Assembly (NCBI GenBank): GCA_051942245.1 | Contig: JAVECL010000009.1 | Location: forward strand, 62,001-126,000 | From: Trypethelium eluteriae | Taxonomy: Eukaryota | Length of the DNA: 64,000 bases | Direction: 5' to 3' | In this document: positions 1-64,000 of the stretch, one piece after another | Position numbering within the stretch: position 1 is the first letter of the stretch | Layout: every line of letters begins with the position of its first letter | Position numbers and translations under genes: made by a program | The notes under the pieces: generated by a model | Told to the model about the DNA's origin: nothing | What the model saw: only the letters and a program-made list of their open reading frames with translations | Database searches by the model: none

Positions 1-840
1 ATGTAATTTGGTAGGCTTGCTACGAATAGGTCAGTTACACGATAGCTCTTCACGAATGAGTTGATTGGCTGACTCTTAAGATAATTGCCTGTGTCTATTT
101 GGACAGTTCCAATGTTCACGAAGTTGTGGAGACGTTGCGATTTGGTAGCTTCAACCAGAGCATCATAGTCAGTGACGACAAAAGACCCTGACTCAGTACC
201 CCTGGGTGCTTTCAAGGGGACTTTTTCTAAACTAACACTATCGTCTCGATCACGGGAGACGCCTAGCGGAGTGTCTATATTCCTGAGACTGCTGCGCCCA
301 GTGCCCTTGAATCATGTTAATACTGAACGAAGAATGGACTGATCGGAGCGTAGTTACCAATTTAGAGAAGTCTGCGATATTGCTGTGTTGGAGGGCCTGG
401 GGCGAGATGGTACTTGAATAAGTACTGGCTGCTAGGTTGTATGCATTCTGTGCAGGTCCAGGGGTCAGGCTCGGATCAAGCCGAGATTCGTTATAGTTAA
501 GATGGCCATTGAAGAAGTTGTGGCCAGGGTATGCGGCTGATGTCTGATGTGTGTATGGGTGATATCCAGTGTTTACTGATGCGGAGGCAGGGTCATGATG
601 GATTGGAATGGTGTTGCTATTCCAGCCCTGCCGAAGCGCATGCGACTGATGATTGGCTGGAAAGGTAACCTCGTCAGGACCGTGATCGGGCGGCCACAAA
701 GACGGGTCATATTGATTATTGGCAGCGCCAAATTGCAGATCACCGTAATTCGATAGATTGTTGCTATCAGCGAATAAGCTGCGGCCTGGTGCCCCCGGCA
801 TCCCATTCTCGCGTTCACGCGACACGTGATCCGAGTTCAT
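1..840 (-). CDS. Hypothetical protein, 5' part only (runs off the window start; intron-containing)
   Basis: ATG at 840; N/S/P/Q-rich N-terminal ORF 250..840; after a probable intron near 300-360 a second reading frame continues (…VVTDYDALVEATKSQRLHNFVNIGT…). No recognisable domain in the visible part. Confidence 0.6.
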
Positions 841-1010
841 GTTGAAATGTATCGTGGATCACGGGGAACAAGTGCGCACAGACCGCGACCAGGTTGGACC
901 GGCGTCGGGTGGCAGACGCGGCCGGCAGTCGCTGGTTGGATGCAGATGATCACCACCCGTTGAAGCAGCGCCCGATTGACTAGCCGTATGAGGCGACGGA
1001 GTAGCCTGAT

Positions 1011-1060
1011 CTGGTAAATTTGGGTGAATTTGGGTGAATTTGGGCGAATCTGGATTGAGT
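1011..1060. repeat. Imperfect 10-bp tandem repeat (TGGGTGAATT)x~5
   Basis: ctggtaaatt tgggtgaatt tgggtgaatt tgggcgaatc tggattgagt, in the divergent intergenic region. Confidence 0.8.
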
Positions 1061-1866
1061 TTGGAAACCAGCGTTACTGAGCCAGAAGGTTAAAAGCTCC
1101 GCCTGGGGCCAGAGGATTTCGGTGCTGTGTCCTGCCGCCAGCAATGCAGTGCTGAAGGACGTGCCGGTATGGGATGTAGAGAAGGAAGCTGGGAGCTTAA
1201 GCTGCGCCCACAATACTCAGTGATCAACCACCGCACTCCCAAGTTACTTGGCGAGAGCTCGGTACACGATGCCTTTTAGATGGCTGTTGTGCCACTGTTC
1301 ACTGCGGGACTTGATGATATTTCGCTGCATCGATGAGCACTGAGTACTGAGTACCCTCTCGAGACCAAATCTCGCGCGACCGACCGCCACCCAAGTCAAC
1401 GTCGCCACACACTTCCGCCGCCGCCACCGACACTTCGTCCTGCGACAAAGAACGCCAGGCTTCTTATGTAGAATGGGAATACTCAGATGCACGAAGGAGA
1501 GGTTGGAGCCGATCAACGCAGCAATCGCCAGCTGAGTGGTTATGGAGGGAAGGTTGTGAAGAGGGGAGGGCGAGGCAAGTGAGGTTACGGCGGGAAAAGT
1601 GCAGGAGCTGGGCAGTACTTAGCGCCGGTCGGTCAAAGTTCGGTCCGACATGCTTAGCGTCATCTGCTTGGAGTGGAATTATGCCATGCTGATGAACAAA
1701 GTGTTTGCATGAGACCACCAAGACCTGCATGCACTTTAGCTACCTTATGTACCCTTTCTGTTAAGCAATGGAATCTGCTTGACGCGTTTTCTTGAGACAT
1801 GAAGCTACCCCACAGCTAAGTTCTTTCTCCGTTGAGATTCCTGGACGTGCCTGGTCCTCCAATACC

Positions 1867-4154
1867 ATGACCTCGACGCAACAGAGCTTACGAGACCGTC
1901 AAGTCGGTAGGCTTCCCATTTGGACCTTCTAAATTCGAGTTCACTAAAGCTGACTGGTCAGCTTCGATTGAACGGATCCTCAATCTCAACCACACCCCGA
2001 ACCAAGAGAACGGAGACGGACACGATTCTTATGCAGCAACAAACGGCCTCATCTCGAAGACGACACCTGTCCTCAATGCGGACGGTGACCCAATATGGAA
2101 GATCCTGATATTTGACAATCTAGGAAGAGACATAATAAGTAGTGTTCTGCGTGTCAGCGATCTGCGAACATGGGGCGTCACTATACACTTGAACATCGCC
2201 TCAACCCGACACTCAATACCCGATGTACCAGCTCTATACTTGGTCGAGCCTACAGCAGCAAACCTCCAGCGCATCACCTCCGATCTCTCACGAAACCTCT
2301 ATTCGCCGGCATACGTCAACTTTCTATCCTCGATACCCCGTCCACTACTTGAAGACTTTGCATCGCAAGCGGCATCGGCAGGTACTGCAGAGAGCATTGC
2401 TCAGGTATATGATCAGTATCTGAACTTCATTGTCTCCGAGCCTGATTTGTTCAGTCTTGGAATGGGTAAAGACACTTACTGGATGATGAATAGCGCAAAT
2501 ACTCAAGACCAGGATCTGGATACCTCCGTTGAGCGCATCGTGAGTGGTCTCTTCAGCGTTGTTGTTACCATGGGTAGGCAAGGATTTGATTGAATGACAA
2601 TCGAGAATGCTGATAGTTTTGGGAAGGCTCCATCCCAATCATACGGTGCCCCAAAGGAGGCGCGGCGGAAATGATAGCTGCGAAATTAGACAGGAAACTG
2701 CGAGATCACATTCTCAACTCCAAAGATAACCTTTTTTCAAACACTAACCAACGTCTACCGTCTTCTACTGGCACGTCTACCTCCAGACCTATACTCATTC
2801 TCGCGGATCGTAACGTGGATTTGATTCCTATGCTATCACATTCCTGGGTCTATCAGTCACTTGTGCACGACGTTTGCCAAATGCATTTAAATCGGATCAC
2901 CGTCGAGATATCAGCAGATGAGAACCAGCCAAACAACGCAAGCACAAAACGATCTTACGATCTTACCTCAAGCGACTTCTTTTGGAGCAAGAATGCCGGG
3001 AGGCCATTTCCACAGGTTTGTGAAGACATCGATGCCGAATTGACTAGATATAAAGACGAGGCCAGTGAGATTACGAGGAAAACAGGCGCTTCTTCCATTG
3101 AGGATCTCCCAAATGACACTAGCGCTTCAGCTAACCATCTCAAGGCTGCCATAACCCTTCTACCTGAGCTTAGAGAGCGGAAGAGCACCTTGGATATGCA
3201 TATGAACATTGCCACTGCCCTACTGAAAGGAGTCAAAGACCGGGGACTTGACAATTTCTACCAGCTGGAGGAGACGATCACGAAACAGTCCAAAGCCCAG
3301 ATCCTCGAATTGATTCAAGATCCCAACAAAGGGTCGGAGCCTCTCGATAAGTTAAGGCTCTTTATAATTTGGTTTCTCAGTACGGAGCAGGATGTATCCA
3401 GAACGGAAATGGAGAAGTTTGAAGAAGCTCTCAAGGCAGCTGGTGCAAACATTACTTCGCTTGCCTATATCAAAAGGTTGGTATGCAAATTGCTTCAAGC
3501 CCAATCTTTTGACTGATTTTCGGCAGAGTACGCGAAATCACGAAGATGACCATGATATCTTCTGCTCCAACGCAACCGACTCAATCGTCCACGTCGAATG
3601 AACTTTTCCGCGGATTCAGCTCCATCTCTAGCCGGCTGACGGACCGATTCAAAGAAGCCGGTCTGGGCTCCAATTTTGACAATCTCATCTCTGGTGTCAA
3701 GAACTTTTTACCTGTAAACAAGGATTTGACATTAACCAAAATTACCGAATCTCTCATGGACCCTCAAAATGCATCGTCATCAGCCATAGCCAAGACAGAG
3801 AGCTATCTCTACTTCGATCCGAGAAGTGCAAACGCGCGTGGAACAATGCCGCCAGCAAGTCAGGCGCGAAATCAGCCAAGTCCAGCTCCTGGAAGCTTTG
3901 GCAATGTAGGGCGAGGTATTGAAGCAAGTTTCGGACAACGGCGGCAGGGTTTTAACGAAGCTATTGTCTTCGTAGTGGGTGGTGGTAGTATGGATGAATA
4001 CGGCAACCTTCAAGAGTGGACAAGGCGGACAAGTGCTGCGGCAACGGCCGGTGGGACAGGTGCAAAGAAACGGGTGATTTACGGGAGTACGGAGTTAGTG
4101 AACGCTCAGGACTTTCTCAATGAAGAGCTGGCGCGTCTGGGGCAAGAATCATGA
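1867..4154 (+). CDS. SLY1: Sec1/Munc18-family ER-Golgi trafficking protein Sly1
   Basis: ATG 1867 ([12 protein letters not shown]), intron 1907-1961, then SIERILNLN…WKILIFD…; motifs [58 protein letters not shown]; further introns near 2574-2626 and 3477-3526; TGA at 4154. Confidence 0.95.
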
Positions 4155-4745
4155 TTTCCGATCCCTGTATACCCAACAAAGATATATCATGACAGTGAAT
4201 CCATGTTCGAATCGAGACTGCAAAGTGATGTGTCGCGCGCACCAGCGTACGGATTTGTGATGAAACCGACCATGTCACCGCAAACGCGTCTGCCTTCAGT
4301 AGCAGAACTAGCTCCGGCGGCCCAATTTATGCAGCGATTGGCACCGAGCACAGCTCAAAGGGAAAAAAGACCAGCTTGCCTTGCGGTCGAATGCATGTAA
4401 TCCACCATTGGTGCTGTTGCGGCTTGCGGAGACGATGATGTAGATTGGTCCAGCACACGACTCTGACGCAAAGGTACATCGCTGAAGGTACCGGCACCAC
4501 GAGTCATTCATTTTCATTCGGTCACAAAACCACCCAACCACGGAATCTTCCCCCCCCCTTTTTCCCCAGCTGGGTGCAGACAACATTCATCTCCAGACTT
4601 CGTCGGATCCGTGTATTTCTCTAGCTTCGACGATTCACCCCAGCAGGACCATCCTCGCCAGCAGAATCCCATCCGCCACCCCTGCGTCACACCAAATCCT
4701 CGACCTGGTCCAACTTCCTTCTCCACCTTCGACCCAGCCTCCAAC

Positions 4746-6938
4746 ATGCCTGTACGATCAAGAAGAGACATCGTCAGACGCCGGAGACGCGTCGAAGAGG
4801 AGGGTGAGGATGAGGCTTCGGGAGCAGTCGGTGTGGCGGAAGATTCGCTGAGCGAGGGATCCATTCTCAGCGATATGGATGAGGATGCGGACGCCGATGC
4901 GGACGACAGTGATCTAAGTGAGACAGATGGAACTGAAGTGGTAGAAGCTTCTCAAAAACCAGTTACAATTCCCACAGGAAACGATTTCCATGGAAGAGAG
5001 AACAGCCCGGAAAACGTTGTATCCATGTCCACTACCGACATACCTTTCAAGCGGCAAACGGATACAGAGGCGATGATGAATGGTATGAATATTCCAGAGG
5101 AGTCCGTCGAGACAGAAGTTGTCGACTTTGAACAGATGGGTGTCGACTCGCAGCCAGCTTCGCTGGGAGATTTGGGAACTAGCCATACACCCAGTACTCG
5201 ACCAGAGACATTTGCAGACCGGAAACGCCGCGAACATGAAGAATATAGGAAAAAACGTGATTCCGATCCCGCCTTTATCCCAAACCGTGGCACTTTCTTC
5301 ATGCATGATCATAGGACCGAATCGCCTGGTCAGAATGGCTTCAAGCCCTTTGGGAAAGGCCGTGGAAGAGGTCGGATAACTGTTGGCGGCCCCTTCTCTC
5401 CAGCAAAGTACGTTTGTTATATTCTTCGTCCTTTTGCTTACTCTACAGAAATAATTACTCTGACAAACATTAGCAGTTCAGTGCCTCCAGCCTCAGAGCC
5501 AGCCGCCGCCAAATGGGAACATGACTTGCACGCGTCTCACGAAATGGAAAGACCAGGCCAGCCGGCTCCCGTCACCTCAGCAGCTACCAATCAGGGCTCT
5601 ACTCGTCCTCCGTTCTCTATCAGTCAAGGCTCTCAGCCTGCTTTAGAAAAGCAAGAGCGCTCCTTCTCAACACAAATTGGTCATGCACAAATCAGGCTCT
5701 CGTTGCCAGGCATGAAACAATCCATCACATTCTCTGCCGTTCCTCTCCACAGACACACTCGCCTTCCAAACCACCGACCGCCTCTTCGTAGGGACAAACC
5801 AGTTCGCATCTCACTTCCTGAACAACCTCCTCGATACATCTTTCCATCTACCGAACGATCTTTCATTTTCATCCCGAGAGCTTTACGGCCAAACCAGCAG
5901 GGCTTCGGTCGCGGCAGACTGCGAGGCTCATACTCGGCATATGGTGGATACTCGAGCAGGCGTTCTAGTGCGTACGGCGGAAGCATTTATTCACCGAGCG
6001 TCGCCCTAAGCAGAAGGTCTTCCCTTGCCAGAGAAATCCCACGCGACACTTTCCCGTCACCGACAGGATCCATATCAGCAAGGCTTCCTTTGACAGCGCA
6101 AGAAAGAGGAAAACCCGTAGTCCGACTTCCTGGGGCTGCCGCTCCCGCAGCTCAGTATACGCCTGACGTGAGTGTGCCTTCCCAGGGCCCTCACAGTGTT
6201 CCATTGCCTCAAAAGCCGACATACCGAGAGAATTGGCCAGCACAGCTGCCAATGCATCAGCCACGCCCGCAGAAGGCCATTTCAGTTACGGGTATCGAAT
6301 CTCCCATGTCAACATCTGTTCATGCCCCACAACAACAAGAACAGCAGCCCTTCCACCAGCAAGTGCCTTCTCACATGAATGGACAAGCTGCACCTGCACC
6401 TGCTGCTACTGCTGATATGCCAACCTTCTACCCGCACTCCCGGCAGATGTCCCACCCCAGTCAATTCTCTGGGGAGACCCCACTCTCCAACATTCCAGAG
6501 CGTGCCATCCACGCTCAACCTTTCCAACCTCCCACCTTCCAGCAGCCGGTGTATCCGCCGACGTATTCTGCTCAAGGTGGCTACTTCTATGCTCCGGCGA
6601 ATTCTGGGCTCCAATATAGTGCTCCACTGCCTCCCGGCGCCGTGACGGTGCCTGTCTTTGTTCCAGCGCCGTATGGTCAAGCACTGCCAAACGCTGCCTC
6701 AGGCCCTGGACCCGACCCGAATACAAGTGCCTCCGGCGCAGTTCAATCCAATATGGTTGCACATGAACAGAATGGTATGGTTTATTACTACGATCCATCG
6801 CAGCTGTACAACCACGGGGAAGGATACCCGGCGACAGGTTACACAGTGCCCGGCATGGGTGGGATGATGACACCGAGCCCCGATGGCTACTACTATCCGC
6901 AAGTACCATCAGGTCCAGTCTACTATCAAGCGCCTTGA
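4746..6938 (+). CDS. CASC3/Barentsz (Btz) eIF4AIII-binding domain protein, proline-rich
   Basis: ATG 4746 (MPVRSRRDIVRRRRR); Btz-type motif HEEYRKKRDSDPAFIPNRGTFFMHDHR and, after an intron at 5408-5473/5476, KWEHDLH; acidic N-terminus and long P/Q/Y-rich tail. Confidence 0.85.
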   Translation: MPVRSRRDIVRRRRRVEEEGEDEASGAVGVAEDSLSEGSILSDMDEDADADADDSDLSETDGTEVVEASQKPVTIPTGNDFHGRENSPENVVSMSTTDIPFKRQTDTEAMMNGMNIPEESVETEVVDFEQMGVDSQPASLGDLGTSHTPSTRPETFADRKRREHEEYRKKRDSDPAFIPNRGTFFMHDHRTESPGQNGFKPFGKGRGRGRITVGGPFSPAKYVCYILRPFAYSTEIITLTNISSSVPPASEPAAAKWEHDLHASHEMERPGQPAPVTSAATNQGSTRPPFSISQGSQPALEKQERSFSTQIGHAQIRLSLPGMKQSITFSAVPLHRHTRLPNHRPPLRRDKPVRISLPEQPPRYIFPSTERSFIFIPRALRPNQQGFGRGRLRGSYSAYGGYSSRRSSAYGGSIYSPSVALSRRSSLAREIPRDTFPSPTGSISARLPLTAQERGKPVVRLPGAAAPAAQYTPDVSVPSQGPHSVPLPQKPTYRENWPAQLPMHQPRPQKAISVTGIESPMSTSVHAPQQQEQQPFHQQVPSHMNGQAAPAPAATADMPTFYPHSRQMSHPSQFSGETPLSNIPERAIHAQPFQPPTFQQPVYPPTYSAQGGYFYAPANSGLQYSAPLPPGAVTVPVFVPAPYGQALPNAASGPGPDPNTSASGAVQSNMVAHEQNGMVYYYDPSQLYNHGEGYPATGYTVPGMGGMMTPSPDGYYYPQVPSGPVYYQAP

Positions 6939-7901
6939 GTTTTCTATACTTCTAATCGGGCGTTGCGGGAATGCTACTTTAGTTCTTCCCTTTCCGTTTC
7001 CATTCTAGCAGAGTGTGTGGACTTGATCGCGAGCCTCATCGAGCGTTGCTTATTTGTGCTTTGAGCGTTCTATATTGTGACCCCCCCTTTTTTTTTCTTG
7101 CTTTCCTTTCTTTTCTCGTCCTTGGCTTTAACGGCATTCTGAATCCTGCCAATCACTATTCTTTCCTCCCTTTTTGAATTCGCTCAACCCTCGAACCTCT
7201 ACCCCCAAGTGCAAAATTCCATTACACTACGAGTTTAACTTCGGTTATCTGTATCATCGGCATGAGTTGCTACGGAACAAGCTGTTTGGTGATGAGTCTG
7301 TGGGAAGCATTGCTTGGTCGATACTGCGTCAGCACTTGAGCTGAGCAAGGCCTGGTGAGATGATTAGTTGAGTCTACGTCCGTTGGGGTCGAATATATAG
7401 ATAGAAAATGAAGGTGCTTTCAGGCAGCATCACTAGTAGCACCTCGCGATACCTAGCGGCCCCGCACAAGATTCTCGTGCAGCTGTCTGATTAATGGTCG
7501 CTTCTCAATGGTGAAGGTTGGGAGTCGGTGAGTTCGTCGTAACCGGTGCTAACCTTGGTTATGCAGCACCAAGCCCGATTTGGATAGCGCCTTACCCCTC
7601 GGTTGTGCACAACCAGCATAATATCACTGCGCGCGTCATGGCAGCCTAGAGAGCCGTGAGGGCCCTTACGGCCTCACGGCCTGTAACTAACTAGCCCACC
7701 CGAAGCTCCTCTTCTACCACACCTCAACCATCCACTTCCCTACATCCACCCCTATCCAACCCCGATCTACCTCCCTTTCTTCATCGTCAGCTGCCTTCGC
7801 CAAAGCTAACTTGACTTTGTGGAGCTCTCTGAGCCATCAATAAGCTTGTCGGAGGCGGATCGCTGTTCCTCTGGCCTTTGCAGCCTCATCGTTTCGCCAT
7901 C

Positions 7902-10900
7902 ATGGCCACCGTCAGCAATGCTCCGGTGACGCCAGATACTCTGATCACCGTCAAGGTGCTCATCGAAGGCAACACTCGCAAATTCAAGCTTCCTCTCAAC
8001 AACCTGACAGCCCAAGTCTTGCCGGAGAAGGTACGTGTCCCCTCATAGTTTCCTCGTTGAGCCGGCTTGTGCGGGACAAGCTCGGGTAGAGCAGGCAACC
8101 GTTGGACTGACACAAAACCACCTTGCAGCTTCGTCACCTCTTGGATATTCCCCCTAACCAGGGCATCAAATTCGAGCGCTACTCTGACAGTGCTGGTGCT
8201 TTCATCGTTCTCGAGCCTGGCGATCTCACTGTCTACAAGACACTCCATCGCGCAGCCAAGGCTAAACTTAAGCTGCGACTCCGTGTAACCCCGCTGCCAG
8301 TGGAGAGGAAGATGGATCAACCTAATCAACAGAATATCCCCGGATCTTTCGTGCAACCCCCTCCTCCCCCTCCTGTCCCTAGTGTTGCACCACCTCCACC
8401 CGCTACAGGCTTAGCAGCTGCCCACTGGGCCAACGTGCCACCTGCCATTGTCTCATCGCAGCAGTCGTCTTCCTTAGCGCCAACGCCTAGTCCGAGCCAG
8501 AACCGACGCACTCCAGCTGGAGTGCGCTTCCAGGGCGTCAACTTCAATGGGCAAGATACTGCTTCTCGCGCTCGCCAGGCCAGACAACAGTTCTTCGCTG
8601 AACTCTCCAACATATCTCAGAAGCGTGATCTCGCGTTGCGACTCAAAGAGGCAGCCCCATCTGTACCGCAAGTTTCCGCTGGAGCTTGGTCAGTGTATTG
8701 CAACGAATGCGACAAGCCCATGACGGACGAACATTTCCATTGCAGCATCTGTGATGACGGAGACTATGACCTTTGCCCCGAATGTGTTTCAGCAGGTAAA
8801 GTTTGTCCCGGGGCAAATCACTGGCTCATCAAGAGAACCCTCAAGGACGGTCGTGTTGTCAATAGCGTTACCGAAAAGGTTGCACCTAAATTACGGGCTC
8901 AACTTCAGACCGAGAAAGAACAAGAGAAAGAGATGCCTGGTGCTTTCACCGAGGAGCCAAAGACGGTGCTTGTATCCCAAGCTGAGCCAGCGTTTCAACT
9001 GATGCCAAAGTGTGTGCCAACACGTACTTGCAATTCATGTGTCAAAGGTTCGTTCTGCAGTTGAGGGAATGGGAGTTTGTTTACTAATACTTCGCCATAG
9101 TCTTTGAAGAGGACAACTTTGTTCACTGCACAAGCTGCGAAGATTATGATCTTTGCCTGGCTTGCCATGACAGCATGAACCATGGTCATCATCCAGCCCA
9201 CGAATTCAAGCCAGTTGATACGCAACTTGAGCTCAGTACTGCGTCCGAAGCACGCTGCCGAGCTGGTCGTAATCAGCGCCATGCCGCTACATGTGATGGC
9301 TGCGAAAAGGTATGCCCAACCTCCCCACGCAATTTCGACAACGTACTGACCCCGAAATAGCGCATCTTTGGTGTTCGTCACAAATGCTTGAATTGCCCCG
9401 ACTACGATCTCTGCTCGGATTGCGTCAAGAGCGCGCAACAAAAGCATACAGGCCATCGCTTTGCGCCATTGTATGATCCACTTCCTGCCCCGCGCCTTTC
9501 AGTTGTTCGGCATTACGGTATTTACTGCGATGGGCCTCTTTGCAGCGGGTCGGAATATCAGACATTCATCACCGGTGTCCGCTATAAATGTGCCGTCTGC
9601 CACGATTTCGACCTTTGCGCCAACTGTGAGGCCCTGCCAGGCAATCCGCACAACAACACTCACCCGCTCATCAAATTCAAGACTCCCGTGCGCAACGTAA
9701 GTGTTACTACGATGGGTGAGGACAAGGATGGTGCTCCTCTTCGCACCATGGGTGATCAGCCTTCTCGGCGCTCGACTGGCACTGCGACTGCTTCCGTATT
9801 TTCTGTCCCTTCGCCTACACCTTCAAACAAGAGCACTCCAACAAAGGTGCAGACTGTTGCTGATCTCAAGCCCACGGACGAGAAGGCTTCCAGAGCTGAC
9901 GTCACCGAGCTATCAAAGAAGATTGTCACGCCTACTCCCCGCAAACAGACGACTGGCCTCGAGATCGCACAGCCCAAGGATGCTGAGCTTAACGCCCACT
10001 TTGTGCGCGATACTATTCCGGACGGTACCAATTTGCGTGCTGAAGAGCGCTTCACTCAAGTCTGGACACTTCGCAACCCAGGTCCTCATGCCTGGCCCCA
10101 AGGTTGCAGCGTACGTTACGTCGGAGGCGACAACATGCTCAATGTTGATCACAGCCACCCTGCTAGCGCTTCCGAAATTGCTAGTGCTACTGAGAGTAAT
10201 CTCGTTGACCGGCGCATTGAGGTGGGCGAAGAAGTCGCTTTCCGTGTCCTGATGAAGGCTCCTAAGCGAGGGGGCAAGAGCATTTCCTACTGGCGTCTGA
10301 AGGCACCCAACGGAACTCCTTTCGGTCACCGGCTGTGGTGCGACATCAATGTAGTAGTTACGGGTCCTGCTACCCATGACATCGCTAGTCCTGCTGCTGC
10401 GCCAGCCGAACTGGGTAGCACAACGGAGCACATTGAATACGCTGGACCAAGCATGCGTGCCCCTCCGACTCGTACACCCACCGATATGTATGAAGAAATG
10501 GTTCGTCGACTTGCCGCCAAGCGCAAGGCCAGCCAAGGCCTTATGGAGAAGGCAGGTGAAACGCAATTCAAGATAAACGAACAATTTCCAACGTTGACAC
10601 CTTCCAAGGGAAAGGCGACGCAAACACAGGTCATTACAGAAGCGAGTTCGTCGCAGCAAGACGCAACAGAGGGCGACTCGATGATCTTCCCACGTCTTGA
10701 TAAGGAATCTCCTGTTCCCAGCGTCCACGAAGCTACTCTTCAGGCGGCACCGACTGTCAAGTCTGAGGATGCTACTGCCTCGTCTCCAAAGTGTACCACT
10801 GACAGAGATGGAGAAGTTAAAGAGAAGCAAGAAGTGTTTGAGGATATGGGAGAAGACATTGAGAGCCTTGAATTGGCAAGCGAGTCAGACGACGATGGAT

Positions 10901-10983
10901 TTGTCACAGATGAGGAGTATGATATACTTGACGCGAGTGACGACGAATTTATGCAACAGGGTCAGAAAGGTTCCAAGAACTGA
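7902..10983 (+). CDS. NBR1: NBR1-type selective autophagy receptor (PB1 + four ZZ zinc fingers + FW/Ig-like domain + C-terminal AIM)
   Basis: ATG 7902 (…DTLITVKVLIEGNTRKFKLPL, PB1-like); ZZ motifs CNEC…CSICDDGDYDLCPEC, CNSC…CTSCEDYDLCLAC, CDGC…CLNCPDYDLCSDC, CDGPLC…CAVCHDFDLCANC; FW domain (FTQVWTLRNPG…WPQG…SYWRL…FGHRLWCDI); acidic EEYDIL; introns 8031-8128, ~9048-9100, ~9310-9360. Confidence 0.9.
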
Positions 10984-12894
10984 GAATTAACTTCTCAGTC
11001 ATGCCTCCTATGCCTCAAGTCATGGGATAAGAAGGACGGAAAGGTGGCACTTTGCCGAAGAACGGATGAAATTATGCCTAGTCTTCTACTCTTCTTCAGT
11101 GCTCTTGGACCTCTTTCCTATTCGTCTTTCCGTAGTGCGTCTCTTGCACGTGGTTGCTAGGCTTACCTCCCACCTCTGGATAATGAACAACCTACACTAC
11201 GACGCTCGCTTTCGGGGGATGGGCCGGTGAAGGACGTGGTGCATGTATTCGCAGAGGTCGCTCCTTCTCAGACGCCAGATAGAGCTCTCGAGCTAACAGT
11301 CTTGGTCGCCTCGATGTTTCCTGTAGTTTAGTGAAATGGAGTCTGGGCCTTTTTTCATATAAGACACCACCACAGCTGAGCGATGCAAATCGGCTCAACG
11401 ATAATAGTCGAGTTTATAGTGAGATCTCGTGGCATGCAATGCTCTGAATTTCAGGTGACCGTGCGTTTCGGCGGCTGACGCAACGGTTTGATCCCCGGAT
11501 CAGCCAAACTCGTGCTCGCTCCATCTGAGGCAAGACGTTGACGTTGTCGTTTGTGGGCCAACCTAATATTTAAGGGGTGCTCGATTGTATGGGCGTCCAA
11601 ACAACCAGGTCATGTTACTTGGTCGGTTTGACGTGGGTGCAGTAGCGCCTTGATGGTGCGATAAGAGAAGCCTCACGAGCCTCGCTTGCGCGTTCATCAT
11701 CCCGATCTCTCTTCCTTCTCTTCTCGTTCTGTAAGAAAGACCAGTCAAAATCATGGGGACGTCTAGCTGCTCAAGCTACCTGAGTCCTGCCTTGCTCCCT
11801 AATGTGACATCATTCTCAGACGAGCATTAAAGGTATGTATCTAGGATCTTGAGAGACTAGATGTCTTTCGTGCTTTACGTGCTTGCTAGGATTGGCAGGC
11901 ACAAGTCTCGTAGCGCTCCACACCATCAGACTATCTCTGCACCTGCTGGGCTATCTGCAAGGGCCAAATGAGGAATCACTCGGGAATTCCCACTGCTCCT
12001 CTCAGTATGCTTTTCAGTCACTGCCAACGTCATCGCTTCCTGTTTTCCAACTTCTCCCTCTGGAACGCCGCTTTTAGCTTCGCTTCTGCATCTCAGTTCC
12101 TTCGCAGGGGTTTCAGAAACAAATTTGGTCCACACGATAGATAACGCTAGGGGACGACTACTTTCCCTTATCTCGTGGTACACCGGAGATCTCTATCGAG
12201 GCGTGTGCCACTCGGAATTCGGCTCTAATCCCAAGCCTATGGCTTCTGGACAAAGACACCCCCAACACCAAGGGGGCATATGGTCTGCTGGTACAATCCA
12301 CCAGAACACGCGTCAACATGACGCGCCACCTGCCCCTACAAACCTGCTTTGTCCCCTTTCCCTTGCTGTAGCCCTGGCCTTCACAGTTCAATACGGCTAG
12401 TCAAACGTTTCCAGCACGGTCAAGCGGGCCCCAGTGCCTAAAGTATGGCCCCTCAGGCGAATTATCTCTACTGCAGCCATTCAAGTATCGAGCATATCTC
12501 TAATCGGCACATCGGTGGCGTGTAGGCTATGCTGTGGAAGCGCTACGCTCCTACACACGTATGTGGAACTGCATCCTATTCGTGCTCTGAGGAGGCTCAT
12601 CGGTGCCTGTAAAGCATAGCTCCTCCTGCGTCGGCTCAACGGGGGGATGCCTCCTGTTGGATGTTTGAATGACCGTGAACATCCTCACCGGCATCTGATG
12701 ACGTTGCCTGTCACGAGCAAGCAGTGCCGTGGACTTTGTTTTAGGTAGGTGTTGTGCAGCAGACTGTACGATATAAGGAAGCCCGAATATCTCTGCATCT
12801 GTTTTTCTAATTGTCTTTCTTGTCGTCTCCTACACTCGGTCTTCTTTCACAAGTTGCAATCTTCTACTTACCAGAACTGCCCCCAATATCCACA

Positions 12895-14468
12895 ATGTCT
12901 GCCAACTTTCAACGTGTCCTTCGCGTCCATAATCCCAATTACCGCCGCGATGGGCGGAAGTCATATGTCTGGCTTTTGAGGAAGTGTATGTTGGCCAAGT
13001 ATTTCCACGACGCCCTTGGAGTTGTAACTGATATTTTTTGGGGGGGTTTTAGATAACATCACCCCTACTCTTCCTGGTCCTTATTATGTCGAGAAAAAAG
13101 AACATACCCAAAAGTTGCATGCCGGAAATCAGCCGTACCACAAGCACCATCAGCTTCGCAAGCATCATGCCCATACACAAGTAGGTGCTGCTACTGGTTC
13201 GACTTCTCCGACCCCACCGGCTACTGGGGGAACGCCCTCGCCATCTTCTGGCAAGGGTGGAGAAGTTCCTGCAGAGGATCAACAGAATGACTCCGAGTAC
13301 ATTTGCGACGTCCAAATTGGCACCCCGGCTCAGACTTTGAGGTTGGACTTTGATACTGGCTCTTCCGATCTGTGGGTAGGTGACTTGATCCTTGAATCCA
13401 AAGCTACCAAAACTGGGGTCACTGACTGACGTGTGTAAGGTCTGGTCGACTGAATTATCAAAGAGCGTCAATACCTCCGGCCACAATGTTTTCGATCCCA
13501 GCAAGTCCTCCACTTTTAAACCAATGAGTGGCAGTACTTGGCAGATTTCCTACGGAGACGGCTCAAGCGCCTCAGGCGATGTTGGAACCGATGTCGTGAA
13601 CATCGGCGGTGTGCAGATCACCGGCCAAGCCGTCGAGGAGGCTAAAACACTCTCCTCTGCCTTCACACAGAATGCTGGGGATGGCCTCATGGGCCTTGCC
13701 TTTGGCAACATCAATACCGTTAAACCTAACCCTGTAGCTACACCTGTCACGAACATGATCAACCAGTCTGCTATTTCTGAGAAGCTCTTCACGGCTAAGC
13801 TCGGCAGCTGGCGGGATGCCAGCGACCCGGACAAGGGTGCCAGCTTCTACACATTTGGTTACATCGACCAAACCACTCTGAACGGTGAAACCCCCTTCTA
13901 CACCCCTGTCGACAATTCCCAGGGCTTCTGGCAGATCCAATCCGGCACCTACACCGTTAATGGCACTTCATACAATGCCAACACGACCACATCCATCATG
14001 GACACGGGCACCACCCTCGCCCTCGTTGATGACGCTACATGCCAGAACATCTATAATGCCATACCCGGCGCAACCTATGACCAGTCCCAGCAAGGCTATG
14101 TCTTCCCAGCTTCGACCACTGCCGATCAGTTGCCTCAGGTGCAATTCGCCATTGGAACTAAGCTCTTCGATTTTCAAAAGGAGGATCTTGGTTTTGCGTC
14201 CGCCGGTACGACCAAAGGACAGCAAATGGTGTATGGATCCATTCAGAGCGCAGGAGATATGGGTATGAACATCTTTGGGGATGCTTTCTTGAAGTCGCTT
14301 TATGCAGTAAGTCTTACTACAACTCCTGGGAGGGAAAAGAAACAAGTGAATGGGTGACAAGAAGATGACTGATGAAATTATCAGATTTTCGATCAAGGCA
14401 ATCAGCAATTCGGTGCGGTCCAGCGCATGGAGCCTACACAGAACACATCTGCTCCGCCGTCTTCCTAG
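12895..14468 (+). CDS. Pepsin-like (A1) aspartic endopeptidase, aspergillopepsin/endothiapepsin type, no signal peptide
   Basis: Both catalytic motifs ([20 protein letters not shown]), [31 protein letters not shown] 12895; introns ~12986-13052, 13376-13439, 14307-14384; last exon [14 protein letters not shown]…PSS* ends 14468. Confidence 0.92.
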
Positions 14469-15161
14469 TCGGTATACTGAGCTTTCACTAAAACGCTCAT
14501 CAGTCACGTCCATATTTCTTTTCCTACGTATAACGTGAGCTTGCTGTTCGTGTCTCTTTCTGCTCTGCTCGAGTGTGAATCCTGCTTGGAAATAAGGGCG
14601 CGCACATTGGAAGGAAGCTGAACATGGATTGGATCCGCTAGTAGACTTTCCTATTCATATATACTTGTAGGGACTGTATGCAATACATCGTCTGGGCGTT
14701 TCTGTTTATAAGAATTCTTAGCGAAATGTAATAGTAACCAGCGTAATCCTGCAAGTTGGACGTTCGTGATTGGAATGCTCGCTGTAGAAGACACAGCCTC
14801 TTTGCAATGACGAGCTCGTATATAGAATGCTATTTCGAAGGCTCTAGAAAGCGCGCAGCCTGGCTGTGATGTAGTTTTCTGAACGGGGTGCTTGGAATAA
14901 GCAAACATTCAATGCAACCGCAGCCAGTTTGGCTGATGGTAAGCCAGACTTGATTCTTCCCGTAGAGCTAGCGGTATACACTTGTCACCTGTCCAGAGAC
15001 TCGCTCTAAGCAAGTTGCCTAGCCTCGACCCCAAGATTCTACGAAAGGCGGCGCGGACAGCCTGAAGTACGGAGCTTCAACAGGGAATAAATGCAGTATT
15101 GATTTTAGAATTGGCAATGAATCAATGCCCATAGAAAATCAATCGGTCCATCTATCCTACA

Positions 15162-17075
15162 TTATTCTAGCACCACACCATCCAGTACCCTGACGTCCCC
15201 ACCTGCCTCCTCCACAGCCTTGACCGCCGCTTCGCTGAGCTTTCTCCTCTTCTCCGCGGCTTCCTTCTCCCGTCTCGCCTTCGTCTTGCTACTCCCACTC
15301 GGTGCAACTCCCGTCAGAATCCTGCGACTATCATCCGGGGTAAAATTGATGAAGCCCACATTCCCACCATTTCCGCCACCGGATGAAGGTGAGGTTGAGG
15401 ACTGCGTGCGGCTATGCCGACGATGAGCACGACCGGGAGAGCGAAGCGAGCGCGTAGTGGAGCTTTTACTACGCCGATGATGACTTTGTTGCGGATGCGA
15501 CGAATTCGAAGGCTGGTGAAGATGTAGCGAGGTGTTTCGCGATCTTGAGCCTCCGCGACGGGTACGTAGAGAAGAAAGTGGAAGGTCAGGCGAGCTTGCT
15601 GGAGATGACTGTTGTCTCCGTACTCGGCTTGGCACGATGATATTGGCGGTGGCAGTGGTGTCAGCAGAGCTGGTGAGATTGATGGGGCTGGCGCTGGCCG
15701 GAATAGTAGGTGGAGCTGGATAATTATGCGTACAGCTAGGATTTGACTGGTTCAGCTTCAGCTCTATAGGCGACAAGGCTGACAAGTCGCTTGTTGTGGA
15801 TGGTCCTGACCCCTCTCTTCCCCCTTCTCCGACATGCATGTCGCCGCCGCCCGACATACCATGCATGTCAATTAATAGGCCGTTGGTCGCCAGGTCGGCC
15901 GCTGCTGCGGCTGAGGAATTATTACCACTGCCGAATGAGACGTCGTTGGTCAATCTGGTCAAAGAGTGAGACGGTTGGCGTACGTTGTCGCGCACATCGT
16001 TGCTCGAGGCGTGCGCGATATTTCCGGTTGGCCAGCTTGATATGTCGGGCGAAGTTGCATCGAACTCATACGTCTGCTGATCTTGTTGTTCAGCCGTCCA
16101 GGTTGACGTGGAGAGCTGTCGTGTTTGTGGAGGGGTCATCAGATCGTCCATTGCGTTCGCAACATATTCTGAATGCTCATTGTAATCCGGGAAGGGTGGA
16201 GACCCAAAATAAGAATTGCCTTGCCCATTTGCATGGTCGATGAGAGGTGTAGCAAGCGGTGATATGTGAGACAAATTCTGAAATTGGTTCGAGAGAGGTG
16301 ACAGCGTGTTGTCAAGATCAGGACTGCCACTGTTCATAAGTTTTCCATAGAAAGTTTGTCCATTCTCCTCCTGTTTCACTTTGGCCGAGGGTGGTGGTGA
16401 TAGAGGCCCCGATCTAACAGGCATCTGTAGGCTGTATTTGTCCATCGTCGCTTCTATCCGTTGTGACCAAAGTTCATGAAGAGCAGGGCGATAATTCGAT
16501 CCTCGCATCATTTTGGGCGAATTGGTGGGCTTTCGCATCGACTTTGAAATTCCGCAGGAGGTCGATTTGTAGAGGTCATTGATATGTGACACGGTTCTTG
16601 ACTTCCGGTGTTCTGCGTTCGGAAATGTCGAATTAGAAGGAGTCGAAGCTGCGGTCCCGCTCTTTATTTGTGGCGAGTCGAATCGCCCAAGGCTGTAAAG
16701 CTCTGTCTCAGAAACCGCTGCCTTACTGTATGAGTCTGAGTAAAGCGAGGTGCGCCTGCTTCTTGCTGTGACCGAGGCTGAGGTTTGCTTAAGGTAGCAG
16801 TGTGCTTTTTCCCAGGGTTGACTTGGCTTGCCTTGTGTAACGTCCCATTCGATAGCTGGGGGATTGCAGGGAAGATCGCTGCGGCTGGATGACCTGGGAA
16901 GCTCCAAATATCTCGAAAAGTCGTCTGAGCCACTGTGCTCTAATGTATTCTCGCCAAGATCGAAAAGGCCCGTATCGATATACTGCTCAAAGAGAACCTC
17001 ATATGGTTCAAAAAATTGCAATTCTTTGTCCAATGGCCGCATTTGGACATTAAAGCTGGGTCGAATCACTGCCAT
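15162..17075 (-). CDS. wetA: Conidiation/spore-maturation transcriptional regulator WetA
   Basis: C-terminal ESC1/WetA domain VGFINFTPDDSRRILTGVAPSGSSKTKARREKEA; LFEQYID near the N-terminus; PLSPPPS; single open frame, first ATG at 17075. Confidence 0.93.
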   Translation of the reverse strand: MAVIRPSFNVQMRPLDKELQFFEPYEVLFEQYIDTGLFDLGENTLEHSGSDDFSRYLELPRSSSRSDLPCNPPAIEWDVTQGKPSQPWEKAHCYLKQTSASVTARSRRTSLYSDSYSKAAVSETELYSLGRFDSPQIKSGTAASTPSNSTFPNAEHRKSRTVSHINDLYKSTSCGISKSMRKPTNSPKMMRGSNYRPALHELWSQRIEATMDKYSLQMPVRSGPLSPPPSAKVKQEENGQTFYGKLMNSGSPDLDNTLSPLSNQFQNLSHISPLATPLIDHANGQGNSYFGSPPFPDYNEHSEYVANAMDDLMTPPQTRQLSTSTWTAEQQDQQTYEFDATSPDISSWPTGNIAHASSNDVRDNVRQPSHSLTRLTNDVSFGSGNNSSAAAAADLATNGLLIDMHGMSGGGDMHVGEGGREGSGPSTTSDLSALSPIELKLNQSNPSCTHNYPAPPTIPASASPINLTSSADTTATANIIVPSRVRRQQSSPASSPDLPLSSLRTRRGGSRSRNTSLHLHQPSNSSHPQQSHHRRSKSSTTRSLRSPGRAHRRHSRTQSSTSPSSGGGNGGNVGFINFTPDDSRRILTGVAPSGSSKTKARREKEAAEKRRKLSEAAVKAVEEAGGDVRVLDGVVLE

Positions 17076-17330
17076 GATAGGCTGAGAATGGTAATACGCA
17101 CGTGACGTGAGCTGGAGGATCCAAGATTCTGGATAAGTGCACGCCGGCAAGGGTGTAAGCGATACACGTAAGGAGTGGTACCTTGCATGGAAGTGCAGAT
17201 CTTTCGGTATTGGGAATCAAACAGAAAACAAACCTGATGGGCATATATAGCTAATGTGAATCCACCCCCAGCCTCCCGCAGCTTTCACAGAATTCCATAT
17301 CGACCATGTTATGCTCGACATCAATGGAGA

Positions 17331-17577
17331 GGAATGTCCCCGTCCTTTGAACAAGCCATTATCTGGGAAAGACTTCCAAGAATTGATACCTTGATCATGA
17401 TGGCATTGTATGGCAGTTTGTGGCTACCATTCCGACTGAGCCTTATAATCCTCTTGCTTAATGGATGACATTCCGCTTGCAGCCAGGTTACGATGTGCCA
17501 AAAGCAAGGAATGTGCCCACATTCCTGGGGTAAGCGCTGCCGCGGTGGTGCCAGACAAAGGCCTCACCGGACATTCT
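17331..17577 (-). promoter_or_regulatory. Cluster of AbaA/TEA response elements (CATTCY) and a WetA-response-like element in the wetA promoter
   Basis: GGAATG 17331-17336, CATTCC 17469-17474, GGAATG 17508-17513, CATTCC 17520-17525, CATTCT 17572-17577 (plus AGAATG 17085-17090); CCGCTTGCAGC 17473-17483 is one mismatch from CCGYTTGCGGC. Confidence 0.7.
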
Positions 17578-18387
17578 GCCAGATAATGAGGAGTCAGAAA
17601 GTCTCTCTGCCCTACGAAGACTTTAAGTATTCAGATATGAACAGAAGTTTGGAAGAAATAAAGGAACAGCAAGAGCAGGTGGTAGGAAGGCTTGGTCGCA
17701 TTTCATATCATTCAACAGATAGCTTGGACAGATAAAAAAAAAAAGGGAAACAGAGTCACAGTTAATGCTTTCCGCAAACAGAGAGCAATCCATTAATGCG
17801 AGAGTCACGGGTCCTGTACCAGCAGGTGCTCCTGCCATAGAAATTGTGGTCAGGCAATAGTCCATTATTTGACCCACAGTCTAACAAGTTTTGTCAAAGG
17901 GGAAAGGAGATATTGGTCCTTCGCTCGACCAACTGTTCTACCGGAAGTGAAATCATGAAGAACGCCGCCAGATCTATGGCAGCTGAGAACGAGTTTCAAT
18001 CTGAGATGAACTTCGTTCTAGCGCGCCTCGGACGACTGCCAGAGCATATTTGGACCACCACAGTCACATACGAGTCAGCAGATGGGAAGAGACAGATTGG
18101 CAACGTTTATTGCGTTATTGTTGACGGCGAGGAGAAGATTGCCCAAGTGTTTCTTCCAGCAACACGAACAGATGCCAGGGATGAGTCAGCAAAGCCAACC
18201 TACAGGCACTAGTGCACCAAGACCAAGACCACCGAAGTCAACGACGTCACAAGCCACTTCTGTTCCCATAGGTACCTCCTCTTCGACGACCGTTAGCCAT
18301 CCCGAGTCTTGTATCTTCATTCCTGTCGAATTGCTCGCTCTCTTTCCGGCCTCCCATAGCAGCTGCACTCTCTTTGCACTAAATACC

Positions 18388-19400
18388 ATGCTGTCCGCCA
18401 GATCAGCCTCCAGGGTCTTGCGACTTATTCCTGCGGGGACACGATCATTTGGGTCCGCACCTGTCCGATGGGGACCAGAGCCGAATGATACTGCAGAGGG
18501 ATGGAGAAAGAAGCAAACAGAAAAACCTCTTAATCCACACATGACAAACACTACATCCACGGTGGCCAATGAGATGCCTAGCGTTGGTAAAGATGCTGCA
18601 CCGCCTGAGATGATTACCTCTGTTGATCCCGAATACACTCCGAAGGATTCTGTGCCTGAGAACACCGACCGAATGACTGGAGGAACGCAAAAGGGGACAC
18701 CAGCAGTCGGAACGAATTCTGAGTTGAAGGTGGGCGAGATCGAAGGTGGCCAGTTCAAGGTAGAGCCCTTGAGACGGACGGGAGAAGACGCCAATACGAT
18801 GAGGGCGAGACTGTTGTGTGCGTCGTTGCTGACTTGTGTTTTCTTGTCCAGAAACAAAACTGATCTCCCTCCTCCCGATGCACAGATCAAAGCCGCAAGC
18901 GGGGCACACTCGAGAGCGACCTTCTTCTCTCCACTTTTGCCGATACGAATCTTGCACACATGACCCCGAAACAGCTGCAGCAGTACGACCTTTTCCTTGA
19001 TGAAAATGACTGGGATATATACTATTGGGCAACGCAAGAACCGACCCCAACTTCGATGGAGTATGCTGAAGGCAGTGGGCCAGATTTGGCAAATAAGCCA
19101 GCCCAAGGTCAGGCACCGGCTCCTCCAAAGGAAGATATGTGGCGTCAGAACCAACCCAGATCTGGCGAATGGGCGCAAACGGTGGGCGCCTTCAAGCCTG
19201 CCTATCGACCAGTGCCAACGCGATGGAAAAATTCTGAAATTCTGGCGATGCTAAGAAAACATGTAATTAACAGGAGTGCAGGAGGTGTGCATATTGAGGC
19301 ACCTCCCGGGGCTAATGCTTCTTCGCTAGATCAAAACATCAAAAGTATTGGTGGTGGAGGGCTTGGACGAATGCCTGACGTGAGGAACTTTGATGTTTAG
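18388..19400 (+). CDS. SDH5: Succinate dehydrogenase assembly factor 2 (flavinator), mitochondrial
   Basis: [13 protein letters not shown] presequence; [25 protein letters not shown]…[17 protein letters not shown] across intron 18818-18885. Confidence 0.93.
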
Positions 19401-19786
19401 ATCTCCATCGCCATTCGATAAAGCTAGTCGCTGTATATATATCCTTGATATACCCTCTCCAGCAGTGAGCTTTCTACGCACGTCGGTAACCTCTGTCGCG
19501 TTATCGTGGAAGCTTGGTGGCAGTAGAAAGCACTATTGGAATTTCATGGACGCCGTGAAGTTCCTAGTACGAGATCTCGGTTTCTGGATCGAACTTGTTT
19601 GGTGCCTGTTCAAGGGTCCCAAGGTTGCCTTGGTCAGTCTTCACTTCAACGTCGTATGGATCGCCGCGCTTGGCAGAGCCATATTGTAATTTTGAGCCCT
19701 TAATGTGAGTGAGAACGTATATAAACATTATGGTAACACAAGTCAGCAACACTGGACAGCAAATTTTTTCTACACGTTTCTCAGCA

Positions 19787-21168
19787 CTATTCCGCCCCCA
19801 CAAATTCCAGCCACGGTGGCCAATTATCACTCGAGCAGTTGCCATCGCTAACCCATACTCCCTCGTCTCCAACCCGCACGGGTAAACAAATCGTTTGGTC
19901 TGCTGGTGCGGACTCGAGCCCCTCGCGCCAGGCTTCCGCGGCACGATATTTGAGGAGGATCTCAAATCGTCCTTGGTTTACGACCTCCTGTCTAGCTAAT
20001 TTATCTCTGAAAGCTTCTTGAACGCTATGAGCAGGGGGAAATTTGTCAATTGGAGGCTTTCTGATGAGCAGTCGTACTTTGGGAAACGCCAGCCAGGGGT
20101 GAGACAGCTCCGGCGTGAGGATAGCCTCGTGAGATTGCGGAAGTAGATGCCGGGTGTTCGAATCGGTCGTAATGATGACCGGGCAGGCAAAAGACTTCAT
20201 GAGCATCTTCAAGGTTTGCCTCAATTGTGCATAATCATTCAGTTGGGGAGTCTTGATTATTGTCTGCGTTGGGCTTGGATCATTCGTTCGCTGGTGGATC
20301 GAGAGCTTTGCATCCTCCCTCTTCCGACGTTCTTGCCAGTAGAAGGCACTTGCGCTGTCAAGAATTATCGCGGATAAAGGACGAGACGCAGAAGTATGCT
20401 TATCGAAATTTAATAGATACTCTTCCAAAGAATGGAGGGTCGCAAGTAGAGACTCGAAGGATTGGGGATAGAAGATGTGGACATGCTTTAGGCACATTTG
20501 AATGAAAGCCGTATCATCGTCATGATCTATTATTTGTTGCGGGCTGAGATCTTGTCGTCGACTAGAGGCCACACGCTGTGGGGTTCGATGGAGGGAGATA
20601 TAGAATTGCATCACTTGAGCTAGACGTGATACACTGAAACGGCTATCTGTGTCCAAAACGACCACGGCGCCATTTTGGCCGTTCAAGATGACTTGAGAAG
20701 TAGCATCAATCGTCGGTAGAACGATGGTGGCCGTGAGAAAGTAAAGCAATTGTGTCTTGCCCTGGCTAGGATCAGGCGACTCGATCTCAATAATGGCAGG
20801 TTTCGGTGGGTGAGTCCCCTGAACGTCCAGTGCATCTAGATCAAAATCGAGGCTATCCCCAGGTCGAAATTTATGTAGCACATTATCGATGTGGTTGATA
20901 CCCGTAAATGGTCTAGATCTGTGATGTAATGCATGTAGCGACTGCAGTGCCTGAGCAAAGCATGGAAAGATCAGTACTTCATTGGAATAGAAGACAAAGA
21001 AAGAATAGGAAAGGACAGGAAAGGAAAGTCCCCTTTTGAATCCAGGAGTAGATATTTTGGATGCGTCGCAGAGCAAAGAGCGAGAAAATGAGTGCGAAAT
21101 CCTACCTCATCGAGCTTCTCCTCTATTACTTCATTTAATAACCTTTTCCCCAGGTCTTGCGCACTCAT
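19787..21168 (-). CDS. Rad51-paralogue DNA repair protein (XRCC2-like)
   Basis: Exon 1 MSAQDLGKRLLNEVIEEKLDE, intron ~21105-20954; Walker A-like IEIESPDPSQGKTQLLY, VVVLDTDSRFSVSRL, Walker B AIILDSASAFYW. Confidence 0.85.
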
Positions 21169-21269
21169 CCTTTCTAGGTAGCCTCAATCCTCCTTCAGGG
21201 ATCCCAGAACGTCTTCCGATCATTCGCCTCCTCTCACCATTTGGCTTCCTGCTGACTTTTTCCTCGACA

Positions 21270-21626
21270 ATGCCACCCCCTGCACAGATCTTTCCCTCCT
21301 CCGCCCTCCCCGCCAGAGTCAATTCACTCTCTTCAGGAAAGTCCCGCAAACCGCATGACAGGATCGATTTAGACGAGTGCAAATTGTTCGAGCTAGTGCA
21401 GTACTCATGTGATCTAGAAGGGGATAGGAAGGACCGGAATGCGGTCGTGAAATGTTGGCCGATCGTGAGATTATTTCGACGGTAAGTTACGTTGGGGCTG
21501 TATGACTCGACGTTCAAATTGAATCCGGTACGGTAGATGAAAGGCTTTGCTGACCACGGTCGTGGTGTTAGGTGTAAAGATGGAGTGATGGTGGAGACAA
21601 CGGGATGGGATGGGGAGTTGAAGTGA
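21270..21626 (+). CDS. SOM1: Mitochondrial inner membrane peptidase subunit Som1
   Basis: MPPPAQIF…IDLDECKLFELVQYSC…CWPIVRLFRR|CKDGVMVETT; intron 21482-21571; TGA at 21626. Confidence 0.88.
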
Positions 21627-21912
21627 TGAATGCCGTTGATAACCATCTGCGCTTTCAATCTCGAACTAGGTAATAAATATCTACGGGAGGGAGGGTGCTG
21701 GCAGGTAGCAGAGTTCATAGCATGTCTCCAAAAACTTATTGCGCTCATGGCACATCCAAGTAAGGGGAATTAAGTCTGGTAAGCTGCCTTCACAATGCAT
21801 GATGGGGTTATCTATTCTATAAACATAAAGTTTTAAACTACACTGAGCTCATATGCCGGGTATCATTGTGTTTGCTCAATAGCGAAGGAAAACGCAGCTT
21901 GCCCACTGCCGA

Positions 21913-23041
21913 TTATCCGTTTGACATGGCTGCTGCTTTCCTCCAATATTTCTTTTCATAATTTACCATCATGCCACCATGCTCATCTAACTTCCGCGGG
22001 ACTGTCATCTTCTCGTTTCGTGTCGGTGGTTTTTCGTCCGCTGAGCCATCGAAACCGAAACTTAGATCTATCTCGTCCATATGCATATCAGCGCGTCCAT
22101 TACTTTGTTCTTCCCTCGCTTCATCCCCTTTTACCACCGCAGCTACCGTCTCTTTCCATACCTCTTCCAGTCCCTGTCCTCTCTTTCCACTTACGGCCCT
22201 TGTCTGACTCCGACCTGCGGCACCCGCATTTCTTGCGGCGACGAGATTTCTGAGAGCGCGCTCGGCTTCCATGCCCTCTTCGGTCGCGCGCTCCCGAATC
22301 TTCCGAGGATCCTCTTCTCGCTCGCTGAAGATGGGGGTAGCCTTCCACGTGTGTTGACTGGGCAGAGGAGGAAAATGCTTGGGTATGTACATTCTTTGAG
22401 ACTCCTCTTTGGCGCAGATTAGGCTGGGTCCCAAGATGGAAGTGAGATCGGGAGGGGGAGGTTCCGCCGGTGGGGGTTCTGGTATGCGAGGTTGAAGGAC
22501 AGACGGAACGAGGGGCGATGATTCAGAGTCAAGATCATGGAGGGAGAGATGGTCTTGGAGGGAGACGGTAGAGGCGTTAGTAGAAGCGAGGGCGCGGATG
22601 AAGTCTTGCGGGAGGGGCTGTGTACGGCGACTACTGTCCATGGAAGTATGCACTAAAGACAGGCAGCGGAGTATATCTGCAAAGGCGTGAGTCAATTATG
22701 GCAAGGTAAAACATCATTGGCGAGCTTTGGGTATCGCACAGATAAAGTGCATTCAAAGAAGACTCACATTCTTCGACGGCAGCGCGGAAACTTTCGAGCG
22801 CTGTAGTAGTAATGCTGTCGAACCCTACAGCGCCACATGCTATAATGATGGATCGAAGCAGCTGGCTCTGGATAAAGACGGGATCTTGTGGAGCAAGCGT
22901 CGGATCGCTTGTTGAATGCTGCTTGTACCATAGCTGGTGGTGTTTGATGGTGTTAGGTACGTTTCGTTGTTTTTTAGGCGGTGGAGCCTCATCCGTGAAA
23001 GGCGAGGCTCGTTTGATTCCATTTTGGCCTGCATGCTGCAT
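21913..23041 (-). CDS. TAF8: TFIID subunit 8 (histone-fold/Bromo_TP + TAF8_C)
   Basis: QLLRSIIIACGAVGFDSITTTALESFRAAVEE (histone fold), RRTQPLPQDF, YIPKHFPPLPSQHTWKATP, IRERATEEG; intron ~22768-22677. Confidence 0.88.
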
Positions 23042-24780
23042 GGCTTCAGACACGTAAGGTAGCAATGTATGGGAGAAAGGCGGAAGAGCAGGAACAGTGG
23101 ACGGTGGTGAGTCGCTTCTCCAGAGCTCGGCGCTGTGACGTGCGTGCCCAGACCTCAGTAGGTGACAGGCGCAGGCTCACCGCAGAGTGACTTCTATTAC
23201 GTCTCACCTCCTTTAAAATCTATTTCACAATGTCTTTCGGGACTATTCCCTGGTTCCTGAAAATTCAGTTGGAAGATTTATCTTTCTTGTTGAGGTTATC
23301 TATCTAAATCCAGATGGTAATGTCTTCTATTAGTATGGAAGAATTCCCAGCTGAACTTTTTGACCTTGAATATGCAATCGCTACCCATTAGCCATCATGA
23401 AATCAGACTGAAACTAAACTGACTTGTCCAATATCGTCTATGATAGAAAGCTAGCGCTTAATCTTGCATACTAAGGTACTTCGAGCCTTTGAGCGAGTCA
23501 GATATGTCCAGCTTCCTGATCAAGTCGCATCATTCAAAGCTCGACGCCGCTTCCTTTGAGCCAAATATCCGCTGAGAGATGTCGCTATCAGTTCATGACG
23601 GCCTTGGACGCGAGCGGAGCAAATCGACTGTAGGTATCATATCCAAATTCAAATTGACAGCGCTCTCCAATGAACCCTGTACGCTAGTAGAGGAAAACAA
23701 AGTTCTAAAGGGAAGGCGCAGACTGTCTAGCCGAAACGACCGTTGCTCGTGGAAAGGCAGACCCCACCCCACATTCTCGCGACCACTCGTATCATTTGAG
23801 AATCTGAGGGTTTGCTGCGAAACTGCAAAAAAGGGTAAAGCGTGGTGAGCGATTAGGATAGGTAGTGCAGCAAATCTGCAGAACTTCAATACACGGAGAT
23901 CAGCGGATAGCCAAGATCGCGCTCAAGAATGCAAAGTTGGGAGCGATTGCTATCCCAATGAACACAGTACAGGCGAAAGAGGGTCGGGCCAACAACGGGG
24001 CAATCAAGCCGTAGTGGGTCTGATTGGCTAGGGGAGACAAAGAAGTCAAGTGCCCAATGTTCTCCGGACTGGGATGGCTTGTGGTGGCAGACGCCAAGGT
24101 GCCAGGATTCCGCACCACTCCAATGAAAACTCGCCCCAAGGCAAAATTTGATAGAGAAGACGTGCAGAAGACGGGAATCGGAGGCTGAAAACAACGTGGT
24201 GGAAATGTAGCTGAGACGCGCGTGTTGGCTTCCGCTGGAGGCTAGATCTAGGAATCTTGTCACCTTGTCTTCCCCACCAAACTGCCAATCCGACCTGCAC
24301 TGATGGACTCGATCGTGATGGCATGCCAGTCAAAGACGCATCGGGGTGGATGGCAGATGGTGGGCACCGTCGTGGGAGGGGCAGGGTTGAAGTGATTAGT
24401 GGTTTTATTCATAGGTAGTAAGGCGGCGGATGCGGTTAGATTGGTCGAGGTCGGCCCGGCAGGTGCTGACCTTGCAGAATCGCAGAGTCTCGCCCGGTCC
24501 GCAGTCCTCAGTCTCCGGTCCTCAGTCCTCCCTCTTCCGTCGTTCGCTCCTGCCCTATTACTCTGACCTGACTACTCCCGTACGTACGGATATGTACTGC
24601 GTGCCCTCAGCTCCTCTTCTCCCGTCCATCTAACCACACAAACCGCCCTGCGCGATCGCCTACTTCCAATCTCAGTCGCTCGTTACACTTCCACTGTCTT
24701 TTTGCACGCCGCGGTCTCCTTCATTGTCTCCCATTGTCCCCTCGCTGCAACCCCCTTCGTTCATCTCCGCCCGCCGGCTA

Positions 24781-24813
24781 ATTACAACCCAATTACAACC
24801 CTCTTACAACTAC
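24781..24813. repeat. Short tandem repeat (ATTACAACCC-like x3) in the OPY2 upstream/5'UTR region
   Basis: attacaaccc aattacaacc ctcttacaac tac; a second duplicated unit GTCCTCAGTC lies at ~24504-24527. Confidence 0.6.
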
Positions 24814-25065
24814 CACTTATCTCGCCCGGCCTCCTCATCGACTCCGCTGCGTATTCGTCGTAGCATTGACGCCGTTCGTCCATGACTTGACGCACTACCC
24901 ATCTCGACCTACCTGACGTCCTTGGCTTGCCGCTATCGTTTCACAGTTTGCCTCCCTCGTCGGCGACACGGCAGGCCACAAGCTTTTCGCATTGCAATAG
25001 TCGTTCGGCGGTCGCTCCAATGGCTTCTCAAGGTATGGGCTGATCATGAACAAATAGATCTTGTG

Positions 25066-26649
25066 ATGTTTCCTGATCGTCTTCCAGTCGTGGAAAATCA
25101 GCTACGGAGGTTGTTCCGAAGATGCGTTCAATGTCCGAATACAACTCCTTCGTGCCCTGTCTGTCCATCTGGCCAAATTTGTTCACAGCTCCTCCAGTCA
25201 TGCACTCAATGCGCTTCGACTACCTGCGTCTCTAATTCGGTCAGTTCAGACGATACTCCAGCTCCTCCGACTAACAATGGTGCGGGTGGTGGCGGTGGTC
25301 CTAATGTTGGAGCTATCGCTGGAGGTGTCGTTGGAGGCGTGGTATTCATTGCCTTGTTAACATTTATTGTCTGGAGATTCATTATCAAACCAAGAAGGGA
25401 TCAATACGAAGATGACGACTGGGCAGAGGAAGAATACCAACAGGAGCCAAAGCCAGGAGAGGACAAACCCGCTGGGAGCGACTTCACGATGCAACGGGAT
25501 GCTCGGGCTTCGACGCACACTGTGGGTTCCATTGCATCTACGGTCTTGACCCGCGCATCTAATGTCATCCAAATCGCGTACATCCCTGGTGTTACCAACC
25601 GTGGAGGACTCGAGTCACCGGGTGTCCTTGTGCCCCCTGTTCCCCCGATTCCTGCCATGGGCTCGCCTGCGAACAGCCCCTACGCATCGCAACGCGCCGA
25701 GACAGAATCAGAATCACATTACTTCATGCCAAGCGATCTCAGAGGCTCGACATACTCAGCTGATTCAGATGCACGAAGTGTGCGTCAACAACGACATAGC
25801 ATCACTCCTAGCTTGGCTCGGACCAGCATGGCCTCGACTGTCTATCGGAATAACGCCATCGTGAGCCCAATACCGGCGCAATCAGCGGTTCGAGGCAAGG
25901 CAGCTGTCGTCAGTGTTAAATCGGGCAGCAGCAGCGGGGAGAATACACCAGCCGTTGCCTCAACCCCTCCTATGCCCTCACTGGACTTTGCTAGAGTTGG
26001 AAAGCCCTTACAAGTCCAAATTCCATCATCAGCAGATAAGACGGGCCCATCACCACAAAGCTCCATCAAGTCTTCTGCAACGGCAACATATGGGAAGCCT
26101 ATCGCTCTCAATATCACCAAGATGAAAAGCAAACAAAAAAGCGTTACCAACACGCCAGACATCAGCTCTATAAGTGATGCCGATACCATCAAGGCCGCTT
26201 CGCCTAGTAACCCATCAGTGGCGCAAATCGTCTCGTCCGGGCCGTCCACGGAGACCGGGAGCTCCAGTAGCCGCCCACATTCCCGCGCACAGCAAACAGC
26301 GACTCACCCATCCACTTTCGATGATACATCTGACGACGACGAAGACGAGCACGCTCGCTCACGACGCAGTCTCATTGGGCGCGCGCGCGAATCCGACATT
26401 ACCGAGATTGCTGATACTCCTAATCTCAATAGCAACACTTCACCCGATTCGCCCTTTGCAGATCAAACCAGCAGGTTACTGCCTACCGTTGCGGAGAATG
26501 AGGAGCGGAGACACTCTCGTCTAGGCATTAATGCGGTTATTGAGGAGGCAACTCGTCGTGCAAGCAGGCAACCTACGCACAATGGTTTAGGGTCGGACAA
26601 GAGGAACGAGAGCCCTTTTGATGACTCGAACGCCACGGACGATAATTAA
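25066..26649 (+). CDS. OPY2: Opy2-type single-pass membrane anchor of the HOG/filamentous-growth MAPK pathways
   Basis: Cys-rich ectodomain CVQCPNTTPSCPVCPSGQICSQLLQSCTQCASTTC, TM helix GAIAGGVVGGVVFIALLTFIVWRF, cytoplasmic STVLTRASNVIQIAYIPGVT. The start codon could be on an upstream exon. Confidence 0.9.
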   Translation: MFPDRLPVVENQLRRLFRRCVQCPNTTPSCPVCPSGQICSQLLQSCTQCASTTCVSNSVSSDDTPAPPTNNGAGGGGGPNVGAIAGGVVGGVVFIALLTFIVWRFIIKPRRDQYEDDDWAEEEYQQEPKPGEDKPAGSDFTMQRDARASTHTVGSIASTVLTRASNVIQIAYIPGVTNRGGLESPGVLVPPVPPIPAMGSPANSPYASQRAETESESHYFMPSDLRGSTYSADSDARSVRQQRHSITPSLARTSMASTVYRNNAIVSPIPAQSAVRGKAAVVSVKSGSSSGENTPAVASTPPMPSLDFARVGKPLQVQIPSSADKTGPSPQSSIKSSATATYGKPIALNITKMKSKQKSVTNTPDISSISDADTIKAASPSNPSVAQIVSSGPSTETGSSSSRPHSRAQQTATHPSTFDDTSDDDEDEHARSRRSLIGRARESDITEIADTPNLNSNTSPDSPFADQTSRLLPTVAENEERRHSRLGINAVIEEATRRASRQPTHNGLGSDKRNESPFDDSNATDDN

Positions 26650-28546
26650 GTAAATCGCCTGTAAAGATATCGTTGACGACGAGGATTCCAAACCCTCCTT
26701 ATACTCTTCCCAACCTTGATATATTTATTCTACTCTTCTGTTTTGGATATCAAAAAGAGGGGCTCATTGGACGGATTTGGGGTGCACGGCGGCCTTATGA
26801 TGCTCCTTCTCAAGGGTTGGATGCTCCATGCTCTTTTCACTCTACCATTCTTAGCCACGGGTGGACAAAACTCAGAACCTATCAACTGGTCAGGGCCAAT
26901 TGAATTGTTCTGGACGTAAATTTAGGGAGATCGGTACTTAGTGAGAAGCCTGGATCTTCCTGGGCTTGCCTCTACTGGGGCAGTGATGGCGATTGGAGAC
27001 GAGCTGGAAACTGAGCACCTACGTGCGTTTGGATTTTTTTTATGTATGTAAGTCATTCAGTCCACTCCCAGCTATGAGTGTAGACGTACGACTCAATCTT
27101 CATTATCTCGATAAAGAAAACCCCTAGCTTACCATTTATGGCTATGGTTTCAGAAACCACGAAATGATATTTCTCGAAATGCCGCAATTTTTAAGACTGC
27201 AAGGGTATATGGATGCGCCCACTGGAACAAGCCCAGAGAGAAGTCTATTTCATAATATGTCTTTTGACTAGTGGCGGCACTTGGCTGATCTACTCAATGA
27301 GACACGAGCTAGACGGACGAAAATCTTATGTATCCAACACATTCTTAGACCCTGCTGCTTAAATCGACGAAGTTTCTGACAAACACTTGAAGTCCTATCC
27401 TCGTCATTAGCCTCACCATTTCATTGGGGAGTGCTAGAATTCGTGAGAAAGCACATTTCAGCCAACTACTGATTTGACCTACTCTCTTCCTCTGAAGATC
27501 TAGGGCAGCTCCAGTGAAAGTCCCAGAAATATCATTTTCCATCAGTGGCTACAAGGATCTAGAAGGTCTAACTGAAGAATAACGAATCGACAGAAGAGCA
27601 TCCACGTAGTACGATGGTCTTGTTCCTACTCTATGCGAGTTAGAAGCCCTCCAGCCAAAGTTTCAGCCACTGCATTGCCCAGGTATGGTTGTCGGTCCTC
27701 ACACCACCTTTTCACTACCTGTGTATATCATGTATCTTTACAATATCAACAGCGCATCTCAATCACGCAAATTCAGAACTTGTCTTCCCTGCTCGACCCC
27801 TCAAATAACAGCTCAGCGCCTGTACTTGCTCTCGGAGTGTCAAATCAGGCAGTTATGGCGTTGTTCCAGACATCGCGTCCAGCTGTGCCCGACCCGTCCC
27901 CTGCTACGCTCGATTTTCCTTCGTACTGGGCTAGATTGTGTTGCGGCGCTTTCCGGGCGGAGTAAATAGAGCGCCTCCTATTAAGACTGCACGCAAAGTC
28001 ATTCGTGGCTAGCTGGGCGTTGATGCAAGTATATCTGGCCGGAACGAGGGGAACCGGTATAGCCTGATTGGCTATCAGGACCTACGGCTACTCCACACTC
28101 ATTCTAAAGATTATATTCTTCTGATTGCGGTCTATAGGTGAACTTGAGAATGGCTTACTGATTACCTATCAGGCATGTACGCGGCTGCAGAACCAAGCCG
28201 TCTTTCTGTGATTATCTCATGAGGGTATAGCTTCTAGGCCAGCCAAGCTGTAAGCCTAGAATTCTACGTGGCTAAGATCATATGCAGTCAATCAGCTTGA
28301 AGCTACCTTGTGGAGCAGACCGGCGTCTGAATTGTGCATAGCAACACGTTCTAGAATCGTACGGCCGAGAAGATGGTGAAACAACCGTGAATATATATGT
28401 GGGCTCTGTCATTAGAAGACATTTTTCGTCCTCTCGCCAAGCCCGTAAATCTCTCTTCTTGACTGCACGGGGAATAGACATTCATTAAACCAAAGAATAC
28501 CGTCTTCTACCAAGACATACCAAGCATACACACGACCCTTCCGCTC

Positions 28547-29788
28547 ATGGCTTCTCTCGTTGTGTACGTCTGCTCTGACCATTGCGTCGTCCTCTTCAAT
28601 GGTTTTTCACTGACAAGTGCTTTTGCGCCCTGGCAGTGATCTGCGACCTGACGACGATAAGTCCTGGCTTACCAAGGAATTAACTACAACAGCCGTGACC
28701 GAGTTTTCCGACTCGCAGAGCGACACCCTATCTCCAGTCGTATCCGGAATAGGCGCCAAAGCTGATGCTCAGCACCAATGGAAACATTATCCCACGGAGC
28801 GCAGCATCCGGCACCAAAGTGGTGATATGGTATATTTTCCCGAAAAGCTCTCGGACGTCATCGCCTGGACCGACGCCTTCGTCGACCGCATCGCGCTGTT
28901 AACGACTCAGGCTGAGAAGGTAAATTTGATATCTGTTACATCGCACGTCCGCCGAGTTTCTTGCACGCCCTTTACTTTCCCAGCACCTCTTCTCTTCTCT
29001 TTGGGGAAGGTTCCAAGTTCCCCAGTCACACTTTCCTCTATTCACTTCTCGAAGCTTCACGACAAAGCGGGTGAACAGCAAGGAGACGTAAGCTGATGCT
29101 GTGAAAGGACCATGCGGAGAAAGAGCGAAAACTCCATGACGCCCTGAAGCAACGTGAGCAGGAGAATAAAGAGCTCAAAGACGAACGTAAACATCACGAA
29201 CAAGACACAAAGAAACTACAGGAGAAACTAAATACGGCCAACAAAGACCTAGAGACCCTGCGTAACCTTTTGATAGAGAGCAAGACGTGCAACACTGAAA
29301 TGGAAAAGAAGATTGTCGGACTAGAAAAGAAGATTGCCGAACAGAACGAGCAGTTCAATAAGAGCCAGAATGAGCTTGACTTAGCTAGGCGCCTGGCAGC
29401 AAGAACTCAGAAGACCAACGACGAGACCGCGGCGGATCTCCTTCGCCACCTCCAGACGTACGATAAGGGAGCAATCCCAGCTCATCCGGGTTACGAGAAC
29501 TCTTCCATCCGTATCATAAGTGTCGTCTATGGCCTGAAGGAATATACCTGGGCCTGTGATAAGCAGGTATTGGTAAACCTCTACAATGCTGCGGCTTTGA
29601 AGGATAAGTCATTCCACGTCACGACCGAACTATTTGGCGTAAATGCTTCACAGGGCAAGGGAAAGAGCTGTGCGATCACTTACGCGATCCCTTATCAGGC
29701 AAAGGGATCAAAAAAGGAATCTGGTCTCTTGGAAACCATTTTCGGGGTTGAGGGAAGTACCCTAAAGTTCAAGCACGTCCCGACATGA
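28547..29788 (+). CDS. Lineage-specific coiled-coil protein with a C-terminal DUF3395/SUEL-lectin-like module
   Basis: Model: ATG 28547, intron 28564-28636, intron 28920-29107 join ORFs 28617.. and 29270.. in frame; E/K/Q-rich heptad region; C-terminal IRIISVVYG…FHVTTELFGVNASQGKGKSCAITY. Confidence 0.65.
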
Positions 29789-31308
29789 TGATAAAGTCTT
29801 CCGTTGATGACATAACTGTGGTCATTTGTCTCGCCCTGCCGAGTGGTTGATGGTCTTCCGAAGTATTGCTCTACAGGGATCGTTCCTATGATTTTGTCCA
29901 CTGCCATCTGATGAATCCTGTTCATTTAGGAAGATTGGTTCGAGTAAACTTGATCTCCTATGTATATGGGCTTAGCGTTCCCTACAAGCGCGTTCTTCTA
30001 GGTTAATATAGAAGGCATTTGTTATAGTGACTGACACCTCAGAGCGACCTGTCTTAACATTCTACATTTTGCTGGGTAATTTGAAACAAGCCTATGCTTA
30101 TTACAGCGTCTTACCGCTTTCAGTGTCTAACACGTGCAATAGCGTCCTCTCATATATTAGGTAGGTAAAGTACACTGTCCATTCTTCCTTGACAAGGGAT
30201 AAACCTGAGTCCTGGAAATTTCTCTAGACTTTGATTTGCTTCAGGGACTTGAGTATACTCCTTCATTTGGTTCAAACGAACCTCTTGCAGGAAGTGGGAG
30301 ACATCGGATACAGGAGGATGCTGTATCTATAGAGTTGAGGGCGAGTAAAGGATTAGCTGCCTTTGCATTAATTGAGCCGAACACAAGAAATTGAGTCAGG
30401 CCTGAAGGAAGAATTCATTAGTAAGGTCAGGCCAGAATTAGCTAAAGCAGTGTTATCAAAGTCTTTACGACGATGAACCCTAACCGAATACAGATTCAAC
30501 AACTGCACCTACCAGGTCCACATTACTGACTCTGGCATCGATGAGATCACTGGCGGCCCCGAACTTCCCGGGGTGACTTTCTCTTGAACCTATTGCTCAG
30601 GCAGTCGGCCATTTGCTAAATCCGGAGGATAAGGCCGGAAGTTCTGCAACGGCCGAATGGATTTGAGACATGTGGAGCGAAAAAGTTACGTACCTCCTAT
30701 TCCTCTCGTAGGACTATTCTACCTTCCACTCCGATATTTCCCCCACAAGTTCCAAACTCTCGCAATTTGCCCATCCGTGAAAGTCTACCGGACCTTGTTT
30801 CATTCGAAGGTGAAGAATATAGTCCTATGTTCTGAACTCGGATCGTCTGATGCGACAGTATGGTTGGCCTTTGGCTGGGGAAAACGAAATAAACGAGGTT
30901 GGCGGTGATTGCTCTGTTTAAACTCATTTGAAGGTTATTGCCGAATTGATTCAGGCAAGCGCCGAAAGCCTTGGGGAGCAAGAAGACATAAATGAGAAGA
31001 TGCCATGAATGAAGTGACTAGTCTTGTTGTTTGTATCAAATAGTGCCACCCCCGCCCTCATGCAAGAAATGAAGTCGATATATATTAATGTACGTTCTTG
31101 AAGATATGATACACTAGTCAAACTGCTTAGAAATCCCCTTCTCTACGGTAGAACAACACTTGAAAGCTAGCAGACGCGGAGGAAGGCTGTACGCGAACGC
31201 AAGTGGAGAGTGTGGATACAGGCCGAGAAGACCATGACTTGTGTCATGTAAATTCGCCAGAGAACTCCAAATGACGTTATGCAAAGAGGCAAAGAGGCGG
31301 AGTTCCAT

Positions 31309-33409
31309 CTATCTCATTCCTGGCGGAGCCATGCCACCTGGACCCATGCCTTGAAGCCGGCTTGCTAGTTGCGGGTATTTCTCCTGAACCTGTAAAGATT
31401 CTGTTAGAATAGCTGAGATCATCACGAGTATGAAAAGCAGACAAACCTCAAGCTGTGTCCTCGTCGCCTCGGCATAAGAGAGCGCATTGACAACCTCACC
31501 CTCCGTTCTCGACAACTCGGCAGCCCTTTCGAAATATTTCAGGGCCTCTGTGACTTTGCCTTGCTGTAACAACAATTGTGCCATGGTTGCAACAGCAATG
31601 TCACATTCCGGATCGATAATCAAGGCCTTCTGGCATAGCTCCTCGGCACCAGAGAAATCCTGCTTCCATTGAAATAGTGCCAAGGCTTTGTTGATGAGTG
31701 GGAGCACATTCATGCCCAAGGGTTTCGTTTGCTTCTCCATTTCCACCGCTGTGTCAAACTTCTCGATTGCCTCTTGGTACTTTTGCTGGTCAAGCAACAG
31801 CTCGCCGTAGTAGTTGTAAACATCTGGGACTTTGTCGAAATTCTTCATGCACCGGCGGAACGTGGCCATCGAAGAGGCAATAGAGCCCATCTTGTACTGC
31901 GTAACGCCAAGTTGAATATGGGAGAAAATGAAGTCCTTGTCGAGTTCGATGGATTTCTGATAGTCCTTAGCGGCCTCAGCAAATTCGCTCAAGATGAAGT
32001 GCAGTTGGGCGCGATGGTAATAGATATCCGGATCTTCCTTATTCTGCTCCATGGCAGTCTCAAAGTCCTTAGCTGCTGCTTCGCGGTTTCCTGAACCTAG
32101 TCAATGAAACCTGTCTTTCGTGAAGTGAGAGATATACCATACCAAGTTCTAAATGCATACTTGCCCTCTTTATGAAGCTTTGTGTCAAGGCTGGCTGAAG
32201 GTCCACACTCTTTGAGAGATCTGAGAGCGCATCTTGGTTCTCACCCTTCAGGTACCTGAAAGTGCCTCGCATGTTGTATGCAAATGCTTCGTGCTCTTCA
32301 AGGTCATCCAACTCAAGCGCTCTATCGAACGCGTCGGCAGCGTCCATGTATCCATCACCTGTCTTCTTGCCCATTGCCTGTATTCCTTTCTGCAATTGGC
32401 CTTTCCCGGTATTTTCATCTAGCTCTACGGTTTCTTCTAGACCTGGTGGCGGCGGTTTTGGCCGGAAACTCTGAAGATAGTTGGTGACAAACGTCGGACT
32501 GGGCAATTTCTTCTCCTTTCCTGCCAAAATCTCCTTGCCCTTCGCTTCGGCAACCTTTTTGAGTAATCGCTCAACACTTTGCGCACTTTGATCGTTCCGA
32601 AAAGCATCAATTATGCAGCTTGCAGTGTAGTCCAGGAGTGCCAGACTATATTGTCCTGATTGTTCGTAGGCATTTGCCCGTCGATTTAGCGCCTTGACGT
32701 ATTCATTGTCGATATTGATCGCTGCGGTGGTATCCTCGATGACTTTGTCCCAGTTCGACATCATGTTCCAGCAAGCAGCTCGATTCGAGTAGAAGACCGG
32801 GTCCGCTTTACAGAGGATTGCTTTACCATAGAGGTCAATCGCCCTGTTGTAGTCTTTTGAGCCATACGCCTTGTTGCCTGCAGCTTTGAGTTTAGCAGCA
32901 GTGTCTTTTCGCTCCTGACTTGCTGATTAGCTTGTAGCCTGAGATAAGAAAGGGTACCGACTGACCTGCTCGGTCATGGTGCCAACTGTGTTCTCATCGA
33001 CCTGTGGTATCTCCTCCTCCACCTGCTCGACCTTTGCAGGTTCTGGCTTCTTTGGCTCTGACCTCAATAAGCATTTGCGCTTCAAAGAGGATTTCGTTGA
33101 CTGACCAATCTTCGCCTCATCTCCAGGTTGCTCATCCCCCACTTTCTTGCCTTTCCGTTTATCCTTCTTAGCTTTCTTCTTTTCTGAGGCAGAGCTTGCA
33201 CTTGTGGCATTCCTGGGTGTCGAGGCATAGTAGTATATGCCCGCCCCTGTTGCAACTACTGTCACTCCTGCTATCGTATATACAACAGCTTTGTGTTCTG
33301 ATGCCCATTTTGTTGCGCGATCCCAAAACGATGAAGATCCGGCCGATGCGCTGTCAAGAGACATTGGAGACGTGGAAGACGAGCCGACCGGTATTTGCTC
33401 CGCAGACAT
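31309..33409 (-). CDS. TOM70: Mitochondrial outer-membrane import receptor Tom70
   Basis: N-terminal anchor [37 protein letters not shown]…[25 protein letters not shown], multiple TPRs; four introns. Confidence 0.95.
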
Positions 33410-34057
33410 GGTCGAGATATGATAAGAGATTGTTTGCAAGAAAGATTTGAGCCACGGACAGAATCAGGGTAATGGATCCGGACTATGGAATGAACGTTAA
33501 GAAAAGTATCGCGTAAGTAAGTATTTCATGAGATGGCTACCATTTTCGGCATAGCGTAATCGTCACTCATCAACCCCGACCTCCGTTAATACTCCGTACA
33601 GACAGTAAACAGTACCTTAGCAATCACCTATCATACTCGCCTACCTACCTCCAGAGAGCGATCCCTGGAAGAAGTACTAGAAGCCGAGTATGCTAGACGC
33701 CGATTGGTTTCAGAACAAACGGAAATAGCCCTTGCCGGAGGTCAAGTCAGCCTCCAAGGCAGGCTGAGGTATCTCCTATCTCCAAGTTTGCTGAGCATTG
33801 CTCCGCCCACTAACGGGCGTCCACCCACGGTTCTCCTTATTTTCATTTCAAGTTACTTGACAGATTTTCTTGCAGAGAAAGTGGACTTCTCGTGACCGAT
33901 CCTCAAAGACTCACACTCACGCTATATTAATGTTCTAAGGCTTCGAGGCTAATTTTCCTCTGCGCCGAGACATAAATATCTGGCCTCGAGGTAATCTCGA
34001 AGCTCTGTAGCAGGATAGCATTCCATTCTCTAAGGATAGTCTGAGCATAACAAGACG

Positions 34058-35014
34058 ATGACATCTTTCCAGCTTTTCACGTCGATGCGCTATGATCCAG
34101 CTCTGCGGAATTCTGCAGTAAACCAGGAGCTAAATGCAAGGTTTAACATATCTCAGAACGACTTTTATGTGTTCCCATATCACCGAGACCGCATGCTGCA
34201 AGCTGCAGGGCACTTTGGCTTTGAGAATGCACAGGCCACCCTGCAAAACCCAGAGGATCTCATGGCTATTATCGTCAACAATATAACAACACATCTCAGC
34301 CAGATACCCGTCACGAGCGGAGTAGTCGCTGGTCAAGATGCATCTCTTAGAGTGAGGGCTGGGTGAAATTTCGTCAAGATAGCTCTAATCAATGCACAGT
34401 TAAAGGTCATAGTCAATCGGGATGGTGGATTGGATATCCAGACGGGCTCAACGCCACCGGTCAGCCTCGAGGCACTCTTCCCTCAATCTCTAGATCTACC
34501 TCAACATCGAAGAGAGTCCAAACCATTGAGACTGTCACCACTTACTGGCGGCGGCCTCACTTTGGGCCCACATAGCTTTATCCCTACTTCACCTGATGGC
34601 CATCAACCGTGGCCAATCTACGTGGACACTGAGACGACGACGCCGGACGCGTTCACGACATACAAGACAACCGAGCGCTCAGTGTATGACCTAGCGCGGC
34701 GTCGCGCATGTATAACGAAAATGACTGCACAAGAAGAAGTGCTCCTTGTGAACACCGCAGGCGAGATAATGGAAGGTTCTATGACCGCCCCCTACTTTAG
34801 GAGAGATGGCCGATGGGTGACACCCCCAAGCTACGCAGGTGGCCAACTTGGTACGACCCGACGTTGGGCTCTGGAGAAGGGTCTCTGCGTAGAAGGTACC
34901 GTGAGAGCTGTAGACCTTGAGGATGGAGAGGATATATGGATAAGCAGCGGAGTTAGGGGGTTCAGAAGAGGAAAGATTCATCGAAGGCCAGATGATCTTA
35001 TCAAGCAGCCATGA
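34058..35014 (+). CDS. Class IV PLP-dependent enzyme (aminodeoxychorismate lyase Abz2-like)
   Basis: FQLFTSMRYD, YHRDRM, FTTYKTTERSVYD (catalytic Lys), EVLLVNTAGEIMEGS, GGQLGTTRRWAL; intron 34352-34399. Confidence 0.85.
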
Positions 35015-35504
35015 TCGAGAGAACATCAATACCGTCTAGCATCAGAGATGAGCAACGGACAGGGGCGTGATCGACACAATCATGATGCTTGAAGGGTAAG
35101 AGGGAAAAGGACTAATCGTGCAATGAAATACCAAATCTCTGCATTACTGTGTATCCGAAAATCGTCGGTTTGCCTTTTGAAGTGGACACGCGAAACCACA
35201 TAGCCATCTGAATGCGAAGAGCCTACATGGCATATCGCGCGACTATCACATCGAGATGCCGTCTAGAGTGTTACAGTACCCCAGGCATACAGAATTCATG
35301 CCCTCAGTCCCGTCCTGGTTGTCGTTGGCATGCTGTTATGCTGGAGTTTCCGCCGGTGGGCGAGGAGGGCAGGCAGGGCTCGGGGCGGCGGAATCTCCGG
35401 TGACTTCGCTTCAAGAAAGCTGGCCGCAAAAGAACCCCGAAAAGGGATACAAGCGCCAACGACATAACGACCTTAAATACTTCCTGTAGCCTCTGAAGAT
35501 CACC

Positions 35505-36329
35505 ATGAAGTTGCTGGCCAGATTGTCCCTCCTTACGCTTCTCGTGCCTCTTGCGACATGCCTCAAGTTCGATATGCAGGCTCACCCAGGCCACGAATCT
35601 GCCGCCAAGGAGCGATGTATACGCAACTTCGTTGCCAAGGATCAGTTGGTAGTAGTGACAGCTACTGTCAGCGGCTCGCGAGGTGATGGTATGATCTTAA
35701 ATATGCATGTGAGTCGACTGTTCTAAATCTCCGCTCGAAGCTTCGCTAATGGCATCCCAGATCAAGGATGCTGTAGGAAACGACTTTCACAAGCCGCGAG
35801 ATGTGGCGGGAGAGAATCGTTATGCATTCACTTCGCATTCTGACTCGGCATTTGATGTCTGCTTTGAAAACATATTATCCAGCCGTACGCAGCTTTTGAC
35901 TTTCCTGCCAACGCTGATGCTCATCATCTATCTCTGTAGATACTCAGCTAAGTAATCCGGTCCGACACGTTGAGCTCGACATCGATATTGGCGCCGATGC
36001 AAAAGACTGGTCAGCAATACAAGCAGGAGAGAAGTTGAAGCCTGTGGAGACGGAGCTGCGCCGGATTGAGGAGCTGGTTGGGGAGATCGTGTCCGAGATG
36101 GACTATTTAAAAACGCGCGAGACAAAATTGCGAGATACCAATGAGAGTACAAATGAACGCGTCAAGTGGTTTGCTTTCGGTACAATGGGCATGCTGGTTG
36201 GATTGGGCGCGTGGCAGGTTGTCTACTTAAGAGCATACTTTAGGTTTGGTCTTCCACCACCGAATGGTAGCACTCTTACGATCTATGTTCAGAACACTGA
36301 CTTCTTCCAGGTCAAAGCATCTTATCTAG
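35505..36329 (+). CDS. ERV25: p24/emp24 family COPII cargo receptor (delta subfamily)
   Basis: Signal peptide, GOLD domain (ERCIRNFV…FDVCFEN), [17 protein letters not shown] helix and YLRAYFRSKHLI* tail; three introns. Confidence 0.93.
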
Positions 36330-36726
36330 CATTTTCGCTAAACATATTACAATATTGATCTTGGAATCCTGTCTTGCTAGCATAAGCACCTGCAGCCCAT
36401 GCACGTCTTGGGCCCCCTGTCAAATCTTGGCCGCAGTTTCCAGAATCTATTACAAGGGTAATCTCTTTGTTCTCACAACCTAGCCAAGAGGGTCCCGCCA
36501 CTTCTATATGTATGCCAGCATCGTCTAAAGTGAAGGTGCGATGCTCTGACCATAGCGTACTCCTCAAGATCTTAAAGAGCAATGGTCTCCTTCATCTCTC
36601 CCTCTGAATTTCCCAGTCATTAACACACTTCGATCCACCTATTCGAGTTGGACCACACTATATCCTTACTAATTTGTACAGTTTTATACACTCTAAACAT
36701 CACCAGATCAAGCAGCCATTCCCACG

Positions 36727-37649
36727 ATGTCTGAACACTCTAATCTGGCCGTTCCCAATCCAAATCGGCTGGATGTTACTCGCTCTAGTTCCTCTTCCAG
36801 TATCAACCAAGGTCGTCGTACTCCAGGACACAATCTCACTGACGCGGACGTGGTGGACAGATTTGGCAATGAAACTGCGAGAGAACATCCCCACCGGGCA
36901 AGTTCGAATCAAGAGCTCCGCAGCGACTCAAGAGCTTTGTAGGTCAATTGCCAAGGTCTGAACTCTGTATCCGCTCGACCCTGACTTTTCGTAGCTCCGG
37001 ATCCGACGAAGGCGTTTTGACTCTCTTCGCCGGCGTCACAAGCAAGCCATACCGTATCCATTCGGATCTACTCGCTGAAACATCGCCCTATTTTGCCAAA
37101 CTTCTCACTGGCCCTCCCATCCCCCCAAACAGGGACTCACTCACATTTGCCGACGTTGATGAGCGTGTGATGGGTCTCTTCACGCGCTGGATCTACGGCG
37201 GCAAGCTCAGCGGCCCGACTGACTACCAGTCCTTCCAGCATTACATCTGTCTGTACCTCCTCGGGCGACGCTTCCAGATTTCGCCGCTCCAGAACGACAT
37301 CATGGACCACGTGCGCGCATATTACCGTCAGCAGGCCATGACTGCGCCACCGTACCGGCTTGAATACATCTACGAAAACACGTTGGAGCCGTGTCCGATG
37401 CGAATTTTTCTGACGACGACGGCGGCATACCGCGTCCTGTGCGAGCCGGCCAAGGGAGGCCTCAGCGAGGCAATGGCGGCGGTGGTAGCAAGAGGCGGGG
37501 ACTTGGCGGTGGATTTCGTGAATGCGATGGCGGAGTTACACTGGAATGGGGTGGAAGATGCTAGGAAGGGCGATGCTTGCAGGTTTCATGTGCATGAGGA
37601 TGGGGTAAAGTGTATGCATCACCGTACCGAAGCATGGGAAGCCACATGA
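36727..37649 (+). CDS. BTB/POZ domain protein
   Basis: YRIHSDLLAETSPYF, FTRWIYGG, LYLLGRRFQISPLQNDIMD, CRFHVH; intron ~36939-36993. Confidence 0.85.
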
Positions 37650-38463
37650 GCAGATGGTGAGGCAAGGAAGGGAAAGAATTCAAATAGATGACTCTGGACA
37701 AGGCGACAAAGCAGAGACGGCAACTTGGTGTACCCTAGATGTTATCAATAACCTGAGATTTTGACCTTCAGAGGACCACTTCTTGGGCTTCCGCAGTGCT
37801 GAAAATCCTGCCAGCTCGTTCCGGCCACGCCCGGCTTATCAACGAACTGATAACGAGCCGCTCCAGCACCAGCGTTACTAAGGTACGGCACGTATCGTAT
37901 ATGCTAATTAAGGTACCAAGAGCGCTCCACATCTGATGGGTTTTATCACAATGCGTTATCATGGGATTTCCCCACAAGAGCCGCAATGTTATACTATTAC
38001 ATGATTCAAAGCAGTCCGACAATCATAATAGGTTGCTCGCCGCCAGTCTAATAATGCATGCTTTTCTTAGATCCCGGTGTCAATTTCGCGTCTCTTCTCC
38101 TTTCGTAAGATGCCGGTGAGATCATCCCAAGCTATCTCCACTGATCTTCCTGCAATTGCACTGGGTTTTCCCGTCCAGCAGACATACGTGCGACTTCACC
38201 TGCAGTTTCGAGCTAGGCCTCTGAGTCGCCATGCACGTGGCTTCGAAGTAGACGCAGGTTCGCGACAGCTTATCTGGAGAACGTGGAGCCAGTAGGAAGC
38301 CCTGGCTTCCGTGCCTGCTAATTTCTGAACTGAGATCGATCCACTATTTCCAGACCCACCGCTGAAGTAGGTACGCGCTTGACATATAACTCAGCGCAGG
38401 TAAGTAATCCGGATGCTGGTCCTTTTCGCTTCTATCTCCAAATCGTCACAGTCATTTGGCAAG

Positions 38464-40503
38464 ATGTTTTCTTCGTTTCTCTCTCACCTTCAAACCATAG
38501 CGGCGTTGTCAGCGATAACGTCTCTGACTCAAGCCACTACCTTCTCATCTACGGGCTCTACGTTTGAGCTCAATGGAATCTCGTATTACGTTCCTGCGGT
38601 CTCTGTCGGAAAGCTTCAAGTGAACCAAAACATCTCCAGCGCAGCTACATTGAATGGAGGCTTCCTTCCGCTCACACTCGTCAAAACCAACGGCACAGTG
38701 TACGAAAGCAGCGATCTTCAACTTACAGTGAATAGGTTTTTAGCATCTGACGACGTATTTCAGACTGGTTTTCTTGTAGGTAAGTAAGAGTGCTCTAAGG
38801 AGGTCGAATCTGTCATCGAAGTGCTTCGAGAGTCTTTAGCCAACAGAGGTGTAGCCATTTACGTCGAAAGTGCGAGCTTGAGTCAAGACAGACCGAACAG
38901 CCGGCTCACAGTGAACATCAATAGTTCACTCTTGGACGAGACCAGAATACAGGTCATCCCCTTATCTGGCTCCTCCCAATTGCCAGAAGGCCCATACTTC
39001 ATCTCCAGTACAGGATCAGTGTATGAAGCATGGAGACTGTATTCGGACTTCGAAGGAGCATTCACTGAGACTCTTGTGCCAAACATGGCTGGGTCCTATT
39101 CGGTACTGCCTGCGAATATTCCAGGGCAGTCGCTTGCAGTCGCTGTTTCCTCGCGACTGTATTACACCAAAACCGCTGCAAAACCTCTTGCTGGTGTCAG
39201 GCTTGGTGTCAAGGACATATATGACGTCGCGGGTGTTCATACTAGCAACGGAAATCGTGCTTGGTATCACCTCTATCCTGCAGCGAATGCGAGCGCCTTG
39301 CCTATTCAACGCTTGATTGATGCCGGCGCTATCATTGTAGGTAAGATGAAGACCAGTCAATTCGCAAACGGAGAAGAAGCAACCGCAGACTGGGTGGACT
39401 ATCACTCCCCCTTCAACCCACGCGGTGACGGTTACCAAGACCCTTCGTCTTCTTCTTCTGGTCCTGGCGCAGGGATGGCTAGCTACCCATGGCTTGATCT
39501 CACCATTGGTTCAGATACCGGCGGAAGCATCAGAGGGCCTTCTGAGGTCCAAGGTCTCTTTGGGAATCGACCATCCCATGGGCTCATTGCATTGGACGGG
39601 GTCATGCCCCTTGCGCCGGAACTGGATACAGCGGGCTTCCTCACTCGTGATCCTGTCCTTTGGGCGACAGCAGCCAGCGCTCTGTACCAGACCAATATCA
39701 GCTTTACGAATACGTATCCTCAGAAGATTCTACTGGATGGTTTTCCTACCAATGTCAGTTCTGATGGCGACGCCATGCTCCTCAACTTCGTCTCTGCTCT
39801 TGCAAAATTCATCGGTGGCAATGCGTCAGCTTACGATATCGAAGCTGACTGGTCAGCCAACACGCCGGTCGATGCAGACCCAGACCTCGGCTCATATCTG
39901 AATATTGCTTATCCGATCATCATTTCCCAAGAACAAACGACTCTTGTTCGTGACCCTTTTTATACCGACTACGGTGCCATACATGACGGTAGGCTTCCTT
40001 TCGTAGACCCAGCGCCTCTAATCCGCTGGGCATTTGGCGACTCATTTCCGAAGCCAGCGGCTCTCGATCAGGCCAATGCAAATCGCACAATTTTTCGTGA
40101 CTGGGTTGCTTCGCATGTTTTGATACCCAACAGCAGCAATCACAGCAGCACCGCCTGTTCTTCCAGCCTCTACCTCTACGTCGGCAGCGAAGCCGATGTC
40201 AACTACCGCAATCAGTACAACGGACCGCCGCAAGTTCCAATTGGATTTAGTAATGGACGAATCTCACCTTTTGCCGAGAATCCCGATTTCGTCGTGCCAT
40301 TGGGAGTGGCTAGCTACTTTAGCAACATCACGCAACATGAGGAGGTATTGCCAGTGACCGTCGACATTATGGCAGCGAAGGGGTGTGATGGCATGCTTTT
40401 CAGTCTCATTAATGACCTGGTGAAGGCAGGAATTGTCAACCAAACTGTACCAGGTTATTCGGAAGTCACTGGAGGTGACATTTTGTTTAAGCGAAACCAT
40501 TGA
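38464..40503 (+). CDS. Secreted amidase-signature enzyme (GatA-like amidase)
   Basis: Signal peptide [34 protein letters not shown] (Lys), [20 protein letters not shown] (Ser-cisSer-Lys triad); intron 38780-38854. Confidence 0.92.
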
Positions 40504-41137
40504 AGCTACGGAAAATGAGATTTCGCACTGATTCATTTCAAAAATACGAAAAGTTGTTAATGTGATATCCATAGAAGAAATATTGGCTCTTGATTTACTT
40601 CCGGCGCCATTAGAATCGCTTTTACGAAGGTAGAGGCGAGTGACAGCATGCTTTCGTTTATCCAAACTCGGCAACGACACGCAGCAAAGGTACTGTATCT
40701 ATCCTGGGCGATTCCAAAAATAAAAGTATCGTAGAGGTGCTCTAATGTGATTCGGGCGGCCGGGCGGTATGCAGGTGCCAACATTGCGCCCTTCTTGATC
40801 GTAGATGAGGGCGTAGAGACATTATATAACATATGGCCTGCCTTTCCAGCATTCTGCAATTATCTACGAGTGGTGACGCGCGAAGATGGAGGTGGTCTTA
40901 CCATCGAAGTTGCTAGAGGATCTGGTTGACTTGGTGAATCCTTCGGACCAATGACGCCATGGCAGCTCAAACTTCTTCACCTCTTCTTTTACTGCCACCA
41001 AAACCACCATGTGCGTTTTCCTTCGCTTCGGAAAATTTGTTTCCTAAGCAAAGTCAGGGCTGTATTCTTTTCCCTGTTCATCATTGGCTGCCTTCGTTCC
41101 AGGCTCTTATCCTGTTTGGTTATCTGAACGCTATGCA

Positions 41138-42877
41138 ATGGCCACATATCCAGACGCTCCGGTGACTGAACAGGACCAACGCGAAGCCGAGGTCGTGACA
41201 AAACATCTCCCTGATGGCTACTCAGCCGGTATCGACGCGTTTTCCGAAGGCCCCGCTGATGTGAGTCAAGCAGCTCAGCGCCCCGATACACCGAATGAGC
41301 CCGAGTCATCTCTCACGTTGCAAGGAGGTGACATGCACCGAGATCTCTACAAGATCGACGCCAAAGCAAGAGCACATAGACGAGCTGCGACATACCATGC
41401 CTCTCTCCCTGCTCCACTGCTTTCAAGAAGTAACAACGAGCTCTCTGCTTCAGAACAACAGGCACCGGGAGGATTTCGGAGACAATTCGTTCAACGTGAG
41501 AGAGGCAGACAGTCCCGCTTCCATCCTGCCAATGTTCCCGTGGCTAAGAACTTCGTTGAGTTTTTGGACCTCTATGGAAGCTTCGCCGGTGAAGAGCTTG
41601 CTGAATCAGAGGACGATGAATCTGCCTTCACCGATGAGGAGGAGCCGAGTGAGACTAGACCACTTCTCCAACGCCGGAAAAGCTCCAAAGTTGTGAGGAG
41701 AGGAGATGCTGGTGTAACGAAAACGTTCTTCACATTGCTAAAGGCATTCGTTGGAACAGGAATCATGTTTCTACCAAAAGCGTTCAAGAATGGCGGTATA
41801 CTCTTTTCTTCAATCACGTTGGTCACCGTGTCCGTGGTCACCACGCTGGCTTTTCACCTATTGCTACAATGCAGATCGAAATATGGAGGTGGATATGGCG
41901 ATCTGGGTGCGTCGATTGGGGGCCCGAAATTGCGGGGCCTTATTCTTGGATCCATCACACTTTCTCAACTCGGATTCGTCTGTGCTGGCACGATTTTTGT
42001 TGCTGAAAACCTATACGCCTTCCTCGAAGCTGTTGCCCGCGGTCACGAGCCATTATCATCGAATGCACTCATTGCTATCCAGCTGGTGGTGCTCATCCCG
42101 CTGGCTCTGATCCGGAACATTTCCAAATTGGGCCCTGCTGCTTTGATAGCCGATATCTGTATCATGATTGGACTGGGCTATATCTACTACTACGACATTG
42201 CCACTATTGCGAACAAGGGGATCGATCCAACAGTAACACTATTCAACTCCCGTGAATGGACTCTAACAGTTGGCGCCGCTATCTTCACGTTCGAAGGCAT
42301 TGGTCTCATTCTACCAATTCAGTCATCCATGGAGCGACCGGAAAAGTTTGAGCTCCTGCTCTGCATCGTTATGGCTATCATTACCGTCATCTTCACCATG
42401 GTGGGCGTCCTCTGTTATGCAACTTTTGGATCTGATACTATGATTGAGATAATCTCCAACTACCCGCAGGATAGCCACTTTGTCAATTCCGTTCAGTTCC
42501 TTTATTCGCTCGCGGTGCTCGTGGGTACTCCTGTCCAACTCTTCCCCGCAGTAAGGATTATAGAAGAGAAGCTCTTCAAAGGCCTATCGGGAAAGCGTGA
42601 TGGCACTACGAAGTGGAAGAAGAACGGATTTCGAACTGCGGTCACTGTGGCGTGTATAATCGTTTCCATTGCCGGAGCGAAGAATCTGGATAGATTTGTG
42701 GCTTTAATTGGATCCTTCGCTTGCGTGCCTCTTGTCTACATCTACCCGGCATTGTTGCATTACAAGGGAATCGCCAAAAGTCGGCTAGAGAAGGCAGGGG
42801 ACGCAATATTCATGCTGGTTGGCCTAGCAGCCATGGTCTACACGACTTTCGTCACTATCATCAATAGCTTTCTTTAG
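41138..42877 (+). CDS. AAAP-family (Avt3/Avt4-like) vacuolar amino acid transporter
   Basis: PGGFRRQF, NFVEFLDLYGSFAGE, TFFTLLKAFVGTGIMFLPKAF, AIFTFEGIGLILPI; ~11 hydrophobic helices; ETRPLL dileucine-type motif; intronless. Confidence 0.92.
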   Translation: MATYPDAPVTEQDQREAEVVTKHLPDGYSAGIDAFSEGPADVSQAAQRPDTPNEPESSLTLQGGDMHRDLYKIDAKARAHRRAATYHASLPAPLLSRSNNELSASEQQAPGGFRRQFVQRERGRQSRFHPANVPVAKNFVEFLDLYGSFAGEELAESEDDESAFTDEEEPSETRPLLQRRKSSKVVRRGDAGVTKTFFTLLKAFVGTGIMFLPKAFKNGGILFSSITLVTVSVVTTLAFHLLLQCRSKYGGGYGDLGASIGGPKLRGLILGSITLSQLGFVCAGTIFVAENLYAFLEAVARGHEPLSSNALIAIQLVVLIPLALIRNISKLGPAALIADICIMIGLGYIYYYDIATIANKGIDPTVTLFNSREWTLTVGAAIFTFEGIGLILPIQSSMERPEKFELLLCIVMAIITVIFTMVGVLCYATFGSDTMIEIISNYPQDSHFVNSVQFLYSLAVLVGTPVQLFPAVRIIEEKLFKGLSGKRDGTTKWKKNGFRTAVTVACIIVSIAGAKNLDRFVALIGSFACVPLVYIYPALLHYKGIAKSRLEKAGDAIFMLVGLAAMVYTTFVTIINSFL

Positions 42878-42990
42878 CAATTAGCGAGCATACATAGCAC
42901 CTATGTGTGTGCACGAATTAATTTAATTGGACCACTTTTTCAGTAGGACAGCCTCTACGACATGGCTCTCAACCAGAAACCCCGGCCTCA

Positions 42991-44327
42991 TCAGTAACCT
43001 GCTCTTCCCGTCACAACCCCGTAACATGGTCCGCCCTTGCCAAACATCTTATGCAGGTCTGAAGCAATCACATCTGGCCTCTCCCAGGCTGCAAAATGTC
43101 CTCCTCGCTCATGTTCACTATGATAGACCACGGGACCTAGAGTTGCGGCCCATGTCTTTGGTACGACACTGATTTCTCGCGGGAAATGCGCCATTCCTAC
43201 CTTGACGTGAGGGATCCAACTTCGAAGCCGGTCCCACGTCGTCGCCGTCGATGGCGATTCAGGGTGGCTGGCTTCGTAATAGATGCGGACACTAGCTTCG
43301 GGTCCTGCTGTGGAGAACCAATAGATAGAAATCCAAGTCAGAATTTCGTCATCTGTCCATGGATAATTGTCTGTCCAGTCATGCAGCTTCTCATAGATCC
43401 AGGCAAGCAATGCAACAGGGCTGTCAGCAAGAGCAAAGCCTATGGTCTGTGGTTTGGTGCTCTGCAGAAGATTATACCCGTATCCTTCCTTCCAGAACCA
43501 CTCTGACCGTTCGAGACCATCCTTCTCTCGTTGGCTGTACGGCAAGACAGCGTGTTGGATAGCAAGGAGAGGATTCTTTGCAAGCTCCGGTGGTTTGGCC
43601 AGGACCATGTTGATGTGCGAAGCCATACAGCTTTGAGGATACTGCCGGCCTATAGCACGTGTAACCCAAAAGCCCCAATCTCCTCCTTGGGTGATATACT
43701 TTTCGTAACCGAGCTTCAGCATAAGCTTGTTGAGAGTCTCGGCATACTTGTCCAGAGAGAACCCTTTGCGATTGATGCCGCTAGAGAAACCGAAATTGGG
43801 TAAAGATGGAGCCACCACGTGAAATGCAGGCCTCTCGTCGCCGCCCCTCAGAAGAGGCAGCAGTTTTGATACCTCAATGAAAGAGCCGGGCCCTCATCGA
43901 AATTAGCGATATGTCATTCAAACCCTGTCTTCGTTTCATGCACTTACAGCCATGTGAGAAAAGTAACGGAATCGCGTCTTTATTGGAGCTGCGCTGATGC
44001 ACGACTGCATGGCATTAGATACAAGTCGAATTTAGCTGAATTTGCGACCTGACAGTGAATCTCCACATCACCAAATTCTGCAATGTCTATGGTAGTCTTG
44101 AATTGTGGGAGCTCATTCAAGGCCGCTTCGGCTTTCCTCCAATCGAATTCGTCTTTCCAATACGTCGCCAATCTCTTTAGCTCGGACACGGGAGGGCCAA
44201 AATCCCACATCCGTGCTGATTCGAGTTGAGATGGGAATTTGGTAAGGGATAGCCGTTGCTTTAGTTGCTCGATTGCTTCCTCCGGCACTGATATCTTGAA
44301 GGGCTCCGGGTCTGCACCGCCAGCCAT
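42991..44327 (-). CDS. Microsomal-type epoxide hydrolase (EHN + alpha/beta hydrolase)
   Basis: PEPFKISV…[43 protein letters not shown] nucleophile, GGHFAAWE; two introns. Confidence 0.93.
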
Positions 44328-45151
44328 ATTGCTCTTCTTGACACTGCTGCGTAAGGAACTTTGGAAATTTTTGTAGGGCAAGTTTAAAGATCTGTGAAAG
44401 AGGCAAATTGTGAGACGTTTACAAAATGATTGCCGGTAAGGTTCGTACTGGAGATTGGCAGGGGTGAAAATACTCCAAGATAAACACAGTCAATTGCTTG
44501 GACAAGTGTTTGGTACTTGTCTTCTTCATGAGCCAAAGAGCAAGTACCCAGACTTATGAGCAGTGGGAGCTCGATGTAGGATTTGTAAGATATTGGAGGA
44601 CAGCGTCGAGCGCCACTCGTGAGTCACTGGATACCATTTCACCCAATCTGCCTACCGCTGGGTTCGAGCTAGTAAAACTAAGAGTGAGGAGACATCGGTG
44701 GGTGTCGGAAGACCACGTATAGTAACGAGCTTCTGATTGCAGTCTGTACCGTACCAAACCACCGGCAGGGTTTGGCTGCACCATTGAGATGATTGTACCA
44801 AGTACTCCGTGGGGAGGTGGGGTGAGGAGTTGGAAAGGATGGAAAGCTCCGAACGCTTGACCTCATTTGATGTCGGTCCTTGCCTTACCTTAACCTAAAG
44901 TGGGAGGGGTGGTTTTCGCATCCTCTACCCATCAACAGCTTGGCTTTGACTGGCATGCTGGCGTGTCGGGCATTGGATTGGAGATAGGAAATCAAGCTTG
45001 ATCAGGGCATTGATGGTGTTAGTCCCCTTAGGTGTTTGACAATACAGTACCTTACTAGCTAACAATCGATACATTAAGACGGGGAAATCTTGGCGCTCAT
45101 GTGGTGCCATCGGCTTTCTACATCCTCTTGGGTAGTCAAGATCACATCGAA

Positions 45152-46440
45152 CTATCCCGCCACATTCTCTGCAACCTGCTCACCCTTCGCCCCCAAAACT
45201 CCTTCCTCCCTCTGACCCGTCTGCTCGTTCACCTCGAATAGTTTGCTGATCGCCTCCAAAGTCGTGTTTCCTCCACTCAGCACAATCCCAACATTCCATC
45301 CCTTTTCACCGGCTTCCTTCTCCACAAGATGCCTAAAGTCTTCATTGTAGAGGACCGTAGCTAAGCCTACTGCCGCAGAGGGCTCTATGAATACTTTCAT
45401 GCGCTCCATTACCAACTTCATGGCCGATTTGATCTGCTCCTCACTGACTCCGTACACCGCCCGGACCTTGGACGGATCAGAGATGACCGTCCAGGGTATT
45501 ACACCTACTGGAGTACGCAGACCGTCGGCAATTGTTAAAGTCTTGACACTGGTGACACGCTCGCCAGCACGAAGACCGCGGACACAGTCGTCCGTGCCGT
45601 TGTCGTTTGGTTCCGCACCGAAAACATAGATGCCTGTGCCGTGTAGTGCGGTAGCAACACCGGACAGCATACCCCCACCTCCGCAAGGCGTAATCACTGC
45701 ATCAAGTCCGTTGTTCTTCCTTCCCGCTGCACTGTAGATAGTACCATTCAGAGCGGTATTCCCCAGGTCCTTTTGCATTGCTTTCGTCATCTCCTCGACC
45801 TGCGCCTCAAACTCCAAGCCCATAGTGCCCTGACCAAGAATGATGTCTGGATGATCGTACGGTGGCACCAGGATCGCACCCGTCTGCTCCTGCACCTCTG
45901 CCACTACCTTCTCTCGCTCTTCGGACGTCGAGCCACTAAAGACAACGTTTGCGCCGTATCCTTGCGTGGCAGCAATTTTGGAAGGGGTCGAAATAGTGGG
46001 CATGATAATATGGGCTTTGACATTGCGGATGGAGGCAGCGAGGGCGAGGGCCTGAGCATGATTCCCTGCATGTCATGGAGTCAGCTAACTTTCCTCGTAT
46101 TTGAAAGGTACTCCCTCCTACCGGAGCTATGTGTGATTACCCCTCGTTTGAGCTCTTCATGGGTGAGGCGGCTTAACGCATGGTTCGCGCCCCGTGCTTT
46201 GAAAGCGCCGATTTTCTGGTAGTTTTCACATTTGAAGAAGAGATTGACTTTCGGCCTTGCAGGCCGTTGGCCTTCATACGGAGTGTCTACTAGCACGGCA
46301 GGAGATTGAGGCGTAGATGCCAGGTGGGACAGAGCAGTGCATGTTGTCACAGGTGTAAGATGAACGAAGGGCTTTATTTGTTTGTGGGCTTCTTGTACAG
46401 ATGCTCTGGTCAATGGAAGGCACCTGGATGGATCTGCCAT
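45152..46440 (-). CDS. SRY1: PLP-dependent serine racemase / 3-hydroxyaspartate ammonia-lyase (fold type II)
   Basis: FKCENYQKIGAFKARGA, THSSG|NHAQ, PPYDHPDIILGQGT, PCGGGG, TIADGLR, EPSAAV, LSGGN; one intron near 46068-46120. Confidence 0.9.
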
Positions 46441-46648
46441 GGTCAATGAGTGCACGAGTTCAGAGTATGAAATGTGTTGCGAGTACTTACTTTTGGGGGA
46501 AGAAATAAATTCGGTGGGGGGAAATTTGAGGTGGTATCGCGGGGTATCTTGCTCCGTAGGGAGCAGGACGGATAGAGATACTGATCGGGCGTACAACAGG
46601 GAGACAGCAAGTCGAGTCCTAATAGTAATACGTGGAGATAGAATGACT

Positions 46649-48034
46649 TTAGGACTCAATTCTATCTTCGCCAACTATCAAAGCTTTGACTTCTTGCTCC
46701 AACGACCAATTCCTAACGCTTTCCATAACCTTCGCCAGGGTATCTCCGCCTCCTATCACGTCGTTCAAATCGTGGACAGAAAAGCCGCTCCGGTGATCAG
46801 TAACTCGCTGTTGGCTCCAATTGTATGTCCTTATTTTATCCCCTCTTCCCACTTTCGCGACGCCTACAACACTCCTTCTCATTTGGAGCATCTCTTCTTC
46901 TCGCGCTTCCCGTCTCGATTGCGCTAGGCGGGAACGTAGTAATTTCCATGCTTTATCTCTATTCCTGGACTGCGATCGTTGATCCTGAATTGAAACGACA
47001 GTTTTGGTAGGTAAGTGTGTAAGTCTAATAGCGGAGTCTGTCGTGTTGACATGTTGGCCGCCAGATCCTCTGGCTTTCATCACTTCCGTCCGAACCTCCT
47101 TGGGATCGATGTAGTAGTCATTTGACGAATCATTAATGTCACCCGCCTCTCCCTGTTTCTCATCGGCACCGGGAAACGACGGTAGGACTAAGACCGAAGC
47201 CGCACTCGTATGCGTCCTTCCTTTGCTCTCTGTGGCCGGGACCCTTTGCACACGGTGCACACCCGCTTCACATCTCAGCATATCGTAAGCGCCTTCAGAT
47301 TCGACTTCTAATATAGCTTCTGCCAATGGCAAGTCTGAGCCAATTGGGTCAGCTGCGCCTTCCGCGTCTTCGTATTTGATGAGCGAGCAGCGCAGTCGGT
47401 TGCGCGCGCAGTATGCTCGATACATACGGAGAAGATCTGCCGCAAACAAGGCAGCTTCTGATCCACCAGCACCCGGCCGAATTTCGATAAGGCATGGTAG
47501 GTGTGCGAAAGGATGTTGCGGGACGAGACTGGCAGTTAGGGATTGGGATGCTCGTGCTAACTGATCGGTGGAGTGTTGCAGGTCTTCAGCAGCAAGCGCG
47601 CGGAGCTCTGAGTCTGCTGCAGGGTCTCGCAGAAGGTCGTCCAGCTCTCTATGAGACTGCAGTAATTCAGTGATGATCTGCCCCAAATACCAGAAATATT
47701 GTGATATACCTCTTTAAGCTGGTCCCATTCTCGCAGGGCATAAACCGTGGCGCTCAATTGCCCCAATTTCTTTGCCAAGTTGATGCTAAACCCTTCGCCA
47801 AGCTGCTTTGATACGTTTTCATGCTCGGCGGCAAGTGCGCGTGCTTTCGAAAGGAGTGCGGGAGATAAATGTTCGCTGGCAGCAGCTGCATCAGACGGTC
47901 AGCCTGTGCATTCTTGCCCTCATGGAGTAGTGGGTGGAGAACGAACTAGTATATGGACATCGCGCTTGACATGCTCTAGATTGTCTGAAGAATTTATGAA
48001 GGCAATGTCGACAAACCCAAGCTCGAACAATCAT
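46649..48034 (-). CDS. MRF1: Mitochondrial peptide chain release factor 1
   Basis: Arg-rich presequence MIVRAWVCRHCL; EIRPGAGGSEA, EAGVHRVQRVPATE (PAT tripeptide), ARGSGGQHVNTTDSA (GGQ), KIRTYN; two introns. Confidence 0.93.
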
Positions 48035-48544
48035 GACTTTGAGGCTGAAATGTAGATTGCGTCCCTTGCACCGCAAATGTTCGGAATCGGAATTTTTCCG
48101 GGGTACACTTCTTCGTCAAACCTTCCTCAGCCATCTGCCAACGCACTTGGATACAAGGCGAACATCAGCTCACTAGGATACTCCTCTGATGATTGCATTG
48201 GGAATGACGACTGGTTCAACTACCACCATTCCGTTCTGCACCATGACGAAATGAGCAGGTGTCTCGATGGGACTCCCACCCCACATGGACTGATAGCGGG
48301 GTGATGTCAAGAAAAACTGCCCTGCCGAGTATTCGGGTCTATACCACTAGCTTTAGAGTCTTGAAGGTCTGTCTAGTGACTAAATCAACCGCCGCTCTGC
48401 TTCCGCAATACGCTCTCTTCCTCCTTCTATCTTTCGTTGCCGCTCAAATCTTCTTCTGGATCCCGTCTCTTGTACCCATCCTTCAATCCCCTTCTCACGC
48501 CTAGTGCAATCGTCTTCTTACCGTCAGACAAAGTCTAGGAGAAC

Positions 48545-50546
48545 ATGCCTCTTACCCCAGGAGCGATATACCCTGCATCTTATCCCGAGTTCGCTGCCTT
48601 TGCAAGCCGCCGGAGTGTCATTCACAGTACGAAAGGAATCGTCTCCAGCACTCAGCCACTAGCTACAGCATGTGGATTGAGAATTTTGAGGGAAGGGGGC
48701 AACTGCGCCGTAAGTTCTGACATCGAGTCATATATGAACAGGTGCATCTGACGTGGATGTCGTAGGATGCCGCCGTTGCGACTGCCGCTGGTCTGAATAT
48801 GACCGAACCAAGTTCAACAGGCATTGGCGGTGATATGTTCTGTCTCTTCTACAATGCAAAAACCAAAAAAGTCCATGCCCTGAATGGCTCTGGTCGCTCT
48901 GGCGGAAAAATTACCCTTGAAAGCATACGGAATGACTTGGGGTTCAAAGATGGAGAAGCGGGCCAGATCCCGATGCTCAGTGTCCATGCTGCAACAATTC
49001 CAGGTGCACCAGCAGGATGGGTGGATACTGTGCAGAAATTTGGCAGTGGCAAGCTATCAATGGAGCAGATACTCGCGCCTGCAATTGAGTTAGGCGAAGA
49101 GGGTTTCCCGGTTTCTGAATTATCTGCATATTACGTATGTAATCAAAGCATAGTCATTTGTCTGAGCAAGAAATTGACGGGTCATTCGTGTCTAGTGGAA
49201 GCGGAGCGAGCAGTCTTTGCGTAATGCCTCCCCGAATTTCGCAGAAATGCTAAAGAAGGATTCAAAGGCAAAAGACGGATGTCGTGCTCCCAGATCCGGA
49301 GAAATCATGCAAAATCCCACGCTTGCCAATACCTTTCGACTGCTGGCACAGAACGGGAAAAAAGGTTACTACGAGGGCGCTGTCGCAGACGCCCTAGTCA
49401 AAGTGGTTCAAGATCTTGGAGGCCGCCTCACTCACGAAGACTTAAAGCAGCACATGAACATGGGAAGTGAGGAGGTTGACGCGATCTCCCTAAAATTCAC
49501 CGGCCAGGGAGTCGGCAAGTTACAGGCCCAAAATTTGCACGATCACTCGGAGGAGGGTATCGAAGTCTGGGAACATCCGCCTAATGGACAAGGCATCGTC
49601 GCCTTAATGGCGCTTGGCATGTTGGAAGAGCTTGAAAGAGCGGGTAAGATTCGAAGATTCATCGAAAGGGATCATAACTGCGCAGAGTGTGTGTCCTTGA
49701 TTTTTACCTCACGCGTCCGAATTCCTTACTCTGATGTGCAGGTATCTCCATGCCGTAATCGAAACCCTTCGCATCGCCTTCGCCGATTCCAACTGGTGGG
49801 TGGCTGACCCTAACGTTTCTAAAGTCCCTATTGCAAAGCTCATATCACGTCCCTATCTCGCATCTCGCGCCCAGCTCTTTGACGCCTCCCGTGCTTCCCC
49901 GATTCCGGACCACGGTTCGCCAGCGCACAATCACAGTGACACTGTCTACTTCACCTGTAGCGACGCGGAGGGGAACGCCATCTCCTTCATCAACTCCAAC
50001 TACGCCGGGTTTGGTACGGCTATCATCCCGCGTGGCTGTGGTTTCACACTACAGAACCGAGGCGCCAATTTCGTGCTCCAACCCTCGGAGCATCCTAACA
50101 TCTTCGCACCGAACAAGCGTCCGTATCATACTATCATTCCTGCCATGGCAACCAATCCGAGCGATGGGAGTCTACATTCGAGTTTTGGAGTGATGGGTGG
50201 CTTTATGCAGCCTCAGGGCCACGTGCAGGTTTTGCTTAATCAGCTCGTCTTCAAATTGACGCCTCAAGCGGCGTTAGATGCGCCTCGGATTTGTATTGGA
50301 GCTGGGATGCCTGACAATACGGCGGATGGACAGGTGTTCGACAAGACGGTGTATCTGGAGGAGGGAATTAGAGAGAAAGTGGCTCAGGAATTGAGAAATC
50401 TGGGACATCAGGTGGAGATCGTAAGTGGTTTTGGGAGGGGGTTATTTGGCAGGGGTCAAATCATCAGACATCATGTAGAGGACGGGAAGATGATTTGGAG
50501 CGCAGGGAGTGATCTAAGAGGTGATGGCGCTGCGGTGCCGGTATAA
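48545..50546 (+). CDS. Gamma-glutamyltranspeptidase (cytosolic, LmbA/YwrD-like Ntn hydrolase)
   Basis: [44 protein letters not shown] (Thr nucleophile), [35 protein letters not shown]; three introns; no TM anchor. Confidence 0.93.
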
Positions 50547-51001
50547 TGATAATGGAGAGATGGCCTTCAAGCGGGGGAGAGGCGTTAGGGGGAACGGAGT
50601 GGGAAAAATTACAGCCTCCCGTTCTTTCAATCTCCGAACAAAGACTGCTCAGAGCTCTATATTCTCTTGAAATACAAGGCCCAGCATGATTGGATATGAG
50701 AATATGTGGTTCATGGATGAGGTGCTTCGATAATAGGCGAAAATGTCAGGGAAGATGGTAAATCTCAAATAACAGGGTAATGAGGCGGAGAAAATCGAAT
50801 GGCCAGTGGGTTCCAGCAGCTTCGTTCGATATACCTCCATTCGAATTAGAGAACACTAAGCATTCCTACTCCGACGGGTTATACATTATCTGTCTATAAA
50901 TCATCTTATTCATGTCTCCGAAAATTTCCAATTGCGAAAGTAAAGCTTCCCGTGAATTGGTCATATAAATTTGGTGATCAGGTCAAACCAGATGATTAAC
51001 T

Positions 51002-52081
51002 TTACCAACCATCGTGAATATCTTTCTTTTGCTCATCCTGCAATCTCGGCTCATTAACATCCCACCACCACTTGTTCGTGATGTCGCTTTCTTGGCCTTT
51101 CTGTTCGTTCCATGGCTTGGGGTCTAGGATGTAATGGACGACTTTCACACTATCGTCCCTCCAAATCTTGTCATGTACTCCTGGCATCCTCAAGGTTTTC
51201 AATGCATTGTAGATATACGGCAATGCAACCCAACGCCCATTATAGACGTCTGATAGCAATGCTTGATCTGGAAACTTATACTCTTCAGTAGCCGGGGATT
51301 CGAGTTGCTTCAGACAAGCAGTGTAGATTGCAGCTGAGGGAATCGCAACGATGAGACCAGAATTGAGCATACCTACCCCTGCTGTGCAAGGGGCCCCGAT
51401 GCGCTGGGCGGTCTCGGGATCGTTGTGCTGGGCGGTGAATGCACAATTTTCGGGAACCCTACTTTCATGGTGAGTCGCTTGTATCTGTGGGAACATCGTG
51501 GTGGCTCACCATGTCTTCGGATAATGTGGTCGGTTGAATGGGTTACAGGCACAAGCATGACTGGCAGCAAACACTCTGTTTCCCTTGCCTCCCATCTCTA
51601 CTGGATCTAGCTCAAGGTCCATAAGCTCGTCCATATTTCCGCGCACTACCATGTCGCTATCCAACAGTACAACTCTCTCATACTCAACAAGTGAAAAGAG
51701 AGTCAGCTTGCTCCATGTCGCATGAAATCTAGGATCGCCGCTAAGGTCTCGATCCTCAGAAGGCTGCAGAAAGTTAACGCGCTTTTTAGGGATACCGCGA
51801 TCGTCGAGAGCTCTATGGCCTTCCGGAGGAAAGCTGTCTGTGTAGAGAGCCACAAGCGGATAGGCAGACTCGGTACGTTTCAAAGAGTAATCCAGGCAGA
51901 GCAGACCGGTCAAATATTTTGTATTCGTGATCAAAGTCGCCCAGACTGTTTAGATTAAAGGATCAGAAATGGTAGTGTAGCTCAGGTTCAGATCAGTACA
52001 GCTACCTTTCTTGGAGTCGACGACCCGAGTCTGTTCGGGATTGACTTGCGAAACTGCACCATTGAGTCGCGGTTCTGCCAT
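51002..52081 (-). CDS. Glycosyltransferase family 8 protein
   Basis: VWATLITNTKYLTGL, TWSKL, RVVLLDSDM (DxD), HACACNP, LNSGL, FPDQALL, YNALK, HYILDPKPW; introns ~52005-51947 and 51509-51459. Confidence 0.92.
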
Positions 52082-52572
52082 TTCTGATGAGCCAGCTCTG
52101 GATAATGTGAAAATAGGATTAATGAAGATAAGGTTTAGTGAGGAGGTTTTAAAGAAGCCACCGAACGCCTGAAGATTTGACTACATGTTGGAGCAATGGC
52201 GACACCAAGCAGCCATGGACTCTTCAAAAAGTAACTTCTATTCAGGATCCGATCTCTGCAGTCGTGTTGCATAACACAAGAAGGTGGGCGAATGAGTGGT
52301 ATTCGTGCAGCTGTGCTAGCAACGATCGAGCCCGACTGTGAGCGACGTCATCACCCGCATTATGCAGGGTCCAGCCCGGAGGATGATCTACTAGAGTAAA
52401 ATCCCAGTCCAAGGGTTAGAGTATTGAGTGTGGCCCCGTCGTCCAGTGAATACTTCCATCTCCAAACTTGAGATATCTCTCCTTCCTACCTCCAGCCATC
52501 ATCTGTCTTCTTGAGCGGAATGAAAGCTTTAAGAAAACTCCAACGGCCCCCCATATTTGCCATCGGGAGGTG

Positions 52573-53661
52573 ATGTCGGCGACAGCAGAGACCACTGTAG
52601 CAGACTCTGTCGCCAAACAAAGGAACCAGGATGCCGCCGAACTCCCTGCAAAGGCTCAGCAGAGCCCTGCTAACTACAAGGGCTTTGTTGCTGGGGTCTT
52701 CTCTGGTACGGCCAAGTTAGCTGGTACGTTGCTCCGAGTCCCAAATATGCGAGCTGTCTGATGCCAAATATCATGTAGTTGGGCATCCCTTCGACACCAT
52801 CAAAGTTCGTCTGCAGACATCAGCAACATCCCAATTCAGAGGTCCACTTGATTGTCTGCTCCAGACCGTTCGTCAAGAAGGCGTGAGAGCTCTGTACAAA
52901 GGCGCCACTCCTCCGTTGGTAGGATGGATGGTCATGGATTCGGTCTTGATGGGCTCGTTGACGTTTTACCGGAGGTTGCTGAACGATAATGTCTTCAATC
53001 CAAAACGGTCGGAGGTTTCTGGCATGATAGAAACTGGGAAGCTTCCTCCCATTGGACATGCCGCTGCTGGTGTAATGGCTGGTTGCACCGTCAGTTTCAT
53101 AGCCGCACCGGTCGAGCATGTAAAAGCGCGGTTGCAAGTCCAGTATCAGCCCGAGAAGAAAAAGCGCTTGTACAGCGGGCCAATTGATTGTACTACAAAG
53201 CTGGTACGTCTCAATGAGCGGCAGACTCCGAGCTATCGACTAACGGCCTGCTGTAGCTGCGCGGCTATGGCATTTCCGGCCTTTATCGCGGCCTCGGCGC
53301 TACCCTTCTTTTTAGGTCCTTCTTCTTCTTCTGGTGGGGAACGTATGATATCTTCACGGGCATACTTACAAACCACACTTCACTCTCCACTCCAGCGATC
53401 AACTTCTGGGCTGGCGGCCTCTCCGCCCAAGTCTTTTGGATCACTTCGTATCCTTCTGATGTGGTGAAGCAACGCATTATGACTGACGGTCTTGGACCTG
53501 ATCGCAAATTTCCACGTTGGGTAGATGCAGCTAAAGCAATCTTGAGGGAAGGTGGGTGGAGAGGGTTTTGGAGGGGCTTCCTTCCTTGCTTCCTTAGAGC
53601 CTTCCCAGCGAATGCAATGGCGCTTGTCGCATTTGAAGGTGTTATGCGTGCGCTCGCATGA
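52573..53661 (+). CDS. Mitochondrial carrier family protein (Ymc1/Crc1-like organic acid/carnitine carrier)
   Basis: Three PX[DE]XX[KR] motifs: HPFDTIKVRLQ, APVEHVKARLQ, YPSDVVKQR; RAFPANA; two introns. Confidence 0.92.
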
Positions 53662-55385
53662 GCACCGCTGTGGACTATAATGAATGGTCTCTATTCTCCA
53701 AAGTTGTATTATATAATCAAGCTACTCTGTTCGCTGCACGAGGATACATCATGTGGAAGAATTGTATCCCTCAGCTTATTTTCTCAGTCACATCTCTATG
53801 TTATTCTGCTTGTCGTGTCCCGACATATGCCTCTTCATTTGGTTCATTTCTTTTGCTCAGCCGGAAATCTCTACTCTTGGGAAGAACGATAACTTGATTG
53901 AATGTTTCAGATCATAGACGGGCTAGATTATCAGAAACTTTTGTAACAGGGGGTTTTGATTCTAATACCACCGCTCACGCAGGCGCTTGAGGTATACTAC
54001 GGCGATATCCAGTCGAAGACATCAAACCGACACATCAAGGTGAGTCCGTTCGCTTGAAACTGGATACGCTGTTATGATGCGGCAGAAGCGTGTCACAAGG
54101 AATTCTGGTATCATATATCGGATTTCGAGGCTCTTCTTGCCAAATCAGGTGGAAGGGAACGATCATGGTGAGCATTCCAAACGTCTACTTCTTCGGTTGT
54201 GGTATGGATATGTTATAAGCTGCCGTCGAGCGATATAATGGGTCTTCCAAGTACTTCTCTTCATTCTTTCAAGACTGTCCGAGACCTCTAATGAATCATT
54301 GGTACAATCGCAGCCCCATTGGTTTTTTTCGGTACGTGAAAATCCTTATAGCCTTGTCGGTCTCATGAAGATCCCCTATGCTTCACCGCGACATTTTCGA
54401 AAAATCTTCCCCCCCAAAAAAAAAAAAAACCAAACTATTGATCATCTTGGCCGATTTGTAGAAGCCGGCAGACTATTCTTAGGAGATAATATTTTCCTGA
54501 CGGCTTTTTGTGAAGCTCAAGATCTATCGCTTGACGGAGCCGATTATTTCGCCCGTGTTAACAATCTCCGGTGAAAGCAAGCCAACCGCTTCTCTAAACG
54601 AGTGGGTCAATGAGGTAGGGTTTCGGTATTCGAGAGGAACGCGAGAGACTATAGCAAGTCCCTTCAATGGAGTGCTTGGCCCAAAAACTATAGAAATATT
54701 CACTGATGAGTGATCACAACACCAGTTTTATCAGGACTAGACGCAAGAATACGCGAGGGAATACAAAGGAAGACAGTTTAACACAGCATTAATTGACATC
54801 AAGTACAAGGCAGCGGACGGAGTGAGACCTCTGCCGAATTTTTGAAGAATAATGCCTTTGTCAAGCAGAATTTCATTCACACTCCAGGTCATTGGTCACA
54901 GGCGATCCTTCGGTCATTTCGAGTCCTCATTCTTTCTTTTCCCTGACGCCCCTTCATCAACTCGACGAAATTCAACTTTTGACACGGACATGTGGTGCCC
55001 TTCCGGTTTGCTCAAGTGGAGGCTGTCGGTCAATCGTGAAGGCTACGCTTAGCATATTCGGACAGACTGTAGGTATTGACACCATCTTACTTGATTCATA
55101 TCAGTGACTCCGAATTCAGTAATACTCCAAGTCAGTCTACGATCTGTAAGAGTCAGAGATGAGTATTGCAGTACACTCAGGTTCATAATCAAATTTGACA
55201 CATCAATTCCAGTGTATTTTACAACGCACGCTTTGCAGTATCTCAGAGTAGAACCAGCTCTTTTGTCTTTCTTCAATACTCAAATCACTCCATCTAATTT
55301 TCGATAAAGCTCAGCCTCAAGTAGGACCTGTGAACCAAATCGGCCATAACTCCCTTCTGGATCAGTAGTCACGCATAAGTCTACC

Positions 55386-56459
55386 ATGGTGTCGATTAAT
55401 CAAGCCATCCTCAACCACTGCCATAGATTGCGCGCCGCGATCGAAGACAACTTTGAAGAAGAACCAGTTAAAGGTGGCAACCAGTTGGAAGAAGATCCCT
55501 ATCTGGAACATATCCATAGTGCGGAAGAGGGAATCAAAGAGCTGGAAACCCACATCCTGAATTGTAAGCTGAACCGAGATCGAGAATGGATCTTATTCTA
55601 CCTTCATAATGTCGATCAAAGCTTGAGGAAGATTAACGAAAATATCAAGAAAGGTATAAATCTCGGAAGCTCACATAGAGGAGCATTACTTTGTAAAGAA
55701 GGGGAATTTCAGACGCTACTCAATTTTACGGCAAAGCTTCATGAGACGATTAAGAAATTGGTTGATCCATCCAGGCAGGCAAGTAGACCGCCTTAGTTAT
55801 CAGTGTGTTCGTTGCCATTTTACTAACTCTCAAAGGGATTTCAGACGGCACCAAGCAACCTTCAGTCCAGGTCTGAGAAAGCTGGCCCAGGACAAAGTCA
55901 ATCACAGCGTTCCTCAAACTCGGCTGCATCTTCCGGAGGCCGGGAATATCAAAGAGAGGACTTCTCTTATGGGATTCAAGGTGGAATGAACTACTCTACA
56001 GATTCCAAGGGCAACGGGTATCCATACGGGTCGCAGTTCCCTAGAGGAAATGTGAATCACATGCCTCAATACACACCACCTGCAGGGTATCCGGTATATA
56101 CGTACGCTCAGCAGGGTTCATCGGTTTATGGCATGGCGACAGAGAACTATTCTGCCAGGGGAACTGGCTTCCAACAGCCAACTTGGTCTTCAGAGCAGCA
56201 TCCAGATTATGCAGCGCCTGCTGGAGTTTACTACAATCATGGGCATGACCATTACCCCAGAAGTGAGCGTCACAAGGAATATGCAGCTGAAGGAATTTTA
56301 CCAGAAGACAGGATTGTAGAACTTGACGATGACGAGCCAGACAAAAAGAGTGTCTCTAAACGTCGTCTGATGCTTCCAGCTTCCACAACGGGCAAGAATA
56401 GCAACGAGAAAGGTCCGCAGAGCACTCGAAACGGAGGAAGGCAAGGGAGACGGCAATAG
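55386..56459 (+). CDS. Lineage-specific hypothetical protein (~338 aa), two exons joined by a GC-AG intron
   Basis: ORF from 55386 reaches CAG|GCAAGT (55779), TACTAAC branch point 55821-55827, AAG acceptor 55835; exon 2 is open from 55836 and in frame with ORF 55986..56459. Confidence 0.7.
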
Positions 56460-57681
56460 CAAGCAATGCCGCAGGAACTTCGTCGATTCCAAGATGGTTG
56501 ACGTTGAGAAAGGGATCTCAGGGAGGTAGGTCGATGGTATGGCTGGAACGTACGTCCGGATCAACTCCCTGTTGCCCTCAATGGATGTGTACATAACTTT
56601 TACATATGTGACTAAGCTCGGCATTCAATCTTAAGCTTTTCTGAGAACGAGCCTATTATGTTCCTGGGAAACATTAGACAGCGGGAAGTGTTGGTCCAGA
56701 ATCCATCTCGTGTGAGGTAAGCTTTCTTGTGTCTGACGTACAATATTGTCATAGTCATTCATGTTCAACCTTTGAATGAATTTGAATCTGAATTTGAATC
56801 AAGAGCTCGGGCTAATGCATTCACTTCAAGATCGCGACCTCCTAGCAGATGTGCACTGAATGATGTTCCTCAGCAGGTTAGCCTGACAAACTTCACAGCT
56901 TTGCCATAGGATGACTGTGCATACCCACACGTATTCGACTTGGAGCCTGCCCTTTGCGGTGCAGTCATTTGGCTAGTTGGTGATGCATCCATAGTGATGT
57001 GGAAATTACTAGGTAGGAAATGTAATCCTGCGTTTCATGACTATCTATACCCTGCATTTACAATTCACTCTTGCTGGAATCATAGACGTCACATAAGATT
57101 CACGTCTGTACGATTTCGACAGGGGGACCCGAAGGGATCCAATCTACCTGGTTTCATGAGGCTCATCAAGCAAACAAAGTGAATATGAGGCCCTCCTCGC
57201 ACGCACTATCGGTGCATAATGAATCAAGTCTATGGCTCGTTGCTTGTGAAGAGTTAATTGCAAATGTGTCCGTCAAAACTATGAAGTCACTGCTGCTTCA
57301 CCACGTAGCAAGATAAGACTGAGCCACTAGAGTGGATCAAAGATCTGTCAAACTGTGACTCAACGTTGACGCTTGCTAACCCTTCCATCATTCAGCTCAA
57401 GATCGATACCTCATACTCTGTCTATTTAAGGAGCCTGAGAATCCAAGGTAAAAGAAACGCTAGAGCCATCTTTCCATTCGATATCAGTACCCAGTATTTT
57501 CTTAACCTATTGATCCCACGAACACAAAGCCATTACCCAATTAAAGCAGTTGACCAGAGAGATTCCCCTAGCACAGCGAACATATCTTTTAACGCAGACA
57601 AGTTCCGCATATTCCTAGGTGAAACTAGTGAATATCTGGCCGAAATCTCCCCTGGCATTACAGTCTGAGCTGAAAACAGAT

Positions 57682-58276
57682 ATGAAGAAACTTGAGCAGC
57701 GTCTAAATGTGATGATATCAGATTCGCGAGGTGGTCCAGTGGGTGTTTTCGACAAGGCGTTTAATCGAATCGTCGAGATTCTCCCTCAGGTCTGCTCCAA
57801 ATATACAAACTCCAACAAATGTACCACTAAAGGGAAAGAAAAGATGTTAGACATCATGAAGGACTGGAAAAAGCATGAGCAAGCAATCCAGCAGCAGAGG
57901 GCGAAACAGAACGTGAGTGAAGCTCTGCTAGGGTGAAAGGTGGCCTACGTTAACATATTTCAATCAGCATAGCAAACCAAATGCGGGTGAGAGCAGAAAG
58001 GGTGAAAGTACTCAGAAGGCTAGTGGAGCATCGGAGCCGATGGATGGAAAAATTGTTCCACAGGCAGTACAACCATCAGCTAGTGGTGGCACCAATAGTG
58101 CAGCAGGAACTCCAGATCAGAAGCAAGGGCGAAAGAGCGGAGGCGCTGTAGGTGAACCGCAGGGCTGCTGCTCCTCAAATCAGGCCGAAAGTGCTGACAG
58201 CTTTATAGGCGACAACGTCTTTGAAGACTCATTCCAATTCGAGTGGAAAATGATATCCTTCAGAGGAATCCGGTAA
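57682..58276 (+). CDS. Small lineage-specific hypothetical protein (5' structure uncertain)
   Basis: ORF 57619.. and ORF 58040..58276 are joined in frame by intron 57913-57967 (GTGAGT…GTTAAC…CAG); first ATG 57682. Confidence 0.45.
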
Positions 58277-58467
58277 GAAGAGTGACTGAGATCTTGGAAC
58301 TACATTGGCAACGCTTGTGTTGAATTGTGGCGTAGCATGACTCTTGCGACACCCTTACGAGATCGTCAACTATTCGAAGGAAGAGAACGATGATTGAGAA
58401 CTGCCTCACAATTAATATACAATGTGCTAGGTTGCCGAGCGAGACTTGCAGCCTTTGCGTTACTTAC

Positions 58468-60390
58468 TGTGCTTGGACGGACCTTCGAACCTAGGCTATC
58501 TGTGAACTTTCTCCAAGTTCAGGAGCGGCGGCTATGGCAGGGAAGTGGAATACATCTGTCTCTAACTTTTCATTTCATACTTTTCTTTCGACTGTCACTA
58601 CCGACAATGTGTTCGTGCTATCCAGTCTCTATTCCTGTGAGCCTAGTCAAATGCTGTAGATGATGAGTGTTAATGCTTGTATCTATAACCTGATATCTGA
58701 TGTCCATAATCATCACCTGGGGCACTACTCCATTGGATGCTCAGCCCAGTACTCTACACTTGGGGTCTTGTCTTAGTATGCTGCGAAGCATGGAGTCTTT
58801 GACCGTCCCGCCTTTTCTTTTACCGCACTTCCGCGTCTTCATGATCCCGCATGCCACATTAATGTTGTTGGATCTTGGATATATTGAAAGCTATCTAGAA
58901 GTGGTATGAATCGCAAATCTGTACTTCCGGAGCCGGATACTTCCAACCGCACTCATCGCTTCTCTACCAGGGAATGAAATCAGAAATGTCGGTGCTGTGA
59001 AAGGTAGGCGAAATTTTGACCTCAGCAGGTTTTGGAGGTTCCTCCGGAAAAACTGTTCAAAGTATTGATAAAGAACTGGACGGGAGGTCGCATTAGGATC
59101 AGTAGAGCATCTCGCTTTTGTCCTTGTTAAGCTTCATGCGCCCCGAGATAGCTCATAAAGGGCTTGAGAGCCATAGGCTGTCACATTGTGTCTCAGTAGA
59201 ACTCGCCGACATTCTCTGACCGTACCCCTTTTTACCCGGTCTGGATGTATAGACTATCCATGGGACTACTTACTAATCATGGAAACAAAAATAAGCTATC
59301 TGGGCCAGGAAGGACAACGAGAACACAATGAAAGGCCGAAAGCGAACAGATAATGGAAGAGGGTGTAGAGTACAACGCTGGAGCTTATTCACAACGGATT
59401 GCAATTGCTCTGGGACCGTTGGTATGCATTCATTGGACTGTTACTATTCCAACTGGTGCAATTCCCCCAGAGTCCCTCTCATAACTTTTAGAAGTGGAGC
59501 GCCTAACCGACTTCACACTTATCGGCCAAAGCGTTGCTCGGATTACGTAACTGCTGTAAACAAGGACGCTATAAAAAGCTTGATGCTGCAATGAAAGAAG
59601 ATAGTGCAAGATTAAAAACATGATTTACTCATTGCCAGTGAACAACAGCCAGGATGGAAGCATGTCTGAGACAGCCAGTGAAACAGTCGAAAGGGGTTAG
59701 GGCTGACAGCATATGTGACCGGTTGATTTCCGCGGTTTCCTGGTTCTTCGTGATTGATGCGTGGAAAAGTTCCAAAGCAGACTCGCGATGGAGTCCGTTC
59801 GGAAGGTTTCCTAAAGTCCTTATTTCGGGTTTGCGCTTTGATTTGGGGGATCGCACCATGATCGCCTCTTGGGCCGGTGATCATCCAATGCATCCTGCCA
59901 TCGTATATGCATGGAACGATCAGCTGGAAAACCCCAATGACTTTCCTCGTGTGGTGGTAACTCCGAGATGCTGTGCAGCAGGCGGGACGGACCGCGGCAT
60001 GAATAGGTACGTTGGATGGGGAAGGTTGTAGTTCAGAGCAACCTTCTGAAAGTGTCGGTCCAGCGTCTTCAGAAGAACTTCGCCGATGCAGCCACAAGAC
60101 TGCAAGCTTCCATTGCAATCACCCTGAAATTGATTCAGATACGGTTCAAGGCAGATGTTTGGTTTCATGGGCGAGATGAAACAAGCGTCATGCCCTCCCT
60201 GCATTGGCAGATTGGCTGCATGGGCCTACCCCTGAGCTAGCTTCAACACAAAAGCCCATGAACGAGTCCACACAACATCGGGCTTGCTTTTGGAGAGCAA
60301 CCATCGAAAGGGCTGCTTCTTTCAAGACTTTGTGAAGTTTCGAGGTTGGCAAAGTGGGGTGATCTGTGCGTCCCGTCGAAAAAAGAAGGG
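58468..60390 (-). ncRNA. TER: Putative telomerase RNA (TER), ~1.9 kb; ends approximate
   Basis: Template CCCUAACCC (59702-59694); boundary helix 59978-59968/59712-59703; perfect 11-bp helix 59990-59980/58813-58803; nested helices 60059-60053/58606-58600, 60158-60152/58558-58552, 60202-60194/58545-58537; G-U pairs only valid on the minus strand; GUAAGU at 58467-58462; no credible protein ORF. Confidence 0.7.
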
Positions 60391-60578
60391 TCTCACGCTT
60401 CTGTCTTAGACGTGCGCGCACCTTGCAGCAGCCGTGTAACGCTACCACAGTACCGCTATTTCCCGTGCAGAGTGCTTACCGTCAAGACTAAAGGAAATCC
60501 GAAGAAATAATCAAGGCAATCTTTCCCTGCCATCTCTTCCCTCAGAGACCGGAGTGATCTCCGGCAGCCGGCGGCGCA

Positions 60579-61373
<795 letters not shown>

Positions 61374-61944
61374 CACCATCCACTCAACCAGCCCACTCGC
61401 ATCATTTTTCATCCTTCAATTTACAAGCCACGACTCTCGACATTTGAACCTTTTCTAATACCCATTCCTCTTCTAACGCGCATTCGACAATGACGGTACG
61501 AGTTCAACTACGTTGTTTAAATACCCCAACAATACCCTTGTAATATTAGTTCGACTACTAGGAGCTTTCGCTTCGACCAAGTTTCATTTCCCAATCCCTT
61601 TTCACAGTGGGGACTTGGCAACCTCTTTCTCAACCTTGACCGCTGGGCGGTGTGAAAGATGGGTAAGGTAGTTTTCTCTGCTTTCTCCCTTTTCGTCATG
61701 CTTTTGGAAGATAGTCGAGGGACACCACCGTCTACTTAGGACTGGGTTTTGCATTTTCGGGTGTGGAAAGCATAGAGCAGTGAAATGGAAGATTCTCCAA
61801 TACCGACTTCTCCAGGCTCAATCGTTCTAGAATTAACCAATTCAAACGAATCTGATCCTATAATCCAGATGGCCACGATCCCATACATCCATGTCCATGT
61901 CCCACAGCGTCATCCAAACAGTCACACTCTCCTTACAATAACCT

Positions 61945-63492
61945 TTATTTTAAACCTTCTGTAAGTACGTATCTCCTCTCTACGTCCATCTCTTTCTCAA
62001 TTTCGTCCTCTCCCTCAAACCTCAGCCTTACGGTCCCTCCGCTATCCCCACCACCTACCTTCCACTCCCGACTCACCTCCGCTTTGTAAAAAGTCGTTGT
62101 ATTAGGATACAGCGCCAGCACCTGCTTTCCCTTCTCCAACGGGCTGGCCCCCTTCGCCGATGACGTTCCCGCTTCCTCCTCGACCCCCGGGGGTGGTGGG
62201 ATGGGAATGAGGTACTGCACACTCGCTTTCGTCGGTGGCGGGATCTGGCCCGTCGTCGGATCTGGTTCAGGATCGGTATCCTGGATTTCGTAGCGCCGCT
62301 GCTTGCCCTCCCCATTGATAGAGGTGATGGTGCAGAGGATGCCGGAGCCCTCTGCGTTGCGTGCCTTGTTGCGGAAGAAGACCTCGGCACCAACGTGCAG
62401 TTTCTGTGGTCGATTTGCGCTGGGGGTGATCAGCGGGTTGGCGGGACCGGGAGTGGTGGTCGACGTTGAGGAAACAGGTTCCTTGACCGCGCTACCGTCC
62501 AGGGAGGAAGAATCGCCAACATCTTCTAACTTGACGGAAACGCTGCCGTCTCGAGTGGAGGATGGCACAGAGCCGGAGCGTTTGTCTTTGTGAGTAGACG
62601 CAAGCTTGGAAACACCTGTGGCGACTTTGGGGGAGATACCAACATTGGCGGGAGCCGGAGATTTGCCTTCATTGTCATCGGCAATGGCGCTTCCGCTACT
62701 GGGAGCATTGCTAGTTGAGTTCGCCGCCGTACTGGCATCGAATTTGCGTTTTCGATCACGAGCGGGCTTGGCAGTCGAGCTTGACCGTGACATAGGGGCT
62801 GATGCATTGGCACCGTGGTGCGGGTCAGATTCAGAAGCTGCACGGAGCGCAGCAAGGACACCAAGCGCAGCGATGATAGAGGGCGATTCGTTTTTCGTTT
62901 CCAGGATGTGCAGGGCCTCTTCAGTATGTTTGAGAGTGGTACGATAGAGAGACTCGAGTTCTGTATCGAGGGCGGCAGAGGGTATGTCATTCCGTGCTTG
63001 AGAGACGATCAGCATGAATACGTTAGATTTGCAGGCGGAGGTCCTCGGACTGTCATGTATGGCTAACGGGATGAGAGAGGATCAAAACTGTACCATGCCA
63101 GGGGAAGAGAGGAGACGATGGAGAATAACAGTGCGACTTGTCCAACTGGTATGTTGTAATACAGCGGAATGATAAAGAAAGACTTCGAGATAACTCAGGA
63201 CAGCCATTTGAGCAGAAGGCCAGCAAAGAGAGTTTATGCAATACGTATTGTGACGCGTACCCAAAGCAGTTGCTTGTTGGTCCTCCACATCCATGATTTT
63301 CTGAGAGGCGGTATTCATTTTCGCCTAATTAGTGTTAGCTACTCAAACTGATGTGGCCGGATGAATCGTCTCATATACTACAAGTGCGTCGACTTTTTTC
63401 CCGTCAGCAAGCATTCCTTTCCATAAGTCACGTTCCTCATTTGCATCATCTTTCACCAGCGCCCGGCCTGTTCTCGGGCGCGCTGTGGCCAT
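61945..63492 (-). CDS. SGF29: SAGA-associated factor 29 (tandem Tudor)
   Basis: Exon 1 MATARPRTGR…NEERDLW; C-terminal GILCTI…RRYEIQDTDP and KQVLALYPNTTTFYKAEV…LRFEGED…VERRYVL; two introns (second ~263 nt). Confidence 0.9.
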
Positions 63493-63704
63493 GCCCTATT
63501 ACCGCGGTTGCAAATGCTAACAGGAATGGCTTGTGAGAGGCCTCTTTTCCCGGAAAGAAAATCAAACAAGTACGGAAGATAGATCTACAAGAACCGTGAC
63601 GGAGGGGTAGCAAGGTCGGAATGCTTGGGTGAATATCTCAGGCGGTAGCGATGCTCCCAGAATTGTCATGTTTAAATGGAGATGGACGTGATTTGACAAG
63701 GGAG

Positions 63705-63732
63705 GCCCTGCCCTGCCCTGCCCTGCCCTGCC
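63705..63732. repeat. (GCCCT)5 pentanucleotide microsatellite upstream of SGF29
   Basis: gccctgccctgccctgccctgccctgcc seen directly. Confidence 0.9.
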
Positions 63733-64000
63733 GCGGCTGGTGTGGGGTTGGGGTTCCCCACGTCGCCAGTCTCTCTTGGATGCACGCACCGGTACGGATG
63801 GCAAACCAACGAGGCACCGAGGGGCGCGGCGACTGACAGCACAAATACCTGAATTCCAGTATATCACGATTCCCTACGACCAGGCCTCCGTGTTTGGAAA
63901 ATGCAGATTCCTTTGATACGGCTGCAATGCGGTTCGTCCGCGTGAGATTCATTCACTTTTACTACTTCACTGACCTCCTATAGGCTGCAACAGCTACGAC

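Follow-up and report, generated by a model that had tools for sequence, protein, structure and literature searches.

A putative telomerase RNA locus of Trypethelium eluteriae with a predicted boundary helix between core-enclosing helix and template

Does the DNA upstream of arf6 in Trypethelium eluteriae encode a telomerase RNA (TER), and is the helix beside its telomere-like 9-mer the template boundary helix (TBE)? The question was addressed in a stretch of 64,000 nucleotides (contig JAVECL010000009.1 of assembly GCA_051942245.1, positions 62,001 to 126,000; hereafter the window, in whose coordinates all positions are given). The locus is likely a TER, an estimate in which the joint rarity of its elements was weighed against the hundreds of windows of this size per genome and the post hoc choice of motifs. 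Reading the order core-enclosing helix (CEH), TBE and template as a telomerase-RNA core is probably right; this reading was drawn from joint geometry and downstream motifs, not from homologs or expression. With a little less assurance, we favour the helix as the TBE of this fungus's TER gene on the minus strand, working by the mechanism proposed below. The features concerned are as follows.

60579–61260, plus strand: arf6 from the start codon through the third exon, assigned from the sequence and Pfam Arf (PF00025)
59990–59980, minus strand: CEH1 5' strand (CCGTCCCGCCT), 11 bp, unique perfect partner at 58813–58803
59979, minus strand: G between CEH and TBE, predicted partner template C59702
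59978–59968, minus strand: putative TBE 5' strand (CTGCACAGCAT), pairs with 59712–59703
59713–59967, minus strand: arm of 255 nt closed by the TBE, with hairpins at 59770–59804 and 59878–59922
59712–59703, minus strand: putative TBE 3' strand (ATGCTGTCAG), pairs with 59978–59968
59702–59694, minus strand: template core CCCTAACCC, that is CCCUAACCC, 9 nt for TTAGGG, sole copy in the 64 kb
59692–59693, minus strand: C-U flank at the template 3' side, extending the template to 11 nt for TTAGGGG
58803–58813, minus strand: putative CEH1 3' strand, perfect complement of 59990–59980

The gap divergent from arf6 measured about 2–2.2 kb and held no protein recognisable by Pfam or protein-relative searches, in keeping with the non-coding length of about 1.5–2.4 kb expected of a Pezizomycotina telomerase RNA. 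The arf6 start (60579, plus strand) lies 877 nt from the template, and transcription of the putative RNA gene would head away from arf6 along the minus strand, its 5' end lying at roughly 60.2 kb. Among fungal arf6 loci (the best 80 of 319), linkage of arf6 to SGF29 was widely conserved, and the mitochondrial carrier gene found at 52.5–53.7 kb of the window was near arf6 in 12 of the 80 other loci. The neighbouring SGF29 frame matched a Viridothelium virens protein at 100% identity, the next named matches being Bathelium and Bogoriella, which places the DNA in a lichen fungus of the Trypetheliales (Dothideomycetes). The block from the carrier gene to arf6 (53700–60550, about 6.9 kb) was lineage-specific. 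Within it, an orphan coding frame at 55827–56459 (plus strand) had matches only in Viridothelium virens and Trypethelium eluteriae and none in Pfam. At 57309–58276 (plus strand), open frames of 119, 105 and 114 aa overlap in successive phases; none of the three had a Pfam match, and the third (ORF 57932–58273) had no longer homologs. Together they are possibly a decayed or orphan gene. Only two short tandem repeats and no telomeric arrays were found in the window.

A stop-free frame of 168 codons runs across the feature itself (59612–60118, minus strand). Given this frame and the lineage-specific block around it, the feature could be overlain by an unrecognised protein-coding gene or a mobile-element relic, but this was judged very improbable: the frame had 0 relatives among 1.84 billion proteins, a Pfam search with five frames inside the locus gave no match, and the block showed neither RIP-like dinucleotide skew nor an internal repeat, with no second copy in the window.

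The preliminary description had proposed the pairing of 59978–59968 with 59712–59703. All bases that it listed are present, forming 10 bp with one bulged C at −11.2 kcal/mol, and the intervening arm, given as about 250 nt, measured 255 nt. As to the two hairpins assigned to this arm, 59770–59804 was strong (z −3.45, 0/200 shuffles), whereas 59878–59922 was not above chance (z −1.03, 34/200).

CEH1 would join the TBE side to the pseudoknot side, as expected for core-enclosing helix 1 of a Pezizomycotina telomerase RNA. With 11 perfect bp it reached −23.5 kcal/mol and was the strongest ungapped helix within 60300–58300. Its chance level was marginal, 75 of 2000 shuffles being as good; in real DNA it was matched in 80 of 826 overlapping windows, eight of which contained the same helix. 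The G-rich CEH 3' strand had two further partners (59089–59081 and 59318–59307). A pyrimidine strand at 59089–59070 (minus) is a mimic of the CEH 5' strand: the CEH 3' strand and the adjoining A-run can each serve as its partner, and it competes with the core in free folds. For core-enclosing helix 2 the following candidate was recorded; at 8 bp and −8.1 kcal/mol it was not above chance (201/300 shuffles as good).

59681–59688, minus strand: candidate core-enclosing helix 2, 5' strand, partner 59058–59051, in a position that fits N. crassa
59051–59058, minus strand: candidate core-enclosing helix 2, 3' strand, pairs with 59688–59681

The TBE alone was likewise not above chance, an equally good helix ending at the template being found in 29 of 150 shuffles. 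That the TBE abuts both CEH and template, as had been noticed earlier, was seldom reproduced by chance: 381 of 97903 random strand pairs had this geometry, and an equally good helix lay between the best CEH and the template in 13 of 2000 shuffles. The putative boundary helix of 10–11 bp is template-adjacent, as expected of a Pezizomycotina telomerase RNA, and its end falls on the template edge or 1 nt within it.

Where exactly this helix stops depends on G59979. The base is present, as the preliminary description reported, but it was predicted to pair with C59702 instead of intervening singly between the helices, which leaves a junction of 0 nt. Adding the G59979–C59702 pair lowers the duplex from −11.2 to −14.6 kcal/mol, and the claim that the TBE ends exactly at the template edge was not confirmed; the side inference that the two bases could pair, which contradicts that title claim, became the default of the energy model (p=0.99 with the TBE forced). 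In every fold where the TBE forms, the probability of the pair tracks that of the TBE (gain 3.4 kcal/mol). On these model energies, the TBE probably ends one base inside the template and has no linker to the CEH.

Folding did not return the drawn arrangement as a whole. In unconstrained folds the TBE probability ranged from 0 to 1.0 depending on the segment folded. Free folding of 59995–58798 gave the CEH and no TBE, and imposing the TBE there raised the ensemble energy by about 6.5 kcal/mol. None of the three global folds contained both CEH and TBE: the longest had the TBE without the CEH, the core-only fold the CEH without the TBE, and the third neither. On the minus strand of 58400–60399, no unusual local folding was detected (z −0.7 to +2.2). 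These results bear on a reading in which the locus is a TER and the drawn helix is not its working boundary: 59979–59965 would pair with 58828–58822 and 59113–59106 instead, and the boundary would be set by another helix or by the distance to the CEH, as in vertebrates. Such pairings do win in free folds with the CEH formed, where the TBE probability is 0, and the unexceptional energy of the TBE alone (29/150) is in line with this. We nevertheless consider it quite unlikely, as the TBE starts exactly at the CEH end and stops exactly at the template (13/2000 shuffles), six 5'-partial transcripts gave TBE probabilities of 0.86–1.0 in three cases (0.6, 0.14 and 0 in the others), and fungal TBEs are described as template-adjacent helices (PMC4993307, PMC3603654).

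Two further 12-bp helices were observed on the minus strand. The first (59693–59682/58596–58585, −16.4) joins the template 3' flank to a strand beyond the CEH; it crosses the CEH, would hide C59693 and U59692, and forms in the longest global fold. It may reflect chance, a misfold or an alternative state. The second (60107–60096/58455–58444, −17.1) links the putative 5' and 3' regions and is possibly a terminal closing arm.

Downstream of the template, a Pezizomycotina telomerase RNA is expected to carry a PK1/PK2 pseudoknot with U-A.U triples close to the 5' side of the CEH 3' strand, and a three-way junction that includes P6 and a 4-bp P6.1 (loop NUNGN). Candidates for these parts and for the 3' end were located as listed.

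58897–58928, minus strand: candidate pseudoknot 5' half, PK1 58928–58923/58902–58897, loop with UUU and GAU
58910–58903, minus strand: candidate PK2 5' strand, contiguous with PK1
58813–58824, minus strand: A-rich strand and candidate PK2 3' strand, A at 8 of 9 positions in 58821–58813, directly before the CEH 3' strand
58503–58521, minus strand: candidate P6 hairpin, 7 bp with a 5-nt loop, formed in two folding analyses
58488–58497, minus strand: candidate P6.1 (AGC-CUAG-GUU) with 3 bp, similar to the P6.1 motif of Aspergillus, not formed in the MFE
58462–58467, minus strand: GTAAGT, possible 5' splice site of the 3' end, canonical GU, no clear branch point

A motif taken from the Aspergillus CS3 alignment (GAAR..TTT..GAT..YTTY) had a single occurrence in the 64 kb. 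It lies 115 nt ahead of the CEH 3' strand, and pairing of its two ends gives PK1; when the 251 nt preceding the helix were shuffled, 15 of 5000 sequences contained it, with gaps chosen post hoc. Candidate PK1 has 6 bp (−6.6), with the CS3-like string starting at 58927, and candidate PK2 is weak (−3.6; 1x3 loop, just three U's in the loop). The candidate pseudoknot, which has to compete with an ordinary hairpin (−9.5), was absent from the top 25 of a generic pseudoknot scan. A-runs like 58821–58813 adjoin 0.4–0.8% of positions. Alternative PK2 5' strands at 59075–59067, 59602–59589, 59052–59045 and 59318–59307 were dropped, having no matching PK1 or U-loop geometry.

The 51-nt fold around candidate P6 was not above chance (z 0.45), and its P5 was poor. 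The strict Aspergillus P6.1 motif was not matched, and no 4-bp P6.1 stem with a 5-nt NUNGN loop was found in 58830–58000. A relaxed P6.1 motif was obtained in 124 of 10000 shuffles, the motifs having been relaxed after the window was seen; the combination GAT..AGYYYAGGYT had one occurrence, downstream, and appeared in 5 of 10000 shuffles. The segment 58800–58720 was rejected as a three-way junction, since it folds as one hairpin (z −0.32). The 3'-end signal of Aspergillus TERs is AUA(A/C)GU (PMC4299874). Neither ATAAGT nor ATACGT, and so no such AU 5' splice site, was found in 59000–57600; ATATGT occurred once at 57958 and GTAAGT once at 58467, and for neither was a branch point found at a suitable distance.

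Rfam includes an ascomycete TER model. The locus had 0 Rfam matches at the gathering threshold, and none to any telomerase family at E<=10. Pattern scans for homologs returned 0 in metagenome contigs and 0 in viral contigs. Around 1159–1164 of one fungal arf6 metagenome contig, the minus strand has a telomere-like run of CCCTAA, which matches all six 9-mer permutations. Of the arf6 loci compared (the best 80 of 319), none resembled the locus (best blastn E 1.1) and none gave tblastx matches to 54–60.5 kb. Among sequencing runs, one was listed as containing the locus, a DNA run (X1), and no RNA run was. An independent contig from run X1 differed from window positions 57500–63500 at 11 of 6001 sites. 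Two of these, 59940 and 58881, lie inside the putative TER, each breaking a predicted A-U pair in a peripheral helix; none fell in CEH, TBE or template, a number of changes too small to carry much weight.

These searches are relevant to a second rival, in which there is no TER and the 9-mer stands in ordinary intergenic or arf6-upstream DNA, by chance or as a telomere-like protein-binding site such as those of Tbf1, among chance helices. It would agree with the absence of an Rfam match and of a homolog in the arf6 loci (best 80 of 319), with the flat folding z-scores, with the singly weak or marginal level of every structural element, and with the presence of seven template-like sites in the window and hundreds of such windows per genome. 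Against it, CEH, abutting TBE, A-run, CS3-like and P6.1-like motifs follow the published order at about the published spacing, and only one of the seven template-like sites combines CEH, abutting TBE and A-run, none of the other six doing so. We regard this rival as unlikely.

The preferred reading, a TER with a template-adjacent boundary helix, is consistent with known systems, and the locus is a probable new member of the Pezizomycotina telomerase RNAs. The order CEH, TBE, template and pseudoknot has been described (PMC13058752, PMC6115765). As in the Neurospora crassa TER described in PMC3592445, a large template-pseudoknot domain would be closed by the CEH, the putative TBE is adjacent to the template and carries a long arm, a 9-nt template (6+3) is one option, the candidate PK1 and PK2 are contiguous, and the P6/P6.1 candidates follow about 300 nt downstream. 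Sizes are similar, with a core of 1188 nt here versus 1291 nt and a distance from core to P6 of 282 versus 311 nt (PMC3592445). The TBE arm has 255 nt here, compared with a 178-nt deletion in N. crassa, where a tetraloop substitutes in vitro for the matching arm (nt 256–433; PMC3592445). The template permutation differs (CCCUAACCC here, UAACCCUAA in N. crassa), candidate P6.1 combines 3 bp with a loop of 4 nt where N. crassa has 4 bp and NUNGN, and the candidate pseudoknot is weaker here (PMC3592445).

The comparison with Aspergillus and Penicillium TERs was made by eye on the alignment and the pseudoknot figure of PMC3603654. Resemblances to them are a putative yeast-type TBE of about 8–10 bp beside the template, a very short junction between candidate pseudoknot and CEH, and an unchanged order of similar motifs, namely CS3-like (GAAG..UUU..GAU..CUUC), CS4-like (GACGCGGA..A-run) and P6.1-like (PMC3603654). 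The distance between TBE and template is mostly 2 nt there, compared with 0 or −1 here, and the CEH-TBE junction, which we read as about 7 nt in the A. fumigatus and A. oryzae alignment rows, is 1 or 0 nt here (PMC3603654). Their TBE arm is short, unlike the 255 nt of this locus, and neither their U5 triple-helix loop nor their AUA(A/C)GU 3' site was found here (PMC3603654). The A-run touching the CEH resembles the yeast 2-nt junction 4 with the A-rich strand of the pseudoknot (PMC7685517), and an A-rich strand appears to be similarly placed in Aspergillus on our reading of the alignment (PMC3603654). In S. pombe TER1 the TBE partly overlaps the template and the overlapping residue is used intermittently (PMC4993307); it has another repeat and belongs to another subphylum, and the overlap here is only predicted. 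The boundary architecture as such is not new, having been described for the Neurospora and Aspergillus TERs (PMC3592445, PMC3603654).

Complementarities and positions are what the locus itself offers, and the roles proposed for CEH, TBE and arm would follow from established telomerase biology. The 11-bp CEH (59990–59980/58813–58803) would close a catalytic domain of about 1190 nt and bring pseudoknot and template together. The strand just after the CEH would pair back with the 10 nt before the template, looping out the 255-nt arm as a scaffold. TERT would copy the single-stranded template from 3' to 5', meet the TBE duplex, stop and translocate. With G59979 most likely paired to C59702, the two helices would meet without a linker and might be stacked, and the last template C would rarely or never be used, as described for fission yeast. 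The primer would realign on the run of C's and the U beside it; at either boundary the register with most pairs would give TTAGGGG, and the next-best TTAGGG. The weak pseudoknot would end at the A-run beside the CEH, with a P6/P6.1-like element about 280 nt further. What we infer here alone is that the helices are flush-stacked, that C59702 is used intermittently or not at all, and that the register spans 7 nt.

Which repeat such a template would specify depends on its flanks. A single-stranded template longer than one telomeric repeat, and no longer than two, is expected in Pezizomycotina telomerase RNAs. In the full-length fold, 59701–59694 was unpaired. The preliminary description held that both flanks break the repeat and that the template is at most 9 nt. 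G59703 and C59693 are present, but C59693 breaks only a TTAGGG repeat, and the ceiling of 9 nt applies solely to TTAGGG because 59702–59692 (CCCUAACCCCU) is a perfect TTAGGGG template over 11 nt. The same 11 nt are the longest (CCCCTAA)n match in the window. A primer ending in TTAGGG would form 4 pairs in the GTTAGGG-adding register versus 3 in the TTAGGG-adding one, and if the boundary took away one more base, a 7-nt unit would still result from the register with most pairs (3 versus 2). The C-U flank would arise by chance with odds near 1 in 16. TTAGGG is the repeat in most Pezizomycotina (PMC10100673), and TTAGGGG telomeres reported in Penicillium oxalicum/decumbens, a Eurotiomycete, are a precedent for a 7-nt repeat in this group (PMC3562324, PMC9241887). 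Weighing the 1-in-16 flank against the low prior for a 7-mer, we consider some TTAGGGG synthesis possible, if short of an even chance, provided that the locus is a TER. More tentative still is the full proposal, in which the linker-free TBE against the CEH would clamp the first template C, and CCCUAACCCCU would realign the primer through the extra C and the U, giving TTAGGGG or mixed TTAGGG/TTAGGGG telomeres.

Among the search listings and the papers cited here, no TER or telomere report for Trypetheliales was found. If real, the locus would extend the telomerase RNAs by one that is unannotated, belongs to a lichen-forming order and is missed by Rfam. If the 7-nt proposal is also true, a 7-nt repeat would have originated independently in Dothideomycetes, from two flanking bases, and the usable template would again, as in Neurospora, consist of a single repeat and three bases for alignment. 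Such a case would illustrate one route to a new repeat, in which the register shifts into bases flanking the template and the boundary helix encroaches on the template's opposite end.
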